Shown here: positions 1-64,000 of the stretch, piece by piece
Layout of the letters: every line of letters starts with the position of its first letter
How positions within the stretch are numbered: the first letter of the stretch is position 1
Origin: an uncultured Parachlamydiaceae bacterium
GTDB taxonomy: Bacteria > Chlamydiota > Chlamydiia > Chlamydiales > Parachlamydiaceae
Assembly: GCA_963742415.1 (NCBI GenBank)
Contig: CAVULX010000004.1
Span: forward strand, 416,001-480,000
DNA: 64,000 bases
Reading direction: 5' to 3'
Position numbers and translations under genes: made by a program
The notes under the pieces: model-generated
The model's database searches: none
Told to the model about the DNA's origin: nothing
Seen by the model: only the letters and a program-made list of their open reading frames with translations

Positions 1-1578
1 GGAAGTATGGATGTGCTTTGTACGGATAAGACAGGCACGTTAACTGAAGCACGTATTCATTTGGAGCGCCATATTGACAGCCTCGGACGTGACAGCAAAA
101 GGGTTTTAGAGTTGGCTTATCTGAACAGCTTTTTTGAAACGGGATTGAAAAGTCCCTTGGATGATGCGATCCTGGAACATAAAGAGATCGATATGACTGG
201 CTGGCGAAAAATTGACGAGGTTCCTTTTGATTTTGAACGTCGCCGAGTTTCGGTGCTGGTTGATAATGGACAGAAAAGAATGCTTGTGGTCAAAGGGGCT
301 CCTGAAGATATCTTGCGTCTTTGCACAAGTTATGAGGGGGATAGTGACACCGATCTGCATCCTTTAGATGATGCAGCGATGGCTACCGTGCGAGCACTAT
401 TTGACTCTCTAGGAAGAGAGGGATTCCGAGTGCTCGGAATTGCCTGGCGTCAGGAAGAAGCCGATTACCCCCATATCGTAGTAAGCGATGAGGCAAAACT
501 TGTTTTTTCAGGATTCGCCGCTTTTCTTGATCCACCTAAAGAGAGTGCGAAAAAGGCTTTAGCAGACCTTGCTGCCAGTGGAGTCTCTGTCAAGATAGTA
601 ACTGGTGATAATGAACTTGTTACGGAACATATTTGCGGACAGTTGGGACTGCCGATCACCGGGATTCTGACGGGAGCGGATATCCTGAAAATGGATGATC
701 AGGCCTTGGTGGGACAGGTGGAAAATGTTAACCTATTTTGTCGTGTTACTCCGGCCCAGAAAAATCGGATCATTCTAGCCTTAAAGAAGCGAGGTCATAC
801 TGTTGGATATCTTGGGGATGGGATTAATGATGCTCCATCACTTCACTCGGCAGATATCGGCATTTCTGTGGATAGCGCTGTTGATGTCGCTAAAGATGCA
901 GCAGAAATGATCCTTTTAGAACATGACTTGGGTGTACTCCAAAGTGGGGTCATTGAGGGGCGGCGTACCTTCGGCAATATTATGAAGTACATCATGATGG
1001 GGACCAGTTCCAATTTCGGCAACATGTTCAGTATGGCAGGCGGATCTTTGTTTCTTCCCTTTCTTCCCATGCTTCCCACACAGATTTTGCTTAACAACAT
1101 GCTTTATGATATATCCGAAATCCCTATCCCAATGGACAATGTCGATGAAGAATACCTGATGCGCCCCAGGCAATGGGACATTAACTTTGTTCGCAAGTTC
1201 ATGCTGATCGTTGGCCCGATCAGTTCCATCTTTGATTTTCTGACCTTTTTTGTAATGATCAAAGTTTTTCAAGCCGGAGAGGCTCTTTTTCATACTGGCT
1301 GGTTCATCGAATCATTGGCAACGCAGGTACTTGTGATCTTCATCATCCGCACGCACAAGAATCCTCTAAAAAGCCGCCCCAATCCTTGGCTCACTGTCTG
1401 TTCTCTCCTAGTAGTGGCATTAGCTGTTTTGCTCCCTTTCACTCCATTAGGAAGGTTTCTCGGATTTGTCGCTCCTCCGCTGCTATTCTTTTTTATCCTG
1501 GCGAGCATGGTGATCGTGTACTTACTGATGGTGGAAGTGGTAAAACAATGGTTTTATAAGCATTACACCTCACGTTAA
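1..1578 (+). CDS. mgtA: Magnesium-translocating P-type ATPase (P3B, MgtA/MgtB family), 5' part outside the window
   Basis: DKTGTLT phosphorylation motif, PFDFERRR, KGAPE, TGD, GDGINDAPSL; MMGTSSNFGNMFS and PTQILLNNMLYD membrane motifs typical of Mg2+-ATPases. Confidence 0.9.
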   Translation, partial: GSMDVLCTDKTGTLTEARIHLERHIDSLGRDSKRVLELAYLNSFFETGLKSPLDDAILEHKEIDMTGWRKIDEVPFDFERRRVSVLVDNGQKRMLVVKGAPEDILRLCTSYEGDSDTDLHPLDDAAMATVRALFDSLGREGFRVLGIAWRQEEADYPHIVVSDEAKLVFSGFAAFLDPPKESAKKALADLAASGVSVKIVTGDNELVTEHICGQLGLPITGILTGADILKMDDQALVGQVENVNLFCRVTPAQKNRIILALKKRGHTVGYLGDGINDAPSLHSADIGISVDSAVDVAKDAAEMILLEHDLGVLQSGVIEGRRTFGNIMKYIMMGTSSNFGNMFSMAGGSLFLPFLPMLPTQILLNNMLYDISEIPIPMDNVDEEYLMRPRQWDINFVRKFMLIVGPISSIFDFLTFFVMIKVFQAGEALFHTGWFIESLATQVLVIFIIRTHKNPLKSRPNPWLTVCSLLVVALAVLLPFTPLGRFLGFVAPPLLFFFILASMVIVYLLMVEVVKQWFYKHYTSR

Positions 1579-1596
1579 AACTCAACCAGGAAAATT

Positions 1597-3495
1597 TTGA
1601 TGGTTTCTCCAGCACAGAAAAAAGAGGGAGTCGGTTTAGAAGGCTATATTGCTATTTTAGCAATCATTAGCATAACCGTGCATTTAGTCCTTCGATATTT
1701 AATTCCCGATTTCCAAACATATTCTCTTTATCCACTTTACATTACTCTTGCTGTAGGAGGAGGCATTCTTGTTTTCGATCTTGTACGGAAGTTAGTGACT
1801 TTCAAATTTGGTTCCGATTTGCTAGCAGGAATGTCCATCGTTACTGCCGTTTTGCTTGAAGAATATTTAGCAGGATCATTAGTTGTGTTAATGCTTTCAG
1901 GTGGAGAAACTCTAGAAAACTATGCCATAAGAACTGCTTCTAGAATGCTTGAAGTGCTTGCAAAACGAGCACCAACAACAGCTCATCGTAAGAAAAGTGA
2001 TGTGATTGAAGACATCTCTGTAGAAAAAATTGTTATCGGGGATACGATTTTAATATTTCCTCATGAAATTTGCCCTGTGGATGGTGAAGTGATTGCAGGA
2101 AATGGTGTGATGGATGAATCGTATCTGACAGGCGAGCCTTTTCTCATTTCGAAAGCTCCTGGTTCAGAAGTCCTTTCCGGTTCCATCAATGGAGATGCCT
2201 CATTAACAATCAAAGCGACTAAATTAGCTCAAGATTCCCGTTATGCCAAAATCATGCAGGTCATGTCTGAGTCAGAACAAAAACGTCCTCGCATGCGGAG
2301 ACTTGCTGACCAATTAGGAGCTTGGTATACCCCTATTGCCATTATCATTGCAATTTTAGCATGGGTGATCAGCGGCAATGCCGTCCGTTTTTTGGCAGTG
2401 CTTGTGATTGCGACACCTTGCCCTCTATTGATTGCAATACCAGTGGCAATCATTGGATCTATTTCTTTATGTGCCAGACGAGGAATTTTGATCAAAAATC
2501 CAATTGTTCTGGAGCAAATAGATCAATGCCAAACAATGATTTTTGATAAGACAGGAACGCTAACTTATGGCAAGCCAACTCTTACTGATCAGACTATCTA
2601 TAACAAGAACAATCCGATGGAGATTCTAAAACTAGTAGCCAGCATAGAAAGGTATTCCAAACACCCGTTAGCAAGTGCAATACTTGAAAAAGCTGCAGAA
2701 GAAAATATCAAGTTGATTGATGCACAGCAAATAAGCGAACCCAAAGGAGCAGGACTTCAAGGCACTGTTGATGGACATGAAGTCATCATCACTAGCCGCA
2801 AACAGCTTGATAAATTTGGTTTAGGAAAAGATGTTGCTGTTTTGCCGCAAGGCGCTGGTCTTGAATGTGTTATTCTTATCGATCATCAATTAGCAGCTCA
2901 TTACCGCTTTCGAGACTCTCCACGAGCTGATAGTGAGTCTTTCATACAACATTTACTTCCAAAACATGGATTCAAAAAAGTCATGATTGTCTCAGGAGAT
3001 CGCGAAGAAGAGGTTAGATATCTGGCTAATTCTGTCGGAATCACAGAAGTTTATGCAGGCAAAAGCCCTGAGGAAAAAGTTGATATTGTTGTGAAAGAAA
3101 CACAACAGGCAAAAACAGCTTATCTTGGAGATGGAATCAATGATGCACCTGCTTTGCTTGCTGCCACAGTTGGAATTGCATTTGGGCGCAATAGCGATAT
3201 TACAGCAGAGGCTGCAGGGGCTGTTGTCATGGATAGCACCTTGGAAAAGGTAGATGAGTTTTTGCATATCAGCAAGCGAATGAGAACTATAGCCTTACAG
3301 AGTGCGCTTGGTGGAATGACTCTTTCGATTATTGGAATGATTATAGCTGCTTTTGGTTTTCTTCCTCCTGTTGCTGGAGCCATTAGTCAAGAGGTTATTG
3401 ATGTCATAGCGATTATGAATTCTTTAAGAACTATCTGGAAGCCAGCCATAATGAGCGATATGGTGCTTGCTGAAAACAAAAAAGGTGAAAGATGA
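1597..3495 (+). CDS. Heavy-metal P1B-type ATPase, P1B-5-like
   Basis: TGEP, DKTGTLT, SKHPLA, GDGINDAPAL; membrane motifs ATPCP and QEVID are the P1B-5 signature; no N-terminal metal-binding domain and no C-terminal hemerythrin. Confidence 0.85.
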   Translation: MMVSPAQKKEGVGLEGYIAILAIISITVHLVLRYLIPDFQTYSLYPLYITLAVGGGILVFDLVRKLVTFKFGSDLLAGMSIVTAVLLEEYLAGSLVVLMLSGGETLENYAIRTASRMLEVLAKRAPTTAHRKKSDVIEDISVEKIVIGDTILIFPHEICPVDGEVIAGNGVMDESYLTGEPFLISKAPGSEVLSGSINGDASLTIKATKLAQDSRYAKIMQVMSESEQKRPRMRRLADQLGAWYTPIAIIIAILAWVISGNAVRFLAVLVIATPCPLLIAIPVAIIGSISLCARRGILIKNPIVLEQIDQCQTMIFDKTGTLTYGKPTLTDQTIYNKNNPMEILKLVASIERYSKHPLASAILEKAAEENIKLIDAQQISEPKGAGLQGTVDGHEVIITSRKQLDKFGLGKDVAVLPQGAGLECVILIDHQLAAHYRFRDSPRADSESFIQHLLPKHGFKKVMIVSGDREEEVRYLANSVGITEVYAGKSPEEKVDIVVKETQQAKTAYLGDGINDAPALLAATVGIAFGRNSDITAEAAGAVVMDSTLEKVDEFLHISKRMRTIALQSALGGMTLSIIGMIIAAFGFLPPVAGAISQEVIDVIAIMNSLRTIWKPAIMSDMVLAENKKGER

Positions 3496-4538
3496 AAGCT
3501 CTTGTGTATCAAGGCCCTAATAAAATTAGCCTAGAAGATAAGCCTAAGCCTGCAATTGAAAATCCAACAGATTGCATAGTAAGAATAACAACCACGACGA
3601 TTTGTGGGACCGATCTTCATATTCTGAAAGGGGATGTTACAACGGTTAAAAATGGTCGCACATTAGGACATGAGGGAGTAGGCGTTATTGATGCGGTTGG
3701 GAATGCGATTTCGAATTTTGGTGTTAAGGATAAAGTATTGATCTCATGCATTACTTCTTGTGGTAAATGTCACTTTTGCAAAAATAAAATGTATTCACAT
3801 TGCGATGTGGGAGGATGGCTACTTGGAAATAAAATAGATGGTACACAAGCAGAATACGTGCGCATTCCATTTGCAGATACCAGTCTCCATCCCCTTCCAC
3901 TGGGAGTAGATGAAGAGGCTGTAGTGATGTTTAGTGATGTTTTGCCAACCGGATTTGAGACAGGAGTTCTAAAGGGCCGGATTAAATTAGGGGATACGGT
4001 AGCCATTATTGGGGCAGGTCCAATAGGTTTAGCAACGCTTTTAACAGCTCAGTTTTATTCTCCTTCAGAAATTATTATGGTTGATTTAGACGACTATCGT
4101 CTAGAGGTCGCTAAACGTTTAGGAGCAAGTAAGATCATTAATGATCGCGATAAAAGAGCTGTCGAAAGTATTTTACAAATTACAAATCAAAAAGGTGTTG
4201 ATGTAGCTGTTGAAGCCGTAGGCACTCCAGAAGCATTTGATACCTGCCAGACTATTATTGCTCCAGGCGGCCATATTGCTAATATAGGAGTGCATGGAAA
4301 AAGCGTAAGTCTGCATTTAGAAAAGCTTTGGGATAGGAATATTACCTTAACAACAGCTTTAGTTGACACTTTTACTATTCCCACTCTATTAAAAATTTTT
4401 GTAAAGGGTAAGTTGAATCCTTCTCATTTAATTACCCATCATTTTGATTTAAAAGAAATATTAAAAGCTTATGAAATATTTGGAGACTCTGCTGGGCAAC
4501 ACAGTTTAAAAGTCATTTTAAACAATAAGCCAAGATGA
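3492..4538 (+). CDS. Zinc-dependent alcohol dehydrogenase family protein (MDR superfamily)
   Basis: ICGTDLH, GHEGVG, structural Zn cluster CGKCHFC..C, GAGPIG NAD-binding motif; ATGA overlap with the upstream ATPase. Confidence 0.9.
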   Translation: MKALVYQGPNKISLEDKPKPAIENPTDCIVRITTTTICGTDLHILKGDVTTVKNGRTLGHEGVGVIDAVGNAISNFGVKDKVLISCITSCGKCHFCKNKMYSHCDVGGWLLGNKIDGTQAEYVRIPFADTSLHPLPLGVDEEAVVMFSDVLPTGFETGVLKGRIKLGDTVAIIGAGPIGLATLLTAQFYSPSEIIMVDLDDYRLEVAKRLGASKIINDRDKRAVESILQITNQKGVDVAVEAVGTPEAFDTCQTIIAPGGHIANIGVHGKSVSLHLEKLWDRNITLTTALVDTFTIPTLLKIFVKGKLNPSHLITHHFDLKEILKAYEIFGDSAGQHSLKVILNNKPR

Positions 4539-4598
4539 AAGAGGAGGTATCTTGTAAATGAAATTTAGAAGAAGATTAACAGCTGTATTTTAGATCTT

Positions 4599-4670
4599 TT
4601 ATAGAAGTACTTGTGCATTCCATAAGCGACTGTACAACCCATTCTGCTTTATAAGTTCATCATGTGTTCC
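4599..4670 (-). pseudogene. C-terminal remnant of an ABC exporter ATP-binding protein
   Basis: Minus strand reads GTHDELIKQNGLYSRLWNAQVLL*, the typical tail of ABCB-type exporters; no Walker motifs upstream. Confidence 0.6.
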
Positions 4671-4955
4671 CACGGAATCTATTTGAAGCATATCTTCTAC
4701 TGAATGGGAAGAGCCCCCTACTCTACCATTATGCTCTAGATACTTTCCTGCGTGAATATCGTTGATCACTGCAGTTTCATAGATTATTCCTAATAAGTTC
4801 TGCTGTTTGTTGCAGTTCTTCTAAAGGAGAAACAGCGCGACTACCAGGGCGGTATAAAAACACTCTCGGTTCATATTGAAGAATGCCCGCATCTCCCGGA
4901 TACAAAAAGTCAAGTCTTTAACCCTGACTGCTTTCGAACTCCAAATACATAGATA

Positions 4956-4988
4956 TTGCACAATAACACAAGGTGTGTTAACGTGCAA
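4956..4988 (+). promoter_or_regulatory. Inverted repeat (putative operator) overlapping a candidate promoter of the 5009-6769 pair
   Basis: ttgcacaataacaca-agg-tgtgttaacgtgcaa (13/15 symmetric); TTGCAC-17 bp-TAACGT fits -35/-10 spacing. Confidence 0.55.
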
Positions 4989-5008
4989 ATATATGTTATC
5001 GAGGAAAA

Positions 5009-5984
5009 ATGAACAAGTTGCACGAAAGTTTAAAAGCCTATCTCTATGAAACTCTCAATGTGACGATCGAAACTCATCCCTATGAGAATCAAAACAACCT
5101 ACCATTTTTTCTGACTGACGCCTATATTTTTTTTGAGATATCCTTATTTAAGCAGCCGTGTTTATTGATGATCGCTCAAGAAAATAAAGATATTACTCCA
5201 GGCATGATTCGGAAACATTGTGGAGCAAGTCGAAAAAATTTGGGAAGGGTCCATTATTATTTATGTTCAATCAGTTTTATCCTCTTTTAACCGCAAACGC
5301 TTAATTGAGCAGCATATCCCTTTTATCATCCCTGGAAATCAAATGTACTTACCTCACTTTGGCATTGATCTGCGCGAGCATTTCCGAAAAATCCACACCA
5401 AAAAACAGAAATCCTTCAGCCCTGGAACTCAAACGGCAGTCATTTACGCGCTTTTGCGCAAGACAGATGAGAAACTAACTCCCTCCGAGCTTGCCGACAG
5501 ACTGGGTTATACTCTCATGACAATGACCCGAGCCCTTGATGAGCTTCAAGCCGCAGGAATAGGCGAATTTTTTCGAGAAGGACGAGAGCGTTATTGGATT
5601 TTCTCAAACAAGCGCTCTCTCTGGGATCAGGCAAAGCCTTTTTTACGCAGTCCTATCAAAAAACGTGTTTGGATAAATAATCGTGAATTTAAAACATTGG
5701 CAGGATTGAGCGCCCTATCACATTTTTCACAGCTAGCCCCTCCTCTTCTTCCGGTTTTTGCCATTGGATACAACCAATGGGTAGAGCTGAAACAATCAGG
5801 TCTTGAGGGGTTAACCATATCGGAAGGAGCTTCCTCAGAATTAGAAATTTGGAATTACAATCCCGAACTTTTTGCAAAAGATGGGATAATCGACCCGTTT
5901 TCATTGTTTTTGTGCTTAGAAGCTAGTGGAGATGAAAGAATCGAATCTGCTTTAGAAGACATGCTGGAGAAAATTAAATGGTAA
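5009..5984 (+). CDS. MarR-like HTH protein, AbiEi-like putative antitoxin; single-base frameshift near 5220
   Basis: ORFs 5009-5290 and 5220-5984 join by removing one base (RKH..EQVEKIW); HTH TPSELADRLGYTLMTMTRALDEL; C-terminal EIWNYNP..DPFSLFL..DERIE; overlaps the start of the NTase gene. Confidence 0.65.
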
Positions 5985-6769
5985 TCGGCCTCAATCGTTT
6001 TAGACAACATTTCGCACCCTATGCAAATCAATATGTTTTAATTGGAGGCACAGCATGCGCAATCATAATGCAAGAATCAGGGTTGGATTTTCGCGCCACA
6101 AAAGACCTGGACATTGTTTTATACGTAGAAGCACTTAATTTGAACTTTGTCTCTGCATTCTGGGAGTTTATAGAAGAAGGAGGATATCAAAACCGTCAGC
6201 GCAGCACGGGAAAAGAAGTTTTTTATCGTTTTGCTTTGCCGAGCTCTAGCGATTACCCTTCAATGATCGAGCTTTTCTCACGAATTCCCGATAACGTAAA
6301 ATTTTCAGGCAAAGGCCATTTAACACCCATACCGATCAATGAAACTGTCGCCAGCCTTTCAGCTATTTTGTTAGATGATGATTATTACAACTTCATTCAT
6401 CTAGGCAAACAGCAAATAAATGATTTATCTGTCCTGGATGCTGTTCACTTAATTCCTTTAAAAGCACGCGCGTACATTGACCTCATGGGAAGAAAGCAAA
6501 GTGGGGAAAACATCGATGAAAAAGATATCCGAAAGCATAAAAACGATGTCATCCGCTTGTATCAACTTCTTTCAGCCAATAGCCGAAAAGAATTACCCCT
6601 TCCCATCAAAAATGACATGAGCTCCTTCCTAAACGACATAAAAACCGACAAATCCATCGACTGTAAAAATTTAGGCTTAAAAAACGTCGATGCACACAAG
6701 ATCATAGAAATTCTTGGGGGAATTTATGGCATTTCTTTAGATGTTTTAGCAGCGGCCAACACCATATAG
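5978..6769 (+). CDS. Nucleotidyltransferase, AbiEii/DUF1814-like putative type IV toxin
   Basis: LIGGTAC...RATKDLD (GG-x-A / R-x-T-x-DxD) motif and C-terminal KHKND motif of Pol-beta-superfamily NTases. Confidence 0.7.
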   Translation: MVIGLNRFRQHFAPYANQYVLIGGTACAIIMQESGLDFRATKDLDIVLYVEALNLNFVSAFWEFIEEGGYQNRQRSTGKEVFYRFALPSSSDYPSMIELFSRIPDNVKFSGKGHLTPIPINETVASLSAILLDDDYYNFIHLGKQQINDLSVLDAVHLIPLKARAYIDLMGRKQSGENIDEKDIRKHKNDVIRLYQLLSANSRKELPLPIKNDMSSFLNDIKTDKSIDCKNLGLKNVDAHKIIEILGGIYGISLDVLAAANTI

Positions 6770-6906
6770 AATGCTAAAAAAGGGATCATGCAGATGGTAT
6801 GTTTAATTAGAGATTTTTTGATATGGAAGTAATCCTTTGGCTGCAAATGAGGCTCAAATATTCCAAAGATCTCATTGGCTCAATGGTTACTTATGCAACA
6901 ATGCCG

Positions 6907-8496
6907 TTAAGAAGGTTTCATCCAGGGAAAATACAAGACATCCCGAATCGAGTGGGCGTTTGTAAAAAGCATGATCAAACGATCAAGGCCTATGCCAATC
7001 CCTGCTGCGGGGGGCATACCTTGGCAAATGGCTTCGATAAAGTCTTCATCTAAAGGACTAGCTTCTTCGTCTCCGGTTTCCCGGCGTGAAGCTTGCTGTT
7101 CTAATAGTTTTCTTTGGATTTCAGGATCGTTCAATTCAGAGTAGGCATTGCACACTTCGCGGCAGAGGACGAAGCTTTCAAAACGTTCGACGATGCCGGC
7201 CTCTTTTTCCTTAGCATTCCGATGGAGTTTACATAGGGGGGTGGTATCAATGGGATGATCTGTAATGTGGTGAGGCTGGATTAAGTGGGGTTCGACTTTC
7301 ACTTCGAATAAAGCCGCGATGAGAAGCCCCCGACTGAGCGTTTTTAATTTTGCAGGGTCGACATGCCCACTCTCGTTTAAAATTTGCCGGATCTCCTCAT
7401 CTTTTAAACTATCGACATCCATTTGGGCGTATTTTTTGATGCTTTCTTTCATTGTCATCCGGATCCATGGAGCTTTCATATCGATTTCAATGGGTTCCCC
7501 AGTATCGGGATGCAAGGCCGGAACTTTGGTTGAGCCAAATAATTTTACGGCAAGCCTTTCCCATAGCTTCTCTGCAAAATCCATGAGGTCGTTGTAATCC
7601 CAAAAGGCTGCATAGGCTTCCAGCATGGTAAATTCGGGGTTATGAGTCCTGTCGATCCCTTCATTCCGAAAGACTTTTCCGATTTCAAAAACTTTATCCA
7701 ATCCACCAACGAGAAGTTTCTTAAGGGAAATCTCCAAGGCAATCCGCATGAACATCTCTTGATCCAACGCATTTAGTTTGGTCAAAAAGGGGCGCGCTTC
7801 AGCTCCTCCGTAGATCCCTTGCAAAACCGGGGTTTCAACCTCCATGAACCCTGCTTCTTCAAAGTAGTTTCGAATTTCTTTTACAATTTGACTTCGCAGA
7901 AGAAACGTTTGCTTAACTTCGGGACTGCAAATAAGATCCAGCCAGCGCTTTCGGTACCGGAGCTCTTTGTCTGCGAGGCCGCTGTGTTTGTCGGGTAGGG
8001 GTAAAAGTGTTTTGCATAGAAGCGTGACTTTTTTAGCATAAAGGGTTAGTTCCCCTTTATTGGTATGGAAAAGATACCCTTCAACCCCCAAAATATCCCC
8101 AAGGTCTATTTTCTTTTCGATTAATTTCAGGGCGGTCATTTTCTCGCCGCTTGGATCCTGGACCGGCTCAAAGCCTTCCAAGGATGTCAAGTCGCGATTG
8201 AACATCACTTGGATTCTGCCGCTGCTATCTTGGATGTGCGCAAAGGCATTTTTCCCCATGGGGCGAAACAAGACAAGGCGTCCTGCAACGCAGGCAGAGG
8301 GGGTCGTGCCTGCTGCAGCCTCTTCACTATGGCCAATGGAAGCTTTGTCAAACTCTTGGTGCAATATTTCCGCTAAATGAGTGGGGGTGTATTTATGGGG
8401 GTAGGGCTCGATGCCTAACTCTCGAAGTTCTTTAAGTTTATTGGAACGGATATGGAAATCGTCGTGGGTGTGGTAATCAGGGCTTTTGAAATTCAT
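6907..8496 (-). CDS. lysS: Lysyl-tRNA synthetase (class II)
   Basis: OB-fold N-terminus, EVETPVL, GGAEARPF, FRNEGID, HNPEFTMLE, GMPPAAGIGIGLDRL. Confidence 0.97.
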   Translation of the reverse strand: MNFKSPDYHTHDDFHIRSNKLKELRELGIEPYPHKYTPTHLAEILHQEFDKASIGHSEEAAAGTTPSACVAGRLVLFRPMGKNAFAHIQDSSGRIQVMFNRDLTSLEGFEPVQDPSGEKMTALKLIEKKIDLGDILGVEGYLFHTNKGELTLYAKKVTLLCKTLLPLPDKHSGLADKELRYRKRWLDLICSPEVKQTFLLRSQIVKEIRNYFEEAGFMEVETPVLQGIYGGAEARPFLTKLNALDQEMFMRIALEISLKKLLVGGLDKVFEIGKVFRNEGIDRTHNPEFTMLEAYAAFWDYNDLMDFAEKLWERLAVKLFGSTKVPALHPDTGEPIEIDMKAPWIRMTMKESIKKYAQMDVDSLKDEEIRQILNESGHVDPAKLKTLSRGLLIAALFEVKVEPHLIQPHHITDHPIDTTPLCKLHRNAKEKEAGIVERFESFVLCREVCNAYSELNDPEIQRKLLEQQASRRETGDEEASPLDEDFIEAICQGMPPAAGIGIGLDRLIMLFTNAHSIRDVLYFPWMKPS

Positions 8497-8522
8497 AAGC
8501 GCATCTTATTTGGTTAGGGTAT

Positions 8523-8717
8523 TTAAGATTTTTTAGAGGTGTCACCAGCTTGATTTTTGAAGTGAGGAGCTGCTGTTTTGTAGCTGCGGACATAGTCCAG
8601 GCGTGCATAACAATAGACTGTTGTTAAGATGATCGCAAGTCCGTACACCGCCCAATTGAGGACGAAATACTTCGTCTGTTTGTTCGCATTTACAAATGAC
8701 CTAAGCCATTGGATCAT
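8523..8717 (-). CDS. Small hypothetical membrane protein (64 aa)
   Basis: One hydrophobic segment (WAVYGLAIILTTVYC); tightly packed between rimO and lysS on the same strand. Confidence 0.65.
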   Translation of the reverse strand: MIQWLRSFVNANKQTKYFVLNWAVYGLAIILTTVYCYARLDYVRSYKTAAPHFKNQAGDTSKKS

Positions 8718-8721
8718 AGCT

Positions 8722-10146
8722 TCACCTTATGACTCTTCCCAACAGATCATAATCTAAACCATCAGTGATTTCAACAAGATATGTTTGGCCAAAACCTTTT
8801 ACTTTTTCAGCTCCTTCATTGATGATGATCATTCCATCGATATCGGGGCATTGACCGTAATAGCGTCCATACATGAGCAAAGGGGAATCGGGGTGATACC
8901 CTTCAACGACTACGGAAAACCGTTTCCCTTTGAGAGCTTTGTTCCTCTTTTTCACGATTTTTTGTTGGATTTGCATTAAACGGTGGTATCTTTTTTCTTT
9001 AATCTCGTCGGGAATTTGATCAGGCAAATCGTAGGCGTGGGATCCAGGCTCCCGTGAAAATTTGAAGATCCCAATATTGTCCAGAGGGTAATCTTGAATA
9101 AATTGGACTAGTTCTTCAAACTGTTCGTCTGTTTCCCCAGGGAAGCCTACAATCAAGCTAGTGCGGATGACGACACCGGGAAGTTCTTTTCTTAATTTTG
9201 TAATTGTCTGGATGATATCCTCACGCGAAGTGGCCCGCCGCATCGATTTCAGCATCTGGTTGTTGATATGCTGAATGGGCATGTCAAGGTATGGGCATAG
9301 CCGAGGTTCGTTTTTCATTAGTTCAATCAATTCATCGGTGATCTCGTCGGGATAAAGGTAGAGCAATCGTATCCAAAAATCCCCTTGCACAGAGAGCATT
9401 GATTTAAGCAAATCGAGAAGAGCCTCTAACCGTTTAGAGCCATGATCTTTTCCATAGTCTCCAAGGTCTTGTGCAATTAAGATGATTTCACGCACCCCTT
9501 GGTTGAGTAAAAGGTTGAATTCCTTGAGGATTTGTTCTTTAGGCTTACTTTTTAAGGGACCTTTGATATTGGGGATTATACAATAGGAACAGCGTTTGCG
9601 GCATCCTTCGGCAATTTTCAAATAAGCAAAGTGGCGGGGAGTGGATATTTGGCGTGGAATTTCTCCCGCTTCCAGATAGCTTCTCGCAGAGGAGATGAGC
9701 TCCCCCTTTTGGGTGGACTGGACTGCTTTTAAAATCCCTTCTACATCCCCGGAGCCCAAAAAATAATCGATGCCTGGAAAGCGGTTTTTGAGTTCGTCGC
9801 TGTGTGTTTGCACCATGCATCCTGTGACGATGAGTTTGGCGCTTGATTTGCGTAAAGTTAAAACTTCGTTTACGGCAACCATCGATTCGTTTCGGGAGGC
9901 CTCTAAGAAGCCGCATGTATTGATGACGAGATAATCGGCGTCTTCAAGTTGGGGCGCCACCTCATAGCCAGCTTTGAGTAGGATCCCCAGCATGACTTCG
10001 CTATCGACAAGATTGCGCGGACATCCGAGGCTAATAAAATGAATTTTATTCCCTTCGAAATCAAATTGGATGGATCCCTCTCTCTTTTTTGTTTTTTGAG
10101 GAAGTGAAGGGGCTGTTTTTTCCTTTTTTCCGAGGATAGGCAACAT
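8722..10146 (-). CDS. rimO: Ribosomal protein S12 methylthiotransferase
   Basis: SLGCPRNLVDSE, INTCGFL, radical SAM AYLKIAEGCRKRCSYC, C-terminal TRAM-like domain with CPDIDG. Confidence 0.95.
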   Translation of the reverse strand: MLPILGKKEKTAPSLPQKTKKREGSIQFDFEGNKIHFISLGCPRNLVDSEVMLGILLKAGYEVAPQLEDADYLVINTCGFLEASRNESMVAVNEVLTLRKSSAKLIVTGCMVQTHSDELKNRFPGIDYFLGSGDVEGILKAVQSTQKGELISSARSYLEAGEIPRQISTPRHFAYLKIAEGCRKRCSYCIIPNIKGPLKSKPKEQILKEFNLLLNQGVREIILIAQDLGDYGKDHGSKRLEALLDLLKSMLSVQGDFWIRLLYLYPDEITDELIELMKNEPRLCPYLDMPIQHINNQMLKSMRRATSREDIIQTITKLRKELPGVVIRTSLIVGFPGETDEQFEELVQFIQDYPLDNIGIFKFSREPGSHAYDLPDQIPDEIKEKRYHRLMQIQQKIVKKRNKALKGKRFSVVVEGYHPDSPLLMYGRYYGQCPDIDGMIIINEGAEKVKGFGQTYLVEITDGLDYDLLGRVIR

Positions 10147-10225
10147 GCATTACTCCTGATTGGGTGCAACTCTAAAACAAGAAATTATAGAGTTTAAACT
10201 ATTTAAAACCAAGATCAAATTGCAA

Positions 10226-10253
10226 GAGAATCCCCAATGAATTGAGGATTCTC
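10226..10253. terminator. Hairpin downstream of the 10268-10849 gene
   Basis: gagaatccccaat-ga-attgaggattctc imperfect stem. Confidence 0.5.
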
Positions 10254-10267
10254 GATAAGGATAGAAA

Positions 10268-10849
10268 TTATTTTGTAATAATTTTCAAAGAATTTAGGAA
10301 AGCTTGATGATTTTCTTTGTCCGCATTAGAAGCTGAGTAATTTGTAGAAACCATATAAAGATTATGAGGAGTAATGATGTAAGTAATTTTAGAATAACAT
10401 TGTTCATCTGCTTTTGCATACAAGGATGATATATTTAAAGTTAGATGTAGGTAATAATTGTTTGATTTCTTAGAAATCTTTTTACTTATAAGGATTTTTC
10501 CGGGCGGCGTCATTTTCCAAGCTTTAATGATATTCGTGAATTCTTTTTTTGCCTTTAAATTTGGTCTTTCAGGAGAACAAGCGCTAAACTCGTTTACGAT
10601 GGCCCCATCCAATAATAGATCATCATTATCCCATTCTTTCGTGGTTGAAGCATAATAGATTGGATACTCTAATTTATCCCCTTCATCGTCAGTGGAAAGA
10701 TGCTCTACAGAAGGAGTTCCTGGAAATTCAATAGAGACGTATTCTTTTTTGAAATCTTGTTGGAATAAGTCGGCTGAAACGTTCATACTTGCTAAAACGG
10801 TCGCAAAAAAGACAAACAAAAATGTAAGTTTTTTAATTAATATTTTCAT
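10268..10849 (-). CDS. Hypothetical exported protein
   Basis: 193-aa AT-rich ORF with an N-terminal signal peptide (MKILIKKLTFLFVFFATVLASMNVSA). Confidence 0.7.
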   Translation of the reverse strand: MKILIKKLTFLFVFFATVLASMNVSADLFQQDFKKEYVSIEFPGTPSVEHLSTDDEGDKLEYPIYYASTTKEWDNDDLLLDGAIVNEFSACSPERPNLKAKKEFTNIIKAWKMTPPGKILISKKISKKSNNYYLHLTLNISSLYAKADEQCYSKITYIITPHNLYMVSTNYSASNADKENHQAFLNSLKIITK

Positions 10850-10925
10850 AAAAACCTTTTTTGTTATTGGTTTATAATTAATGTAGAAAAGAAATCCTAA
10901 ATTAATTTAGTTTTATATGTCAATA

Positions 10926-13178
10926 TTAAAAAAATGTAGAAAGGGGATGAACATCGACTAAGAGGCGAACTTTGGCTGGGATTTTCATCATCCCTTTTGT
11001 TTGTGTGATCGCTTCGTTGATTTTGTAGATGCTTGGCCCGCGGACAAAGAATTGAAATCGGTACTTATTTTTAACTTTGGCGTGGCCTGAGGGAACGAGT
11101 GGATTTAAAAGAAATTGGGAAGGGAGCAATTGCTGCAACTCTTTTCGGAAGGCCTCAGCAATAGCAACTGTCTCCTTTTCATGTTCTCCAGAAAAAGAGA
11201 TTTTGACCATTTGCGTACAAGGAGGATAGTGGAAAAGTTGGCGGCTAGAAAGTTCATCTTCATAAAAAGCTGGATAGTTCTGTTGAGCGGCTAGTTTCAC
11301 CGTTGTGTTTTCAGGTATAGATGTTTGGACAATCACTTCCCCGGGAATACTCCCTCGGCCTGCTCTTCCGGCTACTTGAGTAATCAGCTGGAAAGTCGTC
11401 TCAGAAGAGCGAAAGTCGGGAATATTCAAGCCTGGATCACAATTAAGGACTCCTACCAACGTGACTTGAGGAAAATGAAGCCCCTTTGCAATCATCTGGG
11501 TTCCAAGAAGCACATCCCCTTTTCCCGTCGCGAAATCGCGCAGTAATTTCTGATGGCTCCCTTTGTGTTTGGTAGTGTCTGCGTCGATACGGATGATCCT
11601 TATCTCGGGTAGAACAGCGTAGAGGGATTTTTCCACTTGTTCCGTTCCAACTCCCCGGTATTTCATTGTTTCATTCTGATTGCAAGAGGGGCAGATCCGG
11701 GGAGGGGGGGTGAGGGAAAAACCGCATAGATGGCAAGTTAAAGCATTTTCACCTAAATGAAATGTCAAAGAAACGTCGCAGTGCGCACATTTAAGGGAAT
11801 ATTGGCACGAGCGGCAGAGGAGGAGGGTATGGTAGCCTCGCCGATTGAGAAACAGGATGGTTTGTTCTCCCACGACCGCCCTTTTTTTTATCCCTTCTAG
11901 CAAGACCTCGGAAAAGTTTGTGTATCCTTTGGCCTTATCAAATTCCCGTTTCATATCGACAATGGTAAATGTGGGCAAAGAGGCTGCTGCCTCTGCACGG
12001 AGGGGAAGGGGGCTCAACACATATTTGCCCTGCTTCGCATTGTAAAATGATTCCAAGCTTGGGGTGGCGCTTCCTAAAATCACGGCTGCATGGGCCATTT
12101 TCCCTCGCATGACAGCTACATCCCTGGCATTATAACAGGGAGCCTCATCGGTTTGCTTATAGGAAGATTCATGCTCCTCATCGATGATAATCAGCCCCAC
12201 GTTTCTGATTGGGCTAAAAATTGCTGAGCGGGCTCCAATGACGATAGGAGCTTCACCTCGATGGATTTTTTGCCATTCATCAAATCTTTCCCCTTGGCTT
12301 AACCGATGGTGCAAAATGGCGATCTTTCCTTCAAAACGGCTTCTAAACCGCTCGATCGTTTGGGGGGTTAGGGATATTTCGGGAACAAGCATGAGTGTGC
12401 CTTTGCACAGCTGCAAAGCTTTGTCTATGGCTTGTAAGTAAATTTCTGTTTTACCGCTTCCTGTGATCCCAAAAAGAAGGTGTGTTTCAAAAAGAGCGCA
12501 TTCGATGCTTTTTACAATTTTTTGCAGGGCTTCTGCTTGCGCCTGATTTAATAATTTAGGCTTAGTTTGAAAGTACTCTTCCCCTACTAAAGGGGAGCGG
12601 TCGATCCGGACAATATCGAGAATGAGGAAGCCTTTCTTAACTAAAGCGTCCACAGGACTCCGGGAAGTATCGGCCTGTTCCAGCAGTTGGGTGAGGAGAA
12701 TCCCTTTCTTGACTTGCAGCATGACATCGAGGATAGCCGACTGGGCCGGATAGCGGGACCGGAGGCTTTCACATAATGTTTTGAGCTCTTCTTTAGTCTT
12801 GCCCCGCATGATAAATAGCTGTTCTTTGGCTTGCATATTACGGCGCACGCTGGCAGGCAGCATCATCTTGAGGACTTTCTGCAATGAAGAACAGTAATAT
12901 TTGGACATCCATAGGGCAAGATTGAATAACTCCGGGGTAATCAATTGCTGTTCTGAAATTACCTTGGCGATAGGTTTTACATTAGGAAAAGGGGAGGATT
13001 TTTTAATTTCATAAACATACCCCGATTGAATGCTCCCCCGAACAGGAACCTCCACGCGGATTCCTTGAGCTATTTTTCCGGCATATTCGTGGGGGATTCC
13101 ATAATCCAGAAGTTTGTCGATTGCCGCGTCAAGGATCACCGAGGCATATTGAGGATAGTTTTGCGTAGGGTAGTCCAT
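10926..13178 (-). CDS. priA: Primosomal protein N' helicase
   Basis: GITGSGKTE, DEEH, LNRRGY, double Zn finger CxxC motifs, TQMIAKGLHFP, QVAGRAGR. Confidence 0.96.
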   Translation of the reverse strand: MDYPTQNYPQYASVILDAAIDKLLDYGIPHEYAGKIAQGIRVEVPVRGSIQSGYVYEIKKSSPFPNVKPIAKVISEQQLITPELFNLALWMSKYYCSSLQKVLKMMLPASVRRNMQAKEQLFIMRGKTKEELKTLCESLRSRYPAQSAILDVMLQVKKGILLTQLLEQADTSRSPVDALVKKGFLILDIVRIDRSPLVGEEYFQTKPKLLNQAQAEALQKIVKSIECALFETHLLFGITGSGKTEIYLQAIDKALQLCKGTLMLVPEISLTPQTIERFRSRFEGKIAILHHRLSQGERFDEWQKIHRGEAPIVIGARSAIFSPIRNVGLIIIDEEHESSYKQTDEAPCYNARDVAVMRGKMAHAAVILGSATPSLESFYNAKQGKYVLSPLPLRAEAAASLPTFTIVDMKREFDKAKGYTNFSEVLLEGIKKRAVVGEQTILFLNRRGYHTLLLCRSCQYSLKCAHCDVSLTFHLGENALTCHLCGFSLTPPPRICPSCNQNETMKYRGVGTEQVEKSLYAVLPEIRIIRIDADTTKHKGSHQKLLRDFATGKGDVLLGTQMIAKGLHFPQVTLVGVLNCDPGLNIPDFRSSETTFQLITQVAGRAGRGSIPGEVIVQTSIPENTTVKLAAQQNYPAFYEDELSSRQLFHYPPCTQMVKISFSGEHEKETVAIAEAFRKELQQLLPSQFLLNPLVPSGHAKVKNKYRFQFFVRGPSIYKINEAITQTKGMMKIPAKVRLLVDVHPLSTFF

Positions 13179-14041
13179 AGCACTTGTTTTTTTTGTGGCT
13201 GTTCTAAATAGGATGAAATAGGGTCCAAAATGAAGATGGAAGGCTTTTTGAAGTTTGCTGAAAGGGCCTTGTTGTGTTGAAGAAATTCGATTTTTCTAAA
13301 CAGAAGATCGAGTGTGGGTTGGACCGCTATTAGCAGGATTATGTCAGACGTAAGGGACTCGTTAATAAAAGTGTCAACCCCTTCTGTTTCCATGACGGCC
13401 ACTTCTGCAGGCATCAAAGAAGCGGAAATGGCGGATCCCATGTTTCTCAGCAAGGTTAGATGTTCTGGAGGCTCATCGAGGGCCAAGATGAGTATTAGAG
13501 AAGTTTGACGAGGAGGCTTGATCTCTTGATCATAAGGAAGAATATCCACCAGAGGCAGCGCAGGGATTTTTTCGGTAATTAAAGCGCGAATGTCTTCCAG
13601 GTCAAGGGTGAGCGGGGGAGAGATCGGTTCTAGAGAAAACTTGGATTTTGGGAGCAAAGTTTTATCCTCCTTTTTTTGTTTTGGAGCCTCTTGAGAAAGA
13701 GGCAGCTTAGCCACGGGGAGTGTCGGTTTGGGCATTGGTGGCTCGGGAGGCATCTCGACAGGGGGCTTATGATTGGTTGGAGCTGCATCCCTCATCGGTT
13801 TAGGTTCAGGCGGCTTTTGGGAAACGGGCGGAGGTTGTGGAAGGGGAAGAGCCGGGGGGATCATCGATACTGATGCAGAAGCGGATTGGGGGTGTTTCTT
13901 TTTTTTGGCTAAGGCTTCTTCTCTAAAGAAAACATGGTTTTTGGGTTCGGTCAAAATCCAATTCGAAACCCCGTATTCTTGCAAAAGATGCAGTTTTAAT
14001 AGAGCTGCGAGCTCGCTGATGTGTTCTTTAAGATTTGTCAT
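13136..14041 (-). CDS. Hypothetical protein with proline-rich central region
   Basis: 301-aa ORF overlapping the priA start; Pro-rich linker. Confidence 0.75.
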   Translation of the reverse strand: MTNLKEHISELAALLKLHLLQEYGVSNWILTEPKNHVFFREEALAKKKKHPQSASASVSMIPPALPLPQPPPVSQKPPEPKPMRDAAPTNHKPPVEMPPEPPMPKPTLPVAKLPLSQEAPKQKKEDKTLLPKSKFSLEPISPPLTLDLEDIRALITEKIPALPLVDILPYDQEIKPPRQTSLILILALDEPPEHLTLLRNMGSAISASLMPAEVAVMETEGVDTFINESLTSDIILLIAVQPTLDLLFRKIEFLQHNKALSANFKKPSIFILDPISSYLEQPQKKQVLWTTLRKTILNMPR

Positions 14042-14769
14042 AAAGCAGTGATGCAGTTTGAAATGTGGGGAATCAGATGGTCAAATCCCCGCAGGGTATA
14101 GCGGTTTTTGAGTAACTGTAGAGCTTCCGAAAGGCCCTCTGAATATAGATCTTCGATAAGTTTTTTGACAAATCCACTTCCGAATGCAATGTCAAATTGT
14201 TCGGCATGCCTAAGAATATAGAAGATTACATTCTCATTTTGATTGAATTCACGAATAGCTCTGATTGTTTCTTTCCCAAGTTTATGGATGGTGGTTTTTA
14301 AGCGGGTCAAATTTTTCGAAAGTTGAGTTGTTTCCGATTCACTATATTTTTCTTTTTCTTTTAATTGACGAAGATGGTCGGCGCATTGCATTCCTGTCAA
14401 CCAAGCGCTGCTAGCTAGCCTTTGAAGCGTTGTTAATTGCTTGTTGCCCGAGGGGCCCATTTCGGCAAAATAGGCACAATATTTTTTGAGCTTCGCTAAA
14501 ATCCCTTCACTGCTATTCCAGGCAAAAATACGCATATACTCTTGTTGGATTCCACATAATCGAATGATCGGATGGATTAACAGTTGTATATCGGACGGTG
14601 TTAGCTTCTTTTTACGCCACGACAGGAGAGCTGCTTCTTGATGGGCTTTGATCATTTCTGCAAGAATAAATTGAAAAAGCAAACTTCGATCGAGATGATA
14701 GGCTTGGATTAGATGTTGAGGCGACTTTGTCTGTTCTAACACTTGGGCCTCCGAAGTATACAAGTGCAT
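14038..14769 (-). CDS. Hypothetical protein
   Basis: 243-aa ORF with ATGA overlap into the next gene. Confidence 0.75.
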   Translation of the reverse strand: MHLYTSEAQVLEQTKSPQHLIQAYHLDRSLLFQFILAEMIKAHQEAALLSWRKKKLTPSDIQLLIHPIIRLCGIQQEYMRIFAWNSSEGILAKLKKYCAYFAEMGPSGNKQLTTLQRLASSAWLTGMQCADHLRQLKEKEKYSESETTQLSKNLTRLKTTIHKLGKETIRAIREFNQNENVIFYILRHAEQFDIAFGSGFVKKLIEDLYSEGLSEALQLLKNRYTLRGFDHLIPHISNCITAL

Positions 14770-14870
14770 TCAAAAACTAGCCCTAAACCGCTAGATAAAT
14801 TGCTGATCGGAGTAAGCTTATCAAAAAAGCCAGATAAGATAAAACGAAAAAATTTAAAATTTTGCATCGA

Positions 14871-14896
14871 GCGCAATCCCCATGTCGAGATTGCGC
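14871..14896 (-). terminator. Hairpin after the 36-aa small ORF
   Basis: gcgcaatc-N10-gattgcgc stem 10 nt after the stop codon. Confidence 0.5.
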
Positions 14897-14906
14897 CCCA
14901 GTTCAT

Positions 14907-15017
14907 TTACCAGCCCGATTTTTTTGTAGGATTGGATTTAGTTGTCGATGTGGTGCTGTGCTTTTGCGGTTGGCTTTTTGATGTTGACGGATTTTTGTTT
15001 TGTTTTTTTGTGTCCAT
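14907..15017 (-). CDS. Small basic Lys/Ser/Thr-rich protein (36 aa), not in the ORF track
   Basis: MDTKKQNKNPSTSKSQPQKHSTTSTTKSNPTKKSGW*; GAGGAGG Shine-Dalgarno just upstream, TTGACA at 15080-15085 (minus strand), downstream hairpin. Confidence 0.65.
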   Translation of the reverse strand: MDTKKQNKNPSTSKSQPQKHSTTSTTKSNPTKKSGW

Positions 15018-15120
15018 GGTTGACCTCCTCAAGAGTTTTATAAATTGGACTCTTCTGTATTGGCAGGAAAAAGGCGGAATGTCAATAAAAAATTTTATTT
15101 TATGAAAAACATGGACCCGA

Positions 15121-15279
15121 AGTGGGGGAAGGAAAAAACAGGATAAGCAAGATATTGAATAAAGAGTAAGAATATGTGGATATGATCAAGTTAAGACTTT
15201 TCAAAAACATCGTTTTTTCTTTTATCCTGCTTATCCAGACGTTTACGATCTTGCTTATCCTGTTTTTTCCTTCCCCACT
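15121..15279. repeat. Palindromic miniature element, family A (CAGGAT-type), copy 1
   Basis: Arms agtgggggaaggaaaaaacaggataagcaagat / atcttgcttatcctgttttttccttccccact; interior homologous to the 36807 copy in reverse orientation. Confidence 0.85.
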
Positions 15280-15313
15280 CTATGGTTATTTATTTATGTC
15301 TTCGGGGCAGTGG

Positions 15314-17845
15314 TTACCCGAAAAATGTTAACTGCATCGAATTGGGGAGGGATTTGACTTTTGGAGGGGGCCGTTTGGGTTTTGAAGGTTCGAAGGCATT
15401 TTTTCTGTTGGCATTTTCTTCCAAATGGACGAGGATCTCTTTCGCCCTGGCAATGACTGGCGAAGGGAGCCCTGCCAGCCTGCCGACGTGGATCCCATAG
15501 CTTTTGTCGGTTCCTCCGCGGACAATTTTTCGTAAAAAAACGATCAGGTCTTCACTTTCATGGACGGCCACATTGAAATTGACAGCACCGGGAATTTTTT
15601 CTTCCAGCTTTGTTAATTCCCAATAATGCGTGGCAAACAAGGTTTTGGCTTGCTTGTCTTCAGTCATCAAAAGATATTCGGCTACCGCCCAGGCGATCGA
15701 AATGCCATCATAAGTGCTTGTGCCTCTTCCAATTTCATCCAGGATCACCAAAGAGCGGGTGGTGGCATGGTGGAGAATGTTCGCTGTTTCGGTCATCTCG
15801 ACCATAAATGTCGACTGACCCCGCGTAAGATCATCGCTTGCCCCAATACGAGTAAAAATTTTATCGATAGTCCCAATCCGGCCGCTCTTTGCTGGAATAA
15901 AGGAACCTATTTGAGCCATGAGGGTAATCAGCGCCACCTGCCGAATATAGGTGGATTTTCCAGCCATATTGGGTCCTGTGATGAGCATCAGCCGGCAGTT
16001 TGCATCATTCAAATGGGTGTCGTTGGGGACAAATTTTTCAGACCTGTGAACTGTTTCGATGACAGGATGGCGCCCGCCTACGATCTCGAGAATGGCGCTG
16101 CCGTCAACTTGAGGGCGAATGTAATCATTGATCTTAGCGACCGAGGCTAATGCCTGCAAAACATCGATGCGGGCAATTGCTTGCGCGATTTTATAGATTT
16201 GTTCCGTGTATTTTGAAACCTCTTTTCGCAAAGAGGAAAACAGTTCTTGTTCAATACCGGTGATCCGTTCTTCGGCATTAAGGACTTTGTATTCATATGA
16301 TTTAAGTTCCGGGGTGATGAACCTTTCTGCATTAACAAGAGTTTGCCTTCTTTCAAAAGAGTCGGGCATTCGGTCGGCTTGCCCTTTGCTCACTTCGAGG
16401 TAATACCCGAACATTTTGTTGTAGCCTACTTTCAGGGTCTTGATGCCGGTTTGTTCCCTGAGTTGGTTCTGATACCGTGCAAGCCAAGATTTGCTATCGT
16501 GGCTTATGGTGCGCATTTCATCCAACTCTTGATAAAATCCATCCCGAAAAACTCCCCCATCGCTAAGCTTGGCTGGAGGGGAATCGACAAGAGCTTTGGC
16601 AATCAATTGAATGAGCTCCGGCAAGGGTGTCAAAGCTTTTTCCTCTTCAATGAGGAAAGAGGCCTCGCTCGAAAGCCCTTGCAAGGTGGATTTGATCAAC
16701 GGGATAGGCTCGAGAGAAAAACGTAAAGCTGCAATATCGCGGGGGGAAGCATATCCTGTGCTGATCTTTATGATCAGCCTTTCCAAATCGCGCACTCCAT
16801 TCAAAAGAGCTTCGAGTTGCTCCAAAGCTGTGGGATGATTAAAAAAGCTTTCTACCGCATCTTGCCGCTTGGCGATCTCTTGAGGGGAAAGCAAAGGCTG
16901 CTTGATCCACTGACGCAGGAGGCGCGCTCCCATGGGAGTGTGAGTATGGTCCAAAATGCCTAATAAAGTATTTTTGCGGGAACCATCGATTAAAGATTCG
17001 GTTAATTCCAGATTGCGTTGGGTGATCCGATCCAAAGACATAAAATGTGAGGTGCTATAAGTGTGGACCTCTTTGATATGTTCAAGGGGCAAATTAAGAG
17101 TATCGCGCAGATAGTTCAATAAAGCGCCTGCGGCATTGATCCCTGCTACCATCCCTTTGAGGCCAAAGCCATCAAGAGAAAGGACTTTGAATTGATTCAT
17201 TAGCGCATCGCAGGTCACTTGATGGTCGAATTGCCAATCATCCAGTTCGTTGAGTAAAAAATCATAAGATTTTTTTAGGTCGTCGAAAACAGGGGTGTGC
17301 TTTTCTTTAACTTTTTTGGGAATGATGAATTCGGCGGGGTGATAACGGTAAATTTCATTCAGAAGGTCTTGTTCGTCTTCGAATTCGACAACATTGAAGT
17401 CCGAAGTCGTTAAATCTAGAATCGCAAGGCCAAAGGTTGACCCGACGCGAGCGACCGAAGCAATGTAATTGTTGTCTTTGTCTGACAGCAAAGCGGAGTT
17501 AATCACCGTGCCTGGAGTGACCACGCGGACGACTTCCCGTTTGACTAAGCCTTTGGCTAGCTTGGGATCTTCGGTCTGCTCCGCAATGGCGACCCGGTAC
17601 CCTTTTGCAATCAATTTATCAATGTAGCCTTCGCTAGTGTGATAAGGAACGCCGCTCATCGGAACATCGGCGCGGCGGGTTAAAGTGAGATCGAGTTCCC
17701 TAGAAATTAAGGCGGCGTCATCATAGAAAGCTTCATAAAAGTCTCCCATGCGGAAAAAAAGGACAGCATTTTGAGCGATATTTTTGCAAGCATGCCACTG
17801 GACCATCATCGGGGAAACTTTTTGTTCCTGGAACTCTTCCGCCAT
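15314..17845 (-). CDS. mutS: DNA mismatch repair protein MutS
   Basis: FRMGDFYEAF, TGPNMAGKSTY, GQSTFMVEM, DEIGRGTST, FATHY, SYGIHVG. Confidence 0.98.
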   Translation of the reverse strand: MAEEFQEQKVSPMMVQWHACKNIAQNAVLFFRMGDFYEAFYDDAALISRELDLTLTRRADVPMSGVPYHTSEGYIDKLIAKGYRVAIAEQTEDPKLAKGLVKREVVRVVTPGTVINSALLSDKDNNYIASVARVGSTFGLAILDLTTSDFNVVEFEDEQDLLNEIYRYHPAEFIIPKKVKEKHTPVFDDLKKSYDFLLNELDDWQFDHQVTCDALMNQFKVLSLDGFGLKGMVAGINAAGALLNYLRDTLNLPLEHIKEVHTYSTSHFMSLDRITQRNLELTESLIDGSRKNTLLGILDHTHTPMGARLLRQWIKQPLLSPQEIAKRQDAVESFFNHPTALEQLEALLNGVRDLERLIIKISTGYASPRDIAALRFSLEPIPLIKSTLQGLSSEASFLIEEEKALTPLPELIQLIAKALVDSPPAKLSDGGVFRDGFYQELDEMRTISHDSKSWLARYQNQLREQTGIKTLKVGYNKMFGYYLEVSKGQADRMPDSFERRQTLVNAERFITPELKSYEYKVLNAEERITGIEQELFSSLRKEVSKYTEQIYKIAQAIARIDVLQALASVAKINDYIRPQVDGSAILEIVGGRHPVIETVHRSEKFVPNDTHLNDANCRLMLITGPNMAGKSTYIRQVALITLMAQIGSFIPAKSGRIGTIDKIFTRIGASDDLTRGQSTFMVEMTETANILHHATTRSLVILDEIGRGTSTYDGISIAWAVAEYLLMTEDKQAKTLFATHYWELTKLEEKIPGAVNFNVAVHESEDLIVFLRKIVRGGTDKSYGIHVGRLAGLPSPVIARAKEILVHLEENANRKNAFEPSKPKRPPPKVKSLPNSMQLTFFG

Positions 17846-17933
17846 AAGTCAATTCCTGAAAATTATGTCGCGATCATAGCAACAGAACGGCAAATCTTGC
17901 AATAAAAACATGCCGGTGTTTGTTTCAAGTTTC

Positions 17934-18025
17934 TGAGTCACTCTCGGTATAGCGCAGAGCCGGGGAGCCGGGGAGGCGCAGAGGGATCCCGGAGAAAGTA
18001 GGAAATTTCTAAATTGCCCTTATAA
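17934..18025 (+). repeat. Left copy of direct-repeat blocks flanking the 18100-20320 gene
   Basis: tgagtcactctcggtata matches 20318-20335 (16/18); ggagaaagtaggaaatttctaaattgcccttataa matches 20490-20524 (33/35). Confidence 0.8.
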
Positions 18026-18040
18026 TATAATATTTTAATA

Positions 18041-18070
18041 TTGAAAAAAAATATAAAAGTTTAGTATAAT
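18041..18070 (+). promoter_or_regulatory. Sigma70/sigma66-type promoter candidate
   Basis: TTGAAA-18 bp-TATAAT about 30 nt before ATG 18100; AT-rich context lowers specificity. Confidence 0.5.
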
Positions 18071-18099
18071 TTTTCATTATAATAAATAAAAATAAACAT

Positions 18100-20320
18100 A
18101 TGTTAGAATTTTTAAAATACTATTTTATACCTTCTTTAAATAATGGAGCTGCAGAGCTGCCAAATCTTTATCAAAAAGAAAGAAAAAAAAGTGCAGTTTA
18201 TTATTGTTTTGATCTTATAAATAACGTTTATTGTAATTTATCATCTTATGTTTATAAGAAATTTGAACATAAAATAAGCATTAAAAAACCTGATGAAAGA
18301 GTGCAAAAGATTGTTGACACGTTAGTTCAAGAAAAAGAATTCGATACACTTGAATCATTAAACTTCATAAAACCAGACACTATTGAAGAAAAGAAAGTTC
18401 CCTCTGTTGCGAAAGAAAAGAAAGTTACTGTTACAAAAGAAAAGAAAAAAGAGTTAACCAAAAATCTAGTAGATAAAATTATTCCCATTCTTTTTTCTTC
18501 AAAAAAAATAAAATCAGCGGCGATAGAGGTTTTGCCTTGCGGTGGACTAAAGATTTTGTCCAAAAAGATAGGGCAGCTGCCTCGTCTGACTTCTATTTGC
18601 AGTGATCCATGCATTTTTGGAAAAAATGAAATCTTTATACCTAATCATCAAATCTATCTGTTATTAAATCCCGCTATTGTGAAAGAAATAATTCAAGAAT
18701 TTCCGGATATGCAGCACTTTTTAGATGCCTGGACCAAACCTACTAAAGACAAAGATAAAGATCTTGATTCACTAATTTTTTCAGACGTTGATAGTGGAAA
18801 AACATTTCTTATGCAAAATGGAACAAAAACTGGAGAGTATGTTATCTGTAAAGGGTCTGAATCTTATGAATATATTGCCTTTATTCTTAAAGATGATAAA
18901 GCTGTGCAGCGAGTTGAATTTAAAAATCCATACGTAGTGCATGGAAGATGCTATATGCCTGAATATCTTATGCTTGCATCTCCTCTTTTACCACCGGGAG
19001 TATCTCTACCTGAAAATAAAACGAAATTGCATAATACCTTATTAAATTGGAAATCAAGGTCGTTTTTAAAAACCTTAAAACATTTTAGTAAGGATGCAGA
19101 TAAGCAAAATCAAATCAGTCATTTTTTCAGTGAATTAAGCTGGAATGGGTGTCAAAAAGAAATGATATCATGGATAAGTTATTTCACTGAAAAAATTAAT
19201 TTTTTCAATCCTTTGTACTTTTTAAAGGTATTTGCTCATCATTTTGGTTTGAAGGGGAGTTTTAAGGATATAGATTTAGAGGGCTTCGATAATAAACAAG
19301 CTCAATTTGAAATTCTAGACAATATTAAGACTTATCTGCCCAATTCTACTTTGATGGATAATGAAGAAAAAGAAGTTGTTTATAAGGCTTATCAAAGAAT
19401 GCTTTTTTATAATAAATTTTCAGAAAATGAGCTCGGTAAAAAAGCAAAAGCAGAAGCAATGTTTAAAGATATTGAAAATGGTTTACCTGTGACTATTGCA
19501 ACAGGTTGGCCTGGCCATTCTGTCAATGTCACTTTAACCAAAAGTTATCTTATTTACACAAATAAAGGAAGTCGAGAGAAAGGAAGAGCTGGATCGACGA
19601 TTTATCGAATTGAAAAGCCGTTGACTCCAGAAATTATCGAAGAGATCTTAAAGGGGGGAACGGAGACCTTCTTCACCCAAGAGTTAGTCGAAAAACTCGA
19701 GCTGGATAACATAAGATTTCATGAACGGGTAGATCAAGCTGTAGGAAATTGTGTATTCGCTAGTAATAAATCTTTTATTAAAAATATATTGATGATTCTG
19801 TATTTTGAAAAAAATACTCCTTATTCCTTATTCAGATGAATACAATGCATATAATGAGAAGCTTGAGAAAATTCATAAGGAATTTTCATCTTTTATACGA
19901 TTAATCCAAGTGAAGCAATGTCTAACATTGTTAAGAATAGTCAATTTCAGGTTTGAAGACATAAAACGTATATATACACTTCTAATCTTTGCTTTTGTAA
20001 AAATTGAACTTACTGAAAAGGTTAAAAATGAAATTCTCGAATTATTAAACGAACTTTTAATCGAACAAAAGAAGATCTATGATAAAAAATTAAATGATGA
20101 AAAAAATGGGAAATATAGTTATAATGGCAAATCTATGCGGCTAGATGAAATGAAGAAATCGATTGAATTTATGAAAATATTAGTGAAAATAATAAGCAAA
20201 TCTAAACAAAATGTACTAGACCTAATTGGATCTATTTATGAATTAATTGGTCCAGAAGCATATGACGAGCTATACAAAATCTTCAAAAAAAAGAAGATAG
20301 TTCCAAATCCCTATTTTTGA
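18100..20320 (+). CDS. Putative effector with AnkH-like cysteine-protease-fold domain; split by a frameshift at about 19808-19832
   Basis: ORFs 18100-19839 and 19805-20320; motifs TGWPGHS, IYTNKG, DQAVGNCVFAS; AT-rich. Confidence 0.65.
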
Positions 20321-20334
20321 GTGACGCTCGGTAT

Positions 20335-20367
20335 AAATTAAGAGTATCGCGCAGATAGTTTAATAAA
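20335..20367 (+). repeat. 33-bp copy of internal mutS sequence 17091-17123
   Basis: aaattaagagtatcgcgcagatagtttaataaa vs aaattaagagtatcgcgcagatagttcaataaa, 32/33 identical, same orientation. Confidence 0.9.
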
Positions 20368-20370
20368 CCC

Positions 20371-20395
20371 TGTCCAATTTTTGAGGGCAACCTCA
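20371..20395. mobile_element. Solo IS3-family-like terminal inverted repeat
   Basis: Reverse complement TGAGGTTGCCCTCAAAAATTGGACA resembles IS3/IS150-type ends (5'-TG...GGACA); no transposase nearby. Confidence 0.5.
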
Positions 20396-20419
20396 GACCA
20401 CCTCATAAAATCTTTTTAT

Positions 20420-20460
20420 CTTTGCGCCTTTGCGGCCTTTGCGGCCTTTGCGCCTCTGCG
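20420..20460. repeat. Short tandem repeat (CTTTGCG[G]C)x4 + CTCTGCG
   Basis: ctttgcgc ctttgcggc ctttgcggc ctttgcgc ctctgcg; complementary-type units gcgcagag at 17952-17984. Confidence 0.75.
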
Positions 20461-20615
20461 TTTAAAAGTTTATCCTAAATTTCTAAATTGGAGAAAATAG
20501 GAAATATCTAAATTGCCCTTATAAATAAATTTTTGTTGGTTGAAATAAATTGGTAATTGTATTACGATAAATAATTTGAATAATTATATGTTATTATTAA
20601 AAAATTCGTCGTCTC

Positions 20616-20852
20616 TGTTTGGATGTTTCTTAAATAAATTCCCTTCGGGAGTTTCCTAATGTTTGGACGTTTCTTAAATAAATTCCCTTCGGGAATTTCC
20701 TAATGGTCGTTGTTCCCAGAGTTGCGTTGTTTCGGGCTTCGCCCTCACAACTTACTCTGGGCTACCATTCCAGTATTCCCTTTGGGATTCATTTGTTAGG
20801 CATCGCCAAGGCGATGCCTAACAAAGCGGCGGCAAGCCGCCGCACTCCAAAA
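20616..20852. repeat. Composite REP-like cluster (family B plus GCGGC-type hairpin)
   Basis: 44-bp tandem duplication 20616-20703; 20713-20767 matches 52310-52364 (52/55); perfect 16-bp stem 20792-20825; gcggcggc-aa-gccgccgc-actccaaaa 20826-20852. Confidence 0.88.
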
Positions 20853-20871
20853 CGGTTCTTGGGTAGAGAGG

Positions 20872-23800
20872 CTAGCCTTTGTTATTATCACAGTTGTGCC
20901 TGCCCCCTCCAGAACCGTATTGGGTGGTATTACCTTGTGCATTAATGCAAGTGGTCTGTCCTGATGTGTAGTGGACGTGGCTTGAACCGCTAGAATGTCG
21001 GTTATAATAGTTGACGTCTCCCCCAGCATATGATTTCCAAAAATGGGTTGTGTTTGGTTGTTGGCCGCTGCCACCGACATGTCCTTTCAAATCCAGCGTT
21101 TTATAGACTTCGCTAGTGACTCTGTTTACAGCATAGGTGGTTGCAGACATCCGCCCATTCGCATCCACTTGCACGATGTGGCGAGCGCCCATCCCCCCTG
21201 ATCCAGTGCCGCCAGATGAACCTCCGCCTCCACTCGATCCACCCCCTCTTCCCTGGACCAAATTTGGGTTCATGCTTACACCGCCATAGACTCTATAGCG
21301 GTCGTCTTTATGAAAGGCTGCTGGAACCCAGTATGTATTTCTAGTAATGGGAGTTACCCCAGCCGGGTTTGTGGCTATCCCCCCTTTTTCAATGGTTCTG
21401 CAGATCCTTAAGATTTCATTTCTATTGTAGGCCTCTATAGATCCTTTTAATAGATTGACCAAATAATCTTTTTGTCCATGATATAGCCAAGAACTAATGC
21501 CTGATTCAAGCGCACCATTATTGCTTGAGCCAATATGAAAGTCATTCGTTAGAATATTTTTAACTTGATTTAGGATATCTCGATCTAATCCAGCAGCTTG
21601 CTTAGAAAGACTTTGTTTACCCTCATTTAATTGCGCTTCCGTGAAATCATTACGAGTGAGATTTTGTTTCCTTATATTCTCATCTAACATTTTATTAATA
21701 TGATAGTCCGTGTTTAGAGGGAAGTCGCCAATCTTAGAACGCCAACCATCCAAAACAGCATTAACCTTTTCTACAGGGAAATCGACTGTTTCGCTAAGTT
21801 CTTTGGAATTTTTATAAATACTTATGGCTATATTTGCCATGGCCTGCAGCTTGGCCAGTTCAGGTATTCGCGCTAATTCGGGGAAAGGTTTTCCCAAATT
21901 TTTGTACTCTTTAGTCATTAGATTGGCAAATTTGGCTTCTTTAGAATCATCTTCTTCATCTTTTTCTGAATCGATTAGGTTTCCTTCTTCGTCATATTGC
22001 ATCAGATGTTTCTTTACGGATACTTCACATTCGCCGAATTCAACCGTAAGCTCATTGTTTTCTTTAGAGAAGGATTGCTGATACCAAAGTTTATCTACTT
22101 CAATCCAAAAGCGGTGGATTCTTCCTGCAGTATGTGGAACATTTCCCTCCTTGCGCAAGGATTCAAATTTTTCACGGAGGCCTGCGGGCATTCGTTTAAG
22201 TAAATTCGTGTCGTCACGTAATTCAAATGGCGCACGGGCGCTAATCTCTGTTCCCATGGACAACATTTTTAGAAGCAAGTCCGTGTGCAGCAACGTGGCC
22301 AGATAGTTGGTATTTGCTATTTGTTTGGGAGCAAAAAACAAATCTTGAAAAGGGTGGTAGTGCTTCTCATTGTCCGGGGGATCCAAAGAAAAGAAAGCGC
22401 TTGTAATGCCCCGGCCCATGATGTCTCTGACATCTTCCATGTCAAAGCGGCCTTGCATAGGATCTGTAGAATGACTGAACATGTATGAAATTTCTCCCGT
22501 TGAGAAGTTAAAGCGGATCCCATCGACTCTAAAGTAAGGTTGTTGATAGGGCAGATTTAATGGGATTGGCTTCTCAACATACCATCCTTCGGAATCTCTT
22601 GTTATTCCAGGCCAACTCATCAGACCTTCTACCGCTCCCATTGAATCCTTTTTTCTCTCTAATAGGGCTTGCATGGAGAGGGTCCTTTCCTCCTCAAATT
22701 TACTGTTCTCCTCTAATTTACTGTTCTCCTCATCTTCGCTTTCTTTATCACCCCTCCAACCAATCCATCTGCCTTCAAAAGAATAATATTGATAGTCGGC
22801 CTTTTTTGTTTGATCGGAAGAGGCAATCATTCGAGGCAAATGATCTTGCAGGAAAATACTATTAATTACGTCAAAATAGATCATGTCATAAATGTTAACG
22901 ATCTTGTCCAAGGCCAGAGGAAATAATTTTGACAGCTTTTCAGCTTCATTACGAAGGCTTTCTAAAAGCTTTTCTTCCCCTGAAGAAATTTGTGACGATG
23001 TTTCAAATACTTTAGATAAAATGGCGATGCTAGATCGAATGACATGAAGTTGTGTTGTGGGGTTGAGGTGGCTTCTTCCTAAGGTATAGGCAGTCGCAAC
23101 CAAATCTACAATGGCGCGCCGATAGGCGTAGATTTTTTTATAATCTTTTCTTGGGCTCAGCCCCTGCATTGTCTTCAAGAGCTCTAAAGCTGCTGACAAA
23201 GTACCATTGACAACACCCGCATGGGAGGGGATGGCTTGGCAAAAATCGATAAAGGACATTGCCGCTTCAAAAGAGGGTAATTTACCAATCGCTTTTTGGA
23301 ATTTAATGACCGTTCTTATCTCGGGAGTTTGCTTAAGTCTAGAGCTGTATTCACTTTTTGCTGCAGGTTGGCCACAAATCAGATCTGAAGGGGAGAGATT
23401 CTCGGGATACTCTTTTATTATTTTTTCTAAAACTTGAGAATAGACTCCTAATTTTTCTTCCCTTGGGTCGCCGAGCATGGCATCGATGAGATCTTTCATC
23501 GCCCCTTGCAATCCTGGACCTGAGGGATCGGCCAAGTGGGAGACCGAACGGACAAGGAGGAACGTGGACTTAAGGGGGCCATCTTCCAAATTGTCGATTT
23601 GAAATTGCTTTAGAGTTTCTTTAACTGCTTGTAAAGTAAATTTATTAATGCAGTTAAACAAGTAAAGATTTTTTTCCAGCGAGGTTTGATAAATCGCTGA
23701 ATGAAGGACGGTTTTAAAACCGTTGATGATGTAGGCATGAGACTGTTCGTACCACTTTTTATCTGCCTGGCTAGTACATTTGGGAGCGATATGCTCAAGG

Positions 23801-26196
23801 AGGCCTAACATTTCCTCGCCGGACAACTTCGTCTGGAGCAACATTTTAAGATAGGGGAGGCTATCCTGTTTTGAGGATTTCAAATGAGCAGTGATGAGCT
23901 TTTTGGCAGATTCATGGTTTTCATTTTTTGCCATTAGAGTTTGAATGATTTCTGCCAGGATATTTTCAAAAGCGGGGCAATGCTTCATGATCGCTAACTG
24001 GTAGAGAAGGCGGGTGGAGGAATCAACCAGTTGAGATTTGTCAAATATGGTTTTGTAAGCGTTTGCTTTTAAATAGCACCTTAGAGCCAAAGAATAGTAC
24101 TTCTCTTTGAATAATTGGCTGCCTATTTCTTCCAAGTTTTCTGCTCCCAATGTGTAACAAGCAAAGGCAGCTTCCTCATGCTTTGAACGCCATTTTGTCG
24201 CGAGATCTGACCAAGGCAAGCCTCCTGAAATCATCCGGTGGCAGATGAGTCCTTTAGTAAAATCTTTTTGATCAATGAAGACGTCTCGATGAGAAATGAG
24301 ATTTTCATCCATAAAATGGGATTTAAAAAAGGGAATGCAGAAAGCGCCGTCACACTTTTTGAGAAGTTCAACAAGGAAACCTAACCAAATTTCAAATTTT
24401 GGGTGGCTTAAAAAGGGCCAACGCAAATGGTCTTTATTGGGTTCGAATTGGATTTTTTTCCAATCACATGTAAATTGCTTATTCATCTGTTTAATGAATA
24501 ATTCAGCTCCTGCGACATCTAAGGGATTGATTGTTTCGATCCATTTTTGTTGTGAAAATTTTCCTAATTTAAAACACTGGATGGCCAGTTTGTACTTTTT
24601 TAGGGCTATGGCTTGCTTGGCTGCATTTTCTATAACCAAGGCTCTATTCGAACCCATTTTTGAGGCCAGGATGATGCAATATGGGGCGATTGCTTCGTTC
24701 GAGTGTTCCAAAGCTTTGTTGATGTATTGATCAGTGGAAAATTGTGCCTTCCTGTAGAATACTAGGGCTAAAAAGGGGTCGCTGTTTGCATAAGAATTCC
24801 CTTCTTTCACCCACTCTTCGGCTGTTTTTCTTAACTGATTAAGGCAAGTCATTGCCGGTTCATATTTTTTCATGCTGGCAAATCTTAGAGCTAACTTCAT
24901 CCAATCACCCCCTCCAAGCAGGTTGCATTGAATGGCTAGGTTAATTCGGTTATCCTCCAAAAATAGATCGACCCAATCTAGAAATTGTCGCTTGGTTGCA
25001 AAACTATAGAAGGACAATACATTTAAGTATGTCGGGGTAATAGATGCCCGGACCGATTTATAATTTTTGTTATCAAGGGGAGCAAGCCAGTCTGAAGCGG
25101 AGTTTTTTGTGAGCTTGGGCACACAGTCTGTGCATACGGCTGTAGGTTTCTCATAATCAGGCAGCTGTCTGAATTCTAGACAGCCGCTGCAATTGGCTGT
25201 GCCGCACGACGTACAGTTGGATTGTCTAAGAAAGAGGCCAAAGGACTTTTTGCAGCCGTTGCAACAAGTTGCATTTGTTACCAACTTTACATTATTCGGT
25301 TTCACAAAATGGACGGGAATATAACCCAACTCTTTTTTTAATTCGCTGGTTTCCGGCAATAAAGGGAGTTCGGTTCCATCGTCAAGCCGCCGCTGTTTTG
25401 TAAACAGACCAGGTGCAGCTTTTTTTAGAAATTGATTGATGATAACGCCTTTAACGAAATCGGGGACTTCAGCAAGGATAGGTTTACTATTCACGGGAGC
25501 GTCCAAAATAGTTTGAACCACTTTTTCACTATCGTTGGAAATTTTAGAAGGTTTTGCTGCTTTTGGTTTTGGGGCCTTTGCGGGTGTTGCGCCCTTTGCC
25601 GGAGTGGCGCCCCAAAGATCGGAATTCAAAATTTCTTTTTCGAGGACAACCATTTTAGGATTATAATTCCATTTCCTTGCTTCTTCCGGGATCGATTCGT
25701 TTAAAATTTGATCTACATTTGGAACTTCTGTTTTTAGTAATGCTTCGTAAGCTGTTTTTGGGGCATTGTGGGACGAGGGGATGAGACCCGATTTTTTCGG
25801 TGAGGTTTTTTGGAATTTTATCTGATCAGAATGGGGTGGGCCTTGGTTTTCCCAAAGATGAATTAATCCTCTGTAGATTTCAGACGGTCTTGGACCTCCA
25901 GGCAAATACCCTGATACATCCTCAGCGGAGGATTCCTCAACATCGATATCTTGTTTTTCATTGTAGTCTTTTCGTTTGGAAGGATCAGAAAGAGTAGCCC
26001 AAGCTGCATTAATTCGCTTCATGGCCTCATCCATTTGCTTTATCCTATCGGAAGATTGTCCGCTAGACTTGTCAGGATGGTGTCGCATCGCTGCCTTATA
26101 ATAGGCATTTTTAATCTGTCCCTGTGAAGCATTGGCTGATACGCCTAAAAGGGAATAATAATCGGACTCTTTACCTGTGGAAAAATTTGTATGCAT
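20872..26196 (-). CDS. 1774-aa multidomain protein: N-terminal DnaJ J-domain, FYVE-like Zn finger, helical repeats, Gly/Ser linker and small C-terminal domain
   Basis: DYYSLLGV..AYYKAAMRHHPDK; CNGCKKSFGLFLRQSNCTSCGTANCSGC..VCTDC; GRGGGSSGGGGSSGGTGSGG near the C-terminus. Confidence 0.85.
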   Translation of the reverse strand: MHTNFSTGKESDYYSLLGVSANASQGQIKNAYYKAAMRHHPDKSSGQSSDRIKQMDEAMKRINAAWATLSDPSKRKDYNEKQDIDVEESSAEDVSGYLPGGPRPSEIYRGLIHLWENQGPPHSDQIKFQKTSPKKSGLIPSSHNAPKTAYEALLKTEVPNVDQILNESIPEEARKWNYNPKMVVLEKEILNSDLWGATPAKGATPAKAPKPKAAKPSKISNDSEKVVQTILDAPVNSKPILAEVPDFVKGVIINQFLKKAAPGLFTKQRRLDDGTELPLLPETSELKKELGYIPVHFVKPNNVKLVTNATCCNGCKKSFGLFLRQSNCTSCGTANCSGCLEFRQLPDYEKPTAVCTDCVPKLTKNSASDWLAPLDNKNYKSVRASITPTYLNVLSFYSFATKRQFLDWVDLFLEDNRINLAIQCNLLGGGDWMKLALRFASMKKYEPAMTCLNQLRKTAEEWVKEGNSYANSDPFLALVFYRKAQFSTDQYINKALEHSNEAIAPYCIILASKMGSNRALVIENAAKQAIALKKYKLAIQCFKLGKFSQQKWIETINPLDVAGAELFIKQMNKQFTCDWKKIQFEPNKDHLRWPFLSHPKFEIWLGFLVELLKKCDGAFCIPFFKSHFMDENLISHRDVFIDQKDFTKGLICHRMISGGLPWSDLATKWRSKHEEAAFACYTLGAENLEEIGSQLFKEKYYSLALRCYLKANAYKTIFDKSQLVDSSTRLLYQLAIMKHCPAFENILAEIIQTLMAKNENHESAKKLITAHLKSSKQDSLPYLKMLLQTKLSGEEMLGLLEHIAPKCTSQADKKWYEQSHAYIINGFKTVLHSAIYQTSLEKNLYLFNCINKFTLQAVKETLKQFQIDNLEDGPLKSTFLLVRSVSHLADPSGPGLQGAMKDLIDAMLGDPREEKLGVYSQVLEKIIKEYPENLSPSDLICGQPAAKSEYSSRLKQTPEIRTVIKFQKAIGKLPSFEAAMSFIDFCQAIPSHAGVVNGTLSAALELLKTMQGLSPRKDYKKIYAYRRAIVDLVATAYTLGRSHLNPTTQLHVIRSSIAILSKVFETSSQISSGEEKLLESLRNEAEKLSKLFPLALDKIVNIYDMIYFDVINSIFLQDHLPRMIASSDQTKKADYQYYSFEGRWIGWRGDKESEDEENSKLEENSKFEEERTLSMQALLERKKDSMGAVEGLMSWPGITRDSEGWYVEKPIPLNLPYQQPYFRVDGIRFNFSTGEISYMFSHSTDPMQGRFDMEDVRDIMGRGITSAFFSLDPPDNEKHYHPFQDLFFAPKQIANTNYLATLLHTDLLLKMLSMGTEISARAPFELRDDTNLLKRMPAGLREKFESLRKEGNVPHTAGRIHRFWIEVDKLWYQQSFSKENNELTVEFGECEVSVKKHLMQYDEEGNLIDSEKDEEDDSKEAKFANLMTKEYKNLGKPFPELARIPELAKLQAMANIAISIYKNSKELSETVDFPVEKVNAVLDGWRSKIGDFPLNTDYHINKMLDENIRKQNLTRNDFTEAQLNEGKQSLSKQAAGLDRDILNQVKNILTNDFHIGSSNNGALESGISSWLYHGQKDYLVNLLKGSIEAYNRNEILRICRTIEKGGIATNPAGVTPITRNTYWVPAAFHKDDRYRVYGGVSMNPNLVQGRGGGSSGGGGSSGGTGSGGMGARHIVQVDANGRMSATTYAVNRVTSEVYKTLDLKGHVGGSGQQPNTTHFWKSYAGGDVNYYNRHSSGSSHVHYTSGQTTCINAQGNTTQYGSGGGRHNCDNNKG

Positions 26197-26338
26197 AAAA
26201 ACCTTAAATTGTTGATCGACGTTCTAAGGGGCTAAAATATAAATATTGGATAAAAAAAATGCAAATTAAATTTGAAGCTGGCAGGGCCTTTCACATGAAT
26301 GCAGAGGCGTTGAGTCTAAGAAACGAGAAACAAATAGG

Positions 26339-26461
26339 AACAGGATAAGCATGATCGTAAACGGCAAGATGCGAAGAATACATTAAAAAAAAATTCCCTT
26401 CGGGATTTTTTTTTTAATTTATCCCGCTTATCCTGCCGTTTACGATCATGCTTATCCTGTT
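26339..26461. repeat. Palindromic miniature element, family A, copy 2
   Basis: aacaggataagcatgatcgtaaacggcaagat / atcctgccgtttacgatcatgcttatcctgtt; central aaattcccttcggga hairpin shared with family B. Confidence 0.88.
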
Positions 26462-26492
26462 TTTTTTCTGTGACTTTATGTCGATGATTTTT

Positions 26493-27647
26493 TTACTTAG
26501 CTCGGGATAATGCACTATCTAGGTCGTCGATAAGATCTTGGGTATCTTCGATTCCAACGGAAAACCTGACGAGGCCATCTGTCAATCCGATTTTGGCCCT
26601 TTCTGCTGGAGGAAGAGAAGCATGGGTCATGGTTACCGGATGGGCGACTAAACTTTCGACGCCTCCTAAACTTTCGGCTAAAGCAAACAGATTAAAAGAT
26701 GAAATGAGTTTTTTCGTCTCCTCCAAAGACAAATTAAATTCAGCGGAAAGCATGCCGCCGAATCCATGCATCTGCTGTTTGGCTATAGCATGGCCCGGGT
26801 GGCTTTGGAGGCCTGGATAATAGACCTTTTTGACCTTAGGATGCTTTTCTAAGAATTCGGCTATGGCGATGGCATTGCGCTGATGCTGCTCCATCCGCAC
26901 AGCCAGGGTTTTAACCCCTCGAGTGATCAGCCATGCGTCAAACGGGCTAGGATTAAGACCGATCGATTTTCTTGCAAAATCCATCTCCTTTTTTACTGCA
27001 TGACTATTGCTGATGACAACACCGCCGATGACATCGGAGTGGCCTCCTAGATATTTTGTAGAGCTATGCCAGACGATATCAACACCGAGCTTCAATGGGT
27101 TTTGAAAATAGGGGGTGGCAAAAGTATTGTCTACAATCGTTGTGACACCATATTGTTTGGCTAATTTAGCAAAATAGGTGATGTCAAACACGTCCATCAA
27201 AGGGTTATTAGGTGTCTCGAAAAAAAGCCACTTCGGTTTTTGTTTGATGATCTCAGTGAGCTTTTCAATATCTTCGGTTGTTGCGGCTGGATGGGATTCA
27301 AATTCAATTCCGAACTTATTAAAGACCTGATTAAATAAACGGTACGTGCCCCCATAGACACCATCGATGGCGATCACTCGGTCCCCCATCGCTAGAGTGG
27401 AAATTAAGGCTGTCAAAGCTCCTAAGCCTGCGGAGAAAACAGTGGCGTGTTCCCCCTCTTCAAGTGAAGCGAGTTGCCTTTCTAAAATGGTAAAATTTGG
27501 GTTGTGGGCCCGTGTGTAGTCATACCCCTTGCTGACCCCTGGGGAGTCTTGAATGTACGTGGAAGTCATATAGATAGGAGGCATGATAGCGCCTGTGACG
27601 GAGTCGGGCTCGTGCCCGGCATGAATAGCTTTTGTGGCAAATTTCAT
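26493..27647 (-). CDS. Cystathionine gamma-lyase/synthase family PLP enzyme
   Basis: GYDYTRAHNP, ETPNNP, VDNTFATP, HSSTKYLGGHSD, AESLGGVESL, VRFSVGIED. Confidence 0.92.
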   Translation of the reverse strand: MKFATKAIHAGHEPDSVTGAIMPPIYMTSTYIQDSPGVSKGYDYTRAHNPNFTILERQLASLEEGEHATVFSAGLGALTALISTLAMGDRVIAIDGVYGGTYRLFNQVFNKFGIEFESHPAATTEDIEKLTEIIKQKPKWLFFETPNNPLMDVFDITYFAKLAKQYGVTTIVDNTFATPYFQNPLKLGVDIVWHSSTKYLGGHSDVIGGVVISNSHAVKKEMDFARKSIGLNPSPFDAWLITRGVKTLAVRMEQHQRNAIAIAEFLEKHPKVKKVYYPGLQSHPGHAIAKQQMHGFGGMLSAEFNLSLEETKKLISSFNLFALAESLGGVESLVAHPVTMTHASLPPAERAKIGLTDGLVRFSVGIEDTQDLIDDLDSALSRAK

Positions 27648-27651
27648 AGTT

Positions 27652-28641
27652 TTATAAAAAATGGTGTTGTTTCATCCAATCATCATCGTACATTTTACTT
27701 AAATATTTGATCCCACCATCGGGGAGGATCGTGACAATGTTTGCTGGTTTTTTAAGGGTTTTCGCAAGCTCGATGCTTCCCCACACGTTAGCTCCGCTGG
27801 ATCCTCCGGCCAAGATCCCCTCTTTTTTGGCTAACAAGCGCCCCATTATAAAAGCGTCTTTGTCTTTGATTTGAACCACCTCGTCAATGACAGAAAAGTC
27901 CATCGCGTGGGCGATATGATCTTCACCAATCCCTTCAATTTGATAATTGCAATTGGCATCGCTTGGAATCTTTCCTGTTTTAAAATAGTCGTAATAGATG
28001 GAACCGATGGGGTCAACCAAAATCACTTTGATATTGGGATTTTTTTCTTTTAAATATTTACCGACTCCAGAAATTGTTCCGCCGGTACTTCCGCTGGCGA
28101 CAAAATAGTCGACTTTTCCTTGAGCTTGCTCCCAAATTTCGGGTCCGGTGGTTAGGTAGTGGGCTTCCGGATTTTTTATGTTATCATATTGATCGATCCG
28201 AAAGCTGTTGGGTATTTCTTTGGCCAACTTTTTGGCTATATTGACATAGTGTTCAGGGGAATTGGGAGGGGCTGAGGTGGGGGCTACGACGATTTCAGCT
28301 CCGAAAGCTTTTAAGGCGTTTTGTTTTTCTTGGCTGACTTTGTCTGGCATGGTGAGGATGGCTTTGTAGCCTCGGATGGCGGCTATCATAGCGACGGCAG
28401 CTCCTGTGTTGCCCGAGGTGTTTTCAATGATTGTTCCCCCCGGTTTCAAAACTCCTTCCTGCTCAGCTTGATCGACAATGAAGCGGACGATCCGATCTTT
28501 GACGCTGCCGCTAGGGTTCATAAATTCTACTTTGGCCAAGAGGCTAACGTCGGGGTTTGGGTTAATTCTTTGGAGCAAGACTAAAGGGGTATGTCCGATG
28601 GTATCTAAGATTGATTGATGACGATGCAAGGTTGAAAACAT
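27652..28641 (-). CDS. Cysteine synthase / cystathionine beta-synthase family PLP enzyme
   Basis: KVEFMNPSGSVKDR, TSGNTG, GTGGT, YQIEGIGED, PDGGIKYLSK. Confidence 0.92.
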   Translation of the reverse strand: MFSTLHRHQSILDTIGHTPLVLLQRINPNPDVSLLAKVEFMNPSGSVKDRIVRFIVDQAEQEGVLKPGGTIIENTSGNTGAAVAMIAAIRGYKAILTMPDKVSQEKQNALKAFGAEIVVAPTSAPPNSPEHYVNIAKKLAKEIPNSFRIDQYDNIKNPEAHYLTTGPEIWEQAQGKVDYFVASGSTGGTISGVGKYLKEKNPNIKVILVDPIGSIYYDYFKTGKIPSDANCNYQIEGIGEDHIAHAMDFSVIDEVVQIKDKDAFIMGRLLAKKEGILAGGSSGANVWGSIELAKTLKKPANIVTILPDGGIKYLSKMYDDDWMKQHHFL

Positions 28642-28718
28642 ACCGTTCCTTTGGCCATATGACCAACCTCACACTAGCGGAGGAAAAAAATAAAATCAAT
28701 ACTTCCCCTGAGTTTGCC

Positions 28719-29870
28719 TTATTCTTTATCTTCGTCCTTCTCAGAATCTGCTTTATCTTCGCCCTTATCAGAAGTTGCTTTACTTTCAGAAGGTTGCTTT
28801 TTTAACGAAGCGATCGCTTTTAAAACATTAGATTCTGTGATTTCTGCGATGCCCGTCAATTTTTTCCCTTTTTTGGTTTTGATGTTCACAACGACCATGA
28901 CGGGAGTTTTGGTGATGCTGAATTGTTTAGCGAGTTGCTTGAAGTATTTTTGACTGATGGCAATGTCGCTAAAGTTGAGCTGTTGATAGGTTGTCCCTAC
29001 TTTTTTTGCAATTTTCTCTATTTCCTGATCTGTAGGAGCTTCCGTTGCAACTGACATTTTTGTGAGTTCTCCCCGCAGCTTAAAATAATCGGGCTTATTT
29101 TTGATCATAAATGAAACGTTATAAGGGGAATAATTCAATGTTTCAGTGTGTATCGCATGGTCCACAAAGGTTAACTTGGCTTGTTTCATCACTTCTGGGG
29201 CCATTTTTTCTATTTCTGGCTCTAGTTGGCGGCAAGCGGGGCAAGCCCAATCGGTAAATAGGTACACTTCAATCGGGCTTGTTTTGTCTCCGAAGAACAG
29301 ACTTTCTTTGATCGTTGTTTCCTGGGCTGCAATTTGATCAAATTTTGAGATACCGATGGTGGCTATCAAAAAGCCTAAGACAAAAATAGAGATCCCGGTA
29401 ATTCCTTTCCAAATGGTTTTCATAAGTTCTCCTCTTGGACCTTGTTTGATCAATGTGTTCATTTCAATTAAATAATGGATAGCATAACAAACCCCAGCAA
29501 CAAAGATACAGGCAGCAATTGACAGGCAGAGAGGGCACCATACCCCGATTTGAAATTTTTGGACAAGAATAAATTTGATTTCTGCCCCGATCCCGCTCGC
29601 TATCATTAATCCTGCGACAAAAGACAAGGGGGGATATTTTTTCGAGAGAATGTGGATGAATAAAAGAGGAATAAAGAAGAATAAGCCGGTATATTCAAAG
29701 GGGAAGCCAAACAAAAGCCAGTTATGGCTTTCGGCACATTCTTCCACGCAAATTTGCAGATAGGAAACAAGGGATAAAATGGCGCCGCACAAAATAGCAA
29801 GCAAGGAAACTAAATACAGCCAATCGGCAAGGCGTCGGGGGATAATCTTTTCTATCGCCATTGCAAGCAA
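28719..29870 (-). CDS. VKOR-like membrane domain fused to thioredoxin/DsbA-like domain
   Basis: Loop cysteines CVEEC, membrane WCPLC, then FTDWACPAC and cis-Pro motif TKTP. Confidence 0.8.
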   Translation of the reverse strand: MLAMAIEKIIPRRLADWLYLVSLLAILCGAILSLVSYLQICVEECAESHNWLLFGFPFEYTGLFFFIPLLFIHILSKKYPPLSFVAGLMIASGIGAEIKFILVQKFQIGVWCPLCLSIAACIFVAGVCYAIHYLIEMNTLIKQGPRGELMKTIWKGITGISIFVLGFLIATIGISKFDQIAAQETTIKESLFFGDKTSPIEVYLFTDWACPACRQLEPEIEKMAPEVMKQAKLTFVDHAIHTETLNYSPYNVSFMIKNKPDYFKLRGELTKMSVATEAPTDQEIEKIAKKVGTTYQQLNFSDIAISQKYFKQLAKQFSITKTPVMVVVNIKTKKGKKLTGIAEITESNVLKAIASLKKQPSESKATSDKGEDKADSEKDEDKE

Positions 29871-29948
29871 ATCCTTTTTGAAATTCTAAATGAATGTGAT
29901 TTCGATCTTGAAATGTCAACCGCTTTCTGTCAAGAAATAAGATGAGGG

Positions 29949-30644
29949 CTAAGTTAGTAAATGACCGTCAGCTAGTTCGTAGCGGCGGCTGCACAACGAT
30001 GCAAGGCCTTGATCGTGGGTGACCAGGATTAAAGCTTTACCGGCTTTCTTTGCAAAATTGAGTAAAAGCTCATGAATAAGGACAGACGTCTGCTTATCTA
30101 GATTGCCGGAAGGTTCATCGGCAAACAAAATGTCTGGGTCATTGCATAGCGCACGAGCAATCGCCACCCGTTGTTTTTCCCCTCCGGAAAGAAGTTTTGT
30201 ATCAAAATGAATCCTATCAGAGAGCCCTACAAGCTCTAAATTGCTGAGTGCTTTATCATAGAAGGGGCTTCCCTTAGAAACATTTTGGCGTGCAATTCGT
30301 GCCGGCATCAAAACATTATCTAACGCCGTGTAATCTTCCATTAAATGAAAAGATTGAAATACAAAGGCAATGTGTTTGTTCCTGATTTTACTTTTGTTAA
30401 AAAAGTTTACAGATTGACCGGCGATTTCCAATGAACCTTTGCAGGCAGGCTCCAGGGTCCCTAAAATATGTAATAAGGTGCTTTTCCCTTGCCCGGATCG
30501 CCCCATGATGGCAATCGTATCCCCTCGGTAAACTGTGAGGTCGACACCTTTGAGCAAAGTGATCTTACCAGGTGAATAAAAGGACTTTCGAATCCCTTTT
30601 GCCTCGAGGATAACGGAATCGACATCGGAAGAGGCGTCTTTCAT
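29949..30644 (-). CDS. lolD: Lipoprotein-releasing system ATP-binding protein (LolD-like)
   Basis: GRSGQGKSTLL, LSGGEKQRVAIARAL, ADEPSGNLD; downstream of a LolC/E-like permease. Confidence 0.8.
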   Translation of the reverse strand: MKDASSDVDSVILEAKGIRKSFYSPGKITLLKGVDLTVYRGDTIAIMGRSGQGKSTLLHILGTLEPACKGSLEIAGQSVNFFNKSKIRNKHIAFVFQSFHLMEDYTALDNVLMPARIARQNVSKGSPFYDKALSNLELVGLSDRIHFDTKLLSGGEKQRVAIARALCNDPDILFADEPSGNLDKQTSVLIHELLLNFAKKAGKALILVTHDQGLASLCSRRYELADGHLLT

Positions 30645-32794
30645 TCAGACCTCAAAATTGACGATGGGCGTAGGAGACTTGCTTTCAGGGCTGGGACAAG
30701 GCCTGAAATCAGCGAAATAAGGCTTGTCGCTAGGATGACAAATCCAAGTGTTTCATAACTTAATTCTGTGGGAAGAGTTTCCCCAAAAAAGATCGGATTA
30801 AACATTTCATGCCCCTGGATTTTGCTGAGCAGGTGAATGAGCGGCTGTAGATTTTTGAGGGTAACCACAGCGGCGGAGATTCCCAAAAGGCTTCCTAAAA
30901 TCCCCATAATTACGCCGCAGGTTCCGAAAATGGCTGCGATGCTAAATGAGGAGGCCCCCATGGATCTCAAAATACCTATTTCTGTTTTTTTATCATTCAC
31001 AAGGATAATCAACATCGATACGATGTTAGAGCAAGCCACAATAATGATGATAGTTGCCAAAAGTGAAAATAAGTTTTTTTCGCTGTGCAGCTGTTGGATC
31101 AGGTCTTTTGTGAAATCGTATTCTCGATAGGTTTCGATCCGCCAATAGGGATCGATATTAGCTTCCCGAAAGGCTTGCTGCAAGAGTGCTTTAACTTCGT
31201 CTGCTTGTTCTAAGTTGTCGAAACGGACGTTGATCCCGTTGCTTAAAGAAGTATCTTCTTGATTGTGGGAGGAACGGAGAAGCCCCGTCACTTCCCGGTT
31301 CGCTAGGATATATTTTCCTCCGATAGGAATCACTCCCGGATCGTAAAATCCTGCCACGAATATCGGGATCCTTTGCTCCTGGACGGTGCTTGCGGTGGGT
31401 GTCATATAGGAGATAAATCCACGGTCGCCTGCCAAAACGCCTGTATCCCGAAAGGGGCGTGGGAGAAGGACCCCTTCGCCTAACGATGGATCGGAAGGGA
31501 GGCCTAAATAAAGAAAGCGGTCTTTTTCTTTGATTTGGTAGAGCCAAAAGGGGATCTTTTCAGGTTGTGAAGTTAATGTATCGATGACTTGAACTTTGTG
31601 GATCTTTAAAGGTCCATAGGAGGCTCTGCCCTTGAAAGGAACATTCTGAAGGGAAAAGGAAACATCGAAAAGGAGATCCCCGGTTTTGCTTGCGGTGTCT
31701 AACGAGGAGGGCACTAGGGAGGCTGGCAGGGCAAGATCGGGTTCGATAGAAATGGGAACATACGCGGGGAGCTCGACAATTTCATCCCGATGAGAAGCAA
31801 AGAAAGGTTTATGATCCCGAAATTCGATCGAAACAGGCTTAATTTCGATCCCTTGTTGGTTCAAGAGGGCTCGTAGGGAATTGAGTGATTTTGCATGATT
31901 GGGAATAGCGATTTTAAAGAGGTTGTCGTCTTTATACAGCCCCAACGCCTGGAACTGAGCTGTTTTCGGAAACAAGGAAAAAGGGAGGATCCAAGGTACG
32001 TTTGGAGTTTTAAGCTCTTGGATTTCTATGAAACTTAAAAATGTTTTTAACCGATTTTGAAAATTGTCCTTGGAAGCTTCTTGGATGCTATTAAGGTCAT
32101 CTTCTTTGAAATTATCGGAATCAATGGACAACATTGAAAAAATGTTGTTCAGGTCTTGCATTGTCAGAGGGAGAGCGGCTTCAGCAAGTGTGCGATTGAA
32201 CGGGTCCAATGAGCCCAAATATGTCGCTTGTTGAAGCTGAGATTGTTCAAACCCATTTTTTTGAAACCTCGAAGCCAAAATTGAAGGGGAGGAGGGGCGT
32301 AAGAGTTGCAAACGGAGGGTGCCCACTGTCATTTCAAAATCTGCTGCTTGTAAACCAGGAATATGTTGCTGCTGATTGACAATAGCAAAAGCTTCTTTTA
32401 CAAGATCCTTCAGCTGCCCTTCACTATCCACAAAGGGGGGAGGCCAGGAAGAAGGGGGCTCTTCATCTCTAGATGGATCATAGGGATCTGCCGCCGAAGC
32501 TTGTAATTTTTCCCCTAAAGTTTTAAGGGAATAACCGGAATTTTCGCTAATGCTATCGATTTGATAATAGTAGGAGCGATAGTAGTGGTCGGTTGGAATA
32601 ATCCTTACAGGGGCTGTAAGGGCTATAAGTTTATTGATCCAACTTTTTTCTAATCCGGTCGTTACCGAGAAGAAAACGACAATGAGCCACACAACGAGGG
32701 CGATAACCAAAATGGAAATGAGGCTAATGATGGAAACTGAAAGTTGGCGCCATCGGGGAGATAGATACTTTTTTGCGATGGATAGCTCATACAT
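30641..32794 (-). CDS. LolC/LolE (FtsX-family) ABC permease with large periplasmic insertion
   Basis: N-terminal MYELSIAKKYL + TM; C-terminal VACSNIVSML..KKTEIGILRSMGAS..PSSILRSE. Confidence 0.85.
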   Translation of the reverse strand: MYELSIAKKYLSPRWRQLSVSIISLISILVIALVVWLIVVFFSVTTGLEKSWINKLIALTAPVRIIPTDHYYRSYYYQIDSISENSGYSLKTLGEKLQASAADPYDPSRDEEPPSSWPPPFVDSEGQLKDLVKEAFAIVNQQQHIPGLQAADFEMTVGTLRLQLLRPSSPSILASRFQKNGFEQSQLQQATYLGSLDPFNRTLAEAALPLTMQDLNNIFSMLSIDSDNFKEDDLNSIQEASKDNFQNRLKTFLSFIEIQELKTPNVPWILPFSLFPKTAQFQALGLYKDDNLFKIAIPNHAKSLNSLRALLNQQGIEIKPVSIEFRDHKPFFASHRDEIVELPAYVPISIEPDLALPASLVPSSLDTASKTGDLLFDVSFSLQNVPFKGRASYGPLKIHKVQVIDTLTSQPEKIPFWLYQIKEKDRFLYLGLPSDPSLGEGVLLPRPFRDTGVLAGDRGFISYMTPTASTVQEQRIPIFVAGFYDPGVIPIGGKYILANREVTGLLRSSHNQEDTSLSNGINVRFDNLEQADEVKALLQQAFREANIDPYWRIETYREYDFTKDLIQQLHSEKNLFSLLATIIIIVACSNIVSMLIILVNDKKTEIGILRSMGASSFSIAAIFGTCGVIMGILGSLLGISAAVVTLKNLQPLIHLLSKIQGHEMFNPIFFGETLPTELSYETLGFVILATSLISLISGLVPALKASLLRPSSILRSE

Positions 32795-32864
32795 GGGAAA
32801 GCCGCCGCTTGATTAGCTCATTGCGAAACGAAATTTCTTAGAAATCGACTCTTAGAGCTAATTT

Positions 32865-33017
32865 TTATTTTGATTCTTTGTGTTTAACATGTTTGCGCAC
32901 AATAGGATCGAACTTCATGAGTTCTAAACGGTGTGGAGTTGTAGTTTTATTTTTTGTCGTAAAGAAATGGTGACTGCTTTCTTCGCTTTTCATTTTAATT
33001 TGTTCACGTTTTGCCAT
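32865..33017 (-). CDS. rpmG: 50S ribosomal protein L33 (not in the ORF track)
   Basis: MAKREQIKMKSEESSHHFFTTKNKTTTPHRLELMKFDPIVRKHVKHKESK*; GAGGAG RBS upstream. Confidence 0.95.
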   Translation of the reverse strand: MAKREQIKMKSEESSHHFFTTKNKTTTPHRLELMKFDPIVRKHVKHKESK

Positions 33018-33189
33018 TGTACAAAAACTCCTCAATATTTTGATTTAAGAAAAAGAGTATTCCAATGGGAGTTAAAATTCAAGGGAAATCAGCAAGAATG
33101 AACGAAGAGATTCCCCTTTTCAATTTTGAATCGAAAATATATAAAAAATTATATGAACGAAAAAGATAGTAAGTTGGTGAAATTGTAAT

Positions 33190-35718
33190 ATGTATTATCA
33201 AGTTTTTAACGATATTATTCCTCTTGCTTATATTAATAATAAATATTTTAAAAATAACCAAACCCCTCTTCAAACCGATAGCAGGATCTTAAAGATCTTG
33301 GATGAACTTTTACAGCAAACGGAAATCCATAGCAGAATAGGTTTTGGCTCGGCGACAATAGGGTTTCGGTCTGATTTGCTTAGGGGGTTGAGCGACCTAT
33401 CAGAAAATGTAAAAGGGGAGGGGGAATTAATAGCAAAAGTTCAGGATAGAATTATAAGCGTATGGAAGACTCTGAAAAATCCTAACATCATCGACGGGCA
33501 GAGCCTTATAGGCAAGTCTACAAGCCGGACGGTGGCTAAACCCGCAATAGGGTTAAAAATGGCTTTTTTTGGTGATCATGATGATCCCGCTCAAGCATTC
33601 ACGAACCGGATCAAACTCACAGTGGAGCAACAAATTCCTTTCATGATCAGAAGTTCAATGATTCGGGGAATGGATGCATATGCCAATTTTTTTTCTGTCC
33701 ATGAGTCTACGTGGGATGTTTATCGTTTAACACGTCCAATCTATCAATCTCTTCTCCTTTTCTTACCTAAATCGCTTCATTGGGAATTATCAGAAATGGA
33801 AAAGTTAAAGCAACTCGATCTTGCTCATGATGGTACGATAGAAAAAGTTGTTTTTGAGAAGGCTCTTGTAGAGATGCCGCCCAATTCTGATATGGAAGCT
33901 TTTCGACATTTTTTTGTTGAAAATCCAAAAAAATCCCTTCTTCTATGGCTTTTAGGACACGGTGGGGCCAATTCAGTCGGCGGTTTGTATACGGACGCTT
34001 ATCATACATTTCTTCATGCGCTTAAAAGTCTTAATTGCAAGGGCCTCACTATTTCTACTTGTGGGGGAGGGGGGCAAAGTCTGATGTTTTCAATCCCTTG
34101 GAAAGCTAAGGAGGGGAGCATACCCAAATTTGAAACCTTTTCTCAAAATCCCCCTTTTATGATCGTTGTACGTTCTATTGGAGATTTTTCCCGGAGAGAG
34201 GCCAAAGCGGAATTAAAAATGCACGACTATCTGGAAACAATGACTAAGTTTCTTGAAAGTCCTGGGGCAGAAACCTATCTTCGGTTTCGCAAGTTATTAG
34301 AAGCCAATGAGAAAGATAATGGAAAAACAATTAATGAAAGAGTCAAGGTTTGTTTTCCCCAACCTCAAGGCTATTTTAGACCTCTAGGGGAATCTGGAAG
34401 CGGGTATAACAGCTTTTCTATTACCTATTCTCTTGTTAAGCAGTGTGAATTGCGAAGACAAAAGCCTTTTTTTTCATCCCAAGGTCAAGAAATTACTGTA
34501 ACAGCAAAAGATTGCTTGGATCTCCATCCGATAATTATAGATGTTCCTATTATTTGCCAAAAAAGCAATCCCATTTTACTCTCTATGATTCCTGGGAGTG
34601 GATTCCATTTTTTACACTCTTTAAAATTGGATGCAGAGGGTTTTTATTTTACCACTTTGACTTTTTTTGCCTACGTAAGCCGGATTTTCAAATCTTATCA
34701 GTCCATGCAGATGACGGAGGATGTCACCAAATCTTTTTTTATTGGAAAGGTTTACTGCTCAGGTTCCGACTGCATTTGGGAAGATGTCATCATAGTTATT
34801 TCAAGCAATAATCAAATGTGTTTTTTTCGACAGGAGCATGAATATTTTCGTTTAGATGTGGAAAGGCAAGCACCCTCCAAAATATCCCTATTTGAATATA
34901 TTGATGGATTACGAACAGGTATAGGTCTTTCATTAGAACTTGAATCTATATACTTTGTTTCAGGAGGCCAAGAAGGTACTACTGACATAGAAAAGGCGAT
35001 CAAAAAATTTACCAAGTACTATGCTAGTGCCTTTAAATCTAAAGAAAAAACTTGGGCTCAAGTGAAAGATCTAAGATCAGGCACGAAGCGAATTTCGGAT
35101 GTTGTTGATCTAGATCATCCCGTATTTAAAGACATTCTTTATTTGTATCTTTATTTTTATAAACGAGAAATGTTTATTTTTGATAAATATATAAAGAAAG
35201 ATGCATTGTTAATTAAAAAATTCTTAAAATATAGTGAAACAATACTTAAAGATGAAAGTTTGTTTATATATAATTATAATTTTGATATTTTATATGATTT
35301 AATTAGTTGCGTAGGCCTAAAATACTATTATGATAATAACATTCCCATAGCTGCCATTCTTAAAGAAATCAAAATCGATCCAATAAAAAAAAAGAGTTTA
35401 ATAGACTTAGGCGTTTTGAAAGATCCCGACGGTTTTTGCACTCCTCTTGAAAAAGCCGTATATAAATTAGATTTCGAAGCCGCCGACAAGCTCGTGGATG
35501 CTGGAGCTTGTTTTAAACAGGGGGTATTTGATCCTGAAAAATTTTTATTTTCCGTATCGAGGAATGCTTCAAATAAAGATTTTAAGTTTGTAAAAGAAAT
35601 TTTTGTTTTGGCCAAAAAGGCAGGAGTAAAATTGGATAAGATAAAATACGAGGAGCTTAACTCAATAACTAGGAAAAAGTTTGCTTGGGATTTACGAAAT
35701 TGGATTTTAACAAACTAA
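33190..35718 (+). CDS. 842-aa hypothetical, putative effector with caspase/CHAT-like His-Cys motifs and a C-terminal ankyrin-like repeat
   Basis: LWLLGHGG ... LTISTCGGGG; TPLEKAVYKLDFEAADKLVDAGA. Confidence 0.65.
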   Translation: MYYQVFNDIIPLAYINNKYFKNNQTPLQTDSRILKILDELLQQTEIHSRIGFGSATIGFRSDLLRGLSDLSENVKGEGELIAKVQDRIISVWKTLKNPNIIDGQSLIGKSTSRTVAKPAIGLKMAFFGDHDDPAQAFTNRIKLTVEQQIPFMIRSSMIRGMDAYANFFSVHESTWDVYRLTRPIYQSLLLFLPKSLHWELSEMEKLKQLDLAHDGTIEKVVFEKALVEMPPNSDMEAFRHFFVENPKKSLLLWLLGHGGANSVGGLYTDAYHTFLHALKSLNCKGLTISTCGGGGQSLMFSIPWKAKEGSIPKFETFSQNPPFMIVVRSIGDFSRREAKAELKMHDYLETMTKFLESPGAETYLRFRKLLEANEKDNGKTINERVKVCFPQPQGYFRPLGESGSGYNSFSITYSLVKQCELRRQKPFFSSQGQEITVTAKDCLDLHPIIIDVPIICQKSNPILLSMIPGSGFHFLHSLKLDAEGFYFTTLTFFAYVSRIFKSYQSMQMTEDVTKSFFIGKVYCSGSDCIWEDVIIVISSNNQMCFFRQEHEYFRLDVERQAPSKISLFEYIDGLRTGIGLSLELESIYFVSGGQEGTTDIEKAIKKFTKYYASAFKSKEKTWAQVKDLRSGTKRISDVVDLDHPVFKDILYLYLYFYKREMFIFDKYIKKDALLIKKFLKYSETILKDESLFIYNYNFDILYDLISCVGLKYYYDNNIPIAAILKEIKIDPIKKKSLIDLGVLKDPDGFCTPLEKAVYKLDFEAADKLVDAGACFKQGVFDPEKFLFSVSRNASNKDFKFVKEIFVLAKKAGVKLDKIKYEELNSITRKKFAWDLRNWILTN

Positions 35719-35738
35719 AACCCAGGTTAACAAATTCT

Positions 35739-36758
35739 CTACATGTTAATGCGTGTTTGAGGTTCTAAGTTTATAGGATCCCCTTTTTCCTTTCGGAGAT
35801 ATGTGTGGTAGCCTAGACCGGCGATCATGGCGGCGTTGTCGAGAACTAGTCCTTGAGGAGGCCATAGGAGGCAATAGTCGCCTGCCTGTTTGGTAAAAAG
35901 GCGGCGCAAGGTTTGGCTGTTTGTGACACCGCCTCCAAACAAAATTGTTTTACAACCATGATGGCTCGCGGCAGACAAAGTTTTGTGAATGACATCATGA
36001 AAGGCTGTATGCTGAAAAGACGCTGCGACATCGCAAAGGTCTTGATCCATCAAATCTGTATGTTTATTCAAGGAACCGTTTTGCCCTTTGACTGTATAGA
36101 GGACTCCTGTTTTTAAACCGCTGAAGGAAAAATGGAAGGGGCGGTGCTTGACAGATCCTGATTTAAACGGATAACGCCTAGGATCTCCCCTTGTTGCTAA
36201 AAGTTCGATTTGTGGTCCCCCAGGATAGGGGAGGCCTAAAATCTTGGCAACTTTATCAAAGGCTTCTCCAATGGCATCGTCGACGGTTTGACCGATGGTT
36301 TCATATTCTCCGAGTGCATGGATTTTGATTAAGGAGGTGTGCCCTCCTGATAAAACAACCCCCAGGCAAGGGAACTGTGGGTAAGCTTCTGATGACATCA
36401 ACGAAGCGTATAAGTGAGCTTCAATATGGTTAACGCCGACGAAGGGCTTATTTAAAGCCAGAGATAACGCCTTAGCTGCGTTGAGCCCGATTAAGAGGGC
36501 TCCCATAAGTCCTGGCCCTTGGGCAACGGCAATTAAATCGATCTCATCGAGAGAGCTGTTTGCTAGGGATAACGCCTCTTGAATGACAGGAATTAGGATG
36601 TCGACGTGCCTTCGACAAGCGAGTTCGGGGACAACCCCTCCAAATTCTTTATGTAAATCGATTTGGGTGGATACGACATTTGCCAAGATCTCATTCCCAT
36701 TCCGAACAAGGGCGCAAGCCGTTTCATCACAAGTGCTTTCAATGCCTAAAACTAACAT
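35739..36758 (-). CDS. tsaD: tRNA threonylcarbamoyltransferase TsaD
   Basis: LGIESTCDET, GGVVPELA, NHIEAH, SGGHT, DDAIGEAFDK, FSFSGLKT, DNAAMIA. Confidence 0.97.
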   Translation of the reverse strand: MLVLGIESTCDETACALVRNGNEILANVVSTQIDLHKEFGGVVPELACRRHVDILIPVIQEALSLANSSLDEIDLIAVAQGPGLMGALLIGLNAAKALSLALNKPFVGVNHIEAHLYASLMSSEAYPQFPCLGVVLSGGHTSLIKIHALGEYETIGQTVDDAIGEAFDKVAKILGLPYPGGPQIELLATRGDPRRYPFKSGSVKHRPFHFSFSGLKTGVLYTVKGQNGSLNKHTDLMDQDLCDVAASFQHTAFHDVIHKTLSAASHHGCKTILFGGGVTNSQTLRRLFTKQAGDYCLLWPPQGLVLDNAAMIAGLGYHTYLRKEKGDPINLEPQTRINM

Positions 36759-36806
36759 ACGGATACATTAACTCGGTAAAATAACCACATTAATTCAGTC
36801 TTTTCG

Positions 36807-36960
36807 ACAGGATAAGCATGATCGTAAACGGCAGGATGAGCAGGATAAAAGAAAAAAAATTATTTTTTTTAATCTTTTAAACTTAATTATATTCCCACAT
36901 CCTGAACCTTTTTATTCAATATCCTGCTTATCCTGCCGTTTACGATCCTGCTTATCCTGT
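36807..36960. repeat. Palindromic miniature element, family A, copy 3
   Basis: 41-bp arms acaggataagcatgatcgtaaacggcaggatgagcaggata / tatcctgcttatcctgccgtttacgatcctgcttatcctgt. Confidence 0.9.
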
Positions 36961-37075
36961 TTTTTCCTTCTCTGTGTCTCCTAAGTTTTTAATCTTAAGG
37001 ATGTTGCCCACGCTATCGAATTGTGTCATCTAAATCTCCTCAATGCTCTCAAAAATCCTCAGTAATCTCACTTGC

Positions 37076-37537
37076 TCAGTGGTTTTTTCTTATGTCCCGC
37101 TGCATCAAAAATCGGAGCGCATCTTGCTTCATCCGGAGATGTATGCTGTAAAGTCCATTTGCTCGACTAGGCGTGAGGCTAGCACTAATCCCAAGTTCTT
37201 CTAGGTAGTCAGGGAGGCATTTTAATATCGCTTCAGGCTCCTCGCCGCTGTAAACCGGAATCAAAATAGCAGCCAAACCTGAAGAAATTAAAGCATCCGA
37301 TTCGGCTTCAAAATAGACCCGCCCCTCCTCAACATAAGAGCGCAAATACATCATGCTTTGACACCCCTTAACAAGGTTTTCCGGGATTTTATACTGTTGC
37401 CCTAAGGGGGTCATGCCACGCCCAAGCTCAATGATCTTCTGGTACTTGGCTTCCTCTGTTAAACACGAAGCAAATACTTTTTTCATCGTTTCTTGCTTTT
37501 GCTTGCAAGAGGCAAACATCATCTCCACGGTTTCCAC
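37076..37537 (-). CDS. sufE: SufE-family sulfur acceptor protein
   Basis: VKGCQS, ESDALISSGL, LTPSRANGL. Confidence 0.9.
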   Translation of the reverse strand: METVEMMFASCKQKQETMKKVFASCLTEEAKYQKIIELGRGMTPLGQQYKIPENLVKGCQSMMYLRSYVEEGRVYFEAESDALISSGLAAILIPVYSGEEPEAILKCLPDYLEELGISASLTPSRANGLYSIHLRMKQDALRFLMQRDIRKNH

Positions 37538-37699
37538 CTATATAAAACGGCTAACTATAAAGGGTTTATGATAAGTAAAATATTTTTAATAATCAACCCT
37601 TTAACTATAAAAATAATACGAGCTTAGCTTTTTTATGTGGAGTGTAAAATCATTTTTTGTCATTTTCAATATTAAAACTAACGTTGAAGGAGATCACGC

Positions 37700-38485
37700 A
37701 TGTCAAATATATTTGAAATGCTAGGCGCTAGCTTTTTTCTCGTCATAGGGATGATGTGCCTGCTTTGGGTTATCTACTTCTTTAAACGGAATTCCGGAAT
37801 CGTCGACATCGGGTGGGCCTTAGGATTTGTCTTATCTGCATGGGCTTTTTTCTTCTTAGGCGACGGTGCCTTTTTAAAAAAAGTGGCCATGTTGGCAATG
37901 GTCACCATCTGGGGCCTGCGCCTTGGATGGCACCTCTACAACCGGTTCATCGTTTGCGGCGAAGATCCCCGCTACCAAGAAATTCGGAAAAGCTGGGGAA
38001 GCGAAAATGCGGATTTTAAATTTTTTATGATGTTTATTTTCCAAGGGGTCCTTGTTGTTCTCCTCTCCCTCCCGTTTTTAATCATTGCCGGGGACGCGAC
38101 TCCCGAATGGTGGGCGATCGAACTCTTGGGTATCCTTGTATGGGCTATCGGCGTAACCGGCGAAAGCTATGCCGACTACCAACTCACAACCTTTAAACAA
38201 CAGCCTGAAAATAAAGGAAAAGTTTATAAAGAGGGATTATGGCGCTATTCCCGCCACCCCAATTATTTTTTTGAATTCATCGTTTGGATGGGATACTTCC
38301 TGTTTGCACTAGGTACTCCAGGAGGCTGGCTAACCATCCTTTCCCCCATTATCATGCTTTGCCTGCTTTTAAAGGTTTCAGGGATCCCTCTCACCGAAAT
38401 CGAAGCCCTCAAGAGCAAAGGGGCCGAATATGAGGAATACCGGCGAACAACCAACCCCTTCATTCCCTGGTTCCCTAAAAAATAA
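37700..38485 (+). CDS. DUF1295-family membrane protein (steroid 5-alpha-reductase-like)
   Basis: VDIGW, WGLRLGWHL, EDPRY, ADYQL, GLWRYSRHPNYFFE. Confidence 0.88.
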   Translation: MSNIFEMLGASFFLVIGMMCLLWVIYFFKRNSGIVDIGWALGFVLSAWAFFFLGDGAFLKKVAMLAMVTIWGLRLGWHLYNRFIVCGEDPRYQEIRKSWGSENADFKFFMMFIFQGVLVVLLSLPFLIIAGDATPEWWAIELLGILVWAIGVTGESYADYQLTTFKQQPENKGKVYKEGLWRYSRHPNYFFEFIVWMGYFLFALGTPGGWLTILSPIIMLCLLLKVSGIPLTEIEALKSKGAEYEEYRRTTNPFIPWFPKK

Positions 38486-38711
38486 ACAAAAGGGAAAACT
38501 TTGGGCCATAGGAAGGCTTGGAAGGCATAGTACAAACAAAATTCAGCTTATACAGCGTCTTACAGGCCTTCCATGCCCCTCATGCTGTCCATTTTGCCCA
38601 TTTTGCCACACTTTTCACATTTTTTTCTTTTTCCGTTGACATTTAAAATCATATGAATATGCTATATTCATTGTATTCGTGTCATTTTCTAAAAAATTAA
38701 TAGCGAATAAC

Positions 38712-38931
38712 ATGCCAAAAGAAGATACAATTAAAGCTTGAAGGTGTTGTAGAAGAACTGCTCCCCAACATGAACTTTCGCGTCACTTTGCAAAATGGCG
38801 TTAAAGTCATCGCCCATCTTTGCGGAAAAATGCGGATGAAAAATATTCGCGTCTTGGTCGGAGATAACGTGACCGTGGAAATGTCTCCCTATGATTTGAC
38901 CAAAGCGCGAATTATTTTCCGGCAAAGATAA
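38712..38931 (+). CDS. infA: Translation initiation factor IF-1 (one apparent +1 indel near 38733)
   Basis: [63 protein letters not shown]. Confidence 0.93.
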
Positions 38932-38954
38932 AAGAAAATAAATCGTAAATAGTG

Positions 38955-38984
38955 TTGATTTTATTTTGTGAAACTTCTTACACT
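38955..38984 (+). promoter_or_regulatory. Promoter candidate for tRNA-Thr/tuf
   Basis: TTGATT-18 bp-TACACT about 50 nt upstream of the tRNA. Confidence 0.45.
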
Positions 38985-39034
38985 TACGGCTTTTAGAGTT
39001 GCATTGCGAGTATTTTTAGCAATTAGAGATACTT

Positions 39035-39106
39035 GCCCAGATAGCTCAGTGGTAGAGCACTTGCATGGTAAGCAAGCGGTCGTAGGTTCAATTCCTATTC
39101 TGGGCA
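39035..39106 (+). tRNA. tRNA-Thr(GGU)
   Basis: Acceptor GCCCAGA/TCTGGGC, anticodon arm CTTGC-ATGGTAA-GCAAG, GTTCAAT T-loop. Confidence 0.97.
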
Positions 39107-39163
39107 GAATAAATGAAAAATAATAAACAAAATAGTTTACTGGAGCTTAACGGAGGAAATAAA

Positions 39164-40349
39164 ATGGCAAAAGAAACATTTCAGCGGAAGAAGCCACACG
39201 TCAATATCGGTACCATTGGTCACGTTGACCATGGTAAAACAACGTTAACAGCTGCGATTACAAAAGTTCTCGCCGAAGCAGGTGGAGCAAAATTTCGAGA
39301 TTATGCTTCAATCGACAACACACCAGAAGAAAAAGCGCGTGGTATTACTATCAACTCAACACACGTTGAATATGAAACAGACAACCGTCACTATGCACAC
39401 GTCGACTGCCCAGGCCACGCCGACTATGTCAAAAACATGATTACAGGTGCTGCTCAGATGGACGGCGCTATTCTCGTCGTTGCTGCAACAGACGGTGCTA
39501 TGCCTCAAACACGCGAACACATCCTGCTCGCTCGCCAGATGCAAGTTCCTGCGATCGTCGTCTTCCTCAACAAAGTCGATATGCTCGGCGAAGGCGACCA
39601 AGAACTTCTCGACCTCGTCGAAATGGAACTGCATGAACTTCTCGAATCAAAAGGCTACAAAAATGCCCCAATCATCCGCGGTTCTGCTCTAAAAGCTCTT
39701 GAAGGCGATCCAAAGTATGTGGAAAGCATTCAACAACTGATGAAAACTGTTGATGAAAAAATCCCAACACCAGAACGTGAAGTCGATAAGCCATTCCTCA
39801 TGCCAATCGAAGACGTGTTCTCGATTTCTGGTCGTGGAACTGTAGCTACAGGCCGTGTTGAGCACGGTATTGTCAAAATCAACGATAAACTGCAACTCGT
39901 CGGTCTCGGCGAAACACGCGAAACTGTTGCAACCGGCCTCGAAATGTTTAACAAAACTCTGGATGAAGCACGCGCCGGTGAAAACGTCGGTATCCTTCTT
40001 CGCGGTCTTGAAAAAGATGATATCGAACGCGGAATGGTTCTTGCGCTCCAGGCACCTGCACACCTCACACGAAGTTCAAAGGTCCTGTTTACGTTCTTGA
40101 CAAAAGAAGAAGGTGGACGTCATAAGCCATTCTTCACCGGATATCGTCCACAGTTCTACTTCCGAACAACAGACGTAACAGGAACAGTTGAACTTCCAGC
40201 AGGACGTAGAGATGGTGATGCCAGGCGATAACGTTGAAATTACTGTGAACTTGATCGCTCCTGTTGCCATGGAAAAAGGGATGCGCTTTGCTATCCGTGA
40301 AGGCGGCCGTACGATTGGTGCTGGAACTGTTTCCGAAATCATCAAGTAA
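39164..40349 (+). CDS. tuf: Elongation factor Tu (about three apparent indels in the 3' part)
   Basis: [22 protein letters not shown]-terminus [21 protein letters not shown] in a shifted frame. Confidence 0.97.
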
Positions 40350-40361
40350 CTGAATAGGCAC

Positions 40362-40396
40362 AAGCAAAGTGCATGGTCTTAAGATGCACTTTGCTT
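40362..40396 (+). terminator. Hairpin after tuf
   Basis: aagcaaagtgcat-N9-atgcactttgctt perfect 13-bp stem. Confidence 0.6.
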
Positions 40397-40411
40397 TAGC
40401 ATAGCTATTAA

Positions 40412-40484
40412 GGGTGTGTAGCTCAGCTGGTAGAGCAGCGGTCTCCAAAGCCGCCGGTCGGGGGTTCGAATCCCTCCGCACTCG
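40412..40484 (+). tRNA. tRNA-Trp(CCA)
   Basis: Anticodon arm GCGGT-CTCCAAA-GCCGC, GTTCGAATCC T-arm. Confidence 0.97.
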
Positions 40485-40535
40485 TATGAATGCTAAGATT
40501 AGTATAGAACCAGTAGAAGAGGTGTAAACGTGGTA

Positions 40536-40829
40536 ATGGAAGTAAAACCAATGGAAGTAAAAAAAACACAGCAATTGCATCGCCAGTCAGCCGACAGCTA
40601 AAGAAGCAGCATGCAAGCGCTAAGACATGGAAGCTCAAGAATTTATCGGCGAAATCAAAGAGGAGATTCAAAAAGATCACCTGGACCAGCCCGGAAGAAC
40701 TGAAAGTCTATACACAAATTGTTGTAGGAGCCACATTTTTTTTTGGAATGGGAATCTATTTTATAGATCTCGTCATTCAAGGTGTCTTGAATGGACTTAG
40801 CTATCGTCATCCGGTTGATCGCTGGCTGA
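40536..40829 (+). CDS. secE: Preprotein translocase subunit SecE (apparent indels)
   Basis: EIKEEIQKITWTSPEELKVYTQIVVGATFFFGMGIYFIDL; between tRNA-Trp and nusG. Confidence 0.88.
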
Positions 40830-40851
40830 TGTACAAAAGGGTACGAGCACG

Positions 40852-41399
40852 ATGCATAAATGGTATGTCGTCCAAGTTCTTTCAACACACGAAAAAAAAG
40901 TGAAGAAAGCTCTTGAAGAACAACGCGAACTGAAAGGGAATGACCGATCTTATCGAAACAGTTCTTCTGCCAACAGAAAATGTTCAGAAGTGAAAAAAGG
41001 GCAGCAAAAAGTCGTCGAAAAACGGCTCTGGCCTGGATATCTTCTTGTTAAAATGGATCCTGAATGATGATTCTTGGCAGTATGTCAAAAAAACCCCCGG
41101 TGTTATCGATTTTCTTGGCGGCGAAAAACCGACATCCTCTGACAGATAAAGAAGTGGAAGAAATCTTAAGAGATCTGGAAGATAAAAAACAAAAAGTCAC
41201 ACAAAAGCATAAATTTGAAGTTGGCGATCATGTCAAAATTACCGATGGTGTCTTTGTCAACTTTATCGGAACTGTGAGCGAAGTATTCCATGATAAAGGA
41301 CGCTTGAGCGTGCTGGTCTCTATCTTCGGTCGCGATACACGTGTCGATGATCTTGAGTTTACTCAAGTGGAAGAAATTACTGAAGAAGCTGAAAGCTGA
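40852..41399 (+). CDS. nusG: Transcription factor NusG (apparent indels)
   Basis: [42 protein letters not shown]. Confidence 0.95.
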
Positions 41400-41467
41400 C
41401 TATAAAAGTTAAAATATCGATAGATGGTAGAAAGCCTCAACTGCAATCTTTCTGTAAAGAGGAAAAT

Positions 41468-41896
41468 ATGTCAAAAAAAGTTGTTAAAATTATTAAACTG
41501 CAGATTCCTGCAGGAAAAGCTAATCCAGCGCCTCCAATCGGTCCAGCCTTGGGTGCTGCAGGTGTCAATATTATGGCATTTTGTAAAGAATTTAATGCCA
41601 AAACACAAGCAATGGCAGGAGATATCCTCCCTGTTGTCATCACTGTGTATCAAGATAAATCCTTTACCTTTATTGCAAAACAGCCCCCTGTTGCTGAAAT
41701 GCTCAAAAAAGCAACTGGCATCGAAAAGGGATCTGCTGTTCCAAACCGCGATAAAGTCGGCAAAATCACTCGAAGACAAGCACGCAAGATTGCAGAAGAA
41801 AAAATGCAAGATATGAATGCCAGTGATCTGGAAGCTGCGACAAATATCGTCTTAGGAACTGCTCGTTCAATGGGCATTGAACTCGTAACAGAGTAA
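41468..41896 (+). CDS. rplK: 50S ribosomal protein L11
   Basis: [32 protein letters not shown]; intact. Confidence 0.98.
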
Positions 41897-41910
41897 AGAG
41901 TAATAAACAT

Positions 41911-42613
41911 ATGGGTCGTCCAAGTAAAAGAATTCGGGAGATAGCTAAGATGGTAGATGCCACTAAAGGTATATACTATCCAAGAAGCTATCGATATTTT
42001 AAAGAAATGTCCACCGGTCAAATTTGACCAGTCGGTGGAAATTTCTTTAAAAATTGGCGTTGACCCTCGTAGATCAGATCAGCACGTTCGCGGAACTGTA
42101 TCATTACCGAATGGTACAGGTAAAACGATTGAAAATTCTCGTCTTCGCAAAAGGCGATAAGGTGAAAGAAGCCTTAGCTGCTGGAGCCGATTATGCGGGA
42201 AACGATGAACTATTTGAAAAAGTCAATGGAGGTTGGACAGATTTTGATGCTGTCATCGCAACACCTGATATGATGCGCGAAGTGGGTAAATTAGGTAAAG
42301 TTTTGGGCCTCGCGGCCTGATGCCAACACCAAAAGCCGGAACTGTCACAACAGATATTGCTAAAGCAGTACAAGAACTTAAAGGCGGTAAAATTGAATTT
42401 AAACTCGATCGCCATGGCGTTATCAATAACGCTGTTGGCAAGATTTCATTTCGATGCTGAAAAGCTTGATTGAAAATATTCACGCTTTTCTGCACGCAGT
42501 TCTACGAGCAAAACCAGCAACCGCTAAAGGACACTATTTGCAAGTCCATGGTGCTCTCTTCGACAATGGGGCCTGGCCTCAAAATTGATCTTCGCGAACT
42601 TGATATAGCATAA
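41911..42613 (+). CDS. rplA: 50S ribosomal protein L1 (apparent indels)
   Basis: [59 protein letters not shown]. Confidence 0.95.
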
Positions 42614-42625
42614 GGAGTAGAGATC

Positions 42626-43158
42626 ATGAGACAAGAAAAACAACTCCTTTTAGATGAAATCAAAGGCCAAATCGACAAGTATCGGATCCTTTGTCATCAT
42701 GCGCTATCAAAGGCTTGACAGCCAATAAAGCGAATGAATTTCGCAGCGAAATCGCCAAATTAGGCGGCAATGTCGAAGTGGTGCGCAAACGCATCTTGAT
42801 TAAAGCTGCCGAAGCTGCCGGCATTACTCTTGATCTTGAACGCTCTGCCTGGCCATATCGGACTTGTTTTTGCAGGAAAAGATCCAATCGAAACAACAAA
42901 AGCTGTTTTCAAGTTTAGCCAAGACAATGACAAAGCTGTTGCAAGTCATTGGCGGTCGCTTTGAAGGGCAACTTTATAATGGCAGACAGATGTTGAAATG
43001 CTGTCTAAGCTGCCAGGCAAAGACGAAATGCGAGCTCAATTGCTTGGCGCTCTTCGAAGCTCCAATGTCGCAAACATTGGCTGTTATGGAAGCGCTTCTG
43101 ACCAGCGTCGTTTACTGTTTGGACAACAAGAGCCAAGCAAGAAAGCTCCGATAATTAA
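42626..43158 (+). CDS. rplJ: 50S ribosomal protein L10 (apparent indels; end approximate)
   Basis: MRQEKQLLLDEIK, VVRKRILIKA, LSKLPGKDEMRAQ; between rplA and rplL. Confidence 0.9.
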
Positions 43159-43195
43159 ATTATTAACTAAAGTTAGAAAGTAGAGAGGTAGTACC

Positions 43196-43591
43196 GTGAG
43201 TAAAAAAACTGAAGAACTAGTCGAAGCGCTTAGCGAATTGACCGTTTTGGAAATGTCTGAGTTAAAAACAGCTTTGGAAGATAAGTGGGGCGTTAAAGCC
43301 GCTGCTGCTGCTGTTGCAGTTGCCGCTGCTCCTGCTGCAGGCGGCGCTGCTCCTGCTGCTGCTGCTGAATCAACTGATTTCCAAGTCACCTTGACAGAAG
43401 CTCCTGCTGATAAGAAAATTGGCATCATTAAAGTCGTTCGCGAAATCACAGGTCTTGGCTTGAAAGAAGCTAAAGACCTCGTTGAAGCCGCACCAAAAGT
43501 ACTGAAAGAAACAGCACCAAAAGCTGAAGCTGAAGATATGAAGAAAAAGCTTGAAGCTGCTGGTGCTAAAGTGACCCTGAAAGGTCTGTAA
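43196..43591 (+). CDS. rplL: 50S ribosomal protein L7/L12
   Basis: LTVLEMSEL, Ala-rich hinge, [20 protein letters not shown]; intact. Confidence 0.98.
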
Positions 43592-43911
43592 TGCTAATAA
43601 GCATTCAGACAAAACAATGCATGTTATAAGTCTGGGAATTGTACTTTAAGAAATGACTGCTGTGTTAACATGAATTTGTAACGCATTAGTTGTATATACT
43701 TAGGTAGCTTTTAGTTATCGATGACTTAAAGGTTATAAACGTTAAGGACATATGAGCTCGACTAAATAATAGAGGAATGCATTGACTTTCTCACCCTGTA
43801 TTATGCACGCTGATCAAGAAATCGATACCAGTGATTTCGATTGTGCACTGAGTTTGTCGAACTTGAGATTAAGTCATTGTTCAAACAAACTATATCAGGG
43901 AGTCCTTCAGA

Positions 43912-51971
<8,060 letters not shown>

Positions 51972-51984
51972 ATTTTTCACACAG

Positions 51985-52442
51985 TTTTTTGGATTGCGGC
52001 GCTTGCCGCATACCCATCAAGCTAAGGTAAAACATTTGTACCAGGCTGAAAGCCTGCCATATAATAGCCTGGAGGCAATGCTCCAGGGTTGAAGTTTGGA
52101 CGTTTCTTAAATAAATTCCCGAAGGGAATTGTAGACTGGTAGCCCAGAGTAAGTTGTGAGGGCAAAGCCCGAAACAACGCAACTCTGAAGCGGGGTGCAA
52201 GAAAATTTTATCTAATGAGAAATGAAATCGAAAATTATTAAATTCAAATATGATGAATCAACTGGTTTATCTTGACCCCGCTTCGGGGGTGCAATTATTT
52301 CCCTGCAATTTCCCAGAGTTGTGCTGTTTCGGGCTTTGCCCTCACAACTTACTCTGGGCTACCAGTCTACAATTCCCTTCGGGAATTTATTTAAGAAACG
52401 TTCAAACTTCAGGTCATCGCCAAGCCGCCGCGCTCCAAAAAA
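51985..52442. repeat. Large nested inverted-repeat (REPIN-like) element, family B
   Basis: 98-bp arms 52090-52187 and 52314-52411 (95/98); inner IR gaagcggggtgcaaga/tcttgaccccgcttc; outer ttttttggattgcggc / gccgcgctccaaaaaa; extra hairpins 52042-52087. Confidence 0.92.
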
Positions 52443-52481
52443 GGGCAGCCTCTTCAGTCTACAAATAGCAAAAATAAAATT

Positions 52482-53648
52482 ATGGAATGTATAGTAGCAA
52501 ATCCAAACAATTCACTCTATTGGCAAAGAAACAATTATAAATATTTGACACCCCCACCCGCTGAGGAAAATATCCTTGCCTATCAATTTCCTCTTGAATT
52601 GTATGTCCATTTATTTTCTTTTTTAGGCTCCAAGTCGATCCTAGGAGTAGTGAAAGTCTGTAAAGAGTGGAATTCGCTGGAAATTGAAGTTTTCCGCTTA
52701 TTTGCTGACCAGGTTGGGTTAGAATACCCAGGAGAGAATGTCGAAAAATTTTATGCCATTTTAAAAAAACATCTTATTTTTGATAAAACTTCTAAAAAAA
52801 TGTTGGTTAACTTTCTGTCAATTGCCAAGAGGGGAAAATCTGGGTCTCAAAAGCGGCGACGCCGAAAAGAAACAAAGGCAAAACAGTCAAAATTTAAAGA
52901 AATCATTAATCAGATGCCAGTGCCAGCCGTTATTAATACTAGAGCAGGTTTATTCTTTCAAGACCAGGAGCAGAAGGTAAAGTTCACGAATGACCCCGAG
53001 GAGATTTCAAATTTAATAGAAGACAAAAGATATGTATGGTTTAATGAAATTGAAACCTTTGAGAATGCCATTTTAAGATATCCTAAAACTCTGTTTACAC
53101 TAAAAATATTAGAGAAAGAAACTGAAAAATTGCAAGATCTTAAAAGATTAAAGCGCACAATATTTATTTCTCCTTCTTTATATAGAGTCATGAACATTCA
53201 ACAACATCTTGCTTTGCTCTTATGGGCCTGTCGAAATGAAGTAGTTGGGCTTCCTGAAATATTTAAGTATCTTTCTAGACAGGATATTGCTCAATTGGAT
53301 TCTTATGATATTTCCATTGAGAAAATTTTATATTATTTAGGAAATCGGGTTGCCAAAAACAGTGACCTTAGGGCTCCGGAAGCAGAAAAAATACAGAAGA
53401 TGATACTTAAGAAATTTTGGCAGACGCCTGTTAGCGAGGGTCTTACGCCAGATGAAACAAGTGCATTAACTTTATTTGATTCTTTATTCTTAAAAATTCC
53501 CATTAAGCTATCCTTTTATAGGATGCTCCAAACAGTTTCTAAACGCGTATCTCGCTACCCCAGCCTATCTAGCCTTTATTATCCATATTTTATCGCGCCA
53601 TATATCCTTTATAATTTTCGAGGCCAAGAACGTCTATTGTTATCTTAA
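52482..53648 (+). CDS. F-box domain protein, paralog 1
   Basis: FPLELYVHLFSFLGSKSILGVVKVCKEWNSL F-box consensus. Confidence 0.85.
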   Translation: MECIVANPNNSLYWQRNNYKYLTPPPAEENILAYQFPLELYVHLFSFLGSKSILGVVKVCKEWNSLEIEVFRLFADQVGLEYPGENVEKFYAILKKHLIFDKTSKKMLVNFLSIAKRGKSGSQKRRRRKETKAKQSKFKEIINQMPVPAVINTRAGLFFQDQEQKVKFTNDPEEISNLIEDKRYVWFNEIETFENAILRYPKTLFTLKILEKETEKLQDLKRLKRTIFISPSLYRVMNIQQHLALLLWACRNEVVGLPEIFKYLSRQDIAQLDSYDISIEKILYYLGNRVAKNSDLRAPEAEKIQKMILKKFWQTPVSEGLTPDETSALTLFDSLFLKIPIKLSFYRMLQTVSKRVSRYPSLSSLYYPYFIAPYILYNFRGQERLLLS

Positions 53649-53672
53649 TGTCAGACACAAGGATAGAAGCTT

Positions 53673-54902
53673 ATGGGAACCCCTCAGGTAGTTCAAAATT
53701 GTTTAAATTTAACTCAACAGACAAGCATCCATGTTAAAATGTTGGAACCCCCACCCCTTGATAAAAATATCCTTGCCTATCAATTTCCTTTTGAATTGTA
53801 TGAAAGAATTTTTTCGTTCTTAGACTCTAAGTCACTCCTAGGAGTAGTGAAAGTCTGTAAAGAATGGAATTCGCTGGAAATTGAAGTTTTCCGCTTATTT
53901 GCTGACCAGGTTGGGTTTGAATGCCCAAAAGAGAATGTCGAAAAATTTTATACCGTTTTAAAAAAACATCTTATTTTTGATAAAACTTCTAAAAAAATGT
54001 TGGTTAATTGTCTGCCAATATCACGGAAAAAAATAGGGACTCACAGAGAGCAAAAAAATACCGAAATGCAGGCGATATTTAAAAAAATTATTGAGCAGAT
54101 GCCTGTAGAAACATTTATTCATGCTAGAGCAGGAATGTACTTTAAAAAAAATTGGGATCCGAACGATTGCGGTCGGGTAGAGATCACAAATGACCCTGAA
54201 CTGATCGGCATTTTAACGCGAGGCAATGAAGGCAATGACTATATTTCCTGTTATGCAATTGATACTTTGGAAGATGTCAATTGGAGATATCCTAAAACCC
54301 TTTTAGCATTAAAAGAAATAGAGGTAGAAATCGAAAAATGGCGACAAGAGTTTAAAAAACATAACTGCAAATCCTTTGTTTCTTTTCCTTTATACAGAGT
54401 CATGAATCTTCAACAACATCTTGCTTTGTTGTTGTGGGTCTGGCGAAAAGGACGAACAGAATTCATGTTCTATGGAGATACTCTCATGCCTGAAATATTT
54501 AAGTATATTTCTAAGGATGAAATGACTCAATTAGCCTCTTATGATATTTCCATAGAGAAAATTTTATATCAATTGGGAGATCGGTTTGCCGAAAACCTTG
54601 ATCGTTTGACTTCACAAGCAGAAAAGGCGTTGAAGGAGATCCTTGAGGAATTCCAGCATACGCCTGTTAGTGCGATGCTAACATCTGAAGAAACAAATGC
54701 ATTAACTTTATTCAATACCCTATTTTTAAGGATTCCTATTAAAGAATCTTTTTATAGAATGCTCCAAAGAACTTCTCAACAAATATCTTATTTTGACCTA
54801 TTTTCTAAGCAATGTAAACAAAAAATGACTTATAATTTTAGAATTTCAAAACGCCCTATATTCTCAATAAAGCCCTCATATTTTCTGCGCGACACAAAAT
54901 AA
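53673..54902 (+). CDS. F-box domain protein, paralog 2
   Basis: FPFELYERIFSFLDSKSLLGVVKVCKEWNSL; shared RYPKT, YRVMNLQQHLALLLW motifs. Confidence 0.85.
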   Translation: MGTPQVVQNCLNLTQQTSIHVKMLEPPPLDKNILAYQFPFELYERIFSFLDSKSLLGVVKVCKEWNSLEIEVFRLFADQVGFECPKENVEKFYTVLKKHLIFDKTSKKMLVNCLPISRKKIGTHREQKNTEMQAIFKKIIEQMPVETFIHARAGMYFKKNWDPNDCGRVEITNDPELIGILTRGNEGNDYISCYAIDTLEDVNWRYPKTLLALKEIEVEIEKWRQEFKKHNCKSFVSFPLYRVMNLQQHLALLLWVWRKGRTEFMFYGDTLMPEIFKYISKDEMTQLASYDISIEKILYQLGDRFAENLDRLTSQAEKALKEILEEFQHTPVSAMLTSEETNALTLFNTLFLRIPIKESFYRMLQRTSQQISYFDLFSKQCKQKMTYNFRISKRPIFSIKPSYFLRDTK

Positions 54903-54908
54903 AAGCAT

Positions 54909-55988
54909 ATGGGAACCCCTCAGGTAGATCAAAATCGTTTAAGTTTAACCCCACAAGAAGTTATCTTAGCTAAAAATTTGATGCCGCCACCCCTTGAGAA
55001 AAATATCCTTTCTTATAATTTTCCTCTTGAATTGTATGTCCATTTATTTTCTTTTTTAGACTGTAAGTCTCTCTTAGGCATAGTAAGAATCTGTCAAGAA
55101 TGGAAGTCGCTGGAAATTGAAGTTTTTCGGATATTTGCTAACCAGGTTGGGTTAGAATACCCAAAAGAAAATATCGAAAGATTTTATGCCGTTTTAAAAA
55201 AATATATTATTTTTGACACAACTTCTAAAAAAATGTATATTAATTACCTGTCAAGACGTCTTCCTGAAACCAATTGTACCTATTTTACAACTTATAAAAC
55301 TAAAAAAACATTTTACGAGATCCTTGACCAGATGTTAACACCCACCCTTATTGTTTCTAATGTAAGAGCGTACGTTAAAAAAAGCAGTGGGGAGGTAAAG
55401 GTCACTTCTTCAGATCAAGAAATATCCTCTTTAAAGCAAGATAAAAACTACGTATGCTTTCATGAAATTGAAAGCTGGGAAAATATCAATTCAAGATATC
55501 CTAAAACTCTAATTGCAATAAAGGAATTGCGGAAAAAAATTGCAAAATTGAAAGATCTTAAAAAATTAAACTATGCAGTGTTTATCTCTTTTTCTTTATT
55601 CCGAGTCATGAATCTGGAACAGCATCTCGCTTTGCTTCTATGGCACTGCCGGAAAACGCCCAAAGAACAAAGAGCGGAGATATTTAAGGATATTTCTGAA
55701 AAAGAATTTATTCAATTAGCATCTTATGACATTTTAATTGAAAAAGTTCTATATCAATTAGGAAATCGGATTGCCAAAAATAAGGATCGCATGACTATAC
55801 GAACAGAGAAGGCTTTGAAGAGATATCAGGCTGAGTTTAGTAAATCCCCTGTCAGCAAATCACTCACGCCTGATGAAACGCGAGCCTTGTCTTTCTTCGA
55901 TTTACTTTTTTTAAAAATTCCCCTTAAAGAATCATTTTATAGAATGCTCCTAAGAGCATCTGCACATGTCAATTTTCGAAAGTTATAA
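54909..55988 (+). CDS. F-box domain protein, paralog 3
   Basis: FPLELYVHLFSFLDCKSLLGIVRICQEWKSL. Confidence 0.85.
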   Translation: MGTPQVDQNRLSLTPQEVILAKNLMPPPLEKNILSYNFPLELYVHLFSFLDCKSLLGIVRICQEWKSLEIEVFRIFANQVGLEYPKENIERFYAVLKKYIIFDTTSKKMYINYLSRRLPETNCTYFTTYKTKKTFYEILDQMLTPTLIVSNVRAYVKKSSGEVKVTSSDQEISSLKQDKNYVCFHEIESWENINSRYPKTLIAIKELRKKIAKLKDLKKLNYAVFISFSLFRVMNLEQHLALLLWHCRKTPKEQRAEIFKDISEKEFIQLASYDILIEKVLYQLGNRIAKNKDRMTIRTEKALKRYQAEFSKSPVSKSLTPDETRALSFFDLLFLKIPLKESFYRMLLRASAHVNFRKL

Positions 55989-56061
55989 GTTCATTAATTT
56001 AGAGGATCAAATGACCCCTTTATATATTCTCTCCTTAATCAAGACACAAGGATAAAAGCTT

Positions 56062-57274
56062 ATGGGATTCCCTCAAGTTGGTCAAAACTGTTTAGATGTG
56101 ATAAACCAGGAAGTGATTATTGATAAAAAATTGATACCCCCACCACCTGGGCAAAATATTCTTGCCTATCGATTTCCTTCTGAATTGTATGTAAAAATTT
56201 TTTCCTTCTTAGGCTGTCTCGAGTCATTATTAGGGGTATTAAAGGTTTGCAAAGAGTGGAAAGCGCAAGAAAAACGAAATTTTTCGTCTATTTGCGGCTG
56301 TATTTGGGTTGTGCGTTAAAGACAAAGAGGAATTTTTCTCTTTTAAAAATGATTTTATTTTTCTCCACGATTCAAAGCAAATCCTAATAAATTTTCCTCT
56401 GCAAGAAAATTTTTTTACAGATTTAAAGTACACGCGAGGGGACAAAAAAACTCTAGATGTTAAAATTTTAAAAATTGAAAACTGGAAAAAAGAATATGAG
56501 AATATAGCCGAAAAGCATTTGGAGGAGCTAGTTAATCGAATTCCTTTTTTAGTATTTATTGAATCTCCTGTCACATCCTATATATTTATAAAAAAAAATG
56601 ACGAGGGTAAATCGGAGTGTATTAAATTGAAAAGGAAAGAAGGGGTCAACAAAATAAGTGCGGACCAAACATATTTCACAATAAGTTTGTTTGCAGATTA
56701 TTGCACAATGAAGCCCTTCCAAATTCGGCAAAAATATCCTAAAACGGCAGAGGCTTTGGCCAGTTTACAGAAACATATTCATGAAAAAGGGACCGGCTTT
56801 ATTTCTCATTATTCATATAAAGTCATGAATAAACAACAGTTATTTGTACTCCTTATTTGGTATTGTAAGAAAATGAAGAAAGAGAATTTCCCTGAAATAT
56901 TTCCTAAAAACTTATACGATGTTTTAGAACCCCACTTTCAGAAGTTTCATGAAGTTCCTGTAGAAAAACTTATATATGTTATTGGAAAAAGGCACATCAA
57001 CGAAAGTGTGTCTGAAATTGATAAAAAAAGGAATGAGCTTCTTAAAAGTTTTCTTGAGGGATTTTCAATTCACAAACCTGAATTTTCACGAGTCACCTCG
57101 GAAGAGAGTGATTTAATAGAAGCTTTTGATAAGATTTGTGATCAAATTCGTATTAAAGAGATAGTATTTAGGTTTTTAATGAGATCAGCAGAAGGAGTGA
57201 GTGTGCGTGACAGGACGTTTAACCATAGTGAAGCACGTCCTTATGGAAGAATCACTAGAAGTTTGAGCGTGTAG
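56062..57274 (+). CDS. F-box domain protein, paralog 4 (divergent; +1 frameshift in A5 run 56270-56274)
   Basis: FPSELYVKIFSFL..VCKEWK; removing one A restores EIFRLFA and joins ORF 56309-57274. Confidence 0.75.
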
Positions 57275-57419
57275 GTATCATAGGGAATCCTTTTGCCGAA
57301 GATTGGGGATATCGGGGGTCTTGAAGGTATGGGGTGGTAAACAATTGTAAGCCAATATCTCTGAATCCTCATAACTCATACCGTTCTACAGCTCGTGGAT
57401 ATTCAGTTGGTGCTGAATT

Positions 57420-57633
57420 AAAAGAATTTTATGCCGTCCTTACAGGACTCTGTTTTTTTTGCATTTTACCCAGGCCTTCGCTTTGCTACGACCTGGACTA
57501 TAACATTTCGGCCTTTCAGGCCGTTTTAAGCGTCGAAGACGCGGAATATCATAGCCCAGGTCGTAGCAAAGCGAAGGCCTGGGTAAAATGCAAAAAAAAA
57601 CAGAGTCCTGTAAGGACGGCATAAAATTCTTTT
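57420..57633. repeat. Near-perfect 214-bp palindrome (REPIN-like), family C
   Basis: Arms 57420-57501 and 57551-57633 differ by one mismatch and one homopolymer indel; internal hairpins gtcct-tac-aggac, ggcct-ttc-aggcc, gcgtc-gaa-gacgc. Confidence 0.93.
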
Positions 57634-57746
57634 TTGTAGATATAGATGTTAAATCAGCATCGACTATTTATCCATTTGTTATAGATGCTGATGGTAACAT
57701 ATTACTTAAAGCTATTATTCCTAGTAGAAAAGCAAAAGAAATATAA
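57633..57746 (+). pseudogene. C-terminal remnant of a BrnT-like toxin
   Basis: IYPFVIDADGNILLKAIIPSRKAKEI* matches the PFV..IFLKTIIPSRKA tail of BrnT-family toxins; N-terminus absent. Confidence 0.65.
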
Positions 57747-57764
57747 CTAAAAGGGGGGACAGAT

Positions 57765-57945
57765 ATGAAAAAAGAAAAACGAAATGATTCAAACAAGCTC
57801 AATAATAAAGAGAAAGCGCTTTTATCTTCCTTTGAAAATGATGAGTGGAAATCGGTAAAAAATCTTAAAAAAGAGAAGTCTTCTACGCGTAAAACCGCTA
57901 CAAAACTCTGCGCAAAAATGTCCGAATTAAATTCGTCTAACAAGA
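57765..57945 (+). pseudogene. Degenerate cognate antitoxin (RHH/CopG-like)
   Basis: EKALLSSFENDEWKSVKNL, then TLRKNVRI..RL in shifted frames; truncated. Confidence 0.6.
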
Positions 57946-58055
57946 ATGTTCCTTATCATTATCAATTAACAAAAATTAATTTTATCTTAATATTTTATTA
58001 ACAAAGTTTATTTATAATAGAACTATATTTAAAATTATTATTATAGAGGATACAA

Positions 58056-59204
58056 ATGAATACAGTTCCTATAACAACTAAGTTGCCGTCGGGTGTTACG
58101 GCATCAATTTCATACAATAACGAAGATAAGAAAAGTTATCTTAATATTGGTGGCAATAAAGTGCACGTTTATGAAGCTAGGGGTCTTCTCTCGTACTTGT
58201 TTACTTATATCGGATATGTTTTTCAAAAACATAGTCATCCTTCTGATTGGGTGGAAGCGTCTCTTAACTTACATGGTAAAAAATACGTAGTCCTTATAAA
58301 TAAAGAGGATTTTGAGAAAAGTGAGGAAATCAAAACCGCATTTCGCTCTGCTCTTAATAACATGTATAAAACCTGTCAGTCAGATCGTAATAAAGCCATA
58401 GAGTTGCGAAATAAGTTAAATCTACCTTTAAGCATTGACGACTTGTTTAAAGATTATTCAACCAAAAAACTTGATAAAGAGCCCAAGAATGAAGATCTGA
58501 AAGATGACATAAAAATAACCTATGAAGCAAAAGATGATAAAAAAATCAAAGAAATTTCTATAAAAGTTTCACATCAACATCAAAATCCAGGCCAATACGA
58601 TTATATAAAATTATCTCGAGAAAATGGGGATAAGTGGACATTTCGTAATGATAAAAATAGTTCGATACCTACAGATTTTCAAGAAGAAGAAATTATTACT
58701 AATTCTAAAGGTATAGTTATAGAAGATAAACTTAGAGAAAATTACGATCTCTTCCATCACTTGGAGGATCTAGTTATCCATAAAACTTTGGAAGATGGTA
58801 GCTCGTACATACCAGTAACGTGGAAATTGGGTAGACAAATCATCACTTATGACGATTTAGAAAAGTTTGAAAACTGGCAAAGTAGAGAGTATAAAAAAAC
58901 GCCATCCTTTAAACAATTGAAACAACTCGATTCAGTAGCAAGAGTATCATTTACAAGAGCTGATGGTCGTAAAAAAGACATGTTGGTTATCAAAATCAAG
59001 GAAGAAAGTTCGAAAGAAGAATCTTGTATTATACTTGGTTATCTAGAGAAACAATGGTATCTAAACAATTTCAAAGGAAATGGAAAATCAGAAAAAATTA
59101 CCGGTCTCAAAAAAGAAAGCCAAGAGCAAATTTGGCAATCCATAAAATCTTTAATGAATGGCGATAAGATCGTTGAGGGTGACAAAACTTGGAAATTAGC
59201 TTAA
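58056..59204 (+). CDS. Hypothetical Lys/Glu-rich protein (382 aa)
   Basis: Long AT-rich ORF with AGAGGA RBS and downstream hairpin. Confidence 0.75.
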   Translation: MNTVPITTKLPSGVTASISYNNEDKKSYLNIGGNKVHVYEARGLLSYLFTYIGYVFQKHSHPSDWVEASLNLHGKKYVVLINKEDFEKSEEIKTAFRSALNNMYKTCQSDRNKAIELRNKLNLPLSIDDLFKDYSTKKLDKEPKNEDLKDDIKITYEAKDDKKIKEISIKVSHQHQNPGQYDYIKLSRENGDKWTFRNDKNSSIPTDFQEEEIITNSKGIVIEDKLRENYDLFHHLEDLVIHKTLEDGSSYIPVTWKLGRQIITYDDLEKFENWQSREYKKTPSFKQLKQLDSVARVSFTRADGRKKDMLVIKIKEESSKEESCIILGYLEKQWYLNNFKGNGKSEKITGLKKESQEQIWQSIKSLMNGDKIVEGDKTWKLA

Positions 59205-59240
59205 GAGGCAGGTCTCGCCAGATTAAGCATCCCTAGATGA

Positions 59241-59267
59241 GCATGAGCCTTCTGCAAAGGCTCATGC
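59241..59267 (+). terminator. Rho-independent terminator candidate
   Basis: gcatgagcctt-ctgca-aaggctcatgc followed by gtagttttt. Confidence 0.65.
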
Positions 59268-59396
59268 GTAGTTTTTCCGAACTCTAATTTATTCAAAAAT
59301 AAAAGCAATCTTAATACTACCTTTATACGTTTTTGTTATTATAGCAATTTAATATTAATATTTTTATTTAAAAATAAACCTCAAAACTAAATATTT

Positions 59397-62300
59397 ATGT
59401 TTATCCCCTCCTTAAGTTCTTCATCTCTTCCCCAGAATCCTTTAATTGTTAATCAGAAAAAATTTCTAACAAAAGAAACAGCCAATGAATCATTGGCGCA
59501 AGCTCTAGGTCAATGTAAAGATGCGCCCCTTCCTAACGAAGCATTTGCTGCGCTGCATGGCGGGGTAGAGTTTGAAGGGATTACTTCCCCTGGGAAAACC
59601 TTTCATTTTACCGAAACTGTAGCTTGGTGGAAGAACAAGTTATCGAGTTTATCCCGAAGCGAGGAGGGCGATTTATCGTTCTGGGTACAAGATCTCGAGC
59701 AAATGGAAGAGGGGCTTGAATTATTGAATAAAGGGGCATCTGCGGCCCCTGCATTAAAGCAGTATATTAAAGAGCAACTGGATGAAACTAATCGATGTGT
59801 CTTGCCTTTACCTTTCAAGCATACAAATACCGGTCTCATACATGTGTTAGTTTGCGTGTTTGAAAAAGATAATAAGGGGATAGCGCGGGTTCGCCTTCTT
59901 GACAAAGGTGTATGCGCGGAGAATCAAGTTCCTGCATTGATACTCGAGGGGGGGAAAGTAAAAAGGAGCTACACCGATTTGCCCGTTCGGTTGCGAGACA
60001 ACTTTTTTTCCGAAGAGCGAGGCTATGCAGATCATCTTTTTGAATGCCTTTCGGATTTTGCCCGAGGGGCGGTTTCTCCTTCTACATCAACCTCAACCCC
60101 TTCGATTATTTACGGCCTTTTTCATGAAATTATAGGGGAAGTTCATGCTGAGGATGTCACTCAACCGGTAGAAAATCAGTCTGGGCGTCCCAAATTGTGG
60201 TTTTCACCCGAAATGGCGGTCACAGTAGGTCAATCGGAAAGATCGATCCATCAGCTTGCCCCTCTGATGTTGCGGGACCAGATTGTTCAAGGGATGACAC
60301 CCCACTCTATGGATGAATACAAACGAGCGATCCTTCTCATTAAAATTCAGTCTTGGATGGATATGGCTGCCGAGCTTCAGAGCAATCCGGACAAGCAAAT
60401 TGCAATAGAATTTTTAAGCCAGTGTCTGAAAAATTTTAATGCTTCAATAGAAAAGGGGTACCAGAAGAAGCATATTTCTGAAGATGAGCTCCTTATTTGC
60501 CAGGCCTTGAATGAAGAATTACAAAGTTTATTCTTGCGAAGGACAGCAAAAACCCCGGTGGTTGTCCCTTCGGTACCTTTGGAAAAGATAGATGATAAAG
60601 CAACTCACTTAAAAGCTGTACTTCCACCCCTTTCGAAGCCTCCGGCTCCGATCGAGACGACCCTCAAAACTTTGATTCCTTTTAAAGACCCCTCTAATAA
60701 ATCTGAGAAAATTACAGAAGAACTCAAAGAGCTTTGCGAGACTGCAAATAAGAGTGATCCTGAATTTCGTTTTCAGATTGTGAATTCCTTTGTACTGAAG
60801 CTTTCTTTGGAAAAGGAATTTTGGGACCAAGTTCCTGATGATAAACTTTTAGATACCTTGAAATTCCTCAAGGAAGCCATTCAACTTACAGCAGACAGCT
60901 TCGGCAGCGTAGAGCGTCAGCAGCAGCTTCATCCGGAGTTATCCTTATTGGCTGCTTCGGGATATATTATTGCAGACCATTTGGTCCACAGATTAACTGG
61001 TGAAAATGGTCTTCCCAATCTTCACTTAGATAAACGTGCATTTTTGTTTCCTGAGCCTCCAGATTCATTCTATTTTCACAATAAAGAGAGTGATACCCAC
61101 TGGAAGGCTATTTGCAATCGCTTGAGGGAAGTTCAACTATCAGATCGCCTGAGCTATTTTTTTCGTTGCAAGGGGGCTGATGCTGACAATATTTGCTATG
61201 AACCTCTTACTGTAAATGATAAGCATACTGAGGAAAAAAGGTTGACTCAATACTTGCAAAAATTGCGAGGAGGAAAGCAACCTTCAAATCTTGAGGATTT
61301 AGGCGATATTTACATAGAGAAAGAAGTAGATGACAACAATAAAACTAAAGGCATACCAAAAGTAAAAAAACGGGATGAGGGCCCTTATCCAGCTTCTTTT
61401 TATGATTATTATTATTTTCATATCTTGACTTCACGGTTATTTGAAAGATCTCCAAATCTATCTCCTCAAGTGCTTAAAGAGCTGATCGGATGTAACAAAA
61501 CGTTGCGAGTTACTCTGCAGACACATAAACCTAAAAATTCTCATTCTACAAACAGGTCTTACATCGTCGATTACCAAAATATAGATGGCTATGCAGGGAA
61601 CGGGGAAGGAACAACTCGCTTACATACCCAAAGATTGTCTGACTTAGGACGTCTTAAGGGAGCGATCAGTACAGGGGAAAAAGAAAATGAGCTTGCCGTT
61701 CGAAAAGAGGAAGAGCTCTATACTAATAGCAATATTTTCCTTAAGGACTTCAAAAAAATTGAACGCGACCCACAACTGCAGTTATCCATGCTAATGCAAT
61801 GGTGTAGGAGGCATACCGAAATTTTGGAGCAAACTGAAGTTCAATCTTTTGTTGAATATATTCTCTTGAGAAAAGATTCTCCTGTAGAAACAGCCGCCCC
61901 GCTCGTTAAAAAAGAGTTATTTGGATTTATCCAAGAGCAAATAAATCACTCTTCCACCCATTTATCGACTTTAAATACCCGTCTATTTTGGATACGAATT
62001 TATTTGCATCTAAAGGAGAGGGAAAAAAATTCCAAGGATGAAATCGATTCTTGGTTGGATGAACAACTACCACAGCTTGAAGAGGCTTTTTATCAACTGC
62101 AAGATGCTCATGAAGACAAAGACATAGATATATTCAAGCTCGCTGCTGACAAGCTTGCAACCCATTTAACCTATTTTTCTACCCGCTATTCAGATTTTAA
62201 TCCAAAGCGGGCAGAGCAATTCCTGGGATGGCATCTTTTGCGGTTTATTTTGAAAAGCGATAGTAGCGATGCCCCCTATTGGATGAGCGTCGACATCGAC

Positions 62301-64000
62301 CAATTCTTTGTCGATCGTGGTCATTGCTTATTTCCCCATATGAAAAATATTAAAGCCCTTCCTAAACAGCTCGGATGTTTCAAATATTCCCCCTTTGCTG
62401 GTATTTCAGATGTCGAGGTCAAACAACCCCAATTAGGCCTATATAAATTGGAAGGCAATGGCCACCACATAGACTTTGATGTATTTAATAAAACGGTTTC
62501 GTTGGATGGCCAGAAAATTTCATTCGGCGATGCTATTTTGACGCCAAGTGAAAGGCGATTCATCAATCAATGGGATTTAACAAAAAAATGGATCCCTTGT
62601 GCAGAGCGTTTAATCAAAGAAGGGGTGCGAAAATCTGTCACTGTTACCGGTGTCGAAATAACTAAATCGGGAGCAAATATTTGTACATTGGACGAGACCT
62701 ATCGATTAATTGGAAACAGCCTATATCGCGATTTCCCAAGAGAATTGCTTCGAACCCTGAATTTGAGTAAAGAAGAAAAAGAGATCTGGAATGTTCAAGA
62801 GAGGATCTCCAGCAATAAAACTCCCCCCTTAATTAAGGTTTCTCCAACGACGTTCCAATGTGCAGATGGATCTGCGAGGTTTACCCAATCCAAGGAAAAA
62901 GTTTTTGAGCTACAAGAACGCATTACCATTGAGGGGCATTCGGGGTGGTACAAGAAAATGAACAAACCGCCAAAACTTCCAGCAGGTTTATGCCTTGGAA
63001 CCATTTGGGAACGTTCTTTCGATAGTCCAAGTGCTCTTCCCCAATATTTGATCCGCGTGAGTGGAAAACCTGTCGCTGAAATAGAATCCATCGACAAAGA
63101 TAACATCCGCATACACAAGCTGGATGAAAAGGGGGTTAGAACCGGCGAATGTTTGGCCGATCTTCAAAATCTTCCCCAAATTTCCTTTCTTAAACAGATG
63201 GGGCAAGAAAGACTTCTCCTTTGGGCTAAAGAGGGGCAGGTTGTTCGTGCGGAAAATATTGAACACAAAGACCTGACGTTTTTATACGATGGAACGACTT
63301 GGACATGTTCCAAATTTCCTGGTTATCAAGTGGATGAAAATGGTCCTTTTGATGTAGGCCGTTTCAATCATGGTGTCATGCTGATTAAGGGAAATCAGAA
63401 ACAGTTGTTGCTCCCTTGCAAGCAGGTGGTACCGTTAAATGGCCACTATCAACTTAAGAGCAAACCGATTGACGGCATCGAAAAAGAATCACTTCTTATT
63501 TACAAACAAGATCCTATCAGCCACGAATGGGTCGGAACAACCGATACTGCTCGGCTATATCTAGCCTATCTTTATATTGAAGCAGGCAATGAAGAGAACG
63601 CACGCAAGGCGATCGGCTCAATGGAATTAAATTCCCTTTTAACACCACAGCAATGGGAAATTTTTGCATTAATCGCTTCTAGTTCAAATCTTTCTCCGGA
63701 AGCCTCAGCTCTCAAAATGCGCCTGGCAACTCTTGTAAGGGAAAATAGCAAAAAGCCCCGCTTTAATTCCCGTCCGGTTGCAAATGGGGAAGTCCAATCT
63801 TCTTTCTGGAAATCAATAGCCAAAGAGATGTCCCGGTTTTTGAATTTGCAAGGAGCGGAGTTTAGCCGTGTTCCATCTCGGTTTTACATTACTGAGAAGC
63901 AAATCGGAAATATTTTGTCTGATATCGTATCATATAAACGGCAGGATGGAACGACCGATTTAGAAACACCCGCTCGAATCTTGCAAGAATCCACACATTA
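59397..64000 (+). CDS. Giant hypothetical protein (>1530 aa), 3' end outside the window; not in the ORF track
   Basis: ATG 59397 MFIPSLSSSSLPQNPL...; frame open wherever read, including the last line, and no stop-terminated + strand ORF is listed in this span. Confidence 0.8.
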   Translation, partial: MFIPSLSSSSLPQNPLIVNQKKFLTKETANESLAQALGQCKDAPLPNEAFAALHGGVEFEGITSPGKTFHFTETVAWWKNKLSSLSRSEEGDLSFWVQDLEQMEEGLELLNKGASAAPALKQYIKEQLDETNRCVLPLPFKHTNTGLIHVLVCVFEKDNKGIARVRLLDKGVCAENQVPALILEGGKVKRSYTDLPVRLRDNFFSEERGYADHLFECLSDFARGAVSPSTSTSTPSIIYGLFHEIIGEVHAEDVTQPVENQSGRPKLWFSPEMAVTVGQSERSIHQLAPLMLRDQIVQGMTPHSMDEYKRAILLIKIQSWMDMAAELQSNPDKQIAIEFLSQCLKNFNASIEKGYQKKHISEDELLICQALNEELQSLFLRRTAKTPVVVPSVPLEKIDDKATHLKAVLPPLSKPPAPIETTLKTLIPFKDPSNKSEKITEELKELCETANKSDPEFRFQIVNSFVLKLSLEKEFWDQVPDDKLLDTLKFLKEAIQLTADSFGSVERQQQLHPELSLLAASGYIIADHLVHRLTGENGLPNLHLDKRAFLFPEPPDSFYFHNKESDTHWKAICNRLREVQLSDRLSYFFRCKGADADNICYEPLTVNDKHTEEKRLTQYLQKLRGGKQPSNLEDLGDIYIEKEVDDNNKTKGIPKVKKRDEGPYPASFYDYYYFHILTSRLFERSPNLSPQVLKELIGCNKTLRVTLQTHKPKNSHSTNRSYIVDYQNIDGYAGNGEGTTRLHTQRLSDLGRLKGAISTGEKENELAVRKEEELYTNSNIFLKDFKKIERDPQLQLSMLMQWCRRHTEILEQTEVQSFVEYILLRKDSPVETAAPLVKKELFGFIQEQINHSSTHLSTLNTRLFWIRIYLHLKEREKNSKDEIDSWLDEQLPQLEEAFYQLQDAHEDKDIDIFKLAADKLATHLTYFSTRYSDFNPKRAEQFLGWHLLRFILKSDSSDAPYWMSVDIDQFFVDRGHCLFPHMKNIKALPKQLGCFKYSPFAGISDVEVKQPQLGLYKLEGNGHHIDFDVFNKTVSLDGQKISFGDAILTPSERRFINQWDLTKKWIPCAERLIKEGVRKSVTVTGVEITKSGANICTLDETYRLIGNSLYRDFPRELLRTLNLSKEEKEIWNVQERISSNKTPPLIKVSPTTFQCADGSARFTQSKEKVFELQERITIEGHSGWYKKMNKPPKLPAGLCLGTIWERSFDSPSALPQYLIRVSGKPVAEIESIDKDNIRIHKLDEKGVRTGECLADLQNLPQISFLKQMGQERLLLWAKEGQVVRAENIEHKDLTFLYDGTTWTCSKFPGYQVDENGPFDVGRFNHGVMLIKGNQKQLLLPCKQVVPLNGHYQLKSKPIDGIEKESLLIYKQDPISHEWVGTTDTARLYLAYLYIEAGNEENARKAIGSMELNSLLTPQQWEIFALIASSSNLSPEASALKMRLATLVRENSKKPRFNSRPVANGEVQSSFWKSIAKEMSRFLNLQGAEFSRVPSRFYITEKQIGNILSDIVSYKRQDGTTDLETPARILQESTH

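Follow-up and report, generated by a model that had tools for sequence, protein, structure and literature searches.

How does a short piece of a housekeeping gene come to lie, nearly unchanged, in an intergenic spacer some kilobases away from that gene, and might it do anything once there? The question is raised by 33 nt within a stretch of 64,000 nucleotides (hereafter, the window) from an uncultured Parachlamydiaceae bacterium, the assembly of which consists of 2,690,262 bases in four contigs. On the plus strand, positions 20335-20367 of the window read AAATTAAGAGTATCGCGCAGATAGTTTAATAAA. They are identical at 32 of 33 bases to positions 17091-17123 of the same strand, in which base 27 is C where the copy has T. 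The alignment runs through 26 exact bases, the C/T difference (17117 versus 20361), and six further exact bases. The segment at 17091-17123 belongs to mutS. A first-pass annotation of this locus had reported the identity, along with a spacing of 3.2 kb, a minus-strand mutS (15314-17845), and a position of the copy 15 nt past the stop codon of what was described as an effector. These claims hold. Repeat comparison as well as searches of both window and genome return the same 32/33 match; the spacing from donor to copy measures 3,244 nt, with the two segments in direct orientation; mutS is on the strand indicated; and the stop codon in question, which is that of the ORF at 19805-20320, ends 14 nt ahead of the copy.

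The duplicated segment and its edges

The duplication is real, and is far beyond what chance would provide. The 33-mer is present twice in the window when up to three mismatches are allowed, and 0 of 100 shuffles gave two matches (mean of 0.00). Over the assembly as a whole there are only two matches to the 33-mer which exceed 13 nt. The edges of the copy, in addition, are sharp. Beyond the 33 nt, donor and copy flanks are 23-30% identical, i.e., at the random level, and gapped blast with a word size of 7 detects nothing else around the copy that is collinear with mutS. With sharp edges such as these, and with flanks that are unrelated, what is seen is not how a larger duplicate undergoing decay would look. 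No ORF of at least 50 aa, on either strand, runs over the copy. The features of the locus are collected in Table 1, together with two comparable segments from elsewhere in the genome that are considered further below.

Table 1. Features of the locus, and the isolated patches of the genome. Positions are those of the window except where one of the four contigs of the assembly (C3 or C4) is named.
Feature	Position	Strand	Description
mutS, donor gene	15314-17845	-	Intact, 843 aa; Pfam MutS domains I-V
Donor segment	17091-17123	-	mutS codons 241-252 (ALLNYLRDTLNL, domain II)
Orphan gene, two overlapping frames (18100-19839, 19805-20320)	18100-20320	+	3' end enters P arm
Arm of P family, dispersed palindromic repeat	20302-20336	+	Holds stop codon of upstream ORF
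33-nt copy (mutS patch)	20335-20367	+	33 nt, 32/33 identical to mutS segment, direct, 3,244 nt from its source
Single-copy stretch between mutS copy and 9-mer module	20368-20419	+	Small hairpin without U-tail
9-nt tandem repeat, CTTTGCGGC x 4.8	20420-20460	+	Tandem Repeats Finder; 'solo arm' of dispersed module
Dispersed B module	20477-20602	+	Also upstream of orphan ORF at 17991-18117
44-nt unit x 2 of multicopy repeat with small hairpin	20616-20705	+	Tandem Repeats Finder
Perfect palindrome, 16-nt arms	20792-20825		Repeat search
MlaD patch	C4:346002-346052, source C4:348702-348752		51 nt (50/51); source is an MlaD-domain gene, 2,700 nt away
Glycosyltransferase patch	C3:659834-659871, source C3:657724-657761		38 nt (36/38); source is a Group-1 glycosyltransferase gene, 2,110 nt away

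A spacer made up of repeats

The copy is found within a spacer of 550 nt, extending from the orphan ORF to a gene encoding a protein with DnaJ and FYVE domains. Multicopy dispersed repeats make up that spacer in mosaic fashion, and among its segments only the mutS piece matches a gene. The left edge of the copy coincides with the end of an arm of a palindromic repeat, termed here the P family. This family has approximately ten other copies in the genome, several of them present as inverted pairs, and also turns up in 6 of the 60 genomes examined from other members of this bacterial family. The other P copies of this genome end in ...CGGTATA(A) and diverge from one another beyond that point, with one of the ten continuing as AATT. 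Judged against those copies, the left junction and the end of the P arm may share 2-5 nt of microhomology.

To the right of the copy is a single-copy stretch, that is, one which upon genome blast (E up to 0.01) matches itself alone, and in which no terminator is predicted. Following that, and 52 nt downstream of the copy, is a tandem repeat belonging to a module built from the 9-mer CTTTGCGSC. This module is present at 21 genome loci, at many of these as inverted pairs. What had been described as an 18-bp direct-repeat block in front of the copy resolves into the P arm (20302-20336) plus a weak resemblance to the AATTTTTGAG core found beyond the copy.

Further along is the module that we call B. 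The two B copies of this locus, at 20477-20602 and at 17991-18117, are 80% identical over 60 nt and 73% identical over 130 nt, and the downstream one finds its best match at C4:119040-118994 (95.7% over 47 nt). Additional copies of the B module are seen at C4:988617 and C4:119027, and the upstream copy at this locus (17991-18117) includes a promoter-like site scoring 11/12. A role as a shared promoter or leader is possible for the B module. Terminator-like hairpins are present as well, one within the 44-nt repeat (20636-20654) and one, on the minus strand, just after the perfect palindrome (20826-20843).

On the upstream side of the spacer, the frame of the orphan gene shifts where a stretch of 7 nt is perfectly duplicated in tandem (19818-19833; period 7, 2.3 copies). 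To judge from its sequence, this lesion is of a slippage type and not a homopolymer error. Pfam assigns no family above cut-off to the orphan protein; in the ESM Atlas this protein has only matches scoring 0.80 or less, and these to unnamed clusters; and its sole database match is itself, with no paralogue in the genome. On the downstream side (20872-26196, minus strand) is the gene for the DnaJ-FYVE protein, which has 1,774 aa, with DnaJ at residues 12-79 and the FYVE zinc finger, a eukaryote-type lipid-binding domain, at residues 308-363. Just outside of mutS and the DnaJ-FYVE gene, respectively, are long palindromes of a CAGGATAAGCA family (15125-15276 and 26339-26461), which have 29-nt perfect arms, or 60-nt arms at 87%, and which as direct copies (89% over 56 nt) bracket a block of 11 kb. 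Rfam returns only sub-threshold plant microRNA matches to these palindromes.

mutS as donor

The intergenic copy derives from mutS and not the reverse, since mutS is both intact and single copy in the genome, and since residues 241-252 of its protein align in 7 of 7 relatives checked. All five of the Pfam MutS domains match, with E values ranging from 6.6e-28 to 3.8e-85, and a mutS is found in 21 of 21 genomes searched, i.e., those of 20 relatives as well as that of the bacterium itself. The nearest named relatives of this MutS are from metagenome bins of Chlamydiae and Rhabdochlamydiaceae, at 57-58% identity, which marks the bacterium as chlamydia-like. The one base by which donor and copy differ is the third of a leucine codon, which reads TTG in mutS and TTA in the copy. 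One difference in 33 points to an event that would be young.

Other genomes were compared as well. Neither 30 relatives nor 60 other family genomes, all of them from other genera, yielded the junction created by the copy. Six relatives were looked at more locally, and no mutS fragments are present in their mutS neighbourhoods. Two ORFs found downstream of mutS do recur in those neighbourhoods, one of them in 5/6 and the other in 3/6, and the orphan and DnaJ-FYVE genes are found in 0/6 of them (±8 kb). An exact 21-mer core of the copy has 0 matches in genome contigs and 0 in metagenome contigs, as searched in records from which those of this same genome possibly were excluded. A junction that is unseen in relatives, in combination with a single difference in 33, fits with a young, lineage-specific event.

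Further patches in the same genome

Is the mutS copy unique in kind? Exact matches of at least 24 nt that are present in two copies number 700 genome-wide, of which 54 are isolated, meaning that their flanks are unrelated and that no other match neighbours them. Three of those 54 have copies which are spaced by 300-10,000 nt, and all three are direct. A self-blast was considered too, retaining low-copy matches of 24-150 nt for which one copy is in an ORF of at least 150 aa and the other is intergenic. This yielded 12 gene-to-intergenic matches, two of them distant and the other ten within 10 kb, with 10/10 of the latter direct. Seven of these ten local matches are parts of longer or multi-piece duplicates which are decaying, and are not counted here as patches. 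There are, then, three sharp, isolated patches, of 33, 38, and 51 nt, which lie 2.1-3.2 kb from their sources. A fourth candidate (C3:742619 to 737990) was dropped as a paralogous repeat, its flanks displaying codon-periodic similarity. A scan using k=14 seeds turned up mostly palindromic repeat families, and its isolation filter dropped the mutS pair itself, given the B module nearby; counts from that scan are not used.

The MlaD patch resembles the mutS patch in its placement. It directly abuts a CTTTGCGSC module (C4:346052), its side and orientation relative to the module being those of the mutS patch too. Two of the three patches thereby lie 0-52 nt upstream of this module, so that, of 20 intergenic loci of the module which were tested, two have a patch. 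The probability of two of three patches falling by chance within module flanks is about 7e-5, a rough and post hoc figure that is based on approximately 2.2 kb of flanks out of approximately 0.47 Mb of intergenic sequence. At its right junction the MlaD patch overlaps the ATTTTTC leader which the module usually has, for a microhomology of 7 nt. The MlaD patch is also 50 nt upstream of an ankyrin-repeat gene.

No consistent fork polarity is seen among the patches: by GC skew, both of those on C4 lie in one replichore, with one copy preceding its source and the other following it. Nor is there systematic capture at the P repeat. The first-pass annotation had raised the possibility that other copies of the repeat might also be followed by pieces of genes, but a core pattern search finds a gene piece at just 1 of 11 P-arm copies, namely that of the mutS locus.

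Probable origin as a templated patch

Templated insertions are recognized as short, near-identical copies of a nearby donor that itself is intact, with edges that are sharp, and the mutS copy has each of these features. We think it likely that the 33-nt segment is a recent and probably neutral patch of this kind, one which arose at a fragile cluster of repeats when a template was switched or a break was repaired. Of the two kinds of scar put forward in the first-pass annotation, an IS-mediated one or instead a template-switch one, it is the second that is best supported, fitting as it does with the sharp edges, with the start of the copy at a repeat arm, and with the existence of sister patches. 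The IS-mediated origin is not supported, there being no rve transposase in an assembly that is 84% complete and the supposed IS end being single copy.

The patch might have come about as follows. Within the cluster of palindromic and tandem repeats that is downstream of the orphan gene, a replication fork would have stalled or the DNA would have broken. A free 3' end could then have annealed, by way of a few bases of microhomology, to mutS, which is 3.2 kb off and on the same strand. Approximately 30 nt would have been copied, with the end subsequently rejoined at its original site. The route taken could have been a replicative template switch, that is, out and back, or it could instead have been end joining with copied filler. 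By either route mutS would have served solely as a template, and would have been left intact. That all three of the patches are direct leans toward the replicative switch, as capture of free fragments should give rise to either orientation; the chance of three out of three is 1 in 8.

Alternative explanations

The same sequence could in principle be arrived at by a larger event that was followed by a loss. That is, positions 17091-20334 (3,244 nt) may have been duplicated head to tail, with a later deletion leaving only the first 33 nt of the second copy. The end sequence of such a duplication-then-deletion is indistinguishable from that of a template switch. The two mutS copies are both direct and local, as this would require; the genome does hold several decaying tandem duplicates, with 7 of the 10 local matches found in longer or multi-piece ones; and a B module is found, in the same order, after both of the copies (17991, 20490). 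The B pair, however, is 73-80% identical versus 97% for the mutS piece, and the second B copy has a better match elsewhere (95.7%), which argues against a single event as the source of both pairs. In addition, no resemblance to the orphan gene is seen beyond 20602, and the model would require two large events whose outcome was very precise. We consider a remnant of tandem segmental duplication to be unlikely.

A different kind of alternative concerns not so much how the copy arose as whether it is functional. The first-pass annotation observed that plus-strand read-through RNA from this region would be complementary to mutS mRNA, and the strands are indeed as that requires. Such an RNA could act in trans, pairing over 33 nt with mutS codons 241-252 and thereby lowering MutS and raising the mutation rate. 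The geometry would permit this, with mutS on the minus strand and the copy direct. No plus-strand terminator-like site is predicted from the stop at 20320 up to 20636, a promoter-like site (11/12) is located upstream of the orphan gene at 18041-18070, and the lone mismatch would be a G-U wobble in an RNA duplex. If local transcripts run through them, furthermore, then all three of the isolated patches would be antisense to their sources, and this 3/3 orientation, like the G-U mismatch, is compatible with function too. That orientation nevertheless has a chance probability of 1 in 8, and for the MlaD patch a TATAAT box, as read by eye from the sequence, lies downstream, such that the patch would not be transcribed from it.

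Other results stand against function at the mutS locus in particular. Rfam, at E values of up to 1, has no match within 20300-20480; the predicted fold is no better than that of shuffles (z = -0.86); the gene from which read-through would occur changes frame at the 7-nt duplication; and the element is seen in 0/60 other genomes of the family and 0/6 mutS neighbourhoods. Antisense action of the copy on mutS seems to us quite improbable. We set aside as well the suggestion that a captured spacer or guide is damping mismatch repair, given a gene piece at only 1/11 P arms, no Cas1 in an assembly that is 84% complete, no Rfam match, an ordinary fold, and a junction found in 0/60 genomes. Were the copy to be transcribed, then it would represent a ready-made antisense against mismatch repair, which would be much more interesting than a scar; if true, mismatch repair in an intracellular bacterium would be knocked down naturally, by a sequence acquired locally. 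A wider form of this idea is that the mutS and MlaD pieces together make up a class of chimeric elements, positioned upstream of the CTTTGCGSC module and antisense to their source genes, with the mutS repeat serving also as a deletion fuse. We would deem this very improbable.

Might the 33 nt instead be missing from the real chromosome, i.e., as an artefact of assembly or polishing? Marker genes put the completeness of the assembly at 84%, and a uvrA-like region of it, at least, is broken into many frames. Assemblers, though, normally do not place a 33-nt near-exact copy from 3.2 kb off between flanks that are unique. The copy also differs from its source at one base, and two independent, like events are seen elsewhere in the genome. 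An artefact of this sort strikes us as highly improbable. As for the uvrA-like region itself (C4:1291837-1295640, judged by eye), its first approximately 3.8 kb are split into many short ORFs with changing frames, and the 690-aa ORF that comes after the broken stretch (C4:1295522-1297591) is open. This region may reflect the decay of a repair gene or, instead, assembly that is poor locally.

It is harder still to credit a mobile element, whether as capture in association with an IS or as the attachment-site duplication of an integrated element. The copy does abut a dispersed repeat arm, the two copies do bracket a lineage-specific gene which is missing beside mutS in the six relatives examined, and a single Y1-transposase gene is present elsewhere in the genome. 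The IS-like end (TG..CA, 20371-20399) which the first-pass annotation had placed next to the copy proves to be single copy in the window as well as in the genome, however, and to be without an inverted partner. Searched on both strands with up to three mismatches, it has one match in the window, and genome-wide it matches only itself. Transposases of the rve type (PF00665) have 0 matches in this four-contig assembly, which is 84% complete by marker genes, and control genomes were matched in the same search; ORFs neighbouring the copy have no transposase families. An IS3-family end was rejected, there being neither an rve transposase nor multicopy terminal inverted repeats. The orphan protein lacks a recombinase domain scoring above cut-off (at best 15.2 bits versus 22), and a gene piece follows 1/11 of the repeat-arm copies only.

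An integrated element meets with the additional difficulty of what it would have to contain. Tyrosine recombinases (PF00589) have six matches in the genome, of which none is within 300 kb of the locus on its contig, the nearest thus being more than 300 kb off. With no integrase nearby, and with the bracketed DNA including mutS codons 1-240, attachment-site duplication was rejected. Those codons align with MutS of relatives from residue 5-12 onward, and in these relatives the bracketed 5' third of mutS adjoins the remainder of the gene without a break. As the bracketed segment includes these essential first 240 codons, it cannot be an inserted element.

Two other labels were tried and rejected. 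One is that of a CRISPR spacer, for which the flanks are unsuitable: on the left is the P arm and on the right there is only an approximately 10-nt AATTTTTGAG core in common with it, and Cas1 (PF01867) has 0 matches in the assembly, 84% complete by marker genes. The other is that of a diversity-generating retroelement (DGR). DGRs consist of a pair of repeats that are of about 100 nt or more and that have many, adenine-specific differences, with the variable copy found at the 3' end of the target gene. Here the pair is of 33 nt with one difference, it involves codons 241-252 of an 843-codon housekeeping gene, and reverse transcriptase (PF00078) has 0 matches in the genome.

Lastly, 33-nt direct repeats, in bracketing the 5' third of mutS with 26 exact bases, which is about the minimum length for homologous recombination, could serve as a selected 'fuse' by which a rare deletion of 3,244 nt removes the mutS promoter and codons 1-240 and so gives rise to mutator subclones, but any such repeat would have the same consequence, nothing suggests selection, the deletion would be irreversible, and the other two patches bracket unrelated genes, which leaves this with hardly any probability.

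Comparison with known systems

Among bacterial systems, what is seen at this locus has a likeness to the acquisition of CRISPR spacers, in that a gene piece of approximately 30 nt lies beside a repeat of approximately 35 nt. Unlike with CRISPR, the locus has neither an array nor a second identical repeat, and no Cas1 is found in the assembly. The other ten copies of the repeat, moreover, are without captured pieces, and the patches vary in length (33, 38, and 51 nt).

There is a likeness as well to REP sequences, or REPINs, and their associated RAYT transposases. As with those, the region which accepted the patch is one of dispersed palindromic arms, and the genome has one Y1_Tnp gene which is found between inverted repeats. 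In this case, by contrast, the repeat families at the locus of the mutS copy differ from the family flanking the Y1 gene. We know of no indication that the mobility of REPINs carries gene fragments. The Y1-transposase (PF01797) gene itself is located at C4:1304441-1304755, with its inverted repeats at 1304262-1304354 and 1304853-1304945 (86/93 matching). These flanking repeats share, by eye and unaligned, a CCCAGGCCTTCGCTTCGC motif with an abundant palindromic family, and the Y1 gene along with its flanking repeats resembles a RAYT with REPINs.

Comparable too is the capture of DNA by nonhomologous end joining (NHEJ). Adjoining the Ku gene of this genome is one encoding an 804-aa LigD with phosphoesterase, ligase, and primase-polymerase domains (C4:621314-624545). 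Ku and LigD together amount to a complete two-component end-joining system, present here in a chlamydia-like genome. In Sinorhizobium meliloti, NHEJ by Ku and LigD inserts DNA fragments at chromosomal breaks (PMC6379672), and what was captured there was a supplied, linear, exogenous cassette rather than a copy of a nearby locus. The genome with the mutS patch has Ku and LigD in common with that system. The present case differs in that the sequence copied is chromosomal and nearby, and in that all three of the patches are direct.

In eukaryotes, by contrast to bacteria, in the genomes of which they are rarely catalogued, templated patches are well documented. Templated insertions arising through template switching are well described mainly from eukaryotes, as FoSTeS/MMBIR and as polymerase-theta end joining (PMC8421209, PMC11724301). 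The literature searched yielded no paper on such patches in Chlamydiae. The mutS patch differs from its eukaryotic counterparts in being found on a bacterial chromosome, in having a donor that is 3.2 kb off, in being a direct copy, and in being deduced from one static genome. It is like them in consisting of tens of nucleotides copied from nearby into a fragile site, with sharp edges, with what may be microhomology at its left junction, and with a donor that is intact. Taken by itself, the patch is a small mutational scar. What lends it a modest interest is that such patches recur beside one and the same repeat module, and do so in a bacterium with Ku and LigD. The mutS patch, together with the other two of this genome, offers a clean example from nature of short templated patches situated at palindromic or tandem repeats between genes; such patches otherwise are known chiefly from eukaryotic cells.
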